Source: Burkholderiales bacterium (GTDB lineage Bacteria > Pseudomonadota > Gammaproteobacteria > Burkholderiales > SG8-39). Taken from it: 64,000 nucleotides of DNA. The DNA lies in contig DATLUZ010000019.1 of the NCBI GenBank assembly GCA_035577785.1, forward strand, positions 1,498 to 65,497, read 5' to 3'. Positions 1 through 64,000 of this stretch are shown here, one piece after another. The translations under genes and the position numbers were made by a program. The notes under the pieces are model-generated. The model had not been told where the DNA came from. It made no database searches and saw nothing but the letters and a program-made list of their open reading frames with translations. The number at the start of each line of letters is the position of its first letter. The stretch's first letter is position 1.

Positions 1-2782
1 CGACATCGACGGCGCGGCGCGCGACGTGCAGGCGGCGATCAACGCCGCGCGCGGCACGCTGCCGACGAGCCTGCCCGACAACCCGACCTACCGCAAGGTG
101 AACCCGGCCGACGCGCCGATCATGATCATCGGGCTCACCTCCGACACCTATACGCAGGGGCAGATGTACGACGCCGCCTCGACGATCATCGCGCAGAAGC
201 TCTCGCAGGTGAGCGGGGTCGGCCAGGTGACGGTCGGTGGCGGCGCCCTGCCCGCGGTGCGCATCGAGCTCGACCCGGAAGCCGTGAGCAAGTACGGCAT
301 CGCGTTTTCCGACGTGCGCGCCGCCATCAACGCCACCAACGTGAACCGCCCCAAGGGCGCGCTCGACGCGGGCGATCGCCACTGGCAGATCTACGCGAAC
401 GACCAGGCGAGGCGGGCGGCCGACTATGCCCCCATCATCGTGAGCTACCGCAATGGTGCGGCGGTGCGTCTCTCGGACATCGCCGAGGTGGTCGATTCGG
501 TGCAGGACCTGCGCACCGCGGGCTCGGCCAACGGCCGCCCGGCGGTGTTCGTGATCCTCAATCGCCAGCCCGGCGCCAACATCATCGACACCACCGACCG
601 CGTGCGCGAGCTGCTGCCGCTCCTGCGCGCGTCGATCCCGGGCGCGATCAACCTCGAGGTGATGATGGAGCGCACCACGACCATCCGCGCGTCGCTGCGC
701 GAGGTCGAGCTCGCGCTCGCGATCGCGATCGGCCTGGTGATCGTGGTGGTCCTCGTCTTCCTGCGCAACCTGCGCGCGACGCTGATCCCGGCGGTGGCGG
801 TGCCGGTCTCGCTGATCGCCAGTTTCGGCGTCATGTACCTGGCGGGCTTCAGCATCAACAACCTGTCGCTGATGGCGCTCACCATCGCCACCGGCTTCGT
901 GGTCGACGACGCGGTGGTGGTGCTGGAGAACGTGTCGCGCCACATCGAGGAAGGGATGGCGCCGATGCAGGCGGCGCTGCGCGGAGCGCGCGAGGTCGGC
1001 TTCACGGTGCTGTCGATGAGCCTGTCGCTCATCGCGGTGTTCATTCCCATCCTCCTGATGGGCGGCATCGTCGGGCGACTGTTCCGCGAGTTCTCGGTCA
1101 CCCTGGCGGTGGCGATCCTGGTGTCGCTGCTGATCTCGCTTACCACCACGCCGATGATGTGCGCGCGCCTGCTTAAGCCTCGTTCATGCCCGCGACCGGA
1201 GGACCACGGCCGGTGGAGCGGGTGGTTCGACGCGATGCACTCCGGCTACCGCGTGAGCCTGGGGTGGTCGCTGCGCCACCCGCTGCTCATCCTGCTCGTC
1301 CTGCTCGCGACCATCGGGCTCAACGTCTACCTTTACGCCAAGGTGCAGAAAGGCTTCTTCCCGCAGCAGGACACCGGCCGCCTGATCGGCTTCATCCGCG
1401 CCGACCAGGGCATCTCGTTCCAGGCGATGCGCGCCAAGCTTGCCGCGTTCGTCGACATCGTGAAGAGCGATCCCGCGGTCGACAACGTGATCGCCTTCAC
1501 CGGCGGCGGCCAGAGGAACCGCGGCTCGATGTTCATCGCGCTGAAGCCGCTCGCCGAGCGGGGCGTGCCGGCCGCCCAGGTGATCACCCGGCTGCGCATC
1601 AAGCTCGCCCAGGAGCCCGGCGCGCAGCTCTTCCTCAACCCCGTGCAGGACATCCGCGTCGGCGGACGGCTCTCCGACGCGACTTACCAGTTCACGCTAC
1701 AGGCCGACGAGCTCGAGGACCTGCGCCGCTGGACGCCTCGCCTCGAGGCGGAGGTGCGCCGTCTGCCCGAGCTCGCCGACGTGAACACCGACCAGGAGGC
1801 GCGCGGCCTGCAGACCACGCTCGTGCTTGACCGCGAGAGCGCGGCGCGTCTCGGCATCAACACCAACCAGATCGATTCCGCGCTCAATCTGGCCTTCGGA
1901 CAGTCGCTGGTGTCGACCATCTATGCGGAGCTCAACCAGTACCGCGTGGTGCTCGAGGCCGCGCCCCGCTACTGGCAGAGTCCCGACGGGCTGAACGCGA
2001 TCTGGCTGCTGTCTCCGGCGAAGGGGCTGGTTCCGCTCTCGGCGCTCGCCCATTGGGAGACCACGACCGCCGCGCTCTCGGTGAACCACCAGAGCCAATT
2101 CGTCGCGACCACGCTCTCGTTCAACCTCCCGCCCAACGTGTCGCTGTCGCAGGCGACCGACGCCGTGCAGCAGGCGATGGTGAGGATCGGCATGCCTGCC
2201 ACCATCCACGGCAGCTTCCAGGGCACGGCGCGTGCGTTCCAGCAGTCGCTCGAGAGCCAGCCGTACCTGATCCTCGCCGCGCTGATCGCCGTCTACATCG
2301 TGCTCGGCATCCTGTACGAGAGCTTGGTGCACCCGGTCACGATCCTCTCCACGCTGCCCTCGGCCGGCGTCGGCGCGCTGCTTGCGCTGATGGCCTTCGG
2401 CAAGGACTTCAGCATCATCGCCCTGATCGGCGTGATCCTGCTGATCGGCATCGTGAAGAAGAACGCCATCATGATGATCGACTTCGCGCTCGACATCGAG
2501 CGCCGCCAGGGCAGGCCTCCGGAAGAGGCGATCTTCGAGGCCTGCCTGCTGCGCTTCCGGCCGATCATGATGACGACGATGGCTGCGCTCCTCGGCGCGG
2601 TGCCGCTCGCCATCGGCTTCGGCTACGGGGCGGAGCTGCGCCAGCCGCTCGGCATCTCGATCATCGGCGGGCTGGTCCTTTCCCAACTCCTCACGTTGTA
2701 CACCACGCCGGTGGTCTATCTCGCTCTGGATCGCCTGCGCCTGCGATTCACGAGGCAACCTGCGGCACAGGACGCGGCATGA
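1..2782 (+). CDS. mdtC: RND (HAE1) multidrug efflux permease, MdtC/MdtB-like; 5' end cut by window edge
   Basis: Frame is open from base 2 ([16 protein letters not shown]...). It is collinear with MdtC/AcrB from about residue 105 to the C-terminus. Motifs [38 protein letters not shown] and [11 protein letters not shown] are present. The stop overlaps the next start (ATGA). Confidence 0.9.
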
Positions 2783-4179
2783 AAGCCTGGCCGACGATTC
2801 TCATCGCGATCCTCGCCGGCTGCACCATGGGCCCCGACTACCGGCGCCCGGAGACCCCGCCCGCCGAAGCCTTCAGGGAAACCCCGGAGCCCTGGAAGGT
2901 GGCGCAGCCGCGCGACGACATCGCGCGCGGGAATTGGTGGGAGATCTTTGGCGACCCGCAGCTGAACGACCTCATCACGAAGATCGACGTCTCCAACCAG
3001 ACGCTCGCCGCGTCGGAGGCGCAGTTCCGGCAGACGCTCGCTGCGCTCGGCATCTCGCGCGCGGCCCTCTTTCCGACGCTCGACGCGAACGCCACCGTGG
3101 TGCGCAGCCACTCTCCCGGCAGCACGCTCGGGGGAACCACCGCTGGCAAGACCGTTACCAGCTACGGCGGGCGCTTCACCGCGCAATGGGAACTCGACCT
3201 GTGGGGCCGGGTGCGCCGGAGCGTCGAGGCCGCCGAGGCCGCGGCGCGGGCGAGCTCCGCCGACGTCGGGGCAGCCCGCCTTTCGCTCCAGGCGCAGCTC
3301 GCGACGAGCTACTTCCAGCTGCGCTCCCTCGATGCCCAGGCGAGGCTCCTCGACGACACCGTCGGAGCGCTGAAGAAGTCGCTCGAGCTGACCGAGAACC
3401 GCTATCGCGCCGGCGTCGTCGCGCGCTCCGACGTGGTGCAGGCCGATGCGCAGCTCAAGAGCACTCTGGTGCAGACCGTCGACCTCGGCGTGCAGCGCGC
3501 GCAGCTCGAGCACGCGATCGCCGTGCTGACGGGGGTGCCGCCGGCGCAGCTCAGAATCTCAAACTCCGATTCCTTTGAAACCGCAGTGCCGATCGTTCCG
3601 CCCGGGCTGCCCTCCGCGCTGCTCGAGCGCCGACCCGACGTGGCGGCCGCGGAGCGCAGGGTGCATGCATCGAACGCGCAGATCGGGGTGGCGAAGGCGG
3701 CCTATTTTCCGCAGGTCACGCTCACCGGCGTCTACGGAGCCACCAGTCCAGATGTGTCGCTTTTCTTCGTCGGCGCCAGCCGGACCTGGTCGATCGGCCC
3801 CAGCATCGCGCAGTCGATCTTCGACGCGGGGCTGCGCCGCTCGCAGACCGAGCAGGCGATCGCCGCGTACGACGCGACCGTGGCGAACTACCGCCAGGTC
3901 ACGCTGACCGCGTTTCAGGAAGTCGAGGACAATCTCGCCGCGCTCCGCATTCTCGAGGAGGAGGCGCGCTCCGAGGCGGAAGCGGTGGAGGCGGCGCGCC
4001 TGTCGCTGTCGCTGGTGCTCAACCAGTACAAGGCCGGCACGGTGAGCTTTCTCAACGTGGTGACGGCGCAGACGGCGCTTCTCAACGAGGAGCGTAACGC
4101 CGTCGGCATCCAGGTGCGGCGGCTCGCCGCGGTGGTCGCCCTGATCCGGGCGCTCGGCGGCGGCTGGCACGAAGGCTAG
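2779..4179 (+). CDS. efflux outer-membrane factor lipoprotein, NodT family
   Basis: ATG 2779 overlaps the pump stop. Signal peptide plus lipobox ([15 protein letters not shown]). GPDYRRPE marks the start of the mature protein. Duplicated TolC/OEP-type repeats. Confidence 0.9.
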
Positions 4180-4232
4180 TCGAAAGCTCGGGGTCAGCGT
4201 TGCGCAATGAGGGTGGCCGATCATCCGTCCCC

Positions 4233-4802
4233 ATGAAACCCATTCTTCTCGCTGTTCTAATGATGGTGATGGTGAGCGCCCAGGCGCAGCATCGCGAGTT
4301 TTCGCGCGAGCGTTTCCACACTTCGCACTGGGTGTACGACGATCGGTTCCACCACAACCACTATTACCCGGCGCTCGGTTACTCGATCGCCGTGCTGCCG
4401 CCGGGCAACGTGGCGGTCAGCTTCCGCGGCGGCCGCTTCTGGTTCCATTCCGGCGTGTGGTATCAGCAAGCGGGTCCGACCTATGTGGTCGTCAGGCCGC
4501 CGGTCGGGATCGTGGTTCCGGTGCTGCCGCCGGGGTATACGACGGTTTGGGTCGGCGGCTTCCCGTACTACTACGCAAACGACGTGTATTACAGCAACGC
4601 GCCCGCAGGCGGCTACGTTGTGGCCAACCCGCCGACCGAGGAAGTGGTCGCGCCTGGACCGGCGCCGGTGCCGCAGGCCGCAGCGCCGCAGCCCCAGGCT
4701 GCGAACTGGTATTACTGCGAATCGTCGAAGAACTACTACCCCTACGTGACCGAGTGCAAGGAGGGCTGGCGCCAGGTGCCGGCCACTCCGCCCCAGAAAT
4801 AG
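4233..4802 (+). CDS. secreted Tyr/Pro/Val-rich hypothetical protein with C-terminal two-Cys YYPYV motif
   Basis: Internal ATG 4233 gives a clean signal peptide (MKPILLAVLMMVMVSAQA). Third codon positions are GC-rich like the host. The C-terminus reads WYYCESSKNYYPYVTECKEGWRQVP. Confidence 0.7.
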   Translation: MKPILLAVLMMVMVSAQAQHREFSRERFHTSHWVYDDRFHHNHYYPALGYSIAVLPPGNVAVSFRGGRFWFHSGVWYQQAGPTYVVVRPPVGIVVPVLPPGYTTVWVGGFPYYYANDVYYSNAPAGGYVVANPPTEEVVAPGPAPVPQAAAPQPQAANWYYCESSKNYYPYVTECKEGWRQVPATPPQK

Positions 4803-4812
4803 ACGAGAAAAA

Positions 4813-6141
4813 TCAGGCGAGCGGCAGCTCGATCTTCACGACAAGCCCGCCGCCCTCCCGGTTGTGTGCGCTGATGTGCCCGCCGTGCGCCAGCACCGCG
4901 CGCCGCGCGATGGCGAGCCCCAGCCCGAATCCCTTCACGGTGTCGCCGCTGATGCGATAGAAGGGCTCGAACACGCGCTCCAGCTCGGCCGGCGGAATGC
5001 CGGGTCCGCGATCCGACACGACGAACGCCGCTCGCGCGCCGGCCATGTGCAGGTCGAGCTCGACCTCGGTGCCGGCCGCCGTGTACTTCACCGCGTTGCG
5101 CACGATGTTCTCGACCGCGCGATGCAGGAGCTCGCTGTGCCCGCGCGCCAGCAGCTTGTCGACCGATCGCAGCGCCAGCCCGCGCCCGAGCGCCTGCGCC
5201 TCGAAGCGCGCGTCCTCGGCGACGTCGGCGACCAGGTCGGCGAGGTCCACCGTCTCGACCGCCGCCTCGGGCGCGCCGCTTTCCAGCCGGGCGAGCGTCA
5301 GCGCTTCGCCTAGCAGCTCGTCCAGCCGCGTCGCCTCGCGCTCGATGCGCTCGAGCGAGGCCTCGAGCTTGTCGGGGTTCTGGCGCGCGAGCCCGATCGC
5401 CGCCTGCAGCCGCGCGAGCGGCGAGCGCAGCTCGTGCGACACGTCGTGCATCAGGCGCCTCTGCGCCGCCACCAGGCCCTGCAGCTGCTCCGCCATGCGG
5501 TCGAAGTCGTCGCCGAGGTCGGCGATCTCGTCGCGGCGGCCTTGCATGAGCGGCCGCGCCCGCGTCTCCAGGCGTCCCTCGGCGGCCGCGCCGAACGCCC
5601 ACCGCAGCGCCCGGATGGGCCGCGACAGGTACCAGGCGAGGAGGCCGCTCACCGCGAAGCTCGCGATGCCGACGATCAGCGCGAGCTCCCACGGCGGGGG
5701 CGGAGGCGCCGGGCGCCGCGGCCGGCGCGGCTCGCCTTCGAGCGGGGTGAAGAGAAGATAGCGCTCGCCGCCGGCGGCAGTCACTTCACGGGCTACGCGG
5801 GTACCCTCTTCCGAAGCCGCGAGCTCGCGCGCGCGCGCGAGGGCATTCGTGGGAACGGGGCGATCGAGCAGATCCCGACCCTGCGCGTCGACGGCGAGGA
5901 GCGAAGGCCGCTGCGTGCGGCGCGTCTCCTTCAGCCACTCGCGCAGCGCCTCGACCCCGCCGTGGCGCAGCGTAGCGGAGGCAAGCTCGCCCGCGAGCAT
6001 CGCGCCCGGTCCCTGCGCAAGCTCGGGCTCCGCCGCGCCGAGGGGATGATGCTGCAGCCACACCGCGGTGCCGGTGACCGCCGCGGCCGCGAGCGCGGTG
6101 AGCCAGAAGGCGAAGAAGATCTTCCAGAACAGGCGCCCCAT
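4813..6141 (-). CDS. cpxA: two-component sensor histidine kinase, CpxA-like
   Basis: Two TM helices flank a periplasmic loop of about 130 aa, followed by HAMP. H-box LMHDVSHELRSPLARL, N-box NIVRNAVKYT, G-boxes DRGPGIP and GFGLGLAIA. It lies 3 nt downstream of the regulator gene. Confidence 0.85.
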   Translation of the reverse strand: MGRLFWKIFFAFWLTALAAAAVTGTAVWLQHHPLGAAEPELAQGPGAMLAGELASATLRHGGVEALREWLKETRRTQRPSLLAVDAQGRDLLDRPVPTNALARARELAASEEGTRVAREVTAAGGERYLLFTPLEGEPRRPRRPAPPPPPWELALIVGIASFAVSGLLAWYLSRPIRALRWAFGAAAEGRLETRARPLMQGRRDEIADLGDDFDRMAEQLQGLVAAQRRLMHDVSHELRSPLARLQAAIGLARQNPDKLEASLERIEREATRLDELLGEALTLARLESGAPEAAVETVDLADLVADVAEDARFEAQALGRGLALRSVDKLLARGHSELLHRAVENIVRNAVKYTAAGTEVELDLHMAGARAAFVVSDRGPGIPPAELERVFEPFYRISGDTVKGFGLGLAIARRAVLAHGGHISAHNREGGGLVVKIELPLA

Positions 6142-6144
6142 CGG

Positions 6145-6819
6145 CTATTCCCGCGCGAGGTGATAGCCCTGGCCGCGCACGGTGCGGATCAGCGAGGCGG
6201 CGTCGCCGAGCTTGTGCCGGATGCTGCTCAGGTGCACGTCCACGCTGCGCTCGAAGCGCGCGAGCGGCCGGCCGAGCGCCTGCTCCGAAAGGTCCTTCTT
6301 GCTGACGACGCGGCCGGCGTTGCGCATCAGGACTTCGAGCAGGTTGAACTCCATGCTGGTGAGCTCGATCGGCCGGCCCTGCCATTCGACGCGACGCTTC
6401 TCCGGCCACAGCGCGAGGCCGCTGACGGTGAGCGGTCCTCCGTTCTCCGCGTGCGGCTGCACGCGCCGCAGGATCGCGCGCAGCCGCGCCGCGAGCTCCC
6501 GCGGCGTGCACGGCTTCGCCACATAGTCGTCGGCGCCGAGCTCGAGGCCGATGATGCGGTCCACGTCGTCGCCGCGCGCGGTCAGCATGATGACAGGCAC
6601 CCGGCTTGCCTGCCGGATGCGGCGCAGCGCTTCGACGCCGTCGATGCGCGGCATCATGACGTCGAGCACCACGATCTGGTAGGCGCCCCCGGCCGCGAGG
6701 CGGGCGGCGCTCTCGCCGTCGTGCACCGCGGTCACGGCGAACCCCTCCCGCTCGAGGTACTCCGCGAGCATGTCGGAGAGCTCGATGTCGTCGTCCGCGA
6801 GGAGGACCGCCGTCGTCAC
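6145..6819 (-). CDS. cpxR: OmpR-family response regulator, CpxR-like
   Basis: Receiver motifs LLADDD, LDVMMP and PVIMLTARG. Winged-helix output (ERSVDVHLSSIRHKL, VRGQGYHL) closely tracks E. coli CpxR. A divergent LTXXQ gene and a CpxR-type box are adjacent. Confidence 0.8.
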   Translation of the reverse strand: MTTAVLLADDDIELSDMLAEYLEREGFAVTAVHDGESAARLAAGGAYQIVVLDVMMPRIDGVEALRRIRQASRVPVIMLTARGDDVDRIIGLELGADDYVAKPCTPRELAARLRAILRRVQPHAENGGPLTVSGLALWPEKRRVEWQGRPIELTSMEFNLLEVLMRNAGRVVSKKDLSEQALGRPLARFERSVDVHLSSIRHKLGDAASLIRTVRGQGYHLARE

Positions 6820-6858
6820 GGCGCGATGATACTAAGCGGTTACTTCGGTCAGCGCCTC

Positions 6859-6873
6859 TTTACCCAGATTTAC
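6859..6873. promoter_or_regulatory. CpxR-box-like direct repeat TTTAC-N5-TTTAC (GTAAA-N5-GTAAA on the minus strand)
   Basis: Exact match TTTACCCAGATTTAC in the 132-nt divergent intergenic region between cpxR (ATG at 6819) and the LTXXQ gene (ATG at 6952). Confidence 0.55.
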
Positions 6874-6951
6874 CGCCTGCTTACGCACCTTTGGAGGCCG
6901 CGGGACGAAACTCCGCAGGGGCGCAGCGGCCCGCCGATCAGGGGACGATCC

Positions 6952-7263
6952 ATGCGTGAGCACATCAAGGCTTTCCTGCTGGCAAGCAGCCTCGCCTTCG
7001 GCATTGCTGCCTTCGTCGAAGCCGATCCGCTCGAGCGCGCTCCGGACGGGGCTCACGAGATGAGGGCCATGCGATGGCTGCGGCGCCTCGACCTGAGCGG
7101 GGCGCAGCGCGACCAGATCTTCAGCATCTTGCACAGCCTCGTCGAGGCCGAGGCCGACGCGCACTCCGAGCTGACCTCGATGCGCGCCGAGACCCTGAGC
7201 CGCGTCGCGGCGATCCTCACGCCCGCACAGCGCGAGAAGCTGGCGCTGTTTCATCTGCATTAA
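6952..7263 (+). CDS. periplasmic Spy/CpxP-family (LTXXQ motif) protein
   Basis: The last 103 aa of a spurious 609-aa ORF. Signal peptide MREHIKAFLLASSLAFGIAAF. Two LTXXQ-type motifs (LSGAQRDQI, LTPAQREKL). Divergent from cpxRA, as cpxP is in enterobacteria. Confidence 0.75.
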   Translation: MREHIKAFLLASSLAFGIAAFVEADPLERAPDGAHEMRAMRWLRRLDLSGAQRDQIFSILHSLVEAEADAHSELTSMRAETLSRVAAILTPAQREKLALFHLH

Positions 7264-7277
7264 ACGGCAACAAACGG

Positions 7278-7292
7278 ATTACGCGACTTTAC
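7278..7292. promoter_or_regulatory. possible second CpxR-type box ATTAC-N5-TTTAC, with a further TTTAC at 7309-7313
   Basis: ATTACGCGACTTTAC lies 74-88 nt upstream of the OMP gene start (7366). It has one mismatch to TTTAC-N5-TTTAC. Confidence 0.3.
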
Positions 7293-7365
7293 CTCGGGCT
7301 GACCGCGCTTTACGCGCCCCCGGTCCAAGCTTCGCGCCGGGTAATCCAGCCCACCATAGAAAGGG

Positions 7366-7926
7366 ATGATCATGCTGAAAAGGCTCATGGTTGCAGCATC
7401 ACTCGCGCTCGGCGCGTCCGGAGCGTACGCGCAGCACGCGCAGGAAGCCGGCTGGTACGGCGGGATCGACGTCGGCGGCAGCCATCTTTCCGGAGTCAAC
7501 ACGGACTCGCTCGACTCGTTCGACAAAAGCGACACCGCCTTCGACGTAAACCTCGGCTACCGGCTTAACCGCAACTTCGCGGTCGAGGGCGCCTATACCG
7601 ATCTCGGCAAGTTTCATTTCAGCTCCGCCGCTCTGGGCGACGGCGATGTGAAGCCGACGGCGGTCTCGCTTTCGGCGGTCGGCATTCTGCCGCTGCAGTC
7701 GAGCTTCTCGCTCTACGGCAAGGCCGGCATAGCGCACACCGAAACCAAGGCCCTCGGTGCGTCCGACACGAAGGATGGCCTGCTCGCCGGCGCCGGCGTG
7801 ATGTACGACTTCAACCGCAACGTCTACGCCAAGGCGGGCTGGGACCACTTCGACGATGTCGGCAACGACGCTGTCGGCAAGGGCCACGCCGATCTCTATT
7901 CGCTGGGCGTCGGCTACCGCTTCTGA
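7366..7926 (+). CDS. small outer-membrane beta-barrel protein (OmpA-like/OmpW-like 8-strand type)
   Basis: Signal peptide ending AYAQ, alternating hydrophobic strands, and a terminal GVGYRF aromatic OMP signature. Confidence 0.8.
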   Translation: MIMLKRLMVAASLALGASGAYAQHAQEAGWYGGIDVGGSHLSGVNTDSLDSFDKSDTAFDVNLGYRLNRNFAVEGAYTDLGKFHFSSAALGDGDVKPTAVSLSAVGILPLQSSFSLYGKAGIAHTETKALGASDTKDGLLAGAGVMYDFNRNVYAKAGWDHFDDVGNDAVGKGHADLYSLGVGYRF

Positions 7927-9116
7927 GGCTTGAGCTTTGTTTCCACGGCCCGGACGAAGAAAGCGGCACCGTACGCCAACGCGGCGTCGTTGAAATCGTA
8001 GCCCGGGTTGTGGACCTCGCAGGCGCCCTCGCCGTCGCCGTTTCCGATGTTGATGTAGCAGCCCGGCACCTCCGCGAGCATGTACGAGAAATCCTCCGAG
8101 GCCATGATGAGCGGCGGGTCGCGCCGCACCTTGTCCGAGCCGACGAGTTCGGCGCAGATCCCGGCGGCGAACTCGGCCGCCGCGGGATCGTTGATGAGCG
8201 GCGGAAAGATCGGACGGAAATCGGTCTTCGCGCCCGCGCCGAAGCCGGCCGCCACGCCCTGCGCGATGCGCGCGAGGTTGCGGCCGATCATCTCCATCAC
8301 CTCGGTTGAAAAAGCCCTCACCGTGCCCGAGAGGCGCGCGCTCTGCGGGATCACATTGTAGGCGTCGCCGGCATGGATCTGCGTCACGGAGACCACCGCG
8401 GTCTCTATGGGGCGCACGTTTCTCGAGACGATGCTCTGGATCGCGGTCGCGATGTGCGCGGCCGCGAGCACAGGATCGATGCCGGACTCCGGCCGCGCGC
8501 CGTGCGCGCCGCGGCCCGCGACGTCGATGTCGAAGAAGGCGCCGCCCGCCATCATGGGCCCGGAGCGCACCGCGAAGCGCCCGAGCCCCATGCCCGGGCG
8601 GTTGTGCATGCCGAAGAGCGCCTCGCACGGGAAGCGGCGGAAGAGGCCGTCCTCGACCATCGCCTTGGCGCCGCCGATCCCTTCCTCGGCGGGCTGGAAG
8701 ATGAAATGCACCGTGCCGTCGAAACCGCGCGTGCGCGCAAGGTGCTGCGCCGCGCCCAGCAGCATCGCGGTGTGGCCGTCATGCCCGCACGCGTGCATCA
8801 CGCCCTCGTTGCGCGAGCGGTAGGCGAACGTGTTCGCTTCCTGGATCGGCAGCGCGTCCATGTCCGCGCGCAGCCCGATGCTCCCTGGCGATTGACCGTT
8901 CTTCAGGACACCCACTACACCTGTCTTGCCGATTCCCCGATGCACCTCGATGCCGAACGACTCGAGCCGCGCCGCCACCAGCTCCGAAGTTCTTTTCTCG
9001 TGGAAGCCGAGCTCCGGATGCGCGTGAATATCGCGCCGCCACTCGCGCATCTCCTCCTGGTTCTCAAAAAAGGGGGCGAGATGAAGGCTATTCAGGACGG
9101 AGTCTGATTGATTCAT
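7914..9116 (-). CDS. M20/M25/M40 amidohydrolase (hippurate hydrolase / N-acyl-amino-acid amidohydrolase type)
   Basis: Real start is MNQSDS at 9116; the upstream part of the 528-aa ORF is Arg-rich junk. Motifs IHAHPELGFHE, MHACGHDGH and IFQPAEEG. Confidence 0.85.
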   Translation of the reverse strand: MNQSDSVLNSLHLAPFFENQEEMREWRRDIHAHPELGFHEKRTSELVAARLESFGIEVHRGIGKTGVVGVLKNGQSPGSIGLRADMDALPIQEANTFAYRSRNEGVMHACGHDGHTAMLLGAAQHLARTRGFDGTVHFIFQPAEEGIGGAKAMVEDGLFRRFPCEALFGMHNRPGMGLGRFAVRSGPMMAGGAFFDIDVAGRGAHGARPESGIDPVLAAAHIATAIQSIVSRNVRPIETAVVSVTQIHAGDAYNVIPQSARLSGTVRAFSTEVMEMIGRNLARIAQGVAAGFGAGAKTDFRPIFPPLINDPAAAEFAAGICAELVGSDKVRRDPPLIMASEDFSYMLAEVPGCYINIGNGDGEGACEVHNPGYDFNDAALAYGAAFFVRAVETKLKPQKR

Positions 9117-10174
9117 GGATGAACGTCCTCGGAAAACCACTCGTCGGGCAATTCGGTTCCGATCTTCATCTGCCTCGCCTTGGCGAGGACCGCGGCGCCC
9201 GCGGCGGCGAACTGCAGGCCGGTGCCGACGTTGTTGGCGAAACAGGTGATCTCCGCGTCCTCGCGCCGCGCCGGCGCCTTGCCCGTAAGGAGGTCGCCGA
9301 GATCGGGGTAGCGGTGCGCCGGGTCCTTCCACCAGCCCTCGTCGTTCTCCTTCCTGACGTTCGACGTGCCCGGCATTACATTGCTGATCTGCTTCGCCTG
9401 CTGGCGGTTGTGCACGAACACGCGCTCGCAGCGGCCGAGCACCTCGGCGTCGATTTCCTGCACCTTGATGCAGCCCACATGCATGCCCGGCCTGAGCCAC
9501 TTCGGCTCGATCACGCGCACCATGGAGGAGGTGGCGGCGAGGATCACGTCGGCGCCTTTGACGCAGTCCTCTGCCGAGTCGACCGTCCTGACGTTCTCGT
9601 ATTGGGCAGCAAATGCGTCGCGGCTTTCCGCTCTTGGACTGAAGACTCGGACTTCGTTGAAACGGCGAACTGCGCGCGCCGCCATGAGCTGGGCGCCCGC
9701 CTGCCAGCCGGTGCCGATCAGGGCGAGGGTGGAAACGTCCTCGCGCGCGAGGTGCTTGAGGGCGAGCCCGCTCGCCGCGCCGACGCGCAGGCGCTGCATC
9801 ACGCCGTCCGGGAACATCGCCAGCAACGCGCCGGTGTCGGTGCTGAAAAGGAGCACCAGGCCGACCCAGCGGCCCTTGCCGTCCGGTCCCGGGGCGAGCG
9901 GCTGCTTCACCCGGCGGGGCTTGCCGGCCACGAGCGGGTGCGTCACCACGTCGGAGTTAATGCGCAGCGCGTGGATCTTGCGCGCCGGCCAGGTGCCGCC
10001 CATGTGCTTGAAGCCGTAGTAGCCGCCGGTATGCGCCGTTGGCGAGATGTTGTCCACGCGCGGCGAGAGCAGGGTCTGGCCGTTCGCGTAGTCCCGGTAC
10101 ATGGGCTCGAGCGCGGCCATGCAGTCCTCGATGCTGAGGAGCTGCGCGACCTCGTCGTTCGTCAGGACGAGCAT
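9113..10174 (-). CDS. ornithine cyclodeaminase / mu-crystallin family protein
   Basis: Start MLVLTNDEV at 10174. Rossmann segment LALIGTGWQAGAQL. Its stop overlaps the downstream amidohydrolase start (ATGA). Confidence 0.8.
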   Translation of the reverse strand: MLVLTNDEVAQLLSIEDCMAALEPMYRDYANGQTLLSPRVDNISPTAHTGGYYGFKHMGGTWPARKIHALRINSDVVTHPLVAGKPRRVKQPLAPGPDGKGRWVGLVLLFSTDTGALLAMFPDGVMQRLRVGAASGLALKHLAREDVSTLALIGTGWQAGAQLMAARAVRRFNEVRVFSPRAESRDAFAAQYENVRTVDSAEDCVKGADVILAATSSMVRVIEPKWLRPGMHVGCIKVQEIDAEVLGRCERVFVHNRQQAKQISNVMPGTSNVRKENDEGWWKDPAHRYPDLGDLLTGKAPARREDAEITCFANNVGTGLQFAAAGAAVLAKARQMKIGTELPDEWFSEDVHP

Positions 10175-11091
10175 TGGAGCTGGCGTTCTTTTGCGTGGAC
10201 CAGGGCGGTGATCGCCTGGTTCACCGGCGCCGCGGCGCCGACATCGCGCCCGACGCGCGGAATCGAGCCGTTGATCACGTCGATCTCGCTCTTTCGGCCG
10301 GCCATCAGGTCGAGCAGGACCGAGGGGCGCGCGCCCGGGATTTTCGAGGCGAATTCGCGCGTGTAGGCGACCGGGTCGTCGAAGCCCAGTCGCACGCCTT
10401 TCTTGCGCGCAACGCTGAATGCCTCGGTGGCACAAGCGGCGGAGACGCCCGCCATGTCCGGATCGGCCATGACCTCACCCACCGTCTGGCCGGTGAGCGC
10501 GCACGGTCCGGACACGGAACAGTTGCAGATCAGCTTCTCCCACACCAGCTGGTCGATGTCGTCGAACACCTTGACGCGGAAGCCGGCGCTCTTCCAGGCC
10601 TCCTCGACTTTCTTCAGTCGCTCGGTAATCGGACCGCCGAACTCGCCCAGGCGCACAAGCTCCATGCCGTTGTGGTGCGCGTGGCCCGGCGCGCGCATCG
10701 AGGCGCCGAAGCCGCCGACCACACCCACCATTACGCGCTCTTTTCCGAGGACCGATGCTGCCGTTTCCGGTCCGCCGAGGCCGTTTTGGATCGAGAGGAC
10801 CGGGGTCTCGCCTTTCAGCAGAGGTTTCAGCGATTCTGCGGCTGCCGTGACGTGCATGGCTTTAGTAGCGAGAACCACCAGATCGCAAGCCCCGGCTTCG
10901 CGGGCATCGGTCGTGGCGTTCAGGCGCACCGTGCGGTCGCCGGAGGCGCCTTCCACCCGCAGTCCGCGCGAGCGCATCGCGTCCACGTGCTCTTTCCAGC
11001 GATCGATGGCCCACACCTCATGGCCGGCGGACGCGAAAAGCGCGGCGTACACGGAGCCCATGGCTCCCGTGCCTACGATGGCAATCTTCAT
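10162..11091 (-). CDS. 2-dehydropantoate 2-reductase family (PanE/ApbA) oxidoreductase
   Basis: N-terminal MKIAIVGTGAMGSVYA dinucleotide fold and family-typical length. 13-nt overlap with the next gene in the operon. Confidence 0.75.
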   Translation of the reverse strand: MKIAIVGTGAMGSVYAALFASAGHEVWAIDRWKEHVDAMRSRGLRVEGASGDRTVRLNATTDAREAGACDLVVLATKAMHVTAAAESLKPLLKGETPVLSIQNGLGGPETAASVLGKERVMVGVVGGFGASMRAPGHAHHNGMELVRLGEFGGPITERLKKVEEAWKSAGFRVKVFDDIDQLVWEKLICNCSVSGPCALTGQTVGEVMADPDMAGVSAACATEAFSVARKKGVRLGFDDPVAYTREFASKIPGARPSVLLDLMAGRKSEIDVINGSIPRVGRDVGAAAPVNQAITALVHAKERQLQCSS

Positions 11092-11103
11092 TCAGGGAAG
11101 ATC

Positions 11104-11126
11104 AAAACGTGGTCTGTCCCTGTTTT
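11104..11126. repeat. R1 repeat unit AAACGTGGTCTGTCCCTGTTTTT (single copy)
   Basis: Identical 23-mer occurs in reverse orientation at 24315-24337; the 18-nt core recurs at 24360-24377. The copy is intergenic, between the reductase start and the thiolase stop. Confidence 0.8.
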
Positions 11127-11128
11127 TC

Positions 11129-12307
11129 CTAAATGACTTCGAAGAGGCCCGCGGCGCCCATGCCGCCGCCGATGCACATGGTGACCACCACGAGCTTCGC
11201 CTTGCGGCGCTTGCCCTCGATGAGCGCGTGGCCGACCAGCCGCGCGCCGCTCATGCCGTAGGGATGGCCGAGCGCGATCGCGCCGCCGTTCACGTTGAGG
11301 CGCTCGTTCGGGATGCCGATGCGGTCGCGGCAGTAGATCACCTGCACCGCGAAGGCCTCGTTCAGCTCCCACAGGTCGATGTCGGCGACGCCCTTGCCGG
11401 CCTTCTCGAGGAGCTTCGGCACGGCGAACACCGGGCCGATGCCCATCTCGCGCGGGTCGCAGCCCGCCACCGCGAAGCCGCGGAAGACCCCGAGGGGCGT
11501 GAGTCCCCTGCGGCTCGCTTCCCGCTCGCTCATGACGACCGCGGCCGAGGCGCCGTCGGAGAACTGGCTCGCGTTGCCGGCGGCGATGCAGCCGCCCTCG
11601 ATCGCGGGCTTGATCTGCGACACGCCCTCGTAGGTGGTGTCGGGGCGGATGCCCTCGTCCTCGGACACGGTCACTTCGTGGATCGATTCCTTGCCGGTGT
11701 TCTTGTCCGCCACCTTCATCTTGGTGGTGATCGGCACAATCTCGTCCTTGAACTTGCCCGCGACGCGCGCCTTTGCCGCGCGGCTCTGGCTCTGCACGCC
11801 GAAGCGGTCCTGGTCCTCGCGCGTGATCTCGTGAGAGCGAGCCACGTACTCGGCGGTCTGCAGCATCGGCCAGTAGATCTCGCAATGGTGCCGGTGCAGC
11901 CATTCGTCCTGGAAGTGGTGCTTGTTCATCTCGTTCTGCACCAGCGAGATCGATTCCACGCCGCCCGCCACGAACACCTCGCCCTCGCCGGCGATGATGC
12001 GCTGCGCGGCGAGCGCGATGCTCTGCAGCCCCGAGGAGCAGAAGCGGTTCACCGTCATCCCCGGCACCGTGAGCGGGCAGCCGGCGCGAATGGCGATCTG
12101 CCGCGCGATGTTCCAGCCGGTGGCGCCCTCGGGGTTGGCGCAGCCCATGATCACGTCTTCGACCTCGTCGGCGTCGAGCTTCGCGCGGTTCAGCGCCGCG
12201 TGCACCACGTGCCCGCCCATCTTGGCGCCGTGGGTGTTGTTGAGCGCGCCACGCCAGCTCTTGCACAGTGGCGTGCGCGCCGTGGACACAATGACAGCTT
12301 CGGTCAT
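11129..12307 (-). CDS. acetyl-CoA C-acyltransferase (3-ketoacyl-CoA thiolase)
   Basis: Thiolase signatures [11 protein letters not shown] (active Cys), [17 protein letters not shown] and CIGGGMG. Confidence 0.9.
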
Positions 12308-12322
12308 CTCCTGTACCTCCTC

Positions 12323-14416
<2,094 letters not shown>

Positions 14417-14438
14417 CTCCCCCTAGCATAATCCAACC

Positions 14439-14459
14439 GGGACGATCCGGGCTCGTCCC
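14439..14459 (-). terminator. possible hairpin terminator downstream of the small lipoprotein gene
   Basis: GGGACGA-N7-TCGTCCC, a 7-bp stem. The tail on the minus strand (GGTTGGATTAT) is only moderately T-rich. Confidence 0.3.
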
Positions 14460-14517
14460 GGTACGCGCGCCGCAAGCCGTCTACTGAATCCCCGGAACGG
14501 CCAGGCCCGCCCCCTGC

Positions 14518-14721
14518 TCAGAACGCGTCCGGCTGTTCTTCGATGCGGGTCGCCTGATTGATGTGCTGCGCCGGGACGTAGAAGTTTTCGAGGGCCGGCG
14601 TGGGCGTTTGGACGACGGGAAGCGAGGCGTCCGACTGGTATGGCCGCGGCGAGCACGCCGTGACGGAGAGGATGCCCAGGACCAGAATCGCTGCGGGGAT
14701 GGCCAGTTTGATGTTGCGCAT
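14518..14721 (-). CDS. 67-aa lipoprotein with conserved C-terminal tail (tail protein 1)
   Basis: AGGAGA Shine-Dalgarno sequence 7 nt upstream. Signal peptide plus lipobox (ILSVTAC). The tail LENFYVPAQHINQATRIEEQPDAF is repeated in the protein at 20241-20765. Confidence 0.7.
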   Translation of the reverse strand: MRNIKLAIPAAILVLGILSVTACSPRPYQSDASLPVVQTPTPALENFYVPAQHINQATRIEEQPDAF

Positions 14722-14811
14722 GTCGGTCTCCTGTTTTGTGGGTTCGGGTTAACGCGAGGCCAGTATCGCGACCTCTCCCGACGCGATCAGCGCCGCGTTA
14801 CACTGGCTTTT

Positions 14812-14826
14812 TGTGCCGTAATCACA
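14812..14826. promoter_or_regulatory. CRP-type palindrome A: TGTGC-CGTAA-TCACA (extended arms TTTTGTG-N7-CACAAAA, 14809-14829)
   Basis: Lies in the divergent region between tail protein 1 and CRP paralog 1. Same 15-bp architecture as the sites at 15489, 19923 and 20846. Confidence 0.6.
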
Positions 14827-14843
14827 AAATCGCGTCCTGACGC

Positions 14844-15485
14844 ATGCCTCCGGACCAGGCTCCGTTCGCGCATCTCGACGAGCAGGCACTGCGCGGCCTT
14901 GCCCCGGGGGGCGCGGTCAGGTCGTACCCGCGCAACGTCGTGGTGGTGAGCGAAGGCGACCCGACCGACTCGCTGTACGTGGTGTTGTCGGGACGGGTGA
15001 AGGTCTTCGTCGCCGACGAGAACGGCAGGGAGCTCGTCGTCAATACCATCGGCACGGGCGACTACTTCGGCGAGCTGGTGCTGGACGGCCAGGCGCGCGC
15101 GGCTTCCGTCATGACGCTCGAGGCGTCGCGTTTTTTCGTGATTCCGCAGCGCGACGCCGACGCGCTGCTCTCCGGCAACCCTCAGTTCGCGCGGCACCTG
15201 GTGCGCAAGCTCATCGGCAAGGTGCGCTCTCTCACCGAGCAGGTGCGCAACCTCGCGCTGAGGGACGTCTATGCCCGCTTGGTGCGCTTCCTCGAGGAGC
15301 AGGCCGTGGAGGACGGCGGCAGGCGCATTGTGCGCGAGCGCCTCACGCAGGCCGACATCGCTGCGCGGATCGGCGGCTCGCGGGAAATGGTGAGCCGCAT
15401 CCTGAGCGACCTTTCCGCGGGCGGTTACATCCGCGTCGAGGCCAAGCAGATCGTGCTGCTGCGCAAGCTGCCGGCGCACTGGTGA
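14844..15485 (+). CDS. Crp/Fnr-family cyclic-nucleotide-binding transcription factor (CRP paralog 1)
   Basis: cNMP beta-roll (GDYFGELVLDGQARAASV) and C-terminal HTH with CRP-type recognition helix GGSREMVSRIL. No FNR Cys cluster. Confidence 0.85.
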   Translation: MPPDQAPFAHLDEQALRGLAPGGAVRSYPRNVVVVSEGDPTDSLYVVLSGRVKVFVADENGRELVVNTIGTGDYFGELVLDGQARAASVMTLEASRFFVIPQRDADALLSGNPQFARHLVRKLIGKVRSLTEQVRNLALRDVYARLVRFLEEQAVEDGGRRIVRERLTQADIAARIGGSREMVSRILSDLSAGGYIRVEAKQIVLLRKLPAHW

Positions 15486-15488
15486 CGG

Positions 15489-15503
15489 TGTGCATGCGTC
15501 ACA
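15489..15503. promoter_or_regulatory. CRP-type palindrome B: TGTGC-ATGCG-TCACA
   Basis: Starts 4 nt after the CRP1 stop, within a block of about 50 nt conserved with 19921-19970. TAGGGT lies 52 nt downstream of the site centre. The micro-ORF ATG is 89 nt downstream. Confidence 0.6.
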
Positions 15504-15584
15504 GAACTGGCGTGCCGCAGGGCGTCGAGGCCGCGCGCGCCGAGGGCTAGGGTAGCTCCGTCAACTGAACGGAGGAGGTGGCGG

Positions 15585-15770
15585 ATGGATACCCTGGTCG
15601 ATGCGCTCACAATAGCAATGGCGCTTCTGTGCGTGGTCTTTATCGGGTACGGCGCCTGGCTATGCCTGCCGCCGCTTCAGCGTAAGCGGCCCGCCGAGGC
15701 GTCTGCACCCACCTCCGTCAGGAAGCGCGTCCGGTCCATATCGGAGAGGCTTTCGGCAAGCAGCAGGTAG
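15585..15770 (+). CDS. 61-aa single-TM micro-protein (TM unit 1)
   Basis: GGAGGAGG Shine-Dalgarno sequence before the ATG. MDTLVDALTIAMALLCVVFIGYGAWLCL is paralogous to 20035-20166 and to an internal helix of 20241-20765. The 3' 94 nt run antisense into the kinase gene. Confidence 0.5.
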   Translation: MDTLVDALTIAMALLCVVFIGYGAWLCLPPLQRKRPAEASAPTSVRKRVRSISERLSASSR

Positions 15771-17116
15771 AACCGCTCCGACGAGGTCGTCTGGGCGGCC
15801 GCCTTCTTGACCAGGATCTTGGCGATCGGCCCGATGTACGTGGCAAGCCGGCGCTGCGCCGCCTCGATCCGCTCCGCGGTGAGCGCGGCGTCGGTCGGGA
15901 TGCCGGGACGCGGGCCGGTGCCGGAGGCGCGCGGGCCGGTGCCTGACGCGGCGCGCGGCGCGCCGCTGAGCGCGCCGCGCGTCGCCATGAACGCCTTGCG
16001 CTGCTCCTCCGTGTCGAGCTCGCGCGCCATCGTGGCGTAAAGCTCGTCGACGTCGAGCGTACGCCGGCCCGCGCGGCGGACCATCACCTTCGCGACCGGC
16101 CCGACAAAGCGCGCGAGCTGGGTTTCGATCTGCTTGAGGAGCGCGGGGTCCCAGCCCGGCGGCGGCGCGGTGCTGCGTCCCGCGGTCGGCGTGGCGGGGT
16201 TGGAGCCGCTGCCTGGATTGGTGGGCTCGATCTTCGCGGCACGCGGAGCCTCGGAAATGATGGTTTCCTCGGAGAGCGTCGCGCTGACGGGCGCAGCGTG
16301 CGCGTCGAGCAGCGCGCCGAGGAACGCGTTCGCGCTCTCGAAGCGTTCGACCGGCTTCTTGGCGATGGCGCGGGCGATGACGGCGTCGTAGGCGGGCGGG
16401 ACCGGTGGATCGCGGCGCACCTGCGAAGGGGGCAGCGGATTGTCGTGGCAGACCTTGTACGCGGCGGCCTCCACCGAGCCGGCGAAGGGCTTGACGCCGG
16501 TGAGCAGCTCGTACATCACGACGCCGGCGGAGAAGACGTCGGCGCGCCAGTCGATCGTCCCGCCGGTGTAGTGCTCCGGCGCCATGTAGCCCGGCGTGCC
16601 GATGACGAAGCCGGTCTGGGTGAGGTTCGACGAGTCGATCCGCGCGATGCCGAAGTCCGCGATCTTGAGCTTGCCGTTGCGCATCACGATGAGGTTGGCG
16701 GGCTTGATGTCGCGGTGCCAGACGCCCTGCTCGTGCGCGTAGCTGAGCGCTTCGAGAAGCTGGGTCATCGTCGACACGGCGTCGCTCTCCCCGAAGCGCG
16801 TGCCGCGGGCGAAGTATTCGCGCAGGCTGTTGCCCTGGATGAACTCCATCGCAATGTAGGCGAGCCCGTTCTCCTCGCCGTATTCGTGGACCCCGACGAT
16901 GCCTGGGTGCGTGAGGCGCCCGGCCGCCTGCGCCTCGTTCCTGAAGCGCGCGAGCAGGGCCTGGGTGGTGTCCTCCTCGGTCCCGTCCAGGCGGATGGTC
17001 TTGATCGCGACGGTGCGGCGGATGTTGGGGTCGAAGGCCTTGTAGACGACGCCCATGGCGCCGCGGCCGACCACCTCGGTGATCTGGTACTTGCCGATCC
17101 GTTCGATCTGCGCCAT
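15677..17116 (-). CDS. Hanks-type Ser/Thr protein kinase, no TM segment, two tandem C-terminal repeats
   Basis: GRGAMGVVYKA, VAIK, HRDIKPANL, DFGIA and GTPGYMAPE. After a Pro-rich linker there are two units of about 55 aa sharing LAxx[VI]GP[VI]AK[VI][ML]V[RK][RK]A. Confidence 0.9.
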   Translation of the reverse strand: MAQIERIGKYQITEVVGRGAMGVVYKAFDPNIRRTVAIKTIRLDGTEEDTTQALLARFRNEAQAAGRLTHPGIVGVHEYGEENGLAYIAMEFIQGNSLREYFARGTRFGESDAVSTMTQLLEALSYAHEQGVWHRDIKPANLIVMRNGKLKIADFGIARIDSSNLTQTGFVIGTPGYMAPEHYTGGTIDWRADVFSAGVVMYELLTGVKPFAGSVEAAAYKVCHDNPLPPSQVRRDPPVPPAYDAVIARAIAKKPVERFESANAFLGALLDAHAAPVSATLSEETIISEAPRAAKIEPTNPGSGSNPATPTAGRSTAPPPGWDPALLKQIETQLARFVGPVAKVMVRRAGRRTLDVDELYATMARELDTEEQRKAFMATRGALSGAPRAASGTGPRASGTGPRPGIPTDAALTAERIEAAQRRLATYIGPIAKILVKKAAAQTTSSERFYLLLAESLSDMDRTRFLTEVGADASAGRLR

Positions 17117-17123
17117 CCGCGGG

Positions 17124-18023
17124 CTACTCTTCGAGCATCTTCATCGCCTGAGCGACGCTTTTCTTCATGCGGTTGAAGGAGTCGGCGAGCGTGCGGATCT
17201 CGTCCCGGGAGCGCAGATGGAAGTCGGGGACGTCCATGTTGCCCATGCTGACCTGGTCGGCGAGCTTCGCCAGCCGGGACACCGGCATGATGACCATCGA
17301 AAGGAGCATCGCATTGAGGACAATGCCGACGAAGAGGAAGACGCCGGCGAGCGACAGCATGAACGTGCGGAAGACGGTGCGTGCGCGCTGCGTCGGAACT
17401 TCGGTCGGCACCGACACCACCTGCGCACCGATGATTTCGTTCATCTTCCAGCCGAAGCCGTTCGCCGGCCCGTACCGGTCGATCAGCGTCTTCGGCGCGG
17501 CGTCGACGGTGCTGTGGCAGGTCAGGCAGGCGCCGTCGCGTATCTGGATCGGCCTGGCAATGTACAGCAGGCGCCCGGCGGGGGTGTCGCGCTCGCCGAT
17601 GATCTCGGTGCTCTCGGCATTGTTGCGAAACTGGTTGACCACGTCGGTCTCCCAGTCCACCGCGCGGTTGCGCGGATTCGTCGGGTTGAGCGTCGCCTCC
17701 TTGTAGGCGTACTCCGGAAACTTCTTGCGCAGGCCGTTGAAGACTTCGGCGGCGGAGTAGGCAGGCACCGACTGCGGCAGGAAGCCGTATTTCATCTGGG
17801 TCTGGAGCAGGGGGCCGACCTGGCTCGACGTGTAGCTGCGCGTGGCGAGCGCCGCTTCCATGATCAGCCGCGCGCTGTGCTGCATTTCCTCGCGTGCGTT
17901 TTGCTGCAGTAATGCTTCCGCCACGTAGGCCGCGATGCCTAGGCCGAGCAGGAAGACGGCGACGAACACCAGATTGAACTTGACGATCAGTCTCATTTGA
18001 GCTCCAACGTTGCGCTCATTCAT
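17124..18023 (-). CDS. membrane sensor: periplasmic DUF3365 (Tll0287-like, CxxCH heme-c) domain + HAMP, no output domain
   Basis: TM1, then a periplasmic domain of about 190 aa with ACLTCH, then TM2, then HAMP (PVSRLAKLADQVSMGN...IRTLADSFNRM), then the stop. It ends 7 nt before the kinase start. An alternative start exists at 17996. Confidence 0.75.
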   Translation of the reverse strand: MNERNVGAQMRLIVKFNLVFVAVFLLGLGIAAYVAEALLQQNAREEMQHSARLIMEAALATRSYTSSQVGPLLQTQMKYGFLPQSVPAYSAAEVFNGLRKKFPEYAYKEATLNPTNPRNRAVDWETDVVNQFRNNAESTEIIGERDTPAGRLLYIARPIQIRDGACLTCHSTVDAAPKTLIDRYGPANGFGWKMNEIIGAQVVSVPTEVPTQRARTVFRTFMLSLAGVFLFVGIVLNAMLLSMVIMPVSRLAKLADQVSMGNMDVPDFHLRSRDEIRTLADSFNRMKKSVAQAMKMLEE

Positions 18024-18948
18024 TCGGCCTTGCGGGCGTCGCCTCGGCTGCAGTCGGCGGTGCTTTTGCCGCGTCCACCAAGGGCGGGGGCTTGGGCAGG
18101 TGCTTCTCCGGGAAGAGGATCGGGTCCCATTCGGGATGGAACCGCAGGTTGGCGATAAGCGCCTTGCGAAACTCGGGGTCCTGCGCCCGGGCGCGCATGC
18201 GCTGCATCAGCGGGCGACGCAGCTCCGGCGGGCCTTTCAGCCAAGGCTCGACCTCCTCGTAGGTGAGGTCTCCGAGCCGACGCGGCGACACGTCCCGGTC
18301 CTTGAACGCGGCCAGCCGCTCGGGCAGGTTGTCGCGGTAGTAAGGTGGCATGGCCGCAACAAAGGCCGGCGCCGGACGCGGCTGGAGGACGCCCCTCTGG
18401 TCGGCCCGGCGCATATAAAACTGGCCCGCGCCGACCGCGACCGGACTGGCCGGAGTCGCCCGAACGAAGCCCTCGGCGAGCCGCAGGGCGCCGCTCTCGA
18501 CGAACAGGCTGGCTTCAGCGCTCTCGACGTGCAGCACGAGCACCCCGTCGGCGCTGCCGAAGCCGAAGAGCGGCGTGGTGACGCGCAGCGGCGCCGCCTT
18601 CGGGGCGAGAGCGAGCTTGGTCCAGCCCTGCAGCAGGTAAAAGTCCGAGACCGCCGCCGCCTTGGCGCCTCGGCCGGTGGCGCCGGCGAGCGCGGCCACG
18701 TGGAACCGACTCCGCGGCCCGAGGCTCACCCGCGCGCCATCGGCGAACGCGATCTGAACCAGCCCCTTGTCCGGCACCTCGACGATGTCGCCGACGTGCA
18801 TGCGCACGCCTTCGGCCAAAGCGAACCGGCCGGTAGCGCGCAGCAGAGCGGCGGGCCCCTCCACCAGCGTGACAACCGGTGGCGCTTCGGCGCCCATCGC
18901 GAGCATAGGAACCACCAGGCAAGCCGCCGCAAATGCCCCCGCAAGCAT
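18016..18948 (-). CDS. periplasmic FecR-domain protein
   Basis: Start at MLAGAF (18948) gives a signal peptide; the ORF extends to 19005. FecR-like pattern VTLVEGPAALLRATGRFALAEGVRMHVGDIVEVPDKGLVQIAFADGARVSL. 8-nt overlap with the next gene. Confidence 0.7.
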   Translation of the reverse strand: MLAGAFAAACLVVPMLAMGAEAPPVVTLVEGPAALLRATGRFALAEGVRMHVGDIVEVPDKGLVQIAFADGARVSLGPRSRFHVAALAGATGRGAKAAAVSDFYLLQGWTKLALAPKAAPLRVTTPLFGFGSADGVLVLHVESAEASLFVESGALRLAEGFVRATPASPVAVGAGQFYMRRADQRGVLQPRPAPAFVAAMPPYYRDNLPERLAAFKDRDVSPRRLGDLTYEEVEPWLKGPPELRRPLMQRMRARAQDPEFRKALIANLRFHPEWDPILFPEKHLPKPPPLVDAAKAPPTAAEATPARPNE

Positions 18949-19022
18949 TGAGCTCGGCGCCCTTTCTAGAATTCCGGGCGATACTATTCCGCGCGATCCA
19001 TTCACGTCAATTTGTCAGCGCC

Positions 19023-19904
19023 ATGTCAGAGCCGTTTTCCTGCGCGGTACTGTTTGCCGATATCAGCGGTAGCACTCGGCTGTACGAGGAGCTCGGAGAC
19101 GCCCAGGCGCTCTCCCGGATCGACCGCTGCCTGCGCCTTCTGCGCGATGCCGCCTTGGAATTCGACGGACGCGTAGTTAAGACGACGGGTGATGGCGTCA
19201 TGTGCTCCTTCGAGCAGGCAGAGTCCGCGCTGCAGGCGGCGCGGTTCATGCAGACGCGGCTGGCCGAGCAGGCGGCGCTCGGCGGCCCGTCCCTCGCCAT
19301 CCACGTTGGCTGCCATTACGGATCGGTGCTCGAGAACGGCGGCGACCTCTACGGCGACTGTGTGAACGTCGCCGTGCGCGTGGTCGGCCTGGCCAAGCCG
19401 GGTCAGGTCATAGCGACCCAGGAGGTGGTCGGCAGGATCGGCGAGAGCCTGCGAGGCAGGGTCCGCGTGCTCGACCACGTGGCCCTGAAGGGAAAGCGCG
19501 AGCCGCTGCAGATCTACGAGCTTTCGTGGCAGGATTCCGAGGAGCTGACCACCGTGGGTACCCGCCTGCAGGAGGCGCCGTCCCGCCTCAAGCTGGTGTT
19601 CGGAAGCCGGGAGATGTGGTTCGACGCGGCCGGGGGGAACGACCTCAGGCTTGGGCGCGACGCGGCGTGCGACATCGTGATCGTGGACCGCCGGGTGTCG
19701 CGGCAGCATGCCCGCATCGAGAAGCGCCGCGACAAGTTCATGCTCATCGACCAGAGCGCTAACGGAACCTACGTTGCCGTGAACGGGGAGTCCGAGATCT
19801 GCCTGCGGCGCGAAGAGCTGGTTCTGCGCGCGAGCGGACGCATCTGCATCGGCCACCGCACCGGCGACGCCGACGCTATCGTGGTGGAGTTCTATTGCCT
19901 GTAA
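19023..19904 (+). CDS. class III adenylate/guanylate cyclase fused to a C-terminal FHA domain
   Basis: Cyclase motifs: VLFADISGST and VKTTGDG (metal Asp residues, Lys), GDLYGDCVNVAVR (Asp, Asn, Arg). FHA motifs: LRLGRD...VSRQHARI...IDQSANGTYVNG-type. Confidence 0.85.
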   Translation: MSEPFSCAVLFADISGSTRLYEELGDAQALSRIDRCLRLLRDAALEFDGRVVKTTGDGVMCSFEQAESALQAARFMQTRLAEQAALGGPSLAIHVGCHYGSVLENGGDLYGDCVNVAVRVVGLAKPGQVIATQEVVGRIGESLRGRVRVLDHVALKGKREPLQIYELSWQDSEELTTVGTRLQEAPSRLKLVFGSREMWFDAAGGNDLRLGRDAACDIVIVDRRVSRQHARIEKRRDKFMLIDQSANGTYVAVNGESEICLRREELVLRASGRICIGHRTGDADAIVVEFYCL

Positions 19905-19922
19905 TACGCGCACCTGCCGGGG

Positions 19923-19937
19923 TGTGCATACGGCACA
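19923..19937. promoter_or_regulatory. CRP-type palindrome C: TGTGC-ATACG-GCACA
   Basis: Perfect 5-bp arms, 19 nt after the cyclase stop. TAAAGT lies 52 nt downstream of the centre, the same spacing as at site B. Confidence 0.6.
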
Positions 19938-20034
19938 GAACCGCAGTGCCTTGCGGCGTCGAGGTCCGCCCCGGTCGGACCTAAAGTGGTCTGCGACGGG
20001 CGGCACCCGCCCCCGCAGCCACCGAGGAGGTTCC

Positions 20035-20166
20035 ATGGACGCACTGGTGCTCGACATCGCTGTTCGTATCCTGTCCGGACTCTGCATGGCCCTGCTTATC
20101 TGGGGCGGATGGCTTTCCATCCGCGGCACCCCGCGCTGGACGGCCGGCGCCACGGTCCAGAGCTGA
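20035..20166 (+). CDS. 43-aa single-TM micro-protein (TM unit 2)
   Basis: GAGGAGG Shine-Dalgarno sequence before ATG 20035. MDALVLDIAVRILSGLCMALLIWGGWLSI is paralogous to 15585-15770. The upstream part of the listed 80-aa ORF is Arg-rich and unlikely to be coding. Confidence 0.55.
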   Translation: MDALVLDIAVRILSGLCMALLIWGGWLSIRGTPRWTAGATVQS

Positions 20167-20240
20167 GGCTCTCCCCCTACTTTCCCCGCCGCCTGGCAAG
20201 ACCCTGGGCCGGGCCGAGCGCCCGCAGAAACCGCCGGCGC

Positions 20241-20765
20241 TCAGAACGCATCCGGCTGTTCCTCGACGCGCGTCGCCTGGTTGGCGTGCTGTGCCGGGAC
20301 GTAGAACTTCTCCAGCGCCGGCGCCGTCGGCGCGGGATTCTCGCTCTGCGTCACCTGCTCGCGGCTCGGCTGGTGCGCGAAAGTCGCGCCCAGGACCGCG
20401 CCGAGCGACACGAGCGCCACGGCCGCGGCCGCGAGCGCGATGCCACGCTTCAAGCTCCAGAATTGACTGGCTGCGGTTCCCTGACCGATGCCGTGACGAT
20501 GTTTGCCGATTCTCATGACGACCTCCTGTAGCGTGCGAACGACGACGAGATACGCCCCGTACGCGAGAAGCGCAGCGGAGCAGATTTCCAGGACACGGAC
20601 CGCGAGGTCCAGCAATTCGGGCAGCCATTCCGTGGTGCTCGCGGCCATCTGCTGGAGCGCGATCCCGCTCCCGTCGGCAAAGACCTCGGCGCGAGCGTGC
20701 GAGCACGGCATCAGGGCCGCGGCGAGCGCGCCGCGGCTCAATCGCAGGACTTGGATGCGGTTCAT
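20241..20765 (-). CDS. 174-aa membrane protein: TM-unit-like helix fused to tail protein (tail protein 2)
   Basis: Start MNRIQV at 20765 with a GGAAGG Shine-Dalgarno sequence. The internal helix LLDLAVRVLEICSAALLAYGAYL matches the micro-proteins. A second TM follows, then the tail LEKFYVPAQHANQATRVEEQPDAF. Confidence 0.65.
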   Translation of the reverse strand: MNRIQVLRLSRGALAAALMPCSHARAEVFADGSGIALQQMAASTTEWLPELLDLAVRVLEICSAALLAYGAYLVVVRTLQEVVMRIGKHRHGIGQGTAASQFWSLKRGIALAAAAVALVSLGAVLGATFAHQPSREQVTQSENPAPTAPALEKFYVPAQHANQATRVEEQPDAF

Positions 20766-20845
20766 GTGGGCCCCTTCCGTGAAACTCTCGGGCCCAGTGT
20801 GCGCAAGCCGGGCGTCCGGTTCAGCGTCGCGTCGCACCCGATTCA

Positions 20846-20860
20846 TGTGAACTAATCACA
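20846..20860. promoter_or_regulatory. CRP-type palindrome D: TGTGA-ACTAA-TCACA
   Basis: Lies in the divergent region between tail protein 2 and CRP paralog 2. Its half-sites match the canonical CRP half-sites. Confidence 0.6.
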
Positions 20861-20919
20861 CAGCCGGGCGTTGCTTGCGCACGCTCCGGACCGGTACCAG
20901 AATGTCCGAAGAGGGGTAG

Positions 20920-21573
20920 ATGCAGGCATCGAAGCCGAAAGAGCCGTCGCCCTGCGACGTCCTGAGCGACGCCGAGCTCAAGGCGCTGTCCGAGCGCGCG
21001 ATCATGCGCGCGTTCGCGAAGAACACGGTGATCGTGAGCGAGGGCGACCGGGCCGATTCGCTCTACATCGTCCTTTCCGGCCGTGTCCGGGCCTACGTGA
21101 GCGACGACCAGGGCAAGGAGATGTTCCTCAGCGAGGCGGGCAAGGGCGAGTATTTCGGCGAAATGGCGCTCGACGAGGGGCCGCGCTCGGCCTCCGTGAT
21201 CACGCTCGAGCCGACCCGGCTTCTGGTCGTGCCGAAAGACGATTTCGCGGCCTTCCTCGCGAAGAGCCCCGAGTTCGCGCTGCACCTCGTGCGCAAGCTG
21301 ATCCGCCGGGTGCGCGCGCTCACCCACGACGTCAAGAGCCTGGCGCTCATGGACGTCTACGGCCGCGTGGCGCGCATGCTCCTCGATCTCGCCGTCGAGC
21401 GCGACGGCGCGCTCGTGATCGAGGACCGGCCGACGCAGCAGGAAATGGCGAACCGGGTCGGCGCTTCGCGCGAGATGATCAGCCGGATCCTCACCGAGCT
21501 GGCCGCCGGCGGCTACATCGAGGTCGCCCGGGACCGCATCACCATCTCCCGCACTTTGCCGTGCGGCTGGTGA
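20920..21573 (+). CDS. Crp/Fnr-family cyclic-nucleotide-binding transcription factor (CRP paralog 2)
   Basis: GEYFGEMALDEGPRSASV (canonical Glu...Arg-Ser cNMP contacts) and recognition helix GASREMISRIL. Clear paralog of 14844-15485. Confidence 0.85.
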   Translation: MQASKPKEPSPCDVLSDAELKALSERAIMRAFAKNTVIVSEGDRADSLYIVLSGRVRAYVSDDQGKEMFLSEAGKGEYFGEMALDEGPRSASVITLEPTRLLVVPKDDFAAFLAKSPEFALHLVRKLIRRVRALTHDVKSLALMDVYGRVARMLLDLAVERDGALVIEDRPTQQEMANRVGASREMISRILTELAAGGYIEVARDRITISRTLPCGW

Positions 21574-21590
21574 AGCTAAGATAGCCGGGC

Positions 21591-22166
21591 GTGCGTCTGT
21601 TCATCAAAAACAGGACCTTCGGGGGAGAAGGCCCGGCCGGGGGGAAGCTCAACCTCCGGCTGTCCGGTTTCGCCGCGCAGCAGATCGTCCCGGTTGACGA
21701 CATCGTGCGGGCCATCGACCGGCTTCCGGATTTTCATCTCGAGGGTCTGCGCGAGATCGCCTATCTGCCCGAATACGCCCCGGACGTGCGCGCCTACCCC
21801 GCCTACCCGCGCTGTGCGCCGCAGGGCGAGTTCGTTCAGTCGGAGAGGCGCATTTTCGTCTACGGGTTCGACCGTCCCGCGATGTTCTTCCATATGCTGC
21901 ATCACGAGATCGGCCATTTCGTGTTCTTTCTGGTGCTCGGCAGCCGCATGAAGAAGCAGTGGGTCACGCAGCTCTTCCCGGAGTCCACTTGCGTGACGGC
22001 GTACGCCGGCAGGAATCCCTGGGAGGACTTCGCGGAGAGCTACGCTTACTACGTGCTCCAGCCTCGGCTTCTCGAGAGGAAGCTGCCCGAAAAGCACGCC
22101 TTCATGCGCGAGTGCGTCTTCTCCGGAGAGGCGTGGGCGCTCAAGGAAAGCGATCGCCTGGGATAA
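21591..22166 (+). CDS. HExxH metallopeptidase-like protein (MtfA/M90-like motif arrangement)
   Basis: GTG start 17 nt after the CRP2 stop. MLHHEIGHFVF plus a downstream NPWEDFAESYAYY. No signal peptide. Confidence 0.5.
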   Translation: MRLFIKNRTFGGEGPAGGKLNLRLSGFAAQQIVPVDDIVRAIDRLPDFHLEGLREIAYLPEYAPDVRAYPAYPRCAPQGEFVQSERRIFVYGFDRPAMFFHMLHHEIGHFVFFLVLGSRMKKQWVTQLFPESTCVTAYAGRNPWEDFAESYAYYVLQPRLLERKLPEKHAFMRECVFSGEAWALKESDRLG

Positions 22167-22197
22167 ACTTGCCCCGAGCGTTCGAGGAGGAGCTTCG

Positions 22198-23850
22198 ATG
22201 CACGGCCTGATGATGGACACGCCGCTCCTGATCAGCGACCTGATCCGGCATGCCGATCGGCACCACGGCGCCGGAGAGATCGTCTCGAAGACGGTCGAGG
22301 ATGGCGCGCTTCACCGATACAGCTACCGCGACGCCCACCGCCGCGCCCGCCGCCTGGCGAACGCGCTGAAGGCGCTGGGCGTCGGCATGCACGACCGGGT
22401 CGCGACGCTCGCCTGGAACGGCTTCCGGCATTTCGAGATCTACTACGCGGTCGCGGGCTCGGGCGCGGTGATCCACACCATCAATCCGCGCCTATTCCCC
22501 GACCAGATCGCCTATATCGGGAACCACGCCGAGGACCAGGTCGTGTTCTTCGACCTGACCTTCGCGCCGCTCGTGGAGAAGCTCGCGCCGCAGCTGAAAT
22601 CGGTAAAGCACTTTGTGGCGATGACCGATGCGGCACACCTACCGAAAAACAACATTCCGAACCTGCGCTGCTACGAGGAGCTGATCGAGCAGGCCGCCGA
22701 AGAGTACGAATGGCCGAGCTTCGACGAGCGCACCGCGGCGTGCTTGTGCTACACCTCGGGCACGACCGGCAATCCGAAGGGTGCGCTCTATACCCACCGC
22801 TCCACCATCCTGCACGCCTATGCGGCGGCGCTGCCCGATGCGCTCAACGTGTCGGCGCGCGATGTCATCCTGCCGGTGGTGCCGATGTTTCACGTCAACG
22901 CCTGGGGCATGCCCTACAGCTGCGCGCTGACCGGCGCTAAGCTCGTCTTTCCCGGCCAGCATCTCGACGGCAAGAGCCTGCACCAGCTTTTCGAAGCCGA
23001 AGAAGTCACGATGAGCGCGGGCGTGCCGACCGTGTGGCTGGGGCTGCTCAACTACATGAAGGAGCAGAAGCTCGGGTTCTCGACCCTGAAGCGGGTGGTG
23101 ATCGGCGGCTCGGCCTGCCCGCCGGCGATGATCCGGGCGTTCCAGGACGACTTCGGCGTCGAGGTGCTGCATGCCTGGGGAATGACCGAGATGAGCCCGC
23201 TCGGCACCGTGACGACCTTCAAGCGCAAGCACCTGAAGCAGTCGAAGGAAGAGCGTTACGCGCTGCAGAACAAGCAGGGGCGCGCGATCTACGGCGTGGA
23301 CTTCCGGGTAGTCGACGAAAACGGCGCCGACCTTCCGTGGGACGGCGCCGCCATCGGGGACCTCCAGGTCCGCGGGCCGTGGGTGATCAAGAGCTATTTC
23401 AAGGGCGAGGGCGGCGATCCGCTGGAGAAGGACGCGCACGGCGCGCGCTGGTTCCCGACCGGCGACGTGGTGAACATCGACGCCGAGGGCTTCATCCAGA
23501 TCACCGACCGCTCGAAGGACGTGATCAAGTCGGGCGGCGAGTGGATCAGCTCGATCGACCTCGAGAACATCGCCGTCGCGCATCCGGCGATCGCCGAGGC
23601 CGCGGTGATCGGGGTCAAGCACCCGAAATGGGACGAGCGCCCCATCGTGGTCGCGGTGAAGAAACCCGGCCAAGAGGTGTCGAAAGAGGAGCTGCTCAAG
23701 TTCTACGAGGGCAAGATCGCCAAGTGGTGGATGCCCGAGGACGTGGTATTCGTGAGCGAGCTGCCGCACACCGCCACCGGCAAGCTCTCCAAGCTCACGC
23801 TGCGCCAGCAGTTCAAGGATTTTCGGGTTGATTCGAAGCGAGAGCGCTGA
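22198..23850 (+). CDS. long-chain/medium-chain fatty-acid--CoA ligase (AMP-dependent synthetase)
   Basis: Strong Shine-Dalgarno sequence (GAGGAGG). AMP-binding motif [21 protein letters not shown]-terminal TATGKLSK. Confidence 0.9.
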
Positions 23851-23857
23851 TCGCCCG

Positions 23858-24310
23858 GTGGTGACGCCTTCGATAAGAGAGCTTGAAAGGCGGGTCGGCG
23901 AGGAGGTCGCGGTATCGCCCTGGCTCGACGTAAGCCAGGAGCGCATCGATACCTTCGCCAAGGCGATCGAGGACTTCCAGTGGATCCACGTCGATCCGGC
24001 GCGCGCGAAGAGCTCGCCCTTCGGCGGCACCATCGCCCACGGCTTCCTAACGCTGTCGCTGCTGTCGCACCTCTCCGAGATCACCTTCTCCTTTTCCGAC
24101 CGCAGGATGGGCGTCAATTACGGACTGAACCGGGTGCGTTTCACCTCTCCGGTTCCGAGCGGCGCCCGCGTGCGGGCGCGCTTCACGCTCCTGAAGTACG
24201 AGCCCATCGAGGCAAACGGCGTGCAGGTGACCTGGAACGCGACGGTCGAGATCGAGGGCGCGCCGAAGCCGGCGCTCGTCGCGGAATGGATCGGACGTCA
24301 CTATTACTGA
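23858..24310 (+). CDS. MaoC-like (R)-specific enoyl-CoA hydratase, hot-dog fold
   Basis: [25 protein letters not shown]. Start is uncertain: GTG 23858/23861 after the ligase stop, or TTG 23828 overlapping it. Confidence 0.75.
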
Positions 24311-24314
24311 AGCA

Positions 24315-24377
24315 AAAAACAGGGACAGACCACGTTTGTTTTCCGTGGCATTGAGAGAAAAACGTGGTCTGTCCCTG
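24315..24377. repeat. R1 inverted pair (18-nt arms 24320-24337 and 24360-24377) forming a long hairpin
   Basis: CAGGGACAGACCACGTTT ... AAACGTGGTCTGTCCCTG, perfectly complementary with a 22-nt loop. It sits directly after the MaoC stop and could act as a terminator. Confidence 0.8.
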
Positions 24378-24391
24378 ATTTGGAGGCGTTG

Positions 24392-25447
24392 ATGGTCCAG
24401 AGATGGAAGCAAAAACCGCCCGGCTCGAACTGGGGCGAATTCGGCCCCGACGACCAGCGCGGGCGCATGAACTACGTGACGCGCGAGAAGGTGCTGCAGG
24501 GAATCGCGGAGGTGAAGGAGGGCATCAGCTTCCCGCTCTCCCTGCCGCTCGACTATCCGGGCGGCGCCACCCTCAACCCGCGGCGCAGCCCGCCGCGCCT
24601 CGCGGCGACGATTCGCGACGGCAAGAGCGCCGGCAAGCAGAACTTCTGCTTTGCGCTCGCCGAGGACGAGCCCGATCTCACCGACGTCATCTGCGACGAC
24701 CGCGTGCTGCTGACGCTCCAGTATTCGACGCAGTGGGACAGCTTCGCCCACGTCGGCAGCCGCTTCGACGCCGACGGCGACGGCAAGCGCGAGATCGTGT
24801 TCTACAACGGCTTCCGCGCCGGCGAGGATGTCCTACCCTCCAAAGGAGGTGAATCAGGGGAAAGCTGGGCAAGATTCGAGGGCACCGAGGCGAAGGCGCT
24901 CGGCATCCAGAACCTGGCCGAGCACGGCGCGCAAGGCCGCGGCGTGATGATCGATCTGCACCACCACTTCGGCCGCAGCCGCACGGCCGTGGACTACGAC
25001 GCGCTGATGAAGCTGATGGACCAGGACCGGGTCGAGGTCGAAAAGGGCGACATGGTGTGCCTCTATACCGGCTTTGCCGACCTGATGCTCGAAATGCGCA
25101 AGCAGCCCGACGCAAAACTGCTGCACGCGAGCTGCAGCGGGCTCGACGGGCGCGACCCGCGCGTGCTCAACTGGATTTCCGATTCCGGTCTCGCGATACT
25201 GGCGAGCGACAACTACGCGGTGGAGATCATTCCCGTGAGCCTTTCCCGACCCAAGCCGGCGGCGCTGATGCCGCTGCATGAGCATTGCCTGTTCAAGAAC
25301 GGCATCCACCTGGGCGAGATGTGGTATCTCACCGAGCTGGCGCGCTGGCTGCGCAGCCAGCGCCGTAACCGGTTCCTGCTCACGGCACCGCCGCTGCGCC
25401 TGCCCGGCGCGGTGGGCTCGCCCGCGACACCGGTGGGGACCGTATGA
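24392..25447 (+). CDS. putative cyclase-family (kynurenine-formamidase-like) hydrolase
   Basis: ATG 24392 has a GGAGG Shine-Dalgarno sequence; the TTG at 24380 lies inside the repeat. N-terminal NWGEFGPDDQRGRMNYVT is typical of this family. Confidence 0.6.
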   Translation: MVQRWKQKPPGSNWGEFGPDDQRGRMNYVTREKVLQGIAEVKEGISFPLSLPLDYPGGATLNPRRSPPRLAATIRDGKSAGKQNFCFALAEDEPDLTDVICDDRVLLTLQYSTQWDSFAHVGSRFDADGDGKREIVFYNGFRAGEDVLPSKGGESGESWARFEGTEAKALGIQNLAEHGAQGRGVMIDLHHHFGRSRTAVDYDALMKLMDQDRVEVEKGDMVCLYTGFADLMLEMRKQPDAKLLHASCSGLDGRDPRVLNWISDSGLAILASDNYAVEIIPVSLSRPKPAALMPLHEHCLFKNGIHLGEMWYLTELARWLRSQRRNRFLLTAPPLRLPGAVGSPATPVGTV

Positions 25448-26187
25448 AGGTCGCTCTCATTACCGGCGGCTCGTCGGGCATCGGCGAGGCGGCCGCGCGC
25501 GAGCTCGCGAAGCGGGGCTGGCAGGTCGCGATCATGTTCTCGAAGAACAAGGCGCAGGCAGACCGCGTCTCTGGGGACATCAACGGCCTCGCGCTGCAGG
25601 GCGACGTTGCGCAGGACGCGGACTGCCGGCGCGTGGCCAAGGCGGTGCTCGACAAGTGGGGCCGCATCGACGCGCTCGTGAACAGCGCCGGCACCACCAA
25701 GTTCGTGGCGCACGGCGACCTCGAGGGACTCTCGGCCGAGGACATCCTCGGCATCTTCCGCATCAACCTCGTGGGTCCCTACCAGATGATCCGCGCCTGC
25801 GCGGCGGCGCTCAAGGAAGCGCACGGCTGCGTGGTCAACCTGTCCTCGGTGGCCGCCCGTCTCGGCACCGGGTCCTCGGTGGCCTACGCTGCATCGAAGG
25901 CCGCGCTCGACACCATGACGCTCTCGCTCGCTCGCGCGCTCGGGCCGGAGGTCCGCCTGAACGTGGTGGCGCCGGGCTTCGTGCGCACGCCGTGGCAGAT
26001 CGCGGCGCACGGCGCCGATGGCGCCGCCGAGCTCGAGCGCCGCTTCGCCGAGCGCGCGCCGCTCAAGGCCGCGGCCGAAGCGCAGGACGCGGCCGAGACG
26101 ATCGCCTGGCTGATCGAGAGCGCGCGCCGCGTCACCGGCCAGATCGTCTACGTCGATGGAGGCATGCACATCGCCGTGCCGCGCTGA
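25444..26187 (+). CDS. SDR-family oxidoreductase
   Basis: TGGSSGIG cofactor motif, YAASKAAL catalytic motif, and an ATGA overlap with the upstream gene. Confidence 0.9.
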   Translation: MKVALITGGSSGIGEAAARELAKRGWQVAIMFSKNKAQADRVSGDINGLALQGDVAQDADCRRVAKAVLDKWGRIDALVNSAGTTKFVAHGDLEGLSAEDILGIFRINLVGPYQMIRACAAALKEAHGCVVNLSSVAARLGTGSSVAYAASKAALDTMTLSLARALGPEVRLNVVAPGFVRTPWQIAAHGADGAAELERRFAERAPLKAAAEAQDAAETIAWLIESARRVTGQIVYVDGGMHIAVPR

Positions 26188-27723
26188 TTGGTTTTTGACT
26201 ACATCATCGTAGGCGCGGGCTCGGCGGGTTGTGTCCTTGCCAACCGGCTCACACAGGATCCCGCCCGCAAGGTCCTGCTGCTGGAGGCCGGGCCACGCGA
26301 CACCAATCCCTGGATTCACGTCCCGCTCGGCTACGGCAAGCTCTTCGCGCGCACCGACGTCAACTGGGCCTACCAGTCCGAGCCCGAGCCGGCGCTGAAC
26401 GGCCGGCGCGTGTTCACGCCGCGCGGCAAGGTGCTCGGCGGCTCCTCGTCCATCAACGGCCTGGTCTACATCCGCGGCCAGCGAGAGGACTTCGACGGCT
26501 GGGGGCTGGCGGGATGGGATTTCGATTCGCTCGCACCGTACTTCGGCAGAGCCGAAGCCGAGCTGAAGGTCTCGTGCCTCGAGCGGCACGAGCTCTGCGA
26601 CGCCTTCATCGCCTCCGCCGCCTCGCTCGGCATTCCCTTGAACCGCGAAGGCTTCAACGGCGCATCGCAGGAGGGAACCGGCTACTACCACGCCACCTGC
26701 CATCGCGGGCGACGGCGGAGCGCGGCGGTCGCTTATCTCAGGCCGGCCGCGCGCCGGTCCAATCTCTCGGTCGAGGTCAACGCGCTCGCCACGAGGATCC
26801 TCTTCGATGGGAAGCGCGCTGCCGGAGTGGAGTTCGTCCAGGGAGGCCGTGTGCGAAAGGCGAGCGCAGCGGCCGAGGTGCTGCTTTGCGGCGGCAGCTT
26901 CAATTCACCGCAACTTCTCGAACTTTCCGGCGTGGGAAGGCGATCACTGCTGGAGGAAAACAACATTCAGGTGGTGCACGACTTGCCCGCGGTGGGCGAG
27001 GACCTGCAGGACCACTTCTACGTGCGCACGTTCTGGCGCTGTCGACGGCCGATCACCATCAACGACGAGCTGGCGAGCTGGTGGCGCAAGGCGAAGATGG
27101 CACTGCAGTACGCGCTGTTCCGCGGCGGCTCCCTCGCCGTGGCTGCCGGCCACGCGGCGGCATTCGTGCGCACGCGGCCGGAGTCGAAGCGGCCGGACGC
27201 GCAGCTGTACTTCATCAATTTCTCGAGCGCTGAGCGCGGCGGAGCGCTGCATGCGCATTCCGGATTCACCACCTCGGTGTCGCAGCTCCAGGTCGAATCG
27301 CGCGGCTCGGTCCACGTCGGCTCGGCCGACCCCGCAGTGCCGCCCGTGATCCGGTACAACTATCTCGCCACGGAGAACGACCGGCGCGTGATGGTGGAAG
27401 GGCTGAAGATGCTCCGGCGCATCGCCGCGGCGCCGCCGCTTTCGGGCTATATCCTCGACGAATACCTTCCCGGGCCGAAGGTGCAGACCGACGCGGAGTG
27501 GCTCGCCTTCTGCCGCGAGGCCGGCTCGACCGTGTTCCACCCGACCTCGACCTGTCGCATCGGCGCCGTGGTCGACGAGCAGCTGCGGGTGAAGGGCGTG
27601 TCGAGCCTGCGCGTCGTCGACGCCTCGGTCATGCCTTGCGTGCCTTCCGGAAACATCAACGCCGCGGTGCTCGCCGTCGCGGAAAAAAGCGCCGACCTGA
27701 TCAGGCAGGCGAGGGACGGGTAG
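26188..27723 (+). CDS. GMC-family FAD oxidoreductase (choline-dehydrogenase-like)
   Basis: TTG start directly after the SDR stop. DYIIVGAGSAGCVLANRL. C-terminal STCRIG...VVDASVMP signature. Confidence 0.9.
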   Translation: MVFDYIIVGAGSAGCVLANRLTQDPARKVLLLEAGPRDTNPWIHVPLGYGKLFARTDVNWAYQSEPEPALNGRRVFTPRGKVLGGSSSINGLVYIRGQREDFDGWGLAGWDFDSLAPYFGRAEAELKVSCLERHELCDAFIASAASLGIPLNREGFNGASQEGTGYYHATCHRGRRRSAAVAYLRPAARRSNLSVEVNALATRILFDGKRAAGVEFVQGGRVRKASAAAEVLLCGGSFNSPQLLELSGVGRRSLLEENNIQVVHDLPAVGEDLQDHFYVRTFWRCRRPITINDELASWWRKAKMALQYALFRGGSLAVAAGHAAAFVRTRPESKRPDAQLYFINFSSAERGGALHAHSGFTTSVSQLQVESRGSVHVGSADPAVPPVIRYNYLATENDRRVMVEGLKMLRRIAAAPPLSGYILDEYLPGPKVQTDAEWLAFCREAGSTVFHPTSTCRIGAVVDEQLRVKGVSSLRVVDASVMPCVPSGNINAAVLAVAEKSADLIRQARDG

Positions 27724-27775
27724 CCGCAACAGCGCTCGGGAAAGCCCCCTCCGCAGCAGTAAAATCGCGTGCTCC

Positions 27776-28084
27776 ATGTGGGAAGGCGCCGCGATTGTTC
27801 TCATCGCCGCAGGGCTATTGCTTTGGGCCGACAGCCTGAAGGCCCGCGAACGCGCCGTGCGCGCCGGGCGCTCGGCCTGCGAGCGCTATCAGCTCCAGTT
27901 TCTCGATGACACGGTGTCCTTCGCCCGCATGCGCCTTGGGCGCAACCACGACGGAGAGCTGCGCATCGCCCGGACCTACACGTTCGAGTTCTCCGACACC
28001 GGCAACAACCGGCGCCAGGGCGCGATCGTGATGCTCGGCGGCGAGGTGCAGGACCTTCATCTGGAGCCCTATCCGGTCCAATGA
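27776..28084 (+). CDS. small membrane-anchored protein, DUF3301-like
   Basis: One N-terminal TM helix, 102 aa. The stop overlaps the fpr start (ATGA). The family call is from memory only. Confidence 0.5.
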   Translation: MWEGAAIVLIAAGLLLWADSLKARERAVRAGRSACERYQLQFLDDTVSFARMRLGRNHDGELRIARTYTFEFSDTGNNRRQGAIVMLGGEVQDLHLEPYPVQ

Positions 28085-28824
28085 GCGCATGGCTTGAAGG
28101 CGAAATCGTCGAAAACCGGCACTGGACCGATGCATTGTTCTCCCTTCGCGTGCAGGGAGCAGCGCTCTCCTTCCAAGCCGGCCAGTTCGTGCGCATCGCG
28201 CTCGATATCGACGGCGAGCGGGTGGCGCGCGCCTTCTCGATGGTGAGCGCGCCGGGGGAGCCGCTGCTCGAGTTCTACGGCATCGTGGTGCCCGAGGGGC
28301 CGCTTTCGCCGCGGCTCGCGCGCCTGAAGCCGGGCGAGCGGCTCTTCGTCGCCTCCAATCCGGCCGGCTTTCTCGTCCTCTCCGAGCTTCCGGACGCCGA
28401 GACGCTCTGGCTCATGGCCACCGGCACCGGGATCGCGCCGTTCGTGTCCATGCTCCGCGCCGACACCCCCTGGCAGCGGTTCGAGAACGTCGTCCTGGTC
28501 CATGCGGTTCGGCATGCGCAGGAGCTCGTCTATCGCGACGATGTCGAGCGGGCCCGGGTGACGCACGGCGCGCGCTTCCGGTATGTCCCCATAGTGAGCC
28601 GGGAAGACGCGGCTCACGCGCTGCGCGGTCGCATCCCCGCGCTGCTCCGCGACGCCCGCCTCGAAGGCGCGGCGGGCCTCAAGCTTGCTCCGGCGGATTC
28701 CCAGGTCATGCTGTGCGGCAATCCCGACATGCTGAAGGACACGAGCGCGGCGCTCGCCGAGCGCGGCCTGCGCAAGAACCGGCGCCGCTCGCCGGGCCAG
28801 ATCACGGTGGAGAGCTTTTGGTGA
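28081..28824 (+). CDS. fpr: ferredoxin--NADP(+) reductase
   Basis: RAFSMVS (FAD RxYS-type motif), GPLSPRL, MATGTGIAPF (NADP), C-terminal ITVESFW. Confidence 0.85.
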   Translation: MSAWLEGEIVENRHWTDALFSLRVQGAALSFQAGQFVRIALDIDGERVARAFSMVSAPGEPLLEFYGIVVPEGPLSPRLARLKPGERLFVASNPAGFLVLSELPDAETLWLMATGTGIAPFVSMLRADTPWQRFENVVLVHAVRHAQELVYRDDVERARVTHGARFRYVPIVSREDAAHALRGRIPALLRDARLEGAAGLKLAPADSQVMLCGNPDMLKDTSAALAERGLRKNRRRSPGQITVESFW

Positions 28825-29681
28825 AGGCCGTGACGAAAGTCACGGGCGCGCTGGCGCTGGCGTGGCTGCTGGCCGGCTGCACCGCGCTGCGGCTCGCCTA
28901 CGACAACGCCGACACTTATCTCCATTTCCGGGCGCAGAGCTATCTCGACCTCGACGCGAAGGGCTCGGACGAGCTCGACGCGCGCATGGGCGAGTTCTTC
29001 TCCTGGCACAGGCGCGCCGCGCTGCCGCAGTACGCGCGCGTTTCAGACGAGGCGGCCAAGCGCTTGGCGAAAGGACTCTCGCGCGAGGACGTGGTTTGGG
29101 GTTACGATTCCCTGGTGGCGCACGCGCGGCAAAGCCTGCGCTACGCCGCCGAGCGCGTGGCACCGCTGCTCGATCGCCTGACGCCGCAGCAGGTCGCGCA
29201 CATGGAGAGGCGGTTCGCGGACGACAACCGCAAGTTCGCGCGCGAGTACCTGCGCGGAAGCGAAGCCGAGCGGCGCAAGCGCCGCGCCAAGCGGTGGGAG
29301 CAGAGGCTGGAGGACTGGGTGGGGAACCTGTCGCCGGTTCAGGCGGAAAAAGTCAGGCAGTTTTCCGAGCGCGCGCCGCTCTACGACGAGATGCGCGCAA
29401 AAGACCGCCAGCGCATGCAAACCGAGTTCGTCGACATGATCCGCAAGCGCGAAGCGCAGAAGCGCCTGCCCGACTGGATCGCCAACTGGGAGCGCGGCCG
29501 GGACCCGGCGTACGCCTCCGCGAGCGAGCGCTTCCACCAGGAGTTCCTGACGCTGATCCAGGAGCTCGACAAGACGCTCGCACCCGAGCAGCGCAACCGG
29601 GCGGTTGCCAACTTCCGGCGCTACGCCGAGGACTTCAGCGTTCTGGCGCGCCGCGCGCGCGCCGAGCCGCCCCGAAAGTGA
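28821..29681 (+). CDS. lipoprotein, DUF6279-like
   Basis: GTG 28821 overlaps the fpr stop. Lipobox LLAGC. Helical, Arg/Glu-rich body. Confidence 0.6.
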   Translation: MKAVTKVTGALALAWLLAGCTALRLAYDNADTYLHFRAQSYLDLDAKGSDELDARMGEFFSWHRRAALPQYARVSDEAAKRLAKGLSREDVVWGYDSLVAHARQSLRYAAERVAPLLDRLTPQQVAHMERRFADDNRKFAREYLRGSEAERRKRRAKRWEQRLEDWVGNLSPVQAEKVRQFSERAPLYDEMRAKDRQRMQTEFVDMIRKREAQKRLPDWIANWERGRDPAYASASERFHQEFLTLIQELDKTLAPEQRNRAVANFRRYAEDFSVLARRARAEPPRK

Positions 29682-32278
29682 CCGAGACCGCCCCGCTGCG
29701 CGGCGCCCCCGACCGTTCCCAGGGTGCCGAGTCGCCGCCGGCTGGCTACGCCGGCCGCACGCGCTACACCCAGCTCGAGTACGACGCGCTGCTCGCCAAT
29801 CTCTCGATCGGCATCGCGTTCACGCGCGAGCGCCGCTTCTTCCTGTGCAACGCCCGCTTCGCCGCGATGCTCGGCTACGAGCCCGACGAGCTCATCGGCC
29901 ATCCCGGCGAGCTCATCTGCGCGAGCCCGGAGAGCTATGCGGCGCTTGGGGAGATCGCCGGGCCGCTGATCTCGGGCGGCGGCCAGCTCGACGTCGAATG
30001 GGAGCTCAGGCGCAAGGACGGCTCGACGTTCGTCGCGCGCCTGATCGCGAAGTCCCTCGATCCCGCGAGCCCGCAGCAAGGCACGGTGTGGATCGTCGAG
30101 GACATCACCGACAGGCGGCGCGACGCCGACGAGCTCGCGCGGCTCCTGCGCGAACAGGAAGCGATCCTCGCCACCGCCTCGATCGGCATCGTGTTCATCA
30201 GGGACCGGCGCATCGTGCGCTGCAACCGGCGCTACGAGGAGATGTACGGCTACGGCCCGGGCGAGCTCGAGGGCAAGCCCACCGCGGTGCTGTACACCGA
30301 CATTTCGGAGCACGCGAAAGCGAGCGCAGTCTACGAGCCGCTGGCGCGCGGCGAGACCTCGCGCCGCGTCGAGCTGCGCCGGCGCAAGGACGGGACCGCG
30401 TTCTGGGGCCGCGTCGAGGGCCGCGCGGTCGATCCGCTCGATCCGCACCGCGGCTCGGTGTGGATCGTGGAGGACGTCACCGAGCGCCGCCGCGCCGAGG
30501 AGGACCTCCGGCGGCTGGTGCGCGAGCAGCACGAGAGCGAAGAGCGCGTGCAGCGCGCGCTCGGCGAGCAGGAGCTGATCCTCGACAATGCGGCCGTAGG
30601 CATCGCCTTCGTGCGCGCGCGCGAGATCCAGCGCTGCAACCGCTTCCTCGAGGAGATGGTCGGCGCGGAGCCGGGCGAGCTCGTTGGAAAGAGCTCGGCG
30701 GTGCTGTTCGCAGCGCAGGCGGACTGGGAGGAAGCAGGCCGGCGCGCCTATCAGCACACCGCGCCGGGCGAGACCCACGACGCGGAGTGGCTCTTCAGGC
30801 GCCGCGACGGCTCGACCTTCCGCTGCCGCACCCGCGGCCGGCGCATCGATCTCGGCGAGTCCGAGCAGGAGTGGATCTGGAGCCTGGAGGACGTGACCGT
30901 CGAGCACGCGGCGCGCGAATGGCTGCAGTCCTCGCGCGACGCGCTGGAGCGCGCCGTGGCCGAGCGCACCGCCGAGCTGCGGGAAGCCAATGCGCGCGCG
31001 CGGCACCTCGCCGACCACGACGCGCTCACCGGGCTGCCGAACCGCAGGCTGCTGGAGGACCGTCTTACACAGGCGCTCGCGCTCTCGTACCGCAACCGCA
31101 AGCAGACCGCGGTGATGTTCGTCGACCTCGACCGCTTCAAGGCGGTCAACGACTTGCTCGGCCACGCGGCGGGCGACATCCTGCTGAAGGAGGTCGCCCA
31201 GCGCCTGGTCAGGCAGCTGCGCGTGGGCGACACCATCTGCCGCATCGGCGGCGACGAGTTCGTGGTGGTGCTCCCCGAGCTGAAGCGCGCCGCGGACGCC
31301 GCGCAGGTCGCCCGCAAGGTGCTCGAGCAGCTTTCGCAGCCGCTGATGGTCGAGGAGCGCGAGCTCATCGTCACGCCGTCGATCGGCATCGCGGTGTTCC
31401 CCGACGACGGGCGCGACGCCGAGACGCTGATCCGCAACTCCGACGCCGCGATGTACCACGCCAAGGAGCTGGGGCGCGCCAACTACCAGTTCTTCACCGC
31501 CGAGATGAACCAGGCGGCATCGCGCCGGCTCGCCCTGGAGGCCGACCTGCGGCGCGCGCTCGGAAGGGACGAGCTGCGCGTGTTCTATCAGCCGATCGTC
31601 GATGCCAGGACCGGCCTCGTCGCCGCCCACGAGGCGCTCGCGCGCTGGCAGCACCCCGAGCGCGGACTCGTCGAGCCCGGCGAGTTCATCCAGCTCGCCG
31701 AGGAGAGCGGCATGATCCTCAAGCTCGGCGAATGGGTGCTGCGCCAGGCGTGCCGCTGGGCCACCTTCATCGGCGTGGAGCGGGGGCTGCCGGTCTCGGT
31801 GAACCTGTCGCCGCGCCAGTTCAACGATCCCAAGCTCGTGCACACGGTCGCCGCCGCGCTGCGCGAAACCGGGCTGCCGGCGCGCCTCTTGCAGCTCGAG
31901 ATCACCGAAACCACCGCCATGCAGCACACCGACGTCACCCTCGCCACCCTCAACCGCCTGAAGGCGCTCGGTGTGTCGATCGCCATAGACGATTTCGGCA
32001 CCGGCTACTCGAGCCTCTCGTATCTGAAGCGCTTCCCGGTGGACCTCCTGAAGATCGACCGCTCGTTCACCACCGAGCTGCCCGCGGACGCCGACCAGTG
32101 CGCGATCGTGTCCGCCATCGTCGCGCTGGCGCACGCACTCGAGCTGCAGGTAATCGCCGAAGGCGTGGAAAACGCGGAGCAGCGCGAGTTTCTCGCGAGC
32201 TGCGGCTGCGACTTCATCCAGGGTCATCTCACCGGCGCGCCGCTCGATGCCGACGCCGCGGCGAAGGATTTCGTCTAG
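29678..32278 (+). CDS. PAS/PAC x3 - GGDEF - EAL cyclic-di-GMP signalling protein
   Basis: GTG 29678 overlaps the upstream stop. Three PAS repeats (…WIVEDITDRRR, WIVEDVTERRR, WSLEDVT). RIGGDEFVV. EAL motifs HEALARW, QLEITE, DDFGTGYSSL and EGVE. Confidence 0.9.
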   Translation: MTETAPLRGAPDRSQGAESPPAGYAGRTRYTQLEYDALLANLSIGIAFTRERRFFLCNARFAAMLGYEPDELIGHPGELICASPESYAALGEIAGPLISGGGQLDVEWELRRKDGSTFVARLIAKSLDPASPQQGTVWIVEDITDRRRDADELARLLREQEAILATASIGIVFIRDRRIVRCNRRYEEMYGYGPGELEGKPTAVLYTDISEHAKASAVYEPLARGETSRRVELRRRKDGTAFWGRVEGRAVDPLDPHRGSVWIVEDVTERRRAEEDLRRLVREQHESEERVQRALGEQELILDNAAVGIAFVRAREIQRCNRFLEEMVGAEPGELVGKSSAVLFAAQADWEEAGRRAYQHTAPGETHDAEWLFRRRDGSTFRCRTRGRRIDLGESEQEWIWSLEDVTVEHAAREWLQSSRDALERAVAERTAELREANARARHLADHDALTGLPNRRLLEDRLTQALALSYRNRKQTAVMFVDLDRFKAVNDLLGHAAGDILLKEVAQRLVRQLRVGDTICRIGGDEFVVVLPELKRAADAAQVARKVLEQLSQPLMVEERELIVTPSIGIAVFPDDGRDAETLIRNSDAAMYHAKELGRANYQFFTAEMNQAASRRLALEADLRRALGRDELRVFYQPIVDARTGLVAAHEALARWQHPERGLVEPGEFIQLAEESGMILKLGEWVLRQACRWATFIGVERGLPVSVNLSPRQFNDPKLVHTVAAALRETGLPARLLQLEITETTAMQHTDVTLATLNRLKALGVSIAIDDFGTGYSSLSYLKRFPVDLLKIDRSFTTELPADADQCAIVSAIVALAHALELQVIAEGVENAEQREFLASCGCDFIQGHLTGAPLDADAAAKDFV

Positions 32279-32287
32279 CTGGCCTAG

Positions 32288-32926
32288 CTAGGTAGAGCGG
32301 CTGCCCAGCAGCGCTTCCAGGCGGCGCACCTGGGCTTCGATCGAGCTCATGTTGGGGTTGACCTCGAGCGCGCGGCGGAACCAGTCGAGCGCCTGCCGCT
32401 GCTGCTCGAGCTCGAGGCTGACTAGGCCGGCGCCGGAGAGCGCGCCGAAGTGGCGCGGATTGCGCCGGATGACCTCGGCGCAGTCGGCGAGCGAGCGCTG
32501 GTACTCGCCCGAAAGGTAGAGCGCCGTGGCGCGCTTGTTCCAGCCTTCGGCGAACTCGGGCTTGCGCCGGATCACCTCCGAGAAGGTGGCGATGGCCTCG
32601 GCGTGGCGGCCGGACTGCATCTCGTCGACGCCGCGCTCGAGCAGGCGGTCGACCGCTTCGTCGCCGGAGCGGCTCCACAGCAGCCAGAGCGCCTGCTCGG
32701 CGAAGCTGCGCACCATCGGGTGCTCGTCGCGCAACCGCTCGTACAAGGGGGCCGCGTCCGCGGCGGCGCCGTTCTGCGCGATCCACACCACGCCCGCGGC
32801 GCGCGTCGGAGCGTCGGCGCTCGCGAGCGCAGCCAGCGCTTCCTGACGCGATGCTGGCGCCTGCGGGAGTGCCGGCGCGGCCAGCATTGTCAAAGCGACA
32901 AGGAGTAGGATTTGTATCCGGCGCAT
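32288..32926 (-). CDS. secreted HEAT/TPR-repeat protein
   Basis: Signal peptide MRRIQILLLVALTMLAAPA. TPR units (AIATFSEVIRRKPEFAEGWNKRA..., ADCAEVIRRNPRHFGA...). Confidence 0.75.
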   Translation of the reverse strand: MRRIQILLLVALTMLAAPALPQAPASRQEALAALASADAPTRAAGVVWIAQNGAAADAAPLYERLRDEHPMVRSFAEQALWLLWSRSGDEAVDRLLERGVDEMQSGRHAEAIATFSEVIRRKPEFAEGWNKRATALYLSGEYQRSLADCAEVIRRNPRHFGALSGAGLVSLELEQQRQALDWFRRALEVNPNMSSIEAQVRRLEALLGSRST

Positions 32927-33040
32927 TTCGCTTCGCCGCAGTAGTAGATCCGGGCGCGGTAATCTGCTTCCGATTCGCCGCGTCGATTCCTACAACGGGG
33001 GAGTTTGCTCCAAACCATTACGACACACCAGGGACCTGAC

Positions 33041-33496
33041 ATGAAAGCTTCGATCCTTCTCTTCGCCGCGCTTCTCCTCGCACCGGCCGCCGCGCTGCCG
33101 GCCGACTCGCAGCCCGTCGTGCGCACCGACCCGGTGCTCGAGCAGGCGACCAAGACCATCGCCGCCAAGGACTGGCCGCAGGCGCAGGCGCTCCTCAAGG
33201 ACGCCATCGCCCGCAACCCGAACAACGCCGACTATCACAACCTCTACGCCTACTCGGTCCGCAAGGGCGCCAATCCCGACATGAGCCTCGTGTTCCAGCA
33301 CTACAACGAGGCGCTGCGCCTGGATCCGCGCCACCGCGGCGCGCACGAGTACATCGGCGAGGCCTATCTTGAGGTCGGCAACGTGGCGAAGGCCAAGGAG
33401 CACCTGAGCTCGCTCGACAAGATCTGCTTCTTCCCGTGCACGGAGTTCTCGGACCTGAAGAAGGCGATCTCCGAGTACGAGGCGAAGCCCAAGTAA
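33041..33496 (+). CDS. secreted TPR-like protein with CxxxC C-terminal motif
   Basis: ATG 33041 gives the signal peptide MKASILLFAALLLAPAAA. TPR-like helices. KICFFPCTEFSDLKKAI. Confidence 0.7.
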   Translation: MKASILLFAALLLAPAAALPADSQPVVRTDPVLEQATKTIAAKDWPQAQALLKDAIARNPNNADYHNLYAYSVRKGANPDMSLVFQHYNEALRLDPRHRGAHEYIGEAYLEVGNVAKAKEHLSSLDKICFFPCTEFSDLKKAISEYEAKPK

Positions 33497-33521
33497 CGAC
33501 CGAAGACAATAGAATCGGGGG

Positions 33522-34490
33522 ATGCAGGTCCCCCGTTCGATTCGCCTTGCGCTGACCGGCGCGGCGCTTTGCGCCGCGCAGGCCGCCGGCGCGCAGCAGT
33601 GGCCGGTGAAGCCGGTGCGCATGCTCGTCACCTTTCCGCCGGGCGGGCCCTCCGAGATCGTGACCCGCATGCTGAACGAGCGCCTTCAGGGCGCGCTGAA
33701 GCAGCCCTTCGTGCTCGAAAACCGCGTCGGCGCGACCGGCAACGTCGGTGCCGACGCGGTCGCGAAGGCGCCCCCCGACGGCCATCTGTTCGGGATCACC
33801 ACCGACACCGTTTTCACCGTGAACCCGCTGGTGTTCGGCAACATGCCGTTCGATCCGTGGAGCGATCTCGCGCCCGTCACGCTCCTCGGCAGCTTCTCGC
33901 AGATGCTGGTGTGCAATCCCTCGGTGCCGGCAAAGACGCTCGCCGAGCTGCTCCAGCTTGCACGGCGCGAGAAGCTCACGTACGCCTCCGGCGGGCCCGG
34001 TGCGCCGGGGCACCTCGCGGCCGAGCTGCTGCTCTCGAGCGCCGGTGTCACCATGCTGCACGTGCCGTACAAGGGGCCGGCGGCCGCGACGGCCGACGTC
34101 GTTGGCGGCCAGGTGCATTGCGGCTTCCTCGCCACGCCTACGGTGATGCCGCAGGTCAGGGCCGGCAAGCTCAGCGCGCTCGCGGTGTCGACGGCGAAGC
34201 GCTCGCCGCTCGCGCCGGACGTTCCGCCCGCGGCCGAGGCTGGGTCTCCCGGATTCGACGCGCCGTTTTACCTGGTGCTCTTCACCTCGGCCCGCGTGCC
34301 GCAGGCCATCGTGGCGCGCATGAGCGCCGAAACAGCAAAGGCACTCGAAAGCCCCGAGGTCAAGGACCGCGCCGCGGCGATGGACGTCGTCACGGTCGGC
34401 GGATCGCCCGAAGACGCGCGCAAGGTCCTGAAGCAAGCCGCCGCCAAGTGGGCCCCCGTCGTGCAGCGCATCGGCCTGAAGCTCGACTGA
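33522..34490 (+). CDS. Bug-family (TctC) tripartite tricarboxylate transporter substrate-binding protein
   Basis: Signal peptide followed by QQWPVKPVRMLVTFPPGGPSE, the Bug-family hallmark. Confidence 0.9.
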   Translation: MQVPRSIRLALTGAALCAAQAAGAQQWPVKPVRMLVTFPPGGPSEIVTRMLNERLQGALKQPFVLENRVGATGNVGADAVAKAPPDGHLFGITTDTVFTVNPLVFGNMPFDPWSDLAPVTLLGSFSQMLVCNPSVPAKTLAELLQLARREKLTYASGGPGAPGHLAAELLLSSAGVTMLHVPYKGPAAATADVVGGQVHCGFLATPTVMPQVRAGKLSALAVSTAKRSPLAPDVPPAAEAGSPGFDAPFYLVLFTSARVPQAIVARMSAETAKALESPEVKDRAAAMDVVTVGGSPEDARKVLKQAAAKWAPVVQRIGLKLD

Positions 34491-34493
34491 CAG

Positions 34494-35396
34494 TCACCTT
34501 TCGCGTGCCAGTCGGCGGGCAACCGCGGTGATTGCCTGCGTCATCGCGCGCGCAGCCGGCGTGAGCGGGGTGTCGGCCCGCATATACAGGCCGATGAGCG
34601 GTGCTGGAATCGTCTCCTCGATTTCGATGGCCTGCAGGTAGCGCTGTCCCCACACTTCAGCGACCATCTGCAGGCTGAGCAGCCCCAGAACGTCGGTCTT
34701 GGCGACGAGCGACAGCGCGGTAGCGAAGGACTCGCAGTGGACGATCGGGCGCGGCAAAGGCAGTCCTGCGGAGGCGAAGAGCTTCTCAAGCATCGCGCCG
34801 GAGCCCGGAGGGTAAAACATCAGCCAAGAAGAGGCGGCGAGGTCGCGCAGCTGAGTGGCGCCACGCAAGGGATGCCCGCGCCTTGCAATCACGGCTAGCC
34901 GCGGCCTGAACAGCGGCTTGAACCGCAGCGCGGCGTCGAGGGTGGCGCTCGGGCTCTGGCTGATGCAGAAGTCGAGCGTCTCATCGCGCACCAGCAGGAT
35001 GAGCGCGCCGCTGGCGCCTTCGACCACACGCACATCCGCAGCAGGTTGGCTGCGCCTGAAATGCTGCAACGCCTCCGGCACGATCAGCATGCCGGCAACC
35101 GGCGCGACACCGAAGCCGACCGTGCCCCGCTCCCCGCCACGAAGCTCCTGAAGGTCGTCGTCCGCCTTGCGCAGCTCGCTCTGGATCACGCGTGCCCGCG
35201 CTAGGAACGTCTTGCCGGCCAGGGTCAACGCGGCGCCGCGCGCGTTGCGCTGCAGGAGCTGCACGTGCAGCTCCTGCTCGAGCTGCCGGATGCTCTTGCT
35301 CATCGCGGGCTGCGACACGCCCACCTTGGCGGCGGCGGAGCGGAGGCTGCCGGCCTCGACGACCGCGACAAAATGGCGTATCTGGTTCAGGCGCAT
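34494..35396 (-). CDS. LysR-family transcriptional regulator
   Basis: N-terminal HTH MRLNQIRHFVAVVEAGSLRSAAAKVGVSQPAMSKSIRQLE and an LTTR substrate-binding body. Confidence 0.9.
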   Translation of the reverse strand: MRLNQIRHFVAVVEAGSLRSAAAKVGVSQPAMSKSIRQLEQELHVQLLQRNARGAALTLAGKTFLARARVIQSELRKADDDLQELRGGERGTVGFGVAPVAGMLIVPEALQHFRRSQPAADVRVVEGASGALILLVRDETLDFCISQSPSATLDAALRFKPLFRPRLAVIARRGHPLRGATQLRDLAASSWLMFYPPGSGAMLEKLFASAGLPLPRPIVHCESFATALSLVAKTDVLGLLSLQMVAEVWGQRYLQAIEIEETIPAPLIGLYMRADTPLTPAARAMTQAITAVARRLARER

Positions 35397-35398
35397 CT

Positions 35399-35413
35399 AT
35401 AACTCCCGGTTAT
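35399..35413. promoter_or_regulatory. LTTR box ATAAC-N5-GTTAT (T-N11-A)
   Basis: Perfect 5-bp inverted arms directly upstream of the LysR start, in the divergent region to the second Bug gene. Confidence 0.5.
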
Positions 35414-35468
35414 CGCAGTGCATGCGCGGTCATCTTACGCGCTGCCGGCGGCGATGGTTCACTGCGGC

Positions 35469-36419
35469 ATGCGCTCACTCCCTCTCGTCTTGTGCTTCGC
35501 GGTCGCCTCTGCGGCCGCACAATCCCAATACCCGAGCAAGCCGGTGCGGCTGATTGCAGGCGCGCCTCCAGGAACTCCGGGCGACGTCGTGGCGCGGATC
35601 ATCTCCGAGCCGCTCAGCGCTGCGCTCGGTCAGCCGGTTGTGATCGAGAACCGTCCTGGTGCCATCGGCACCATCGCCCTGGGCGCCGTGTCCAAGGCAC
35701 CTGCCGACGGGCATACCCTGGGCGCCATCACGATGCCTCAGACGATCGCTCCGCACCTGCTGCCGAAGCTGCCCTATGAGATCGCCAGCGACCTCGCCCC
35801 CGTACGCCAGCTCGCCTGGGTCTCGAATGTCCTGGTGGTGAGGCCTTCGGCTCCATTCCGCTCGGTTGCCGAGCTGGTAGCGGCAGCCAAGGCGCGTCCG
35901 CAGTCGCTTACATTCGCTTCCGGCGGCAACGGGACGCCGGCGCACGTCGCGGGCGAGCTCTTCGGCCTCAATGCGGCGATCGAGATGCGCCACGTCCCGT
36001 TCAACGGTGCCGTGGCCGGGGTCGCTGCGGTCATGGGCGAGCAGGTCGACATGATGTTTGCCATCGCGCCGGCCGTGATCCCTCATCTCAAGGCGGGAAA
36101 GCTGCGCGCCTTGGCGACGCCGGCACCCTCGCGGCTTCCCGCACTGCCGGACCTGCCGACGCTCGCGGAGCTCGGCTACGCGGTGGATGTACGCGACTGG
36201 ACCGGGATCGTCGCGCCGGCGCAGACGCCGAAGCCCGTAATCCGGCGCCTGGAAAGTGCGATCGCAACCGTTCTCGCGAAGGACGAGGTCAAGCAAAGGC
36301 TTGCCGCGGCCGGCTTCGAGCCTGCAGAATCGAGCGCCGATGCGTTCGGTAAACTGATTCGCACAGAGCTGCAAAAATGGGGCAAAGTCGTCAACCAGGC
36401 GAAAATCAAACCTGACTAG
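35469..36419 (+). CDS. Bug-family (TctC) substrate-binding protein
   Basis: Start MRSLPLVLCFAVASAAA (35469) gives a signal peptide, then QYPSKPVRLIAGAPPGTPGD. The ORF is listed from GTG 35418. Confidence 0.85.
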   Translation: MRSLPLVLCFAVASAAAQSQYPSKPVRLIAGAPPGTPGDVVARIISEPLSAALGQPVVIENRPGAIGTIALGAVSKAPADGHTLGAITMPQTIAPHLLPKLPYEIASDLAPVRQLAWVSNVLVVRPSAPFRSVAELVAAAKARPQSLTFASGGNGTPAHVAGELFGLNAAIEMRHVPFNGAVAGVAAVMGEQVDMMFAIAPAVIPHLKAGKLRALATPAPSRLPALPDLPTLAELGYAVDVRDWTGIVAPAQTPKPVIRRLESAIATVLAKDEVKQRLAAAGFEPAESSADAFGKLIRTELQKWGKVVNQAKIKPD

Positions 36420-37695
36420 ACCGAACTTCATCTTCATCGTCGCCGACGATCTCGGTTACGCCGACCTCGGCTGCTACGGCGGCCGAAGCTCGTGCTCTCC
36501 CAACCTGGATCGGATGGCCGCCGAAGGCCTGCGTTTTACCGACGGTTACTCCAATTCTCCGGTGTGCTCGCCGACGCGCTTTGCGCTCGCCACCGGCCGC
36601 TGGCAGTACCGGTTGCGCGGCGCCGCCGACGAGCCTATCGCCAGCCGCATCGGCCGCGGCCGCCCGGACCTCGGGCTGCCCGCCTCGCACCCGACCTTGG
36701 CATCGCTTCTACGCGACGCGGGCTACGCCACGGCGCTCGTCGGCAAGTGGCACCTCGGATTCCCGCCGCACTTCGGCCCGCTGAAGAGCGGCTACCAGGA
36801 ATTCTTCGGGCCGATGAGCGGCGGGGTCGACTACTTCCGCCATTGCGACTCCGCCGGAAAGCATGACCTGTACGAGGGCGAGGACGAGGTTCATCGCAGC
36901 GGGTACATGACCGACCTCCTGTCGGAGCGCGCGGTGTCGTTCGTGGAGCGCCGGAAAGGCGGGCCGTTCCTGCTCTCGCTTCACTACACCGCGCCGCACT
37001 GGCCGTGGGAAACGCGCGACGACGCCGAGGAATCGGCCCGGATCTCGAACATCGCGCACCTCGACGGCGGCTCCGTGCAGACCTACCTCGCCATGATTCG
37101 CCAGATGGACGAGGGGATCGGGCGCGTGCTCGGCGCGCTCGACGAGACGGGACCCCGCGAGAATACTTTTGTAGTGTTTACAAGCGACAACGGCGGCGAG
37201 CGCTTCTCCGACAACTGGCCGCTGGTCGGCGGCAAGATGGACCTATTGGAGGGCGGCATCCGGGTGCCCTACATCGCGCGCTGGCCCGCGCGCCTGCCGA
37301 AGGGCAGGACGACTGCCCAGCTCGCAATCACGATGGACTGGACTGCCACTTTTCTAAGCGCCGCCGGCGTCGATCCTCACCCTGACTATCCGCTGGACGG
37401 CATCGACCTATTGAAAGAAGAAAAGCCACGCAATCTCTATTGGCGGATGAAGTTCCGGGAGCAGAAGGCGGTGCGCTCGGGGAGCTGGAAATACCTTGCG
37501 ATCGAAGGCAACGAGTTCCTGTACGACCTTTCGCGCGACCCGCGCGAGCGCGCGAACATGAGGCGCCGCGAGCCCGCAAGGTTCGAGAAACTGAAGTCGG
37601 AGTACGCCGCCTGGGAAGAGGCGATCCCGCCCATCCCGGCGGATGCGAACGTCTCCCTGGTGTACGGTCCCGCCGAGATGGCCAAGCCGTCTTGA
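36412..37695 (+). CDS. Cys-type sulfatase (arylsulfatase family); start codon unresolved
   Basis: CSPTR formylglycine motif (VCSPTRFALATGR). The conserved N-terminus PNFIFIVADDLGYADLGCYG is encoded at 36421-36480, upstream of the first ATG/GTG/TTG (36514). CTG 36412 is the only plausible in-frame start. Confidence 0.7.
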   Translation: MTRPNFIFIVADDLGYADLGCYGGRSSCSPNLDRMAAEGLRFTDGYSNSPVCSPTRFALATGRWQYRLRGAADEPIASRIGRGRPDLGLPASHPTLASLLRDAGYATALVGKWHLGFPPHFGPLKSGYQEFFGPMSGGVDYFRHCDSAGKHDLYEGEDEVHRSGYMTDLLSERAVSFVERRKGGPFLLSLHYTAPHWPWETRDDAEESARISNIAHLDGGSVQTYLAMIRQMDEGIGRVLGALDETGPRENTFVVFTSDNGGERFSDNWPLVGGKMDLLEGGIRVPYIARWPARLPKGRTTAQLAITMDWTATFLSAAGVDPHPDYPLDGIDLLKEEKPRNLYWRMKFREQKAVRSGSWKYLAIEGNEFLYDLSRDPRERANMRRREPARFEKLKSEYAAWEEAIPPIPADANVSLVYGPAEMAKPS

Positions 37696-38744
37696 GGAAA
37701 CTCCTGCTTTTCCTGGCGGCGATCCCCGCGGCGTTGTGCGCCCAGCCGTCGATGGAGCAGGCCGAGCGCATTTACCTCGATCAGAGTCCCGAGCGCGAGC
37801 AAAGACTCGTTGCCGCGGCAAAAAGGGAAGGCACGGTCTCCCTCTACACCTCGATGCAGATGCCCGATTCGCTGCCGCTTGCCCAGGCGTTCGAAAGAAA
37901 GCACGGAGTGAAGGTTTCGCTCTGGCGCGCGAGCGGGGAAAAGGTGGTCCAACGCGCCCTGACCGAGGCGCGCGGCGGCCGCTTCGACGTCGACGTGTTC
38001 GAAACGGACGGCGCACAGATGGAGATTCTGTATCGCGAGAAGCAGCTCGCGCCGTTTCACAGCCCCTCGCTCCAGGACATTCCGGCGGCGCTCGTCCCGT
38101 CGCACAGGCACTACGTCCCGACGCGTGTCACCCTGTATGTGCTCGCTTACAACACCGCGCGGCTTGCGCCGGGGGACGTGCCCAATTCGTACCAAGACCT
38201 GCTCCAGCCCAGGTGGCGCGGCCAGCTCGGGCTGGAGGCGGCCGACGTCGCCTGGTTCGCCGCCGTGACGAAGGCGATGGGCCGCGAAAAAGGCCTCGAC
38301 TACTTTCAAAAGCTCGCGGCGTCAGGCCCGGCGATGCGCAGCGGCCACACGCTTCTCGCGGAGCTGGTGGCCTCCGGCGAGATCCTGATCGTGCCGGACG
38401 CTCACGTTCAGGGGGTGGAGCGCTTGAAGAAGCGCGGCGCGCCGATCGAATGGAAGCCGCTCCAGCCCGCTTTCGGACAGCCGAGCTCGGTCGGTCTCTC
38501 GCCGCGCGCGCCGCACCCGCACGCCGCGCTCCTCTTCGCCGACTTCATCCTCTCGAAGGAAGGCCAGGAAATCATCAAGGCGCGCAATCGCGTGCCCTCG
38601 AGCCGGGCGGCCGACAGCCCGCTCAACAAGTTCGACTACGCTTTGGTCGATCCGGTGATCGTGCTCGACGAATGGGCGCAATGGGAAAAGCGCTGGTCGG
38701 CGCTCTTCCTCAAGGGCCAGAAGCTGCGGCGGGAAACCGATTAG
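37692..38744 (+). CDS. periplasmic ABC-type solute-binding protein (family 1, iron/polyamine-like)
   Basis: TTG 37692 overlaps the sulfatase stop. Signal peptide LRKLLLFLAAIPAALCA. SBP-like body. No permease or ATPase genes nearby. Confidence 0.6.
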   Translation: MRKLLLFLAAIPAALCAQPSMEQAERIYLDQSPEREQRLVAAAKREGTVSLYTSMQMPDSLPLAQAFERKHGVKVSLWRASGEKVVQRALTEARGGRFDVDVFETDGAQMEILYREKQLAPFHSPSLQDIPAALVPSHRHYVPTRVTLYVLAYNTARLAPGDVPNSYQDLLQPRWRGQLGLEAADVAWFAAVTKAMGREKGLDYFQKLAASGPAMRSGHTLLAELVASGEILIVPDAHVQGVERLKKRGAPIEWKPLQPAFGQPSSVGLSPRAPHPHAALLFADFILSKEGQEIIKARNRVPSSRAADSPLNKFDYALVDPVIVLDEWAQWEKRWSALFLKGQKLRRETD

Positions 38745-39070
38745 CGGCCGAGCTTGGCGAGCGTCTTGTCGCAATACGCAGACTCGATTCGCGTCCTAAG
38801 CAGGGCAAGCTTGCGGACTGCCTTCGCGCGCGCGGCGGCGTCCACCTCCTGCTGATTCACGAACCGCTCCAGGGTTGCGATGTCGTTGAGGGCTTGGACT
38901 TCGGGCGGAACGAAGCCCGCGTTCTTGAGGATGCGGTAAGCCGCGCGCAGCTCTTCCGGGATCAAGGCGTCGTCGTCGAGCTCGAGCGGCCGGCCCTCGC
39001 CGGGGAGATTGTCGAGCTCGCCGCGAGCGAGCGCTTCGGCGATCTTGCGTTCGGCGATCAGGTCGAACAT
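38741..39070 (-). CDS. DUF1992 (DnaJ-C28-like) protein
   Basis: IAERKIAEALARGELDNLPGEGRPLELDDD is typical of this family. Confidence 0.7.
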   Translation of the reverse strand: MFDLIAERKIAEALARGELDNLPGEGRPLELDDDALIPEELRAAYRILKNAGFVPPEVQALNDIATLERFVNQQEVDAAARAKAVRKLALLRTRIESAYCDKTLAKLGR

Positions 39071-39074
39071 GCCG

Positions 39075-40661
39075 CTAGTATCCCACCGCGGCGCCGTCGC
39101 TGCGCGGATCGGCGCCGCCGGCCAGCACGCCGCTCTCGCCGTCGATGGTGATGCCGTGGGCGTGGCCGGCGAGCTCGTTCCAGTCGCCCCAGCGGTCCAG
39201 CGGATGGCCGCGGCGAGCGAGCTCTTCGATGGTCGCCTCTGGATAGCGCGCCTCGATGTGCAGCGTGTCGCGTGCCTCGCCGAGCGCGAAACGCCCCGAG
39301 AGCCAGCGCGGCATCGCGAGCGCCTGCTGGATGTTTTGCCCGAAGTCGATCATGGCGACGTAGGTCTGCACGTGGATCTGCGGCTGGCCGTCCGCGCCCA
39401 TGCAGCCGACGAGCGCCCAGAGCTTTTCGTTCTTGAATGCGAGCGAGGCGATCAACGTGTGCAAGGGAACCTTGCCGGGCTCGAGCCGGTTGGGGTGTCG
39501 AGGGTCGAGCGAGAAGTACGCGCTGCGGTTCTGCATGACCACGCCGGCCTCGGCCGCGGTGACGCCGGCGCCGAAGATGCCGTACAGGCTGAAGATCAGG
39601 GACGCCGCATTGCCCTTCGCGTCCACCGCCGCGACGTAGACCGTGTCGCCGGCGAGGCTGCCTTCGGACGGAATCTTGTCCCACGGCAACGCGCGCCCCG
39701 CGTCGATCAACGCGCGGCGGGAATCGGCGTAGGCCTTCGACACGAGCCGCTCGATGGGCACTGCTGCGAAGGCCCGATCGGCAAGCCAGCGGTCGCGATC
39801 GTGGTAGGCAATCTGCTTCGCCTGCACCAGGAGATGGACGTGGTCGGGACCGAGAAACTCCCGCTGCGCCAATTCGAGCGGCTCGAGCAGGTTGAGCATC
39901 TCGAGCACCGTGAATCCCTGGGTCGGTGCCGGCGTCTCGTAAAGGGTCACGCCGCGGTAGCCGCCGCGGATCGGCTCGCCCCAGTAAGCGCCTTGTGCGG
40001 CGAGATCGCTCTCGCGGAAGAATCCGCCGAGCGCGGCGAGCTGCCTAGCGACCTCGCCTTCATAGAATCCGGCGCGACCCTGCGCGCCGATCGCTTCCAG
40101 CGTTCGCGCGAGGCTGGGATTTCGCAGCCGTGCGCCCGGACGCGGCGCCTGGCCCTGGGGCAGGAACAGCGCCGCCGATGCGGCGTCCAGCTCGTTGGCG
40201 GTCTCGCCGATCCAGCGGGAAAGGCGTGCCGTGACCGGGAAGCCATCGCGCGCATGGTGGATGGCGTCGTGCAGGCAGCGCGCCAGCGGCAGTTTTCCGT
40301 GTCGGGCGTGCGCTTCGCAAAAGCTCGCCACGGCGCCGGGCGTCGTGAGCGTGGCGGGCACGAGCCCGCGGAAGGGAATCTCCTTCTGCCCGCGAAAGCG
40401 CTCGAGCGTAGCGGCCGCGGCCGCGCGGCCGCCGCCGTCGAGGTACGACACCTTGCGCGCGCCTGCGTCGTAGATCAGCCAGAAAGCATCGCCGCCGATG
40501 CTGCACATGTGGGGGTAGACGACCGCGAGCGTAGCCGCGGCGGCGATGGCAGCGTCGACCGCCGAGCCGCCGGCGCGCAGCGCATCCGCGCCCGCGGCCG
40601 AGGCGAGCGCATGAGGCGAGGCCACCATGCCGCGCGTGGCCAGGGTGGGCGTGAAGATCAC
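39075..40661 (-). CDS. gamma-glutamyltransferase-family Ntn hydrolase
   Basis: MVASPHALASAAGADALRAGGSAVDAA. Nucleophile region GDTVYVAAVD. 528 aa. Confidence 0.85.
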   Translation of the reverse strand: MIFTPTLATRGMVASPHALASAAGADALRAGGSAVDAAIAAAATLAVVYPHMCSIGGDAFWLIYDAGARKVSYLDGGGRAAAAATLERFRGQKEIPFRGLVPATLTTPGAVASFCEAHARHGKLPLARCLHDAIHHARDGFPVTARLSRWIGETANELDAASAALFLPQGQAPRPGARLRNPSLARTLEAIGAQGRAGFYEGEVARQLAALGGFFRESDLAAQGAYWGEPIRGGYRGVTLYETPAPTQGFTVLEMLNLLEPLELAQREFLGPDHVHLLVQAKQIAYHDRDRWLADRAFAAVPIERLVSKAYADSRRALIDAGRALPWDKIPSEGSLAGDTVYVAAVDAKGNAASLIFSLYGIFGAGVTAAEAGVVMQNRSAYFSLDPRHPNRLEPGKVPLHTLIASLAFKNEKLWALVGCMGADGQPQIHVQTYVAMIDFGQNIQQALAMPRWLSGRFALGEARDTLHIEARYPEATIEELARRGHPLDRWGDWNELAGHAHGITIDGESGVLAGGADPRSDGAAVGY

Positions 40662-40664
40662 GGA

Positions 40665-41699
40665 TTACCGCTTGCGCTTCTTTGCCAGATTCTTTCGGGC
40701 GAGCGCCGCGCCCGCGGCGAGGGCCTTGAGCTTCGCCACCGCGATCTCGCGGTCCATCGGCGCCATGCCGCAGTTCGTGCAGGCATAGAAGTGCTTCGCC
40801 GGAACGTATTTCAGCGCGGCGCGGATCGTGCCTGCGACCTCTTCGGGGGTCTCGACCCGATCGTTGGCAACGTCGATCACGCCGACCAACACATCCTTGC
40901 CTTTCAATAGCTTCAATAATTCCAGGGGGACGTGCGAGTGTATGCACTCGAGCGACACCTGGTCGATCCTGCTCTTCGCGAGCGCGGGGAAGATCTCCTC
41001 GTACTGGCGCCATTCGTCGCCCAGGGTATTCTTCCAGTCGACGTTGGCCTGGATGCCGTAGCCATAGCAGATGTGGACCGCGGTGGTGCATTTCAGGCCC
41101 TGGATCGCGCGGTGCAGGGCATCGATGCCCCAGCGCTTCACGTCGTCCATGTAGACGTTGAAGGCGGGCTCGTCGAACTGGATCACGTCGACGCCGTCCT
41201 TCTCCAGCGCGCGCGCTTCCTGGTTGAGCAGCGCGGCGAAAGCCATCGCGAGCTTGACCTTGTCGCCGTAGTGCTCGTCGGCAATCGTGTCGACGATCGT
41301 CATCGGCCCCGGCAGGGTGATCTTGCGCGGCTTGTTGGTGTGATTCTTCAGCAACAGCGCCTCGGTCCGGTGCACGCGGCCCTTCAGGCGCAGCTCGGCG
41401 GTGACCACCGGCACCATCGCGTCGTAGCGGTTGTTGCGGATGCCCATCTTCACCTTGCGGCCGAAATCGATGCCGTCGACGAACTCGAGAAAGCCGTGGA
41501 CGAAATGCTGGCGCGACTGCTCGCCGTCGGTGACGATGTCGATGCCCGCGTCCTCCTGCTCCTTGAGCCAGAGCAGGGTGGCGTCGCGCTTCGCGCGCTC
41601 GAGCTCGGCGCCCGCGCCGCGCCACGTCGGCCAGAGCTTCTTCGGTTCGGCGAGCCACTCGGGCTTGGGCAGGCTGCCGGCAATGGTAGTTTTTAGCAT
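40665..41699 (-). CDS. cobalamin-independent methionine synthase family protein (MetE catalytic-domain-only type)
   Basis: TTIAGSLPKPEWL, DIVTDGEQSRQHF and C-terminal CTNCGMAP zinc-ligand region. Confidence 0.8.
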   Translation of the reverse strand: MLKTTIAGSLPKPEWLAEPKKLWPTWRGAGAELERAKRDATLLWLKEQEDAGIDIVTDGEQSRQHFVHGFLEFVDGIDFGRKVKMGIRNNRYDAMVPVVTAELRLKGRVHRTEALLLKNHTNKPRKITLPGPMTIVDTIADEHYGDKVKLAMAFAALLNQEARALEKDGVDVIQFDEPAFNVYMDDVKRWGIDALHRAIQGLKCTTAVHICYGYGIQANVDWKNTLGDEWRQYEEIFPALAKSRIDQVSLECIHSHVPLELLKLLKGKDVLVGVIDVANDRVETPEEVAGTIRAALKYVPAKHFYACTNCGMAPMDREIAVAKLKALAAGAALARKNLAKKRKR

Positions 41700-41760
41700 G
41701 GGTGTCGGGTGCTCCTGTCGGGAATTTTGGACAGCGACTAAATCGCGATACGCAAATATA

Positions 41761-42045
41761 ATGCGCGGCTACAAGGCGTGCTTCAGCACGGCTTCGATGG
41801 GGAGGCTTCTCGTGGCGTTGGGTGTGATCGTGGGGACGTTCTTTTCGTTCGTGCTGGGCATCTTCAACCCGTATGTGAGCAACAAGGCCGGCCCGGACTG
41901 GATGTGGACCGGCGGCCGCGACGACGTCATCCGCAACCTCTATTTCAAGCCGAACGGCAGCTTCCGCCGCTACGGCCGCGCGGCGCTTCTCGCGACGCTC
42001 TCGCTCGGCCCCGTCGCGCTCTACTGGCTGCTCACGCACGCCTAG
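41761..42045 (+). CDS. small membrane protein, hypothetical
   Basis: Two hydrophobic segments (LLVALGVIVGTFFSFVLGIF, LLATLSLGPVALYWLL). Start could be 41761 or 41797. Followed by a terminator-like hairpin. Confidence 0.45.
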   Translation: MRGYKACFSTASMGRLLVALGVIVGTFFSFVLGIFNPYVSNKAGPDWMWTGGRDDVIRNLYFKPNGSFRRYGRAALLATLSLGPVALYWLLTHA

Positions 42046-42062
42046 ACCGGAACAATTCCACA

Positions 42063-42092
42063 GTGGCCGTCTTCACGGCGGCTTTTTCTTTT
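42063..42092 (+). terminator. rho-independent terminator candidate
   Basis: GTGGCCG-TCTTCA-CGGCGGC stem-loop (5 of 7 bases paired) followed by TTTTTCTTTT. Confidence 0.5.
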
Positions 42093-42151
42093 GTGGAGTA
42101 GAGTGCCGCCCACGGTCCTCACGGACACTATTAGAAAAGAAGGGAGTCATC

Positions 42152-42382
42152 ATGGTCCGAGTCATCGTGGCGGTGATGGTGTTGGGTCTGGCGGGTGCGG
42201 CCTCGGCGCAGTCGACGAGAAAGCCCTGCGACGAGCTGAAGGCCGAGATCGACGCCAAGATCAAGAAGAACGGCGTGGACAAGTTCACCCTCGACGTGGT
42301 CGACACCGAGGCGCAGGCCGAAGGCAAGGTGGTCGGCACCTGCGACGGCGGCACGAAGAAGATCGTCTACAAGCGCGGGTAA
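42152..42382 (+). CDS. DUF1161-family small periplasmic protein
   Basis: Signal peptide, then CDELKAEIDAKIKKNGV...GKVVGTCDGGTKKIVYKRG. Confidence 0.75.
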   Translation: MVRVIVAVMVLGLAGAASAQSTRKPCDELKAEIDAKIKKNGVDKFTLDVVDTEAQAEGKVVGTCDGGTKKIVYKRG

Positions 42383-42389
42383 GGCTGTA

Positions 42390-42453
42390 GCAGCACCCCA
42401 ATTGCAGCACCCCAATTCGGGGTCCGGATCGCGATTATTCGATCCTGACCCCG
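42390..42453. repeat. tandem 14-mer (GCAGCACCCCAATT x2) followed by a 14-bp-stem hairpin
   Basis: 14-mer copies at 42390-42403 and 42404-42417. Hairpin CGGGGTCCGGATCG-N8-CGATCCTGACCCCG (one mismatch), followed by ATTTCATTT. Confidence 0.75.
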
Positions 42454-42460
42454 ATTTCAT

Positions 42461-43078
42461 TTGCGGTTCCCGGGTAACCTAGCGGCCGTGAAGAAGCGGC
42501 TGATCGTGGGGATCACGGGGGCCACCGGCGCCATCTACGGCGTCGAGCTGCTGCGCACGCTGAAGACGCTGGACGACTGGGAGAGCCACGTCGTGCTTTC
42601 GGACGCCGGCGCGCTCAATCTCTGGCACGAGCTCAAGATGCGCCGCAAGGACCTCGAGAAGCTCGCCGCCGAGGCCTACAACCCCAAGGACATCGCCGCC
42701 ACCATCGCTAGCGGGTCGTTCCTTACCGAGGGCATGGTCATCGCCCCCTGCTCGATGAAAACGCTCGCCGCCGTGGCGCACGCGCACGCCGACGACCTGA
42801 TATCACGCGCCGCGGACGTGGTGCTGAAGGAGCGCCGCCGGCTGGTGCTGGTGCCCCGCGAGACGCCGCTCAACCTCGCGCACCTGCGCAACATGACCGC
42901 CGTGACCGAGATGGGCGCGATCGTGATGCCGCCGGTGCCCGCGTTCTACGCCCTGCCGAAATCGATCGAGGACCTGGTCGCGCACACGGTGGGCAGGATC
43001 CTCGACCTTTTCGGCGAGCACTCCGCCAGGCTCAGCCGCTGGCAAGGGATGAAAGGAAGTCCCCAAGAGCGCGATTGA
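42461..43078 (+). CDS. ubiX: UbiX-family flavin prenyltransferase
   Basis: RLIVGITGATGAIYGVELL, MVIAPCSMKTLAAVAHAHADDL, VLVPRETPL. The true start may be GTG 42488. Confidence 0.9.
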   Translation: MRFPGNLAAVKKRLIVGITGATGAIYGVELLRTLKTLDDWESHVVLSDAGALNLWHELKMRRKDLEKLAAEAYNPKDIAATIASGSFLTEGMVIAPCSMKTLAAVAHAHADDLISRAADVVLKERRRLVLVPRETPLNLAHLRNMTAVTEMGAIVMPPVPAFYALPKSIEDLVAHTVGRILDLFGEHSARLSRWQGMKGSPQERD

Positions 43079-43832
43079 ACGCCTCGGGCTGCTCGATGTT
43101 GGAAAGGTGGGCGGCCTGCGGGATCAGGGTGAGCTTCGCGCCGGGGAGGTTCTGCTGGATCTCGCGCGCCATCGCCGGCGGCGTGCCCGGGTCGTTCTCG
43201 CCGCAGATGACGAGCGCCGGCGTCTTGATCTCCTTCAGCCTCGCGGTGACGTTGATCTTCGGAATCGCCGCGCAGCAGCCGGCGTAGCCCGCCACCGGAG
43301 TGTTCCCGATGAGATCGGCGACCTGCTTCACCTTTTCGGGATGACTTTTGCGAAAGGGCTCCGTGAACCAGCGCTCGAGCGTCGGCTGGACGAGCGGCGC
43401 CATGCCCTTCGATTCGGCGGTGCGGATGCGCTCTTCCCACATCGGCGCGGCTTCCGCCGGGTAGCGGCTGGTGGTGTCGGCGAGCGTCATGCTGCGGAAG
43501 ATGCCGGGATACTTGAGCGCCGCGGTCTGCCCGATCATCCCGCCCATCGACAGGCCAACATAATGCGGTTTTTCTATTTTCAAATGCCTAAGAAGCGCTT
43601 GCAGATCATCGGCGAGCGCTTCAAGCGTATACGGGCCTTTCGGCGCCGCGCTCTGGCCGTGGCCGCGCGTGTCGTAGGCGAGCACGCAGTGCTTCGCCTT
43701 GTGCCGCTCGATCTCGCCGTCCCACATGCGTACGCTGCACGCGAGCGAGTGGCTGAAGACCAGCCAGGTGGGCGCGTTCCTGTTGCCATGGATTTCGTAG
43801 TAGGTCTCGATGCCGTTGACGGTCGCTTTCAT
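43032..43832 (-). CDS. alpha/beta hydrolase (3-oxoadipate enol-lactonase-like)
   Basis: Start MKATVNGIETYY at 43832. GLSMGG nucleophile elbow. Distal His in AAHLSNIEQPE. Confidence 0.8.
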   Translation of the reverse strand: MKATVNGIETYYEIHGNRNAPTWLVFSHSLACSVRMWDGEIERHKAKHCVLAYDTRGHGQSAAPKGPYTLEALADDLQALLRHLKIEKPHYVGLSMGGMIGQTAALKYPGIFRSMTLADTTSRYPAEAAPMWEERIRTAESKGMAPLVQPTLERWFTEPFRKSHPEKVKQVADLIGNTPVAGYAGCCAAIPKINVTARLKEIKTPALVICGENDPGTPPAMAREIQQNLPGAKLTLIPQAAHLSNIEQPEAFNRALGDFLSSLASG

Positions 43833-44983
43833 GCGGTCTCCACGATTAAGGGAATCACCATCTCGTCGGCGGTCGGGCCGCCGTGGTTGCCGATATGCAG
43901 GTGGCGGGCCTCGCCCGCGATCCAGTCCTTCACGGTGTAGGGCCCGTTCATGACCAGGGCGACGTCGCCGACGCGCTCGGCGAAGCGCGGATGCGCCTCG
44001 CCCGGTCCGAACCAGCCTTCGCGCACGAGCTGCGCGCTCGGCTTCACCTCCGCCCGCTCGCCCAGCCAGTCGCGCGCCTTTTGCGCGAACGCATCGCTGT
44101 CGTGCACGTGGCAGTAGGCCACGCGGCGCTCGCCGCACAGCGGAAAGCGCAGCATCGCGGCGAGCGACGCGGGAAGCTCGAGCGCCGCTTCGAGCGGCAC
44201 GTCGATGAAGCCGTGGTCCGCGGTCGCGACCACCGTGGTCTCGGTGCCCGAAAGCCTCTGCAGCAGGTCTCCGAACGCGGCGTCGATGCGCTCGAACTCG
44301 CGCGCGGCTTCGGCGCTGCGCGAGCCGTAGCGGTGCGAGGTGGCGTCGTACGCGGGCCAGTAGGCGTAGACGAACTTGCGCTCCGGGCCCGATTTCACCG
44401 CGGCCTCGACCTCGGCCACGAAGCGCTCCAGGCTGTCGTACGCGCGGCGCTCGGCGGCCGCGCAGTGGTACAGGTTGTACTCGGAGGCGATGATCTCGGC
44501 GGAGGAAACGATGATCGCGCGCGCCTGCATGCTCTCGAAGATCGGTCTCGCCGTGAACGCGCGCTCGGGGGTGAAGCCTTTCTCGCGTAGGGGCAGCATG
44601 TCGCCGCGCGTGCGAAAGGGCAGCGGCGCGGCCACGTAGCCGGCCTCGCCGAAATAGGTGTACCAGCCCGTGATGCCGTGCTCGACCGGGGTGCAGCCGG
44701 TGTACGAGGTGGTAATCGCGGACGCGGTGGTGGATGGAAACACCGACGTGAGCGCCCCTCGCCGCCGGCGCGCCAGCTCGCCGCCCTTGCCCTGCCGCAT
44801 CAGGTAGTTGTCGCCCAGCCCGTCGAGGATGACGAGCACGACATTGCGCGCGCGCTCTAGTTCCCGGGGCTCGAGCAGCGCGGCCGCCGGGTGCCGCGGC
44901 GGCCCGCCGCACGCCTCGACCAGCGACGCGACGAGATTGACCAGGCTGCCGCCCCCGTACGCGGGCAGGACGCGGGCTTCCAT
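43829..44983 (-). CDS. alkaline-phosphatase-superfamily protein (type I phosphodiesterase / nucleotide pyrophosphatase-like)
   Basis: VLVILDGLG, FPSTTASAITT (nucleophile Thr) and ATADHGF. Confidence 0.7.
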   Translation of the reverse strand: MEARVLPAYGGGSLVNLVASLVEACGGPPRHPAAALLEPRELERARNVVLVILDGLGDNYLMRQGKGGELARRRRGALTSVFPSTTASAITTSYTGCTPVEHGITGWYTYFGEAGYVAAPLPFRTRGDMLPLREKGFTPERAFTARPIFESMQARAIIVSSAEIIASEYNLYHCAAAERRAYDSLERFVAEVEAAVKSGPERKFVYAYWPAYDATSHRYGSRSAEAAREFERIDAAFGDLLQRLSGTETTVVATADHGFIDVPLEAALELPASLAAMLRFPLCGERRVAYCHVHDSDAFAQKARDWLGERAEVKPSAQLVREGWFGPGEAHPRFAERVGDVALVMNGPYTVKDWIAGEARHLHIGNHGGPTADEMVIPLIVETA

Positions 44984-45036
44984 GACGGCGAAATTTTAAA
45001 GGTAGAATGCGGCCATCCCCTCCCGAGGTTCTCGCC

Positions 45037-45591
45037 ATGCGGCTCGAAGTCCACGTCCACGCGGACATCCCGATTCTCGAAGGCGTCTCCAAGCGCCAGC
45101 TCGAGCAGGCCTTCGCGCCGCTGCTCGAATACCTGGACGCGGACGGCCTCTCCGACGTGAAGAGCCTGGAGCCCGACGAGCCCGGCATCCGCTACGACGA
45201 AAAGGACCTGCTGCTGTACCTCTGCTGGACCGGCGAGATCGGCCGCAGCTTCCACGGCGCGCTCGAGGCGACGCTCGAGAACCTCGGCCCCTACTGCTAC
45301 GAGGCGGTCGAGGTCGACGTCACCACCTATCTCGAGAACGGCGAGCAGGAGTCGAAGCTGCTCTTCGTCGGCCCGACCGCGCAGGCGATCCACGAGGCGC
45401 AGCGCCGCTGCATGGTCGAGGATGTCGCCGCGATCCTGGGGCGCCAGTTCGACAAGACGGCGATCGCCCAGGTCACCGCGCTGGTGAACGAGCTGTTCGA
45501 CCGCGACTGGAAGGACAAGGCTTCGCAGGAGAAGAAGCCCGAGCGCGCGTTCGAGACTTATACGCGCCCGTCGCGGAAGAATTTGCATTGA
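45037..45591 (+). CDS. conserved hypothetical acidic protein
   Basis: ATG 45037 is preceded by GAGG and by a TAGAAT -10-like box at 45003-45008. Host-like codon usage. No recognised motif. Confidence 0.55.
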   Translation: MRLEVHVHADIPILEGVSKRQLEQAFAPLLEYLDADGLSDVKSLEPDEPGIRYDEKDLLLYLCWTGEIGRSFHGALEATLENLGPYCYEAVEVDVTTYLENGEQESKLLFVGPTAQAIHEAQRRCMVEDVAAILGRQFDKTAIAQVTALVNELFDRDWKDKASQEKKPERAFETYTRPSRKNLH

Positions 45592-46899
45592 GTGGCGGGG
45601 CCAAAGTACCCCCGATTTGAAACGCTGGCCCTGCACGCGGGCCAGTCGCCCGACCCGGCGACCGGCAGCCGCGCGGTGCCGATCTACCAGACCACCTCGT
45701 ACGTCTTCCGCGACACCGAGCACGCCGCGTCGCTCTTCAACATGGAGCGCGCGGGCCACGTCTACTCGCGCATCTCGAACCCTACAGTCGCCGTACTGGA
45801 AGAGCGGATAGCGGCGCTCGAGGGCGGCGTTGGCGCGATTGCCACTGCCTCCGGCCAGGCGGCGCTGCACCTGGCGGTCGCGACGCTCATGGGCGCGGGC
45901 GACCACGTAGTCGCCTCGGGCTCGCTCTACGGCGGCTCGCACAACCTGCTCGGCTACACGCTGAAGCGCTTCGGCATCGAGACGACCTTCGTCAATCCGA
46001 GAGAGCTCGATGCGTGGAAGAAGGCGATCCGGCCCAATACCCGCCTGCTGTTCGGGGAAACGCTCGGCAATCCCGGGCTCGACGTGCTCGACATCCCTTC
46101 GGTCGCGGCGATAGCGCACGCGGCCAAGCTGCCGCTGCTCGTCGACGCGACTTTCACTACGCCCTATCTCATGAACCATTTCGGGCTCGGCGCCGATCTG
46201 CTCTACCACTCGGCGACCAAGTTCCTCGGCGGCCACGGCGTGGCGATCGGCGGCGTGCTGGTGGACTCGGGCCGCTTCGACTGGGAGGCCTCCGGCAAGT
46301 TCGCCACGCTCACCGCGCCCTACGAGGGCTTCCACGGCATGGATTTCGAGGAGGAGTCGGGCACGCGTGCTTTCCTGCTGCGCGCGCGGCGTGAGGGCTT
46401 GCGCGACTTCGGCGCCTGCATGGCGCCGATGACCGCGTTCCAGATCCTCCAGGGCGTCGAGACGCTGCACGTGCGCATGCCGCGGCACGTCGAGAATACC
46501 CGGGCCGTTGTCGGTTTTCTCTCCAACCATCCTCAAGTAAGTAAAGTGATCTACCCGGAGCTCGAGTCTCACCCGGACCACGCGCTGGTCAAACGCCTGC
46601 TGCCGAAAGGCGCCGGCGCGGTGTTCTCGTTCGAGATCAAGGGCGGCCGGCCCGCCGGGCGCAAGTTCATCGAGTCGCTGCGCGTGTTCTCCCACCTCGC
46701 CAATGTCGGCGACGCCAAGTCGCTGGTGATTCACCCGGCAACCACGACCCACTACCGCATGAGCGACGCGGATCTCGCAAAGTCCGGCATCACCGCCGGC
46801 ACGGTGCGCCTGTCGATCGGGCTCGAGGCGAGCGCCGACCTGATCGAGGACCTGGACCGCGCCCTCCAGGCAGCAAGTCGGGCGGCGGCGAAGGCCTGA
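45592..46899 (+). CDS. metY: O-acetylhomoserine aminocarboxypropyltransferase (sulfhydrylase)
   Basis: RFETLALHAGQ, YSRISNPT and the PLP lysine motif HSATKFLGGHG. 435 aa. Confidence 0.9.
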   Translation: MAGPKYPRFETLALHAGQSPDPATGSRAVPIYQTTSYVFRDTEHAASLFNMERAGHVYSRISNPTVAVLEERIAALEGGVGAIATASGQAALHLAVATLMGAGDHVVASGSLYGGSHNLLGYTLKRFGIETTFVNPRELDAWKKAIRPNTRLLFGETLGNPGLDVLDIPSVAAIAHAAKLPLLVDATFTTPYLMNHFGLGADLLYHSATKFLGGHGVAIGGVLVDSGRFDWEASGKFATLTAPYEGFHGMDFEEESGTRAFLLRARREGLRDFGACMAPMTAFQILQGVETLHVRMPRHVENTRAVVGFLSNHPQVSKVIYPELESHPDHALVKRLLPKGAGAVFSFEIKGGRPAGRKFIESLRVFSHLANVGDAKSLVIHPATTTHYRMSDADLAKSGITAGTVRLSIGLEASADLIEDLDRALQAASRAAAKA

Positions 46900-47705
46900 T
46901 GGAGCTCGTCGTCGACCGCAGACGGGCTTTCGCCTACACGGCCTCGCACGCGTTCGATCCGAAGAAACCGACGCTCGTGTTCGTGCACGGCGCCGGGCTC
47001 GACCACTCGCTGTTCGGCCTGCAGAGCCGCTATTTCGGCTATCACGGCCGCAACGTGCTGGCGCTCGACCTCCCCGGCCACGGCCGCTCCGAAGGGCCGC
47101 CGCTTCCCACCGTCGCCGCGATCGCCGACTGGGTGTTCGGCGTGCTCGACGCGCAGGGCATCGGCACGGCGGGCATCGTCGGCCATTCCATGGGTGCGCT
47201 CGTCGCCCTCGAGGCGGCGAGCCGCCGGCCCGAGCGGGTCGAGCGGATCGCCTGCATCGGCGTCGCCTACCCGATGAAGGTTTCGGAGGCGTTCCTGGAA
47301 GCGGCGCGCAGGAACGACCAGGCGGCGTTCGACATGGAGACGATCTGGGGCCACGCGCCGCAGGTCCCGTTGGGCGGCAACCCGAACCCCGGGATGTGGA
47401 TGTACGGCGACGCGCTGGCGCGGCTCGCGCGCCTCGCCCCGGGCGTGCTCTACAACGACCTCAAGGCGTGCGACGACTACGCCTCGGACTTCGCCGGCGT
47501 GAAGTGCCCGGTGCTGCTCTTGCTTGGAAAGCGGGACGTGATGACGCCGCCGCGCGCAGCTGCTCTGCTGCAAAAATTACCCACTGCGAAGACCGTGCTG
47601 GTCGAGCTTTCGGGCCATTCGCTGATGGCCGAGGCGCCCGACGCCACCCTCGATGCGCTGGTGGCGTTCTTCAGCGAAATTCCGACAGGTCGACCCGGCC
47701 GCTGA
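46899..47705 (+). CDS. alpha/beta hydrolase
   Basis: ATGA overlap with metY. HGAGLDHS and the GHSMGA nucleophile elbow. Confidence 0.8.
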   Translation: MELVVDRRRAFAYTASHAFDPKKPTLVFVHGAGLDHSLFGLQSRYFGYHGRNVLALDLPGHGRSEGPPLPTVAAIADWVFGVLDAQGIGTAGIVGHSMGALVALEAASRRPERVERIACIGVAYPMKVSEAFLEAARRNDQAAFDMETIWGHAPQVPLGGNPNPGMWMYGDALARLARLAPGVLYNDLKACDDYASDFAGVKCPVLLLLGKRDVMTPPRAAALLQKLPTAKTVLVELSGHSLMAEAPDATLDALVAFFSEIPTGRPGR

Positions 47706-49026
47706 GGCCGCTCGTCGCGAAGTCCAGAAAGCTGGAGGCGCGCGCGGCGGGCCAGCCGCCGTACGCGCAGTTGAGCCTGAACTTCTCTTCGAGGTCCGCG
47801 CGCGACAGCGGCTCGTGCGCGCCGCCGCGGAAGTGCGCCTGGCGCTCCTCGAGCACGGCGCCATCCTTCATCCGCACGCGCACGTGGCCGGTGAATTCGT
47901 CCGGGTAGGGGTTGTCGGGGTCGATTTCGTAGCGCACCTTCGAGGCGACCGCAAGCAGCCGCGGGTCGCGCACGCGCTCCTCGGTGAAGGCCTCGAGCCC
48001 GGCATGGCCCAGCACGAAGCCGGCGGCGATGCAGTAGGGCTGGCTGAACTTGGCGCCGTAGGCGTTCGGCGGCTGGCGCTTGGCCGCGAGCGGTTCCCAC
48101 AGGCGGTGCACCGTGCCTTCCCCGACCTCGCAGACGATTTCCGCTATCTGGTTCAAGTCGATTTTTGGGGCCAGTCGGCGAGCGCAGTCGACGTACGGAT
48201 GAGTCATCGTGCCGCAGGCGTAGACCTTGAAGGCGAGCGACTCGGCGATCCAGCGGCTGCCGAAGCCTTCGGTGAGCTTCGCCCACTCGCCCTGCGTGGT
48301 GTGCGCGAAGGCGTGGAAGAAGCCGTGTGTTCCCTCGAACACTGAGCGCGGACCGACGAAGCCCGAGCGCGCGAGGTCGGCGGCGCGGATGCCCGACTGC
48401 GCTGCCCAGCCCGGGTGCAGCCGCTTGGTCCAGGCGCCTTCGGCCAGGTATTCGATGATTCCCGAGGCCATCGAGCCTGCGATGCCGAGCGCGTTCACGA
48501 ACTCGCCTTTCGAAAGCCCGAGCAGCGTTGAAACGGCTGCGGCGGCACCCATTGCGCCGAGCACCGCCGTGGGATGGAAGCCTGCCTTGTGGATGAGCTT
48601 GGGCGCTACGAGGCTCGCCCGGCACATCACTTCTACTCCAATGGCAATGGAACGGGCTGCATCTGAACCCGAAATCTTTTCCCGCTCGGCGACCGCAAGG
48701 ACCGCGGGGACGATCACGGCGCCGGAGTGCACCGGTCCGCCTTCGAACGTGTCGTCGAAGTCCTCGCCGTGCGCGGCGGTGCCGTTGACGAACGCCGCGC
48801 CCGCCGCGTCCAGCGTGCGGGCGTGCCCGATGGCGGTGCAGCGCCCGTCCGCCTCCCAGGCCGCGAGCGCCGCCTGCACGTAGTCGGCCTTGCGAGCGGC
48901 GACGCAGAGCCCCGCAACGTCGACGAGAAGCCTTTCCGCCACTGCGGCCATTGCCGGCGAAAGCTTGGCCCGCTGCGCTCCCGCGGCGAGCGATTCGGAT
49001 ATCGATTCGGATATCGATTCGGTCAT
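47671..49026 (-). CDS. MmgE/PrpD-family protein (2-methylcitrate-dehydratase-like)
   Basis: Family-typical length and segments (DFDDTFEGGPVHSGAVIVPA, GFHPTAVLGAMGAAAA). Confidence 0.85.
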   Translation of the reverse strand: MTESISESISESLAAGAQRAKLSPAMAAVAERLLVDVAGLCVAARKADYVQAALAAWEADGRCTAIGHARTLDAAGAAFVNGTAAHGEDFDDTFEGGPVHSGAVIVPAVLAVAEREKISGSDAARSIAIGVEVMCRASLVAPKLIHKAGFHPTAVLGAMGAAAAVSTLLGLSKGEFVNALGIAGSMASGIIEYLAEGAWTKRLHPGWAAQSGIRAADLARSGFVGPRSVFEGTHGFFHAFAHTTQGEWAKLTEGFGSRWIAESLAFKVYACGTMTHPYVDCARRLAPKIDLNQIAEIVCEVGEGTVHRLWEPLAAKRQPPNAYGAKFSQPYCIAAGFVLGHAGLEAFTEERVRDPRLLAVASKVRYEIDPDNPYPDEFTGHVRVRMKDGAVLEERQAHFRGGAHEPLSRADLEEKFRLNCAYGGWPAARASSFLDFATSGLSGRVDLSEFR

Positions 49027-49037
49027 GGTTCATCTTG

Positions 49038-50345
49038 CTATGACCAGCGGGTTCGCGCAACGAACCAGATCGTCAGCAGCCCGGATACCGCCATCGCGGC
49101 CGCGATCACGATGAAGATGCCGCCGAGCGAGGCTGCCGCTGCGCCGCCGGCGATGACGATCACGAGGCGCGCCGTGCCGGCGAGGACCGGCCACAGGACC
49201 CTGCCGGCGCCCTGGGAGGCGAAATAGAGCGCGATGTTCGCGGCCAGCATCGGATAGAACGGCGCCACCGCGCGCAGATAGTGCGAGCCGCTCTCGAGCA
49301 CACCGCGATCGGAGCTGAAGAGCCCCACCCAGGCGAGCGGAGCAAGGCTCGCTACGAGCCCGATCGCGAGGCTGATCGAGGCGGCGAACGCCGTCCCGAT
49401 CCAGGCGATGCGCTTGGCGCGCCCGGGGCGCTTCGCTCCTATGTTGACGCCTACCAGCACCACCATCGCCTGGCCGACTGCGAAGACGAGCGGAATCTGC
49501 AGCAGCTCCAGGCGCAAGCCCACGCCGTAGCCCGCGAGGGCCGCGGCGCCGTAGCCGCCGACCAAGCCGGTGAGGATCACGGCGGTAAGCACGGTCTGGA
49601 ACGAGGACAGCACCGAAATGCCGCCCACGCGCAGGATCTCGCGGAAAAGGCGCCTGTCCAGGCCCAGGTCGCCGCGCGACGGTCGCAGCGCGCTCGAACG
49701 CCTGAAGACCACGACCGCCATCGCCGCGGCCGCGATGCCGAAGCTCGCGATGTAGGCGAAGCCGGCGCCGGCGATGCCGATGCGGCTGACGAGGAATCCG
49801 CAGAGCGGCACCTGCACCACCGCGGCGGCGATCAGGGTGACAGCGGGCACCAGCATGTTGCCCGTGCCGCGCAGCACGCTCGAGAGCGTGTTCGCCATCC
49901 ACACCGTGATGGCGCCGGCGAACACCACGGTGCTGTAGCGCGTTGCGTTCGCGAGCGTCTCGTCCCTGCCGCCGAGCAGGGCGTAGATCGCGGGACCGAG
50001 AGCGAGGACAAGGACGCTGAACGCCCCGCCCATGAGGGCGGCGATGACGAGCGCATGGACGACGAGGCGCCGTGCGGTCGGCAGGTTGCCAGACCCGAGC
50101 GCGCGCGCGATAGCGGAAGAGACCCCGCCTCCCATTGCGCCCGCGGAGGTCATCTGCAGCAGCATGATCAACGGGAACACCAGCGCGAGGCCGGCGAGGG
50201 GCGCCGTGCCGAGGCGGCCGACGAAATAGGTGTCGCCGATCGATACCAGCGACTGGAACGCGACCAGCAGCACGCCCGGCGCCGACAGCCGCGCGAGCGT
50301 CGGCACGATGGGCGCGGCGAGCAGCCGCTCGGTGCGCGGATTCAA
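49038..50345 (-). CDS. MATE-family efflux transporter
   Basis: 12-TM pattern and GDTYFVGRLG. The listed ATG (50399) lies inside the R2 repeat. TTG 50345 is a more plausible start, but it remains uncertain. Confidence 0.8.
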   Translation of the reverse strand: MNPRTERLLAAPIVPTLARLSAPGVLLVAFQSLVSIGDTYFVGRLGTAPLAGLALVFPLIMLLQMTSAGAMGGGVSSAIARALGSGNLPTARRLVVHALVIAALMGGAFSVLVLALGPAIYALLGGRDETLANATRYSTVVFAGAITVWMANTLSSVLRGTGNMLVPAVTLIAAAVVQVPLCGFLVSRIGIAGAGFAYIASFGIAAAAMAVVVFRRSSALRPSRGDLGLDRRLFREILRVGGISVLSSFQTVLTAVILTGLVGGYGAAALAGYGVGLRLELLQIPLVFAVGQAMVVLVGVNIGAKRPGRAKRIAWIGTAFAASISLAIGLVASLAPLAWVGLFSSDRGVLESGSHYLRAVAPFYPMLAANIALYFASQGAGRVLWPVLAGTARLVIVIAGGAAAASLGGIFIVIAAAMAVSGLLTIWFVARTRWS

Positions 50346-50354
50346 GAAAGAGAA

Positions 50355-50447
50355 GAAAAAGGGGTCAGAGGAATTTTCCTGCAACACATTGCAGCGCATG
50401 CGCGCTTGCCGGAAGTGTTACAGGAAAATTCCTCCGACCCCTTTTTC
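50355..50447. repeat. R2: 33-bp inverted repeat (31/33 complementary) around a 27-nt spacer
   Basis: GAAAAAGGGGTCAGAGGAATTTTCCTGCAACAC (50355-50387) pairs with GTGTTACAGGAAAATTCCTCCGACCCCTTTTTC (50415-50447). The spacer contains the palindrome GCGCATGCGC. Confidence 0.85.
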
Positions 50448-50451
50448 GTGC

Positions 50452-50808
50452 TTACCGCGCTCCGGGCAACGCCCTGGGGATGACGAGCGCAGCAGTCCAG
50501 CCGAGAGCGACACCGATGCCATCGGCCAGCATGTCGAGGAGCTCGAAGCTGCGATAGCCGGTCCAGCCCTGGATGAATTCCAGCGCCACGCCCATCGCGG
50601 CGAAGCCGGCCGCATAGGCGAGCTGCGTGCTTCGCCGGCCGTAGAGCTGCGAAAACCAGAACATCACGCCGCCGTACGCGATGAAGTGACCCACCTTGTC
50701 GCTCTGCTCGAAGTCGACCTTCGGCGGCGAAGGCGTGAGCGAGAGCCATATGATGGCCGCGACCAGCCCCCAGCCGACAGCCAGCCAGACCGGCCGCAGG
50801 TTTTTCAA
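50452..50808 (-). CDS. VanZ-family membrane protein
   Basis: Four TM segments. DKVGHFIAYG and EFIQ motifs typical of VanZ-like proteins. Confidence 0.7.
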   Translation of the reverse strand: MKNLRPVWLAVGWGLVAAIIWLSLTPSPPKVDFEQSDKVGHFIAYGGVMFWFSQLYGRRSTQLAYAAGFAAMGVALEFIQGWTGYRSFELLDMLADGIGVALGWTAALVIPRALPGAR

Positions 50809-50817
50809 AAATAACCT

Positions 50818-51909
50818 TTAGAAAAGCGTCATTTGACCATCGATAGGCGGCGGCCTGAAGCGCGAGCAATCGAGCTCGGCTCGCGCCCGCGGTGCTTCTC
50901 GCGAGTTGAGACCGTACTTGCGGCACGCTATGTCGAAGCGCTTGGCGATCAGCTCGGCGTAGTTGCCCGTGCCGCTCATGCGCGTCCCGAAGCGCGGGTC
51001 GTTGTCCTTGCCGCCGCGCAGGTCTCGAATGACGCTCATCACGTGCTCCGCGCGCTGGGGATAGTGCTCCGCCAGCCATTCCTTGAAGAGCTCGCGCAGC
51101 TCGTTCGGCAACCGCATGATGACGTAGGCCGCTTCGCCCGCGCCCGCTGCGGCCGCGGCCTCGAGGACGTGCTCGAGGGTCTTGTCGTTCAGCGCAGGGA
51201 TGAGCGCTGCTACCATCACCCCGCAGGGAACACGGTGTTCATTTAGCTTTTTCAGGATATCAAGCCGTCTTTGTGGCGCCGCCGCGCGCGGTTCGAGCTT
51301 CCGGGCGAGCTCACGGTCGAGCGTGCCGATGGAGACGAATACCTTCACCAGGTTCTTTGCCGCCATCGGTCCGAGCAGATCGAGGTCCCGTTCCACCAGC
51401 GCGGACTTGGTGACGATGGTGACCGGATGCTCGCACGCGGCCAGGACCTCGAGAATCTGGCGCGTGATCTTGAATTTGCGCTCGATGGGCTGGTAGCAGT
51501 CCGTGTTGGCACCGAGCGCGATCGGCTGCGGCCTGTAGCCCGGACGGGCGAGCGCCTCGCGCAGCAGCTCGGCGGCGTTGGTCTTGGCGAAGAGCCTGGT
51601 CTCGAAGTCGAGGCCGGGCGAGAGCTCGAGATAGGCGTGGCTGGGCCGCGCGTAGCAGTAGATGCAGCCGTGCTCGCAGCCCCGGTACGGATTGATCGAG
51701 CGGTCGAACCCGACGTCCGGCGAGTCGTTGTGCGAAACGATGGTGCGGGCGCGCTCGATGGTGACCTCGGTCTTCAACTCGCTCGCCGGGGGCTCGTCCG
51801 CAGTCCAGCCGTCGTCGAACGGCTCGCGCGCCGCGGTTTCGAAACGGCCCTGCATGAAGGAGCGCGCGCCCCGCATGTGGAGCCGCGGTTTCGTAGAATC
51901 AGGGGGCAT
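50818..51909 (-). CDS. PA0069-family radical SAM protein
   Basis: CEHGCIYCY (CxxxCxxC) and an N-terminal ...GRFE segment. The start could be 51909 or 51876. Confidence 0.8.
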   Translation of the reverse strand: MPPDSTKPRLHMRGARSFMQGRFETAAREPFDDGWTADEPPASELKTEVTIERARTIVSHNDSPDVGFDRSINPYRGCEHGCIYCYARPSHAYLELSPGLDFETRLFAKTNAAELLREALARPGYRPQPIALGANTDCYQPIERKFKITRQILEVLAACEHPVTIVTKSALVERDLDLLGPMAAKNLVKVFVSIGTLDRELARKLEPRAAAPQRRLDILKKLNEHRVPCGVMVAALIPALNDKTLEHVLEAAAAAGAGEAAYVIMRLPNELRELFKEWLAEHYPQRAEHVMSVIRDLRGGKDNDPRFGTRMSGTGNYAELIAKRFDIACRKYGLNSREAPRARAELDCSRFRPPPIDGQMTLF

Positions 51910-53128
51910 GGCGGATACTGTATATCCAGACAGTAATGAACGCAATGAGCGCACGACCAGGCGCAATATCGGCCTGCTCGCCGCGTGTCAGGCGCTGCTG
52001 TTCACGAACAACTCCACCCTCATTGCAATCAACGGCCTGGCCGGCCTGTCGCTCGCGCCCTACGCGGCGCTCGCCACGCTGCCGGTCACCTGCTGGGTGC
52101 TGGGCGGAGCCCTCGCCACCATGGCGGCGTCGTTCTACATGAAGCGCGCCGGCCGCCAGGCGGGCCTGACGCGGGGCACCTTCTTCGGCATCGTGGGCGC
52201 GCTGATCTGCGCAGCGGCGATTCTCCTGCACAGCTTCTGGCTCCTGTGCCTGGGTACGCTGGTATGGGGCGTCTACAACGCATTCGGCCAGTACTACCGC
52301 TTTGTCGCGGCGGACATCGCGACGCCGGACCTGCGGGCCAACGCGATCTCGATCGTCCTGGCGGGCGGCCTGGTCGGGGGCATCGTCGGCCCCGCGACGA
52401 GCCGCTATACGATCGATCTCGTCCAGCCGAAGTTCATGGGCGCCTACGTCGCGCTCATCGGCTTCGCGCTCTTCACGATGCTGCTGCTGCGCTTCATTCG
52501 CATCCCGACGCCGAGCGCGGCCGAAAGAGCGGCGTCGGGCCGGCCGCTCGCCGTGATCGCCGCACAGCCCAAGTTCATCATCGCGGTGTTCTCCGGGGCG
52601 GTGAGCTACGGGGTCATGAACTTCCTGATGACCTCGACCCCGATCGCCATGCAGGCCTGCGGCCACCCGTTCGGCGACGCGGCCTTCGTGATCTCATCGC
52701 ACATCGTCGGCATGTTCGCGCCCTCGTTCTTCACCGGCAGGCTGATCCGGCGCTTCGGCGTGCTGCCGGTCATGCTGACCGGGGCGGCGCTCAACCTCGT
52801 GTGCATCGGCGTGGCGCTCGCCGGCATTGCGGTAGCCAATTTCTGGTGGTCGCTCGTGCTGCTGGGTGTAGGCTGGAACTTCCTTTATATCGGAGGCACC
52901 ACGCTCCTCACCGACACCTATCGACCCGAGGAACGCGCCAAAGCGCAGGGCGCCAACGACCAGGCCATCTTCATCGTGATGGTGATCTCTTCCTTCACCT
53001 CGGGCATGACAGTGACCACCGCCGGGTGGGAGCGCGTCAACCTCATGGCGCTGCCGCTCATCGGCCTGGTCGCGGCAGCGCTCGCCTGGTTCGCCCTCCA
53101 CCAGCGGGCACAGCGGGCGCCAGCATGA
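51908..53128 (+). CDS. MFS transporter
   Basis: Start MADTVYPDSNE at 51908. About 12 TM segments. The ATG overlaps the divergent radical-SAM candidate start. Confidence 0.8.
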   Translation: MADTVYPDSNERNERTTRRNIGLLAACQALLFTNNSTLIAINGLAGLSLAPYAALATLPVTCWVLGGALATMAASFYMKRAGRQAGLTRGTFFGIVGALICAAAILLHSFWLLCLGTLVWGVYNAFGQYYRFVAADIATPDLRANAISIVLAGGLVGGIVGPATSRYTIDLVQPKFMGAYVALIGFALFTMLLLRFIRIPTPSAAERAASGRPLAVIAAQPKFIIAVFSGAVSYGVMNFLMTSTPIAMQACGHPFGDAAFVISSHIVGMFAPSFFTGRLIRRFGVLPVMLTGAALNLVCIGVALAGIAVANFWWSLVLLGVGWNFLYIGGTTLLTDTYRPEERAKAQGANDQAIFIVMVISSFTSGMTVTTAGWERVNLMALPLIGLVAAALAWFALHQRAQRAPA

Positions 53129-54219
53129 GCCAAAAACCACCCGCCGTCATCGGTCAGCGCGCCGAGGAGGTCGACACCCCGGCGCTCGTCCTCGACCTCG
53201 ATGCCTTTGAACGCAACCTCGACACGCTCGCCCGGGCAGTGGCGGGAAAGGTCCGGGTGAGGGCGCACGCCAAGACGCACAAGTCACCCGACATCGCAAG
53301 GCGCCAGATCGCGGCGGGCGCGGTCGGCGTGTGCTGCCAGAAGGTCTCGGAGGCGGAAGCGCTGGTGGAGGGCGGGGTGCAGGACGTCCTCGTCAGCAAC
53401 GAGATCGTTGGGCCGGCGAAGATCGCGCGCCTCGCCGAGCTTTCGCGGCGCGCACGTCTCGGTGTGTGTGTCGACAACCTCGACAATCTGCGGCAGATCG
53501 CCGCCAGCGGCGCGCGCCTCGACGTCTATATCGAGCTCGAGGTCGGCATGGGCCGCTGCGGCATCGCGCCCGGCGAGCCGGCGCTCGCGCTCGCGCGCGA
53601 GATCGCGAAAGCGCCCGGCCTGCGCTTCGGCGGCCTGCAGGCCTACCACGGCCGCGCGCAGCACGTGCGCTCGATGAGCGAGCGCCGCGCCCACATCGCG
53701 CGCGCCGCCGAAGCGGTGAACGCGACCAGGGCGCTTTTCAGCCGCCACGGCATCGAGACCCCGATCGTCACCGGCGCCGGCAGCGGCAGCTTCATGTTCG
53801 AGGTGGAGTCGGGCGCCTGGGACGAGATCCAGCCCGGCTCGTACATCTTCATGGACGGCGACTACGCGCGCAACGAATGGGCCGCGCCGCTGCCGCGCTT
53901 CGATCACGCGCTCTTCGTGCTGGCCACCGTGATGAGCCGGCCTTCGCCCCATGCCGCGGTCGTCGACGCGGGCCTGAAGGCTTCGAGCGTCGACTCCGGC
54001 ATGCCTACGGTGTGGGGAAAGGAAGTGCTCAAGTTCACCAAGGCCTCGGACGAGCACGGCTTCATCGAAGGACCCGACCCGCCGGCGCTCGGCGAGAAGC
54101 TCTTCCTCGTCCCAGGGCACTGCGATCCGACCGTGAACCTTTACGACTGGTACGTCTGCGTTCGCAAAAATGTCGTAGAGGATTTGTGGCCGATAACTGC
54201 CAGAGGGGCTTTGACCTAG
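53125..54219 (+). CDS. DSD1/D-threonine-aldolase-family PLP enzyme (alanine-racemase-N fold)
   Basis: ATGA overlap with the MFS stop. PLP lysine region VRAHAKTHKSP. C-terminal PGHCDPTVNLYD. Confidence 0.8.
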   Translation: MSQKPPAVIGQRAEEVDTPALVLDLDAFERNLDTLARAVAGKVRVRAHAKTHKSPDIARRQIAAGAVGVCCQKVSEAEALVEGGVQDVLVSNEIVGPAKIARLAELSRRARLGVCVDNLDNLRQIAASGARLDVYIELEVGMGRCGIAPGEPALALAREIAKAPGLRFGGLQAYHGRAQHVRSMSERRAHIARAAEAVNATRALFSRHGIETPIVTGAGSGSFMFEVESGAWDEIQPGSYIFMDGDYARNEWAAPLPRFDHALFVLATVMSRPSPHAAVVDAGLKASSVDSGMPTVWGKEVLKFTKASDEHGFIEGPDPPALGEKLFLVPGHCDPTVNLYDWYVCVRKNVVEDLWPITARGALT

Positions 54220-54250
54220 CAGGAAAAGTTGTCTCCGCAAGGGCCGGAGA

Positions 54251-54676
54251 ATGGCGAGCAAACCACATGTCCTAGCAGCGTTTACGCACCACATCATTCC
54301 ATACCTGGAACGGACGCTCGGAAGCTACGTCGATGTGGTGTCGGCCCATACGGTCGAAGACGCTCTAAGGACGCTGGAGGACGATCGCGCGATAGCTCTC
54401 GTCCTGTGCGGCGTCTTTTTCAACGGGTCGCGCATGTTCGAACTGATGCGCGCCGTCAGGAACAAGAATCCGCGTTTGCCCTTTATCGCTTGTCGCGTGC
54501 TGCCGCTTGAGTTGGCGCAAGTCTCCATCGACGCACTAACTATTGCGCTGGAGAGTCTTGGCGCCCGTTATGTCGACGTGCCTCGACTCGAGGAGCAGTA
54601 CGGCGAGGAGCAGGCGCAGGCGGAGTTTCGCTCGGTCGTTCTGTCCAAAATTCCTCGAGCGGCCGGCAAGAGGTGA
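54251..54676 (+). CDS. hypothetical protein, possible degenerate CheY-like (pseudo-receiver) fold
   Basis: The alternating strand/helix pattern resembles a receiver, but the acidic pocket is absent (VLAAFTHH, LVLCGVFF). Third codon positions are mixed, unlike the host-typical GC-rich pattern. Confidence 0.4.
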   Translation: MASKPHVLAAFTHHIIPYLERTLGSYVDVVSAHTVEDALRTLEDDRAIALVLCGVFFNGSRMFELMRAVRNKNPRLPFIACRVLPLELAQVSIDALTIALESLGARYVDVPRLEEQYGEEQAQAEFRSVVLSKIPRAAGKR

Positions 54677-54904
54677 AACTGATGCCGCTCGATCAGCTTC
54701 TCATTCCGGTCCAACCGGTTTGCCGTAGCCGTTCTACCACAGTCGGGCACGCTGCTCCGGGCTTTTTTATTTCTGCTCGGCCAACGAACTGGAACAGCTC
54801 GTCGAATTGCATCCGTCGAAGACATTTTGAGCAAGGACGGCGAACGGCTGTCGCTATGATGATCCGCTTCCTCGACACGACGCGAACAGGCAAGAAGAAA
54901 GTAA

Positions 54905-55234
54905 ATGGCTCAGCCAATGATTGCTCTAGCCATTGTGGCCAAACTTGCCTACCAAGCCGTGACCGGCAGCGAGCAGGCCGATGAAGAGATCCTGAACAAT
55001 GTGGCTGCTGCTATCGCAGGCTGGGTGGATGTTTTTGATTGCCGGCCCGTTCAGTCTGGAGGCGAGCCCATCTTGTTGGCATCGCATGAAGTTCGCTCCG
55101 GGAGCTTCGGCGGCGGCGGTATGACGCTCGACTTCAACGACGGCCGGCCAAGCAAGTCGAACCTTTGCATAGGGGTGAACGACGTAAGCCGGGTCATCGT
55201 CGAAATCGGTCACCGATTCAAGCCGCCGTTATGA
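54905..55234 (+). CDS. hypothetical protein
   Basis: 109-aa ORF in the lower-GC islet. No motif recognised. AAGAAAG lies about 8 nt upstream of the ATG. Confidence 0.35.
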   Translation: MAQPMIALAIVAKLAYQAVTGSEQADEEILNNVAAAIAGWVDVFDCRPVQSGGEPILLASHEVRSGSFGGGGMTLDFNDGRPSKSNLCIGVNDVSRVIVEIGHRFKPPL

Positions 55235-55397
55235 AGAGCGCCGCAAGCGGAAGTACCCGGCCTGCGCCATGCGGCGGGCGCCTTTTCTTCCTGCCTGAGG
55301 GGCGACGAGCCGCTGGTGAAACGAGGGCTCAATCAGCATTCGCGGCTGGACCCTCGAGCAGCTCAGATCGCTGATACGGCTTGCAAAATAAGCGCGG

Positions 55398-55589
55398 TCA
55401 CTCCTCGCGCTTGTGCCCGCCGCCGCCATAGATCGGCCGGTATTCGGGATTCACGGGAATCACGCCGGCGAGGCAGTTCGAAGGCTGCGCGCAGCGGCCC
55501 GCGCGCGTGCAAATGAGAAAGTTGCACTGCTCCGGCGCTCCCGCCTGGAGCTCGGGCTTGCGATCGTTCGAATCCGGCGACGTGGCCAT
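55398..55589 (-). CDS. 63-aa four-Cys mini-protein, hypothetical
   Basis: GC-rich third positions and balanced composition, whereas the opposite-strand ORF is Arg-rich. C-x4-C-x5-C-x5-C (CNFLICTRAGRCAQPSNC). No signal peptide. Confidence 0.45.
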   Translation of the reverse strand: MATSPDSNDRKPELQAGAPEQCNFLICTRAGRCAQPSNCLAGVIPVNPEYRPIYGGGGHKREE

Positions 55590-55683
55590 TCAAAGCCTTG
55601 ACGAAACTTTTCGCATTGTCCAACGATCCGCGCGGATTGGGTTCTTGAAATGAACCCGCGCCTGTGTTTTCCTCTTACCTACC

Positions 55684-55938
55684 ATGCGAACCCGGCGCGT
55701 CGATCAAGGCGAAGAGCTCGTCACCCTATGGCACGTCGGCGGCGCGAGCCCCTGCAACGGGCCTGCGCTCAAGGTGCCGGCGGTTTTCCTGGAAGTCGAG
55801 GACCCGGCGCTGCCCGAAGGTTGCGAGCTTCCCGACGGGTCCAAGCTCGATGCCGGCGCCGACCCGGTGTGCGGCACCTGCGGCCACCACCTCGGAGACG
55901 ACCTGGGCGCCGAGCTGGCGCTGTCCAGGGGGCGCTAG
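55684..55938 (+). CDS. 84-aa Cys-containing hypothetical protein
   Basis: GC-rich third positions. Cys residues at SPCNG, EGCEL and VCGTCGH. Divergent from the 63-aa gene. Confidence 0.4.
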   Translation: MRTRRVDQGEELVTLWHVGGASPCNGPALKVPAVFLEVEDPALPEGCELPDGSKLDAGADPVCGTCGHHLGDDLGAELALSRGR

Positions 55939-55962
55939 AGGGTTTCCGGGTAGCTTTTCCGG

Positions 55963-56292
55963 TTAGTGCCAGACGCGGGCGAAGGTGCGGCCCGGCAGCA
56001 GGTCGGCCGCCTTGGGCTCCCGCTGCAGCAGGTCCTCGAGCGCAACGGAGATCTCGCCGATGAAGCCGTTCGTCTGCTCGGGGCTGAGCTCGGGGTACGC
56101 GGTCTCGACCCCGCTCACGTAAAGCTCCCATTCCCGGGGGCCTTCCTTGGCGCTGTCGGAGACGAGCCGCTCGGCGATCGAAAAGCCGCATAGACCCGGC
56201 GAGCGGTCGAAGATCAATTCGATCCGCGCGCTAAGTGCTGCCTCGAGCTCCGCCCGCTGCCCCTTCCCCATGAAACCCCCCATGAAACCCAC
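55963..56292 (-). CDS. hypothetical protein
   Basis: 109-aa ORF with host-like codon usage and acidic composition. No motif recognised. Confidence 0.45.
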   Translation of the reverse strand: MGFMGGFMGKGQRAELEAALSARIELIFDRSPGLCGFSIAERLVSDSAKEGPREWELYVSGVETAYPELSPEQTNGFIGEISVALEDLLQREPKAADLLPGRTFARVWH

Positions 56293-56403
56293 CCTACCGC
56301 GCCGGCGCGCGGGCGCCTATCCAGTAGTTCCTGCCGGCGGCGGCGGCGGGCAAAAGTTCGTGAGATTTTTCCTACGCACCGTACGCACTATCATGGCGGC
56401 GCC

Positions 56404-57159
56404 GTGAAAAAAAACCTCCCGACCATAGCGGTCAGCGACGAGCGCGGCGTGCGCTCGCTGCACGTCGGCGGCGAGGCGATCCAGAGCTCGATGCGGCTGG
56501 GCGACCCGTTCGCGCTGGCGCTCGACTACACCCGCTGCATGATGGCTTTCCTGCTGTTCCACCCGGAGCCGCGCCGCGCGCTGATGATCGGGCTGGGCGG
56601 CGGCTCGCTGCCGAAGTTCTTTCTCAAGCACCTGCGGCGCACCAAGGTGCGGGTGGTCGAGCTCGATCCCCGCATCGTGGCGACCGCGCGTACCCATTTC
56701 TCGCTGCCGGCGGACGACGAGCGCCTCGCGGTCGAGATCGGCGACGGCGCCGAGGCGCTCGCGCCGGAATGCTGCGACGTCCTGGTCGTAGACGCTTACC
56801 ACGACGAGGCGCACGTGCCGGAGCTCGCCGCCGCCGAGTTCTACGACGCCGCCTTTCTCGCGCTCGAGCCGCGCGGCGTGCTCGTGGTGAACTTCATGGA
56901 CGACGATCCGCGCCTCGGTCAGTACATGCGCCGGCTCGAAAGCGCGTTCGGCGGCGCGGTCGTCTCGATGCGTGCGCTCTACGACCAGAACATCTCCGCC
57001 TTCGCCCTCAAAGGGATGCCGCCGAGGCTCGAATGGGAGGAGCTGCGCCGGCGCGCCGGCCGGCTCGAGTCGCGCCTCGGCCTGCCGTTCACGAAGTACC
57101 TGCGGCGCCTGCGCTCGATGAACCGCTCCGAGGGCGCGAGCCTGGTCCTCGGCGCCTGA
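56404..57159 (+). CDS. spermidine-synthase-like SAM-dependent transferase fold protein
   Basis: GTG start. ALMIGLGGGSL, VVELDP and VLVVDAYH match the polyamine aminopropyltransferase-like pattern. Confidence 0.65.
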   Translation: MKKNLPTIAVSDERGVRSLHVGGEAIQSSMRLGDPFALALDYTRCMMAFLLFHPEPRRALMIGLGGGSLPKFFLKHLRRTKVRVVELDPRIVATARTHFSLPADDERLAVEIGDGAEALAPECCDVLVVDAYHDEAHVPELAAAEFYDAAFLALEPRGVLVVNFMDDDPRLGQYMRRLESAFGGAVVSMRALYDQNISAFALKGMPPRLEWEELRRRAGRLESRLGLPFTKYLRRLRSMNRSEGASLVLGA

Positions 57160-57893
57160 TGGGCCTCGGCGAGCTTGCCGGGCTTGGCGCGATCGCGTTC
57201 GCGGGCGCGCTCATCTTCGGCCTTACCGGGTTCGGCGCCGCGCTCGTCACCATCCCGCTCGCGAGCTACATCGTGCCGCTGCCGTTCGCGCTCGCGCTCT
57301 TCGCGCTCTCCGACCTGGTGAGCGCCTTGGGCGTCGGTCTCGAGAACCCGCGCAACGCGGTGCGCGGCGAATGGACGCGGCTGGTGCCGATGATCGTCGC
57401 GGGCACGGCGCTTGGGGTGACCGCTCTCGTCAACCTGCCGCGCGCCGCGGGCATGCTGCTCCTCGGCGTCTTCGTGGTCTCGTTCGCGCTATACAGCCTG
57501 GTACGGCGCCACGGCTCGCGCGTCATCTCGGCTCGCTGGGCCTGGCTCGCGGGGTTTGCGGGCGGCGTCACCAGCAGCCTGTTCGGCGCCGGAGGACCGC
57601 CTTATGCGATCTATCTTTCGCAGCGCGGGCTCACCAAGGAGCAGTTCCGCGCCACGCTCGGCTTCGCGATCATCACGAGCATTTCGCTGCGGGTGCTTGC
57701 GTTCCTGGTCACCGGGCTGCTGCTCGATGCTCGCGTCTGGATCGCCGCCGCGGTTGCGGCGCCCTGTGCATTCGCCGGCATCGCGTTGTCGCGGCGCGTG
57801 TTTCAGCGCATCTCGCGCGAAATGCTGCTACGCGCCGTAACCGTCATGCTGCTTGCTTCGGGTACGTCGCTGATCGTGCGGGCGCTCGGCTAG
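57159..57893 (+). CDS. TSUP-family (TauE/SafE) membrane transporter
   Basis: The ATG overlaps the upstream stop. About 7-8 TM segments. Internal duplication with G-rich helices (GLTGFGAAL, LFGAGGPP). Confidence 0.75.
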   Translation: MGLGELAGLGAIAFAGALIFGLTGFGAALVTIPLASYIVPLPFALALFALSDLVSALGVGLENPRNAVRGEWTRLVPMIVAGTALGVTALVNLPRAAGMLLLGVFVVSFALYSLVRRHGSRVISARWAWLAGFAGGVTSSLFGAGGPPYAIYLSQRGLTKEQFRATLGFAIITSISLRVLAFLVTGLLLDARVWIAAAVAAPCAFAGIALSRRVFQRISREMLLRAVTVMLLASGTSLIVRALG

Positions 57894-59365
57894 CGCAGGC
57901 TCACGGTACCGCTTTTCCAGGATGCATCCTGCCAGCGCTGGAACTCGCGCAAGCCCGACGGATCCGCGAAATGCGACACCGTCGCCAGGGTGTCGAGGCG
58001 CACGACTTCGAAGCTGCGCCGGTATTTTCCGTCGCCGCGCGCCTCGCGCGCGACCAGCATGCGGTTGGACGGGGCCCAGCCGGCGAATTCCGCGTAGCCG
58101 ATGTGCGGCGCGGTGGCGGCCGGCGGCAGCACCCGCACGGTCCAGCCGTTCGGAGCCTTGCGGAAGATCCAAAGCTCGCGCCAGGCGGCCGTCGGCTGCA
58201 CCGCGAGCGCAGCCGCGCTGCCCTCCCGGTTGACGCTCGCCGAAGCCGTCCAGACCATGCCATAGGTGCAGCGCCGAGCGAGCGGCCGGCGCGCGTCGTT
58301 CTTCGCGTCAACGAGCAGCACGCACGTCTCGCCCGAGGGCCCGGCCGCGGTAACGAACCGGGGCCGCCTCTCGTCGGCGACGCGGCTCGGCTGTACGGCG
58401 GCCCAGCGCGACGCGCCGACCTGCATCGCCGCGTCGTTATAGATGCGCGCATCGTCGTCGCCGAACTTGGCCTTGTCGACGTCCGCGAGCGCGGCCAGTG
58501 CGCGGTTGGCAGCCGCCTGTGGCGGCTCCCCATTGCGCGCCTGGAGGTAGGCGATGCTTGCCCATACCTCGGCGCGGCGCATCAGGATCCGGTTGCGCAG
58601 GGACGCTGGCACGGAAGCCGCCTCGACGCGCTCGAGGACTTCGGCGCGCCACTGGTCCATGCGCCGGCGCTCTTCGGGGCGCAGATCCGTGCTTGTACAT
58701 TCGACACGGGTGAGCGCCAGGGCGGCCCGTGCGCGCTGGGGCGGGCTCGACGGCATCGCGAGCACCCTGCGGTACGCTTCGCCTTCGTAGCAGAAGTGCG
58801 CCCGGCCGTCCGCCTCGTGGTGGGCGAAGCGGATCCCGTAACGCGCGGCCACGTCGAGATGGCCCGCGAGCGTGGCTTGCGCGGCGCGGTCGAGCCTGGC
58901 GCTGCCCGCGCGCTCGGCCAGCCGCTCGGCGAAGCCGCCCAGGGCGTCGAGCGCGTCGGCGCCGAGCTCGCTCGCCAGCACTTCCGCCGGCGCCGCCTCG
59001 ATGTAGGCCGCAGCGAAGCCGATGCCCAGCGCTTCCGCGCCGGGCACACGCCGCAGGAATCGCACGATCGCCAGGAGCTCGGGCGCTTCCTCCGGCCGCA
59101 GCGCGATGCGCTGCACCTCGCTCGCCAGGACAAATCCTCCGCGCTCGCGCCTGTAGTCGAAGACCTCGAGATAGTCGAGGCGCTCGCCGCGCACCTCGAG
59201 CGTTTCTCCCGGCCACAGCAGGGCATTCGCGGGCGCGGCGTTGCGAGGCGCCGCCCGCAGCGCCGTCCGGTCGCGGATCACGATGGCGAGCGCCGCGGCG
59301 TCGGCGGCCGCGGAGAGCGGCAGCGACAGAAGGATCAAACCCGCCAGGACCGCGCGCAGGGTCAT
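57890..59365 (-). CDS. secreted 491-aa hypothetical protein with N-terminal SH3b-like segment
   Basis: Signal peptide MTLRAVLAGLILLSLPLSAAA. Its start overlaps the SPFH gene stop (ATGA). Confidence 0.65.
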   Translation of the reverse strand: MTLRAVLAGLILLSLPLSAAADAAALAIVIRDRTALRAAPRNAAPANALLWPGETLEVRGERLDYLEVFDYRRERGGFVLASEVQRIALRPEEAPELLAIVRFLRRVPGAEALGIGFAAAYIEAAPAEVLASELGADALDALGGFAERLAERAGSARLDRAAQATLAGHLDVAARYGIRFAHHEADGRAHFCYEGEAYRRVLAMPSSPPQRARAALALTRVECTSTDLRPEERRRMDQWRAEVLERVEAASVPASLRNRILMRRAEVWASIAYLQARNGEPPQAAANRALAALADVDKAKFGDDDARIYNDAAMQVGASRWAAVQPSRVADERRPRFVTAAGPSGETCVLLVDAKNDARRPLARRCTYGMVWTASASVNREGSAAALAVQPTAAWRELWIFRKAPNGWTVRVLPPAATAPHIGYAEFAGWAPSNRMLVAREARGDGKYRRSFEVVRLDTLATVSHFADPSGLREFQRWQDASWKSGTVSLR

Positions 59366-60585
59366 CGCTTCTGGGCGCCGAGCAGGGTGGCGCCGATGAA
59401 GCCGTTGTCCGCGGGCGGCGGCGCGATGATGACCTGGACCTTGTCGGAGAGCTTGTCCGCGAGCGCTTTCTGGATGAGAAGCGGATGCCGCGTGACCAGC
59501 GCCCCTTCGCGCTCCATCTGCTCGGCGGTGGCCTTGCCGATCTTCTCCAGGCGGTAGGCCTCGGCATCGGCGAGTTTCTGGCGCGCCTGGGCCTCGGCGA
59601 CCGCCTCGATCTGGCGCGCTTCCGCGGATCCCTCGGCGCTGCGGACGCGGGCCACTTTCTCCGCCTCGGCTTCGAGGCGGCGCTGCTCGATCTGGCGCTG
59701 CTTGAAGGGCAGCACGTGCGCCATCGCCTCTTCCTGCGCTCTCGCGGCGATGACCTGCTCGCGCGCCGCGGCTTCGGCGGTCTTCTCACGCCGCACCTTC
59801 TCCGCCTCGGCGTCGAGCGCGCTTTCCTGGACGCGCTTGTCCTTGAGATCGAGCGTGTAGCGCATCTTCTCGGCCGCGAGCTCCTCGGCGAGGAGCGAAT
59901 TCATTCCGCGGCGGTAATCCTGGGGGAGGTCGACCTTGCCGATCACCACGCCGCGCAGCACGAGGCCGTCGGCGGCGAGGCGCGTCCCGACCTCGGACTC
60001 GATCGCCTGCTGGATCTCGACCCGCTTGGTGGAGAAGATCTCGCGTACCGTGTAACGCGCGAACACTTTGTAGATCACCCCCTGCACCGCGGGGTCGACG
60101 ATGTCGGCGGAGATGTCGTCCGGGAGCGTGTTCCACACCGCGCGCAGCCGCGCGGCGTCGAGCGCGTAGCGGACCGTGAGATCGACGCCGAGCGAGAGCC
60201 CCTCGAGCGATTGCAGCGGCGACGTGCCTTCGGCGCTCGCCATCTGCGCCGGCCGGTAGCTGCGGTCGCGCAGGGCGAAGATGCGCGTCTCGTGCAGCAG
60301 CGGCAGGACGAAAACGCTCCCTTCGCGCCATTCGGTGAGCTGGCCCGTAAGGCGGTTCGCGCGCACCCCGAGCTCGCCCCGCTCCACACTCTTGAATGGC
60401 GGATGACGGTAGAGGAGGTAGCCGGCTGCGGCCACGACGACGGCGATCGCGATCAACCCCCTGACCGCGGCGAGTCCGTCCAATCCGCGGCGCGCCCCGT
60501 TTGCCGACACATTGGCAGCATGGCCGGCAGAGCGGGCCAGCGCGTTCTGGACTTGGGAAAGCAGGTGCTTGAGGCGTTCCAGCAT
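59362..60585 (-). CDS. SPFH/band-7 (prohibitin/flotillin-like) membrane protein
   Basis: Start MLERLKHLL at 60585. One N-terminal TM, an SPFH core and a long Ala/Glu/Arg coiled-coil C-terminus. Confidence 0.8.
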   Translation of the reverse strand: MLERLKHLLSQVQNALARSAGHAANVSANGARRGLDGLAAVRGLIAIAVVVAAAGYLLYRHPPFKSVERGELGVRANRLTGQLTEWREGSVFVLPLLHETRIFALRDRSYRPAQMASAEGTSPLQSLEGLSLGVDLTVRYALDAARLRAVWNTLPDDISADIVDPAVQGVIYKVFARYTVREIFSTKRVEIQQAIESEVGTRLAADGLVLRGVVIGKVDLPQDYRRGMNSLLAEELAAEKMRYTLDLKDKRVQESALDAEAEKVRREKTAEAAAREQVIAARAQEEAMAHVLPFKQRQIEQRRLEAEAEKVARVRSAEGSAEARQIEAVAEAQARQKLADAEAYRLEKIGKATAEQMEREGALVTRHPLLIQKALADKLSDKVQVIIAPPPADNGFIGATLLGAQKR

Positions 60586-60729
60586 GTTGTTCTTCCCGGT
60601 TCGATGACGGCGAGCTATTTCAGCCGGCCATTCGGGCACTGCGGGGACGAGCGGATGGAAAAGCGCTGGCGAAGCGTGGCGGGAAACGGCGTGGACGGCG
60701 CCGCCCGGCGGCGCGCACAATAGCGGATC

Positions 60730-61635
60730 GTGCCTGCCGAACCGCATGTCATTGAAGCGGTCGTCACTCCGGCGACGCGCGATCTGGGCGAGGGCTTCCA
60801 GGTGCGCCGCGCGCTGCCTTCCATGCAGCGCCGCATGATCGGTCCGTTCGTTTTTCTCGACGAGATGGGCCCGGTGCGTCTCGCGCCTGGAACCGGCCTC
60901 GACGTGCGGCCGCACCCGCATATCGGCCTCGCGACGCTGACCTATCTCTTCGAGGGGGAGATCCTTCACCAGGACAGCCTCGGCGTGCGCCAACCGATCC
61001 GGCCGGGCGACGTGAACTGGATGATCGCCGGCCGCGGCATCGTGCATTCCGAGCGCACCCCGCAGCCGCTGCGCGCGCAAGGCCCGGCCCTGTGGGGCTT
61101 GCAGTCGTGGGTCGCCCTGCCACAGCCCGACGAAGAGGTCACGCCGAGCTTTCGCCATCATCCCGCCGCCGAGCTGCCGCGAGCGTCGGTCGGCGGGGCC
61201 GAGATACGCCTCATCGCCGGAACGCTCCTCGGCCTGCGCTCGCCGGTGAAGGCTTTATCGCCGCTGTTCTATGCCGACACGACACTGGACGAAGGCGCCG
61301 CGCTCGAGCTCGGGCCTGAGCACGAAGAACGCGGCGCCTATATTGTCGACGGAGCGGTATCGGTGGACGGCGGTGAGTTGTCGCGTGGCCGGCTGGTTGT
61401 CTTCAGGGCCGCGGTCCGCGTCGTGCTCAAGGCGCGCACGCGGGCGCGCCTGATGCTGCTGGGCGGCCAGACGCTCGGCCCGCGCCACGTTTGGTGGAAC
61501 TTCGTGTCCAGCTCGAGGGAGCGGATCGAGCAGGCGAAGCAGGACTGGAAGGCAGGCCGCTTCGGCGCTGTGCCGGGCGACCCGGAGTTCATACCGCTCC
61601 CGGAAGAACGCAAGCCGGCGGTCGACTATCCCTAG
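60730..61635 (+). CDS. pirin-family protein
   Basis: GTG start. GPFVFLDEMGP and HPHIGLATLTYLFEGEILHQDSLG cupin metal site. Confidence 0.9.
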   Translation: MPAEPHVIEAVVTPATRDLGEGFQVRRALPSMQRRMIGPFVFLDEMGPVRLAPGTGLDVRPHPHIGLATLTYLFEGEILHQDSLGVRQPIRPGDVNWMIAGRGIVHSERTPQPLRAQGPALWGLQSWVALPQPDEEVTPSFRHHPAAELPRASVGGAEIRLIAGTLLGLRSPVKALSPLFYADTTLDEGAALELGPEHEERGAYIVDGAVSVDGGELSRGRLVVFRAAVRVVLKARTRARLMLLGGQTLGPRHVWWNFVSSSRERIEQAKQDWKAGRFGAVPGDPEFIPLPEERKPAVDYP

Positions 61636-62072
61636 GGCTTCTCCGGGCCTGGCGTCGAGCCCTGTTCGAAGACCTCCGCGCCCTGCGGGCATGTGAACCA
61701 CTTGTGCTTGGAGCGCGTCCAGACGTGGCGCGAGATCGCCAGCCAGTTCGGATCGTCGAACGCTCCGACGGCGAGCGCGCGCAGGCCGGGATAAAGCTCC
61801 AATGTCCACGTCACGGTGCTGCCGCACTTCGGGCAGAACTGCATTCTCAGCCAGCGACCGCTCTCGTCCGAGCGGTGCTCGTAGGTCCTGAGCTCGCCGT
61901 CGAGCTGGACATCGACCTCGCTGAAGTAGGCGCCCATGCCGAACGCGCTGCCGGTGCGGCGCTGGCAGCTGCGGCAGTGGCACGCGGCTTTGCGCACCGG
62001 CTCGTTCAGCGCGCGAAAGCGCACCGCGCGGCAATGGCAGCCACCCTCTTGGGCTTGTGGGATTGGTGCCAT
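61632..62072 (-). CDS. GFA-family (glutathione-dependent formaldehyde-activating / CENP-V-like) protein
   Basis: Start MAPIPQ at 62072. Cys clusters GGCHCRAVRF, CHCRSCQRRTG and FCPKCGS. Confidence 0.85.
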   Translation of the reverse strand: MAPIPQAQEGGCHCRAVRFRALNEPVRKAACHCRSCQRRTGSAFGMGAYFSEVDVQLDGELRTYEHRSDESGRWLRMQFCPKCGSTVTWTLELYPGLRALAVGAFDDPNWLAISRHVWTRSKHKWFTCPQGAEVFEQGSTPGPEKP

Positions 62073-62083
62073 GCGTCTCCCTT

Positions 62084-62377
62084 TCAGGACCTGCATTGCC
62101 CGGTGACGCTGAACAGGCCGTCGCGGGTCCCGTCGTTGCGCAGCACGTAGCCGTTGCGGCAGATGCGCAGCCGCTCGAGCTCCTCGTCGAGCACCTGGTT
62201 GAATTTCGGGCTGCCGTAGCCGCCCCACTGGCGCAGCAGCTCGGGCTCGACCTCGAAGCGGAACGGGCCCTGTCCCACCACGGCGTAGCGCTTGTTCTGC
62301 AGCTCGGGATGCGGCGTGCTGCACGCGGCAGCGAGCAGTGCGGACAGGACGAGTGAACACGGCCTGGCGTGCTTCAT
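62084..62377 (-). CDS. small lipoprotein, hypothetical
   Basis: Signal peptide with LLAAAC lipobox-like end. 97 aa. Host-like codon usage. Confidence 0.6.
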   Translation of the reverse strand: MKHARPCSLVLSALLAAACSTPHPELQNKRYAVVGQGPFRFEVEPELLRQWGGYGSPKFNQVLDEELERLRICRNGYVLRNDGTRDGLFSVTGQCRS

Positions 62378-62386
62378 CGCAGCCGC

Positions 62387-63745
62387 TCAGCCAACGGACA
62401 CGCGCTCGCGCAGGGTCACGAATTCCTCGGCCGCCGTGGGATGGATGCCGATGGTGGCGTCGAACTGCGCCTTGGTCGCGCCGAGCTTGACCGCGATGGC
62501 GACTCCCTGGATCACTTCGCCGGCGTCGGCGCCCAGCATGTGGGCGCCGACCACCTTCTGGCTGGCGCGGTCCACCACGAGCTTCATGAAGGTGCGCTCG
62601 CCCTTTTCGCCGAGGGTGAGCTTCAGCGCACGGAACGAAGCCTTGTACACGTCCACTGCGCCGAACTTCTCGCGCGCGTGCTCCTCCGACAGGCCGACGG
62701 TCGCGACGTTCGGGTTGGCAAAGATGGCCGTGGGCACGTTATCGTGGTCGACGGCGGTCGGCTGGTTGCCAAAGAGCGTCCTCGCGAGCCACATGGCTTC
62801 GGCCGTCGCGACCGGCGTGAGGTTGAGCCGATTGGTGAGATCGCCGATGGCGTGGATGGAATCCACCGAGGTCTTGGAGTACTTGTCGACGATCACCTCG
62901 CCGTCGGTGGCGAGCTCGACGCCGGCCGCTTCCAGGCCGAGGTTGGCGCTGTTGGGATGGCGTCCGGTCGCGAACATGACGAGCTCGGCCGCCTCGCGCG
63001 ACCCGTCGCCGAGCTCCACCTCCAGGCTGCCGTCGCCGCGCTTCGCGATGCGCAACGGCTCCGCGCCGAAATGCATCTTCACGCCTTTGGCGGCCATCTC
63101 TTCGGCGAGGCGCTCCCCCAGCTCGGCATCGAAGCCGCACAGCAGCCGCTTGCCGCGGTAAGAAAGCTTGGTCTGTACTCCGAGCCCGTTGAAGATGGAG
63201 GCGAACTCGACCGCGATGTAGCCACCGCCGATGAGGAGCACCCGCCGCGGCAGCCGCTCCAGGTGGAACACCTCGTTCGAGGTGATCGCGTGCTCGCGCC
63301 CGGGAATGTCGGGCACCGTGGGCCAGGAGCCGGTCGCAAGCAGGATGTGCCGGGCGGAGAAGCGCCGGCCGCCGATTTCGACGGTGTGCGGGTCGGCCAC
63401 GGTCGCGCGGCCGCGCATGATCTCGACCCCCGCGAGCGACAGCACCCGCTCGTAGACGCCGTTCAGGCGTGCGATTTCCCGGTCCTTGTTCGCGAGCAGC
63501 GTGGCCCAGTCGAAGCGCGGCTCGCCCACGGTCCAGCCGAAGCTCTTCGCAACTTCGAAGTCTTCCCGCATGTGGGCGGCGTAGGAGAAGAGCTTCTTCG
63601 GGATGCAGCCCACGTTGACGCAGGTGCCGCCGAAGCGCCCGGATTCGGCGATCGCCACCTTCGCGCCGTAACCGGCGCTGACGCGGCTCGCGCGCACGCC
63701 GCCCGAGCCGCCGCCGATGGTGAAGAGGTCGAAGTCGTGCTTCAC
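62387..63745 (-). CDS. gor: glutathione-disulfide reductase
   Basis: DLFTIGGGSGG, redox-active GGTCVNVGCIPKK and C-terminal dimerisation domain HPTAAEE. Confidence 0.9.
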   Translation of the reverse strand: MKHDFDLFTIGGGSGGVRASRVSAGYGAKVAIAESGRFGGTCVNVGCIPKKLFSYAAHMREDFEVAKSFGWTVGEPRFDWATLLANKDREIARLNGVYERVLSLAGVEIMRGRATVADPHTVEIGGRRFSARHILLATGSWPTVPDIPGREHAITSNEVFHLERLPRRVLLIGGGYIAVEFASIFNGLGVQTKLSYRGKRLLCGFDAELGERLAEEMAAKGVKMHFGAEPLRIAKRGDGSLEVELGDGSREAAELVMFATGRHPNSANLGLEAAGVELATDGEVIVDKYSKTSVDSIHAIGDLTNRLNLTPVATAEAMWLARTLFGNQPTAVDHDNVPTAIFANPNVATVGLSEEHAREKFGAVDVYKASFRALKLTLGEKGERTFMKLVVDRASQKVVGAHMLGADAGEVIQGVAIAVKLGATKAQFDATIGIHPTAAEEFVTLRERVSVG

Positions 63746-64000
63746 GTGGCAAGCCGGTAGCGCTCGCCTTCGGCGCGCACCGCGCCGTCGGCGAGGAGTT
63801 TCTGCAGGTGCGCGGTCAGCGAGCGCGCCGCAACGCCGTGCAGGCGCGGCGGCACGTCGTCGTAGACGAGCGGCAGCATCTCGGCGAGGCTCGGCTCGCC
63901 CAGCTTCGCGATGGCGTCGCGCACCTTGCCCTCGCGCTTCAGGCGGTGCTGCACCAGGCGCCGCACTTCGTGGTGCGGCTCGCCGATGAGATAGCCGTGC
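63742..64000 (-). CDS. MBL-fold hydrolase, C-terminal part only (gene continues beyond the window)
   Basis: Frame is open to the window edge. The C-terminal winged-helix-like tail (HRLKREGKV...LADGAV) resembles LACTB2-type MBL hydrolases. ATGA-type overlap with gor. Confidence 0.45.
   Translation of the reverse strand, partial: HGYLIGEPHHEVRRLVQHRLKREGKVRDAIAKLGEPSLAEMLPLVYDDVPPRLHGVAARSLTAHLQKLLADGAVRAEGERYRLAT

What the first reader, a model, noticed from the sequence alone, without database searches (positions are those of the whole stretch)
15585..15770. Single-TM micro-protein family in three copies, one fused to the tail protein (Rosetta-stone link), one overlapping the kinase 3' end
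MDTLV-DALTIAMALLCVVFIGYGAWLCL (15585-15770) and MDALVLDIAVRILSGLCMALLIWGGWLSI (20035-20166) each follow a strong GGAGG-type Shine-Dalgarno sequence and a palindrome-bearing conserved leader. A third copy, LLDLAVRVLEICSAALLAYGAYL, is the first TM helix of the 174-aa protein (20241-20765), whose second half corresponds to the 67-aa tail lipoprotein. The shared pattern is LD[LI]AxR[IV]L...C.ALL.[YW]G[AG][YW]L. Fusion in one locus and separate genes in the other argues that the TM unit and the tail protein act together. Positive residues follow the helix in all three copies, consistent with an N-out/C-in topology. The last 94 nt of the first micro-ORF are antisense to the kinase C-terminus. Either the functional product is only the helix, or the two genes are convergently coupled.
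Basis: partly seen in the sequence, partly recalled or inferred. Interest (0 to 1): 0.65.

Follow-up and report, generated by a model that had tools for sequence, protein, structure and literature searches.

The report
Crp-controlled one-helix membrane micro-protein family
The two tiny ORFs are real genes of an unnamed family of one-helix membrane proteins, probably switched on by a cyclic-nucleotide (Crp-type) regulator and paired with a small periplasmic "tail" protein, which makes them candidate outputs of a recently described nitric-oxide-sensing receptor/kinase pair.

Summary
Observation confirmed. mic1 (15585-15770) and mic2 (20035-20166) exist as described, and a profile of the family hits exactly three places in the 64-kb window: mic1, mic2 and helix 1 of the 174-aa protein (E 7e-8; next hit 0.67). 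Both ORFs are intact in every syntenic locus fetched. They belong to a family of 95 close and 84 more distant cluster representatives, nearly all 34-99 aa, with the consensus MDxxxLLDxxVxxxxxLCxxLLxYGAWLCL and variable C-tails. No Pfam, NCBIfam or PDB relative was found. The "palindrome-bearing leader" is mostly a promoter. A 15-bp TGTG-N7-CACA operator occurs four times in the window (0.28 expected), each time 44 nt upstream of a -10-like hexamer, in front of mic1, mic2, tail67 and p174. The fusion argument holds and is stronger than stated: 126-aa mic-tail proteins start exactly at the mic unit. A distant locus carries crp, then two tail-like genes, then two mic genes. Distant members sit next to Crp, cyclase or cNMP-binding genes. 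The conserved mic1 tail is explained by the antisense kinase HAMP-binding module, so the helix is the functional core. Translation, topology, Crp binding and function remain untested. New variant of a known kind; interest about 0.6.

The parts
15585..15770 (+). mic1: 61-aa micro-protein. Residues 1-29 form the conserved TM unit. Codons 31-61 are antisense to the STK 3' end.
20035..20166 (+). mic2: 43-aa micro-protein. TM unit followed by a short variable basic tail.
   Evidence: Metatranscriptome contigs cover 19949-20220 at low depth.
20538..20630 (-). Third mic unit: helix 1 (residues ~46-76) of the 174-aa protein.
20241..20765 (-). p174: signal peptide plus 18 aa borrowed from a 219-aa secreted protein, then mic unit, basic loop, TM2 with GxxxG, and the conserved periplasmic tail.
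14518..14721 (-). tail67: 67-aa membrane-tethered protein (lipobox VTAC) carrying the tail motif PALExFYVPAQHxNQATRxEEQPDAF.
15489..15503 (.). Operator TGTGCATGCGTCACA upstream of mic1.
19923..19937 (.). Operator TGTGCATACGGCACA upstream of mic2.
14812..14826 (.). Operator (TGTGATTACGGCACA read on the minus strand) upstream of tail67. It lies only 25 nt from the crp1 ATG.
   Evidence: (I1)
20846..20860 (.). Operator (TGTGATTAGTTCACA read on the minus strand) upstream of p174, between p174 and crp2.
15525..15553 (+). Predicted mic1 promoter: weak -35 TCGAGG, 17-nt spacer, -10 TAGGGT (15548-15553). The -10 lies 44 nt after the operator.
   Evidence: inference; the TSS is not mapped
19959..19987 (+). 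Predicted mic2 promoter: -35 TCGAGG, 17-nt spacer, -10 TAAAGT (19982-19987). The -10 lies 44 nt after the operator.
   Evidence: inference. The RNA contig from 19949 starts upstream of the predicted TSS.
15556..15578 (+). mic1 5'UTR: CUCCGU (15556-15561) can pair with ACGGAG (15569-15574), which overlaps the SD GGAGGAGG.
   Evidence: no covariation support
19991..20030 (+). mic2 5'UTR: GC-rich hairpin CUGCG..GGGCGG-CAC-CCGCCC..CGCAG, then the SD GAGGAGG.
14844..15485 (+). Crp1: cNMP-binding domain plus Crp HTH (GGSREMVSRIL). Its orthologue is the constant neighbour of mic in minimal loci.
20920..21573 (+). Crp2: paralogous cNMP-binding Crp-family regulator.
19023..19904 (+). Class III cyclase domain plus FHA domain. 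mic2-type genes always follow it.
15677..17116 (-). PknB-like Ser/Thr kinase with two C-terminal HAMP-binding bundles (VGPVAKVMVRR, IGPIAKILVKK).
17124..18023 (-). Cache_heme (Tll0287/DUF3365, CLTCH) plus HAMP receptor with no output domain (CHH type).
18016..19005 (-). Secreted FecR-like protein (sub-threshold FecR hit). Its ORF overlaps the CHH gene start by 8 nt.

Best explanation
Shown by sequence evidence. mic1 and mic2 are genuine protein-coding genes of an undescribed family of 40-100 aa proteins. The conserved part is an N-terminal unit: two acidic residues, then one TM helix ending in [YW]G[AG]WL[CS]. The same unit forms helix 1 of p174.

Inferred from anatomy. The unit inserts N-out/C-in. 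Each mic gene has its own promoter of one common design: a 15-bp TGTG-N7-CACA operator, 44 nt, then a TAGNNT-type -10. The same design precedes tail67 and p174. The four small membrane-protein genes would therefore form the local regulon of the cNMP-binding regulators Crp1 and Crp2. The FHA-cyclase encoded beside the NO-type Cache_heme-HAMP receptor and its Ser/Thr kinase would feed those regulators.

Proposed mechanism. The signal path runs receptor, then kinase, then a phospho-threonine read by the FHA domain, then cAMP, then Crp, then transcription of mic and tail. In the membrane the mic helix packs against the anchor helix of the tail protein; the two are covalently joined in the 126-aa and 174-aa forms. 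The resulting two-helix unit displays a conserved, disordered ~26-45 aa periplasmic peptide ending in an aromatic residue. That peptide most likely acts back on a periplasmic partner such as the FecR-like protein or the Cache_heme domain. The long conserved C-tail of mic1 is a by-product of running antisense into the kinase's HAMP-binding module.
For: Coding:
- The ORFs are intact in all syntenic loci.
- There are 95 homologues of 38-69 aa and 84 representatives at E<=1e-3 among 1.84e9 proteins, nearly all short and matched at the N-terminus.
- GC3 is 0.73-0.90 with GC2 0.43-0.64 in the called frame, and pN/pS is mostly 0.4-0.7, up to 1.14.

Third copy.

Regulon:
- The operator occurs 4 times against 0.28 expected, always in the right intergenic spot.
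- It is conserved in L001-3 and L006 and in distant loci.
- The operator-to-(-10) spacing is identical at 44 nt.
- In L004 and L016-18 the -10 TAGATT lies 7 nt before an ATG with no SD.
- Crp1 is closest to solved cAMP-CRPs and keeps the R-E-x-x-x-R helix.

mic-tail link:
- Separate, 126-aa fused and 174-aa fused forms all exist.
- L037 carries crp, two tail-like genes and two mic genes. The second mic scores hhalign E 2e-7; the tail-likes score E 2e-4 and 3.5e-3. L038 carries a tail-like gene followed by mic.

cNMP link in distant members: Crp (L004, L017-19, L035, L037, L039), SulP-STAS-cNMP (L023, L037) and a cyclase fragment (L033).

Receptor-kinase pair: it matches the CHH-STK system of bioRxiv 10.64898/2026.05.25.727664, whose downstream output is stated to be unknown.

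mic1 tail: it is antisense to the conserved ERFYLLLAE.LSD.DRTRFL bundle.
Against: - There is no direct evidence of translation, topology, Crp binding or mic-tail contact.
- The operator has a 5-bp rather than the canonical 6-bp half-site spacer.
- The TSSs are unmapped, and the only RNA contigs (low depth, unstranded) begin upstream of the predicted TSSs. None was found for mic1.
- pN/pS of 0.4-0.7 in most pairs, and about 1 in two mic1 pairs, indicates only moderate constraint.
- The tail family found by word search is narrow, with 12 proteins. The tail-likeness of the distant L037/L038 proteins is statistically weak (probability 46% and 9%).
- Many mic loci (L004, L019) have no tail gene nearby, so the tail cannot be an obligate partner.
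- L035 and L037-39 lack a strict operator.
- AF2 of p174 is low-confidence (mean pLDDT 57) and says nothing about helix packing.
- The HAMP connector here has Ser, not an obvious Thr, at the position described for P. azotoformans. This was not aligned.
Confidence: 0.6

Rival explanations
1. mic acts on its own as an MgrB/SafA-like small membrane modulator that binds the TM region of a signalling or transport protein. Candidates are the CHH receptor dimer and the SulP-STAS-cNMP transporter. It would give feedback on cNMP signalling, with the tail protein as a lineage-specific add-on.
For: The mic family is much wider than the tail family (against 64). Minimal crp-mic loci have no tail gene. Distant members sit beside cNMP-binding SulP transporters. 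The helix has an invariant Gly flanked by aromatics at its end.
Against: Fusions and operon adjacency with tail-like proteins occur in both close and distant lineages. mic and tail genes share one promoter design. No partner was tested.
Confidence: 0.25
2. The main product is RNA. Crp-driven mic transcripts run convergently into the kinase and p174 genes and act as cis-antisense RNAs or by transcriptional interference. On this reading the peptide is secondary.
For: The 94-nt overlap with the kinase is conserved. There is a 4-nt 3'-end overlap of mic2 with the 126-aa gene in L008. No terminator was predicted after mic1 or mic2. mic is also convergent with the next gene in L004 and L019.
Against: Protein-level conservation of the helix persists while the DNA diverges. 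In L006, L029 and L031 mic2 is followed by a co-directional gene. The family signature is the peptide, not the overlap. There is no Rfam match and no covariation.
Confidence: 0.1
3. The tail is a processed, released periplasmic or extracellular peptide signal. mic serves as its membrane partner for processing, export or immunity.
For: The tail is disordered. It is strongly conserved over 26 residues with an aromatic C-terminus. It is anchored by a lipobox or by a TM helix in different lineages.
Against: No protease or exporter gene is conserved in the loci; the HExxH ORF at 21591-22166 is window-lineage only. The fused forms keep the tail tethered.
Confidence: 0.1
4. The ORFs are chance open frames in GC-rich regulatory DNA, and the shared helix pattern is TM composition bias.
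For: Short ORFs abound in this DNA. TM profiles attract weak hits, such as sub-threshold T4SS_pilin and DctQ.
Against. Only three hits occur in the window, with a gap of about 7 orders of magnitude in E-value to the next. The Met-Asp start, length class and motif are conserved across roughly 180 clusters.
Confidence: 0.02

Closest known systems
MgrB / SafA-type small membrane proteins (transcription-factor-induced single-pass regulators of sensor proteins)
   Same: Under 100 aa, one TM helix, own promoter under a dedicated signalling regulator, encoded beside the pathway it may feed back on.
   Different: No sequence relation. The predicted topology is N-out/C-in with almost no periplasmic part. 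mic is paired or fused with a second small protein that carries the periplasmic peptide. The controlling regulator is a cNMP-Crp rather than a response regulator. The target is unknown.
CHH receptor - Ser/Thr kinase NO-signalling pair (Deshpande et al., bioRxiv 10.64898/2026.05.25.727664)
   Same: The window encodes Cache_heme(CxxCH)-TM-HAMP with no output domain. It also encodes an adjacent PknB-like kinase with two C-terminal bundles bearing the IGPxA[KR]xxV motifs.
   Different: That work names a PP2C phosphatase as an occasional neighbour and states that the downstream consequences are unknown. FHA-cyclase, Crp, FecR-like and small membrane genes are not mentioned. Here they form the rest of the cluster.
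Sinorhizobium meliloti receptor cyclases - Clr - smc02178/smc02177 (PMC5498481)
   Same: Class III cyclases feed a Crp-like regulator that activates adjacent genes of unknown function through a palindromic box. Clr is among the closest solved relatives of Crp1 (7pza).
   Different: The Clr-box is 16 bp (TGTT-N8-AACA), whereas the box here is 15 bp (TGTG-N7-CACA). The targets here are micro-proteins. There is no kinase/FHA layer in the Clr system.
E. coli CRP class I promoters (e.g. lac)
   Same: TGTG/CACA half-sites, a regulator with an R-E-x-x-x-R recognition helix, a site upstream of a weak -35, and a predicted centre near -64/-65.
   Different: The spacer is 5 bp, not 6 bp. The predicted position is not the canonical -61.5. 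Neither binding nor the TSS has been measured.
Rosetta-stone (gene-fusion) inference of interaction
   Same: Two proteins that are separate in some genomes are one polypeptide in others.
   Different: Here the parts are single TM helices plus a short peptide. The fusion exists in two forms (126 aa and 174 aa with an acquired signal peptide), and adjacency in operons adds support.

Membership tests
Bacterial small membrane proteins (single-pass, <100 aa) | ORF of 100 aa or less with one hydrophobic helix | tested here: met
   The maximum 19-residue Kyte-Doolittle score is 2.3 for mic1 and mic2. Family members are 34-99 aa.
Bacterial small membrane proteins (single-pass, <100 aa) | ORF conserved as protein across lineages | tested here: met
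Bacterial small membrane proteins (single-pass, <100 aa) | Demonstrated translation and membrane insertion | not testable with these tools
   Only low-depth, unstranded metatranscriptome contigs cover mic2; none covers mic1.
Named small-protein or any curated family (MgrB, AcrZ, CydX, DUFs ...) | Significant match to a Pfam, NCBIfam or PDB sequence | tested here: not met
   There are no Pfam/NCBIfam hits for mic1, mic2, tail67 or p174. Across 45 family members only sub-threshold hits appear (T4SS_pilin, best E 8e-4, in 5 of 45). PDB gives none.
CRP/cAMP-type activator-dependent promoter | Cognate cNMP-binding Crp-family regulator with an R-E-x-x-x-R recognition helix | tested here: met
   Pfam finds cNMP_binding, HTH_Crp_2 and Crp. 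The closest solved relatives are Mtb CRP, Clr, GlxR and CAP. The helices read GGSREMVSRIL and GASREMISRIL in the sequence.
CRP/cAMP-type activator-dependent promoter | Canonical 16-bp TGTGA-N6-TCACA site | tested here: not met
   All sites are 15 bp, TGTGN-N5-NCACA.
CRP/cAMP-type activator-dependent promoter | Site centred at a class I/II position relative to a mapped TSS | tested here: inconclusive
   The predicted centre is about -64/-65 from -10-like hexamers. The TSS is not mapped, and RNA contigs extend upstream of the prediction.
CRP/cAMP-type activator-dependent promoter | Nucleotide-dependent binding and activation | not testable with these tools
   Needs EMSA, footprinting or reporter assays.
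CHH receptor-STK pair | Cache_heme with CxxCH, TM and a terminal HAMP without an output domain | tested here: met
   Tll0287-like 8e-41 plus HAMP, 299 aa, CLTCH motif.
CHH receptor-STK pair | Adjacent soluble PknB-like kinase with two C-terminal repeats bearing the IGPxAxxxV recognition helix | tested here: met
   Pkinase 1e-51. The motifs VGPVAKVMVRR and IGPIAKILVKK compare with IGPLARFLVRK and IGPIARIVVSR in the preprint. DUF8082 is found on the orthologues.
CHH receptor-STK pair | NO binding and NO-enhanced HAMP-Thr phosphorylation | not testable with these tools
   Biochemical property. The equivalent Thr was not aligned here.
Rosetta-stone pair (mic + tail) | Parts separate in some genomes and fused in others, each part significantly similar | tested here: met
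Rosetta-stone pair (mic + tail) | Physical interaction of the separate parts | not testable with these tools
   No multimer prediction was available. The AF2 monomer of p174 has mean pLDDT 57.
Bacterial lipoprotein (tail67) | Lipobox [LVI][ASTVI][GAS]C after a signal-peptide h-region | tested here: met
   VTAC is conserved in P0191-P0202. It is absent in the L006 74-aa form and in the fused forms, so lipidation is not a family feature.
Structured cis-regulatory RNA / known RNA family | Rfam match or covarying helices | tested here: not met
   Rfam gives 0 hits at E<=1. RNAalifold gives 0 and 1 compensatory pairs.

The most novel reading that the evidence does not exclude
mic and tail proteins are the dedicated membrane output and feedback module of a complete periplasm-to-gene cascade. 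The cascade would run from haem-c NO receptor to Ser/Thr kinase, to phospho-Thr, to FHA-cyclase, to cAMP, to Crp, to micro-proteins. The mic helix would dock into the receptor or transporter TM bundle, and the tethered tail peptide would engage the FecR-like or Cache_heme periplasmic domains. More broadly, the mic family would be a widespread and so far unseen membrane component of bacterial cyclic-nucleotide signalling.
Probability: 0.15. Interest if true: 0.8.

Novelty: new variant of a known kind. Interest (0 to 1): 0.6.

Why it matters
Small membrane proteins are routinely missed by annotation; here the gene caller skipped mic1 in L029. This family has about 180 cluster representatives and no name.

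Its members are consistently linked to Crp-type regulators, cyclases or cNMP-binding transporters, and they carry a distinctive 15-bp operator. That gives a concrete, testable set of target genes for a cAMP circuit in uncultured soil Burkholderiales.

The circuit is wired to the Cache_heme-HAMP/Ser-Thr-kinase pair, whose downstream signalling was explicitly left open in 2026. The locus therefore proposes an answer: an FHA-cyclase reading the phospho-site, with Crp-driven micro-proteins as output. This can be checked with standard reporter, EMSA and two-hybrid experiments.

Tried and rejected
- Rfam scan of 14000-22000: nothing.
- Simple promoter/terminator scan: it missed the weak promoters and found no terminator after mic1 or mic2.
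- An ECF-type GAAC..CGTC reading and a sigma-54 reading of the leader were rejected, because those bases are not conserved in orthologues.
- Degenerate DNA pattern scans and profile scans of GTDB representative genomes returned only the same three soil MAGs plus false positives (a TspO C-terminus and random frames). One alignment was too diverse to scan.
- AF2 of p174 gave mean pLDDT 57 and a disordered tail. It was not good enough for a fold search.
- RNAalifold on both 5'UTRs gave no covariation. The anti-SD pairing remains a suggestion only.
- Metatranscriptomes gave a few low-depth, unstranded contigs over mic2 and p174 and none over mic1. They do not fix a TSS.
- A literature search for the FHA/cyclase/FecR/HAMP combination found nothing relevant.
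- The T4SS-pilin/VirB2 idea for p174 and mic rests on sub-threshold hits in 5 of 45 members and none for p174. It was rejected as TM composition.
- PDB sequence search returned nothing.
- The long 201-aa start for p174 (ATG 20846) was rejected because it lies inside the operator, and the 174-aa start has an SD.
Full report
**1. What is there**

The region is a compact signalling cluster in 68% GC DNA from an uncultured soil Burkholderiales bacterium. Its closest relatives are three soil MAGs, and the sequence is near-identical in many soil and rhizosphere metagenomes. The gene order is as follows.

| Gene | Coordinates | Strand | Features |
|---|---|---|---|
| tail67 | 14518-14721 | - | small tail protein |
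| crp1 | 14844-15485 | + | cNMP_binding + HTH_Crp |
| mic1 | 15585-15770 | + | micro-protein |
| Ser/Thr kinase | 15677-17116 | - | PknB-like |
| Tll0287/Cache_heme + HAMP protein | 17124-18023 | - | no output domain |
| FecR-like secreted protein | 18016-19005 | - | sub-threshold FecR hit |
| class III cyclase + FHA | 19023-19904 | + | |
| mic2 | 20035-20166 | + | micro-protein |
| p174 | 20241-20765 | - | mic unit + tail |
| crp2 | 20920-21573 | + | Crp paralogue |

**2. Is the three-copy pattern more than chance?**

Yes. A profile built from mic1/mic2-type proteins only was searched against every stop-to-stop frame of the 64-kb window. It hits mic1 (E 1.3e-20), mic2 (1.7e-20) and the p174 frame (6.7e-8), and then nothing better than E 0.67. 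Profile-profile comparison of the mic family with the p174 family aligns 29 columns at 90.5% probability, E 1.4e-6. Pairwise BLASTP of mic2 against p174 gives 44% identity over 25 residues, E 1e-5. The p174 C-terminus matches tail67 at 23 of 26 residues, E 3e-16.

**3. Coding or RNA?**

The evidence favours coding.

- Both ORFs are intact in every syntenic locus reached through neighbouring genes: L001-L003, L006, L029 and L031. In L029 the gene caller had not called mic1, so that case is free of ascertainment bias.
- A profile search of 5.8e9 proteins returned 95 homologues of 38-69 aa. An exhaustive HMM search of 1.84e9 representatives returned 84 clusters at E<=1e-3, nearly all 34-99 aa with the match at the N-terminus.
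- The consensus is MDxxxLLDxxVxxxxxLCxxLLxYGAWLCL. The Gly is invariant and the start Met and W-L are nearly invariant. Substitutions inside the helix are hydrophobic-for-hydrophobic, while the C-terminal tails are unrelated between subfamilies.
- The called frame shows the GC1>GC2<GC3 signature of real genes in this genome.
- pN/pS in the helix is 0.4-0.7 in most pairs and reaches about 1 in two mic1 pairs, which is moderate constraint.
- In distant crp-mic loci (L004, L016-18) there is no leader at all. A -10-like TAGATT lies 7 nt before the ATG and there is no SD, so what is conserved is the operator, the -10 and the peptide N-terminus rather than an RNA leader.
- Rfam finds nothing, and RNAalifold finds no covariation in either 5'UTR.
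- No Pfam, NCBIfam or PDB relative exists.

**4. The "conserved palindromic leader" is mainly a promoter**

The palindrome is a 15-bp TGTG-N7-CACA element. It occurs exactly four times in the 64-kb window, against 0.28 expected. The four sites are 15489 (mic1), 19923 (mic2), 14812 (tail67) and 20846 (p174).

In all four cases, and in the L006 tail promoter, a -10-like hexamer begins exactly 44 nt after the element. The hexamers are TAGGGT, TAAAGT, GATACT and CACACT. Each has a weak -35 placed 17 nt upstream. The element is conserved at orthologous positions and in distant family loci such as L016-19, L023 and L031.

Crp1 and Crp2 keep the R-E-x-x-x-R recognition helix of CAP, and their closest solved relatives are cAMP-CRPs. 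I infer that the four small membrane-protein genes form the local Crp regulon.

Three caveats apply. The half-site spacer is 5 bp, not 6 bp. No TSS is mapped. The few metatranscriptome contigs (mic2 19949-20220, p174 20457-20816; low depth, unstranded) start upstream of my predicted TSSs.

**5. The fusion argument**

- P0017-P0019 are 126-130 aa proteins that begin MEW..ELLDLAV. They start exactly at the mic unit and continue through a basic loop into the tail anchor and tail.
- In those loci a separate 219-aa secreted protein lies just upstream. The window's p174 carries the first 42 residues of that protein (50% identity, E 1e-8) joined in frame to the 126-aa protein, so p174 is a deletion-fusion.
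- L003 and L020 have only a tail gene beside crp2. L006 and L029 lack the p174/crp2 module entirely.
- The distant locus L037 carries, in order, a SulP-STAS-cNMP transporter, crp, two tail-like genes and two mic genes. Each tail-like protein has a TM anchor, a Y-F-P-A motif, an acidic stretch and a terminal F. hhalign gives E 2e-4 and 3.5e-3 for the two tail-like proteins, which is weak, and E 2e-7 for the second mic.
- L038 has a tail-like gene 22 nt upstream of mic.
- Against an obligate pairing, minimal loci (L004, L019) have crp followed by mic with no tail gene.

**6. The antisense overlap**

The kinase C-terminus ...ERFYLLLAE.LSD.DRTRFL.EVG... is the second of two helical bundles. In the 2026 cryo-EM study these bundles bind the HAMP domain. 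The overlap of 94 nt and both stop codons are conserved.

The near-invariant mic1 tail APTS.RKRVRSISERLSASSR is the reverse-strand reading of that bundle. mic proteins not facing a kinase have unrelated tails. The helix is therefore the functional core, and the overlap needs no special coupling, although convergent transcription effects cannot be excluded.

**7. Context from the literature**

Deshpande et al. (bioRxiv 10.64898/2026.05.25.727664) show three things:

- Cache_heme-HAMP ("CHH") receptors bind NO.
- They bind an adjacent PknB-like kinase through two C-terminal bundles (IGPLARFLVRK / IGPIARIVVSR).
- They are phosphorylated on a HAMP threonine more strongly when NO is bound.

The authors state that the downstream consequences are unknown. 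The window kinase has both motifs (VGPVAKVMVRR, IGPIAKILVKK). Neither that paper nor its companion mentions FHA, Crp or FecR, and neither describes a cyclase or small protein as a neighbour of the receptor-kinase pair.

The cluster here suggests the missing steps: an FHA-cyclase reading the phospho-site, then cAMP, then Crp, then mic and tail. This is inference from gene content only.

**8. Wider association with cyclic-nucleotide signalling**

I could examine seven independent distant contexts.

| Locus or loci | Neighbour of mic |
|---|---|
| L004, L017-19 | Crp1 orthologue |
| L035 | Crp1 orthologue |
| L039 | Crp1 orthologue |
| L037 | Crp plus SulP-STAS-cNMP transporter |
| L023 | SulP-STAS-cNMP transporter, with the same operator |
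| L033 | frameshifted class III cyclase fragment |
| L038 | too short to judge |

mic2-type genes always follow the FHA-cyclase.

**9. Mechanism and confidence**

The following is shown: a real, conserved, unnamed micro-protein family; three copies in the window; fusion and adjacency with tail proteins; a shared and statistically unusual upstream element; and genomic linkage to cNMP components.

The following is inferred: N-out/C-in insertion; Crp-dependent activation; a mic-tail two-helix complex presenting a disordered periplasmic peptide (AF2 pLDDT below 40 in the tail); and feedback on periplasmic sensor parts.

I put about 0.85 on "real Crp-linked small membrane protein genes" and about 0.6 on the whole statement as worded. 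The biochemical role is open.

**10. Novelty**

The kind is known: small membrane proteins induced by a signalling regulator. This family, its operator, its split/fused partnership with a tail peptide and its attachment to a CHH-STK-FHA-cyclase-Crp cassette are not described in the libraries or papers I could search. I rate it a new variant of a known kind, with interest about 0.6.

Noticed in passing
window 20241-20765 (-); L008 1298-2371; L002 2831-3901: p174 is a deletion-fusion. Its first 42 aa are the signal peptide and start of a separate 219-aa secreted protein of unknown family. They are joined in frame to the 126-aa mic-tail protein found in L008-10 and L002.
   Followed up: yes
window 14762-14767, 15548-15553, 19982-19987, 20796-20801: All four operators lie exactly 44 nt upstream of a -10-like hexamer with a 17-nt spacer to a weak -35. 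There are two operator flavours: TGTGCAT.. before mic genes and TGTGATTA.. before tail genes. L006 has only Crp1 yet carries both flavours.
   Followed up: partly
window 15556-15578; L003 3590-3640 (-); L029 5116-5166; L031 454-504: The mic1 5'UTRs, and the mic2 5'UTRs of L003, L029 and L031, start with an anti-SD-like CCUCCGUC that can pair with the SD (GACGGAGG). In the window lineage of mic2 this has changed to CUGCG pairing with CGCAG. There is no covariation support.
   Followed up: partly
L004 2920-2941; L016 220-241; L017, L018: In minimal crp-mic loci the -10-like TAGATT lies 7 nt before the ATG and there is no Shine-Dalgarno sequence. These mic mRNAs are probably leaderless.
   Followed up: partly
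window 15677-19904: The cluster joins the recently described NO-binding Cache_heme-HAMP receptor/Ser-Thr kinase pair to an FHA-cyclase and a FecR-like secreted protein. This suggests that phospho-threonine is read by the FHA domain. The FecR-like and receptor ORFs overlap by 8 nt.
   Followed up: partly
window 21591-22166 (+): A 191-aa ORF with an HHEIGH motif follows crp2. Its hits to Peptidase_Mx and ATLF are sub-threshold. It is absent from L006 and L029, where an AMP-binding gene follows mic2 directly.
   Followed up: no
L037 922-5225; L023 1420-4468: Distant mic-like genes sit beside a SulP-STAS transporter that carries a C-terminal cNMP-binding domain. L037 has crp, two tail-like genes and two mic genes in one array.
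   Followed up: partly
L033 1380-1692: A frameshifted C-terminal fragment of a class III cyclase lies immediately upstream of a distant mic gene.
   Followed up: no
L035 4650-4784: A 44-aa lipoprotein (lipobox ITGC, C-terminal YADSYAQ) lies upstream of a distant mic gene and a Crp1 orthologue. It may be another kind of small periplasmic partner.
   Followed up: no
window 11129-14416 and 22198-24310: The signalling cluster is embedded between fatty-acid beta-oxidation genes: thiolase and enoyl-CoA hydratase/3-hydroxyacyl-CoA dehydrogenase on one side, and acyl-CoA synthetase and a MaoC dehydratase on the other. In L006 and L029 the same flanks enclose a shorter cluster without p174/crp2.
   Followed up: no
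window 20124-20243 versus run X26: A related strain in a metatranscriptome assembly replaces 118 nt (the mic2 C-terminus plus the intergenic spacer) with 25 other letters. The mic2 tail and the convergent spacer are therefore indel-prone.
   Followed up: no
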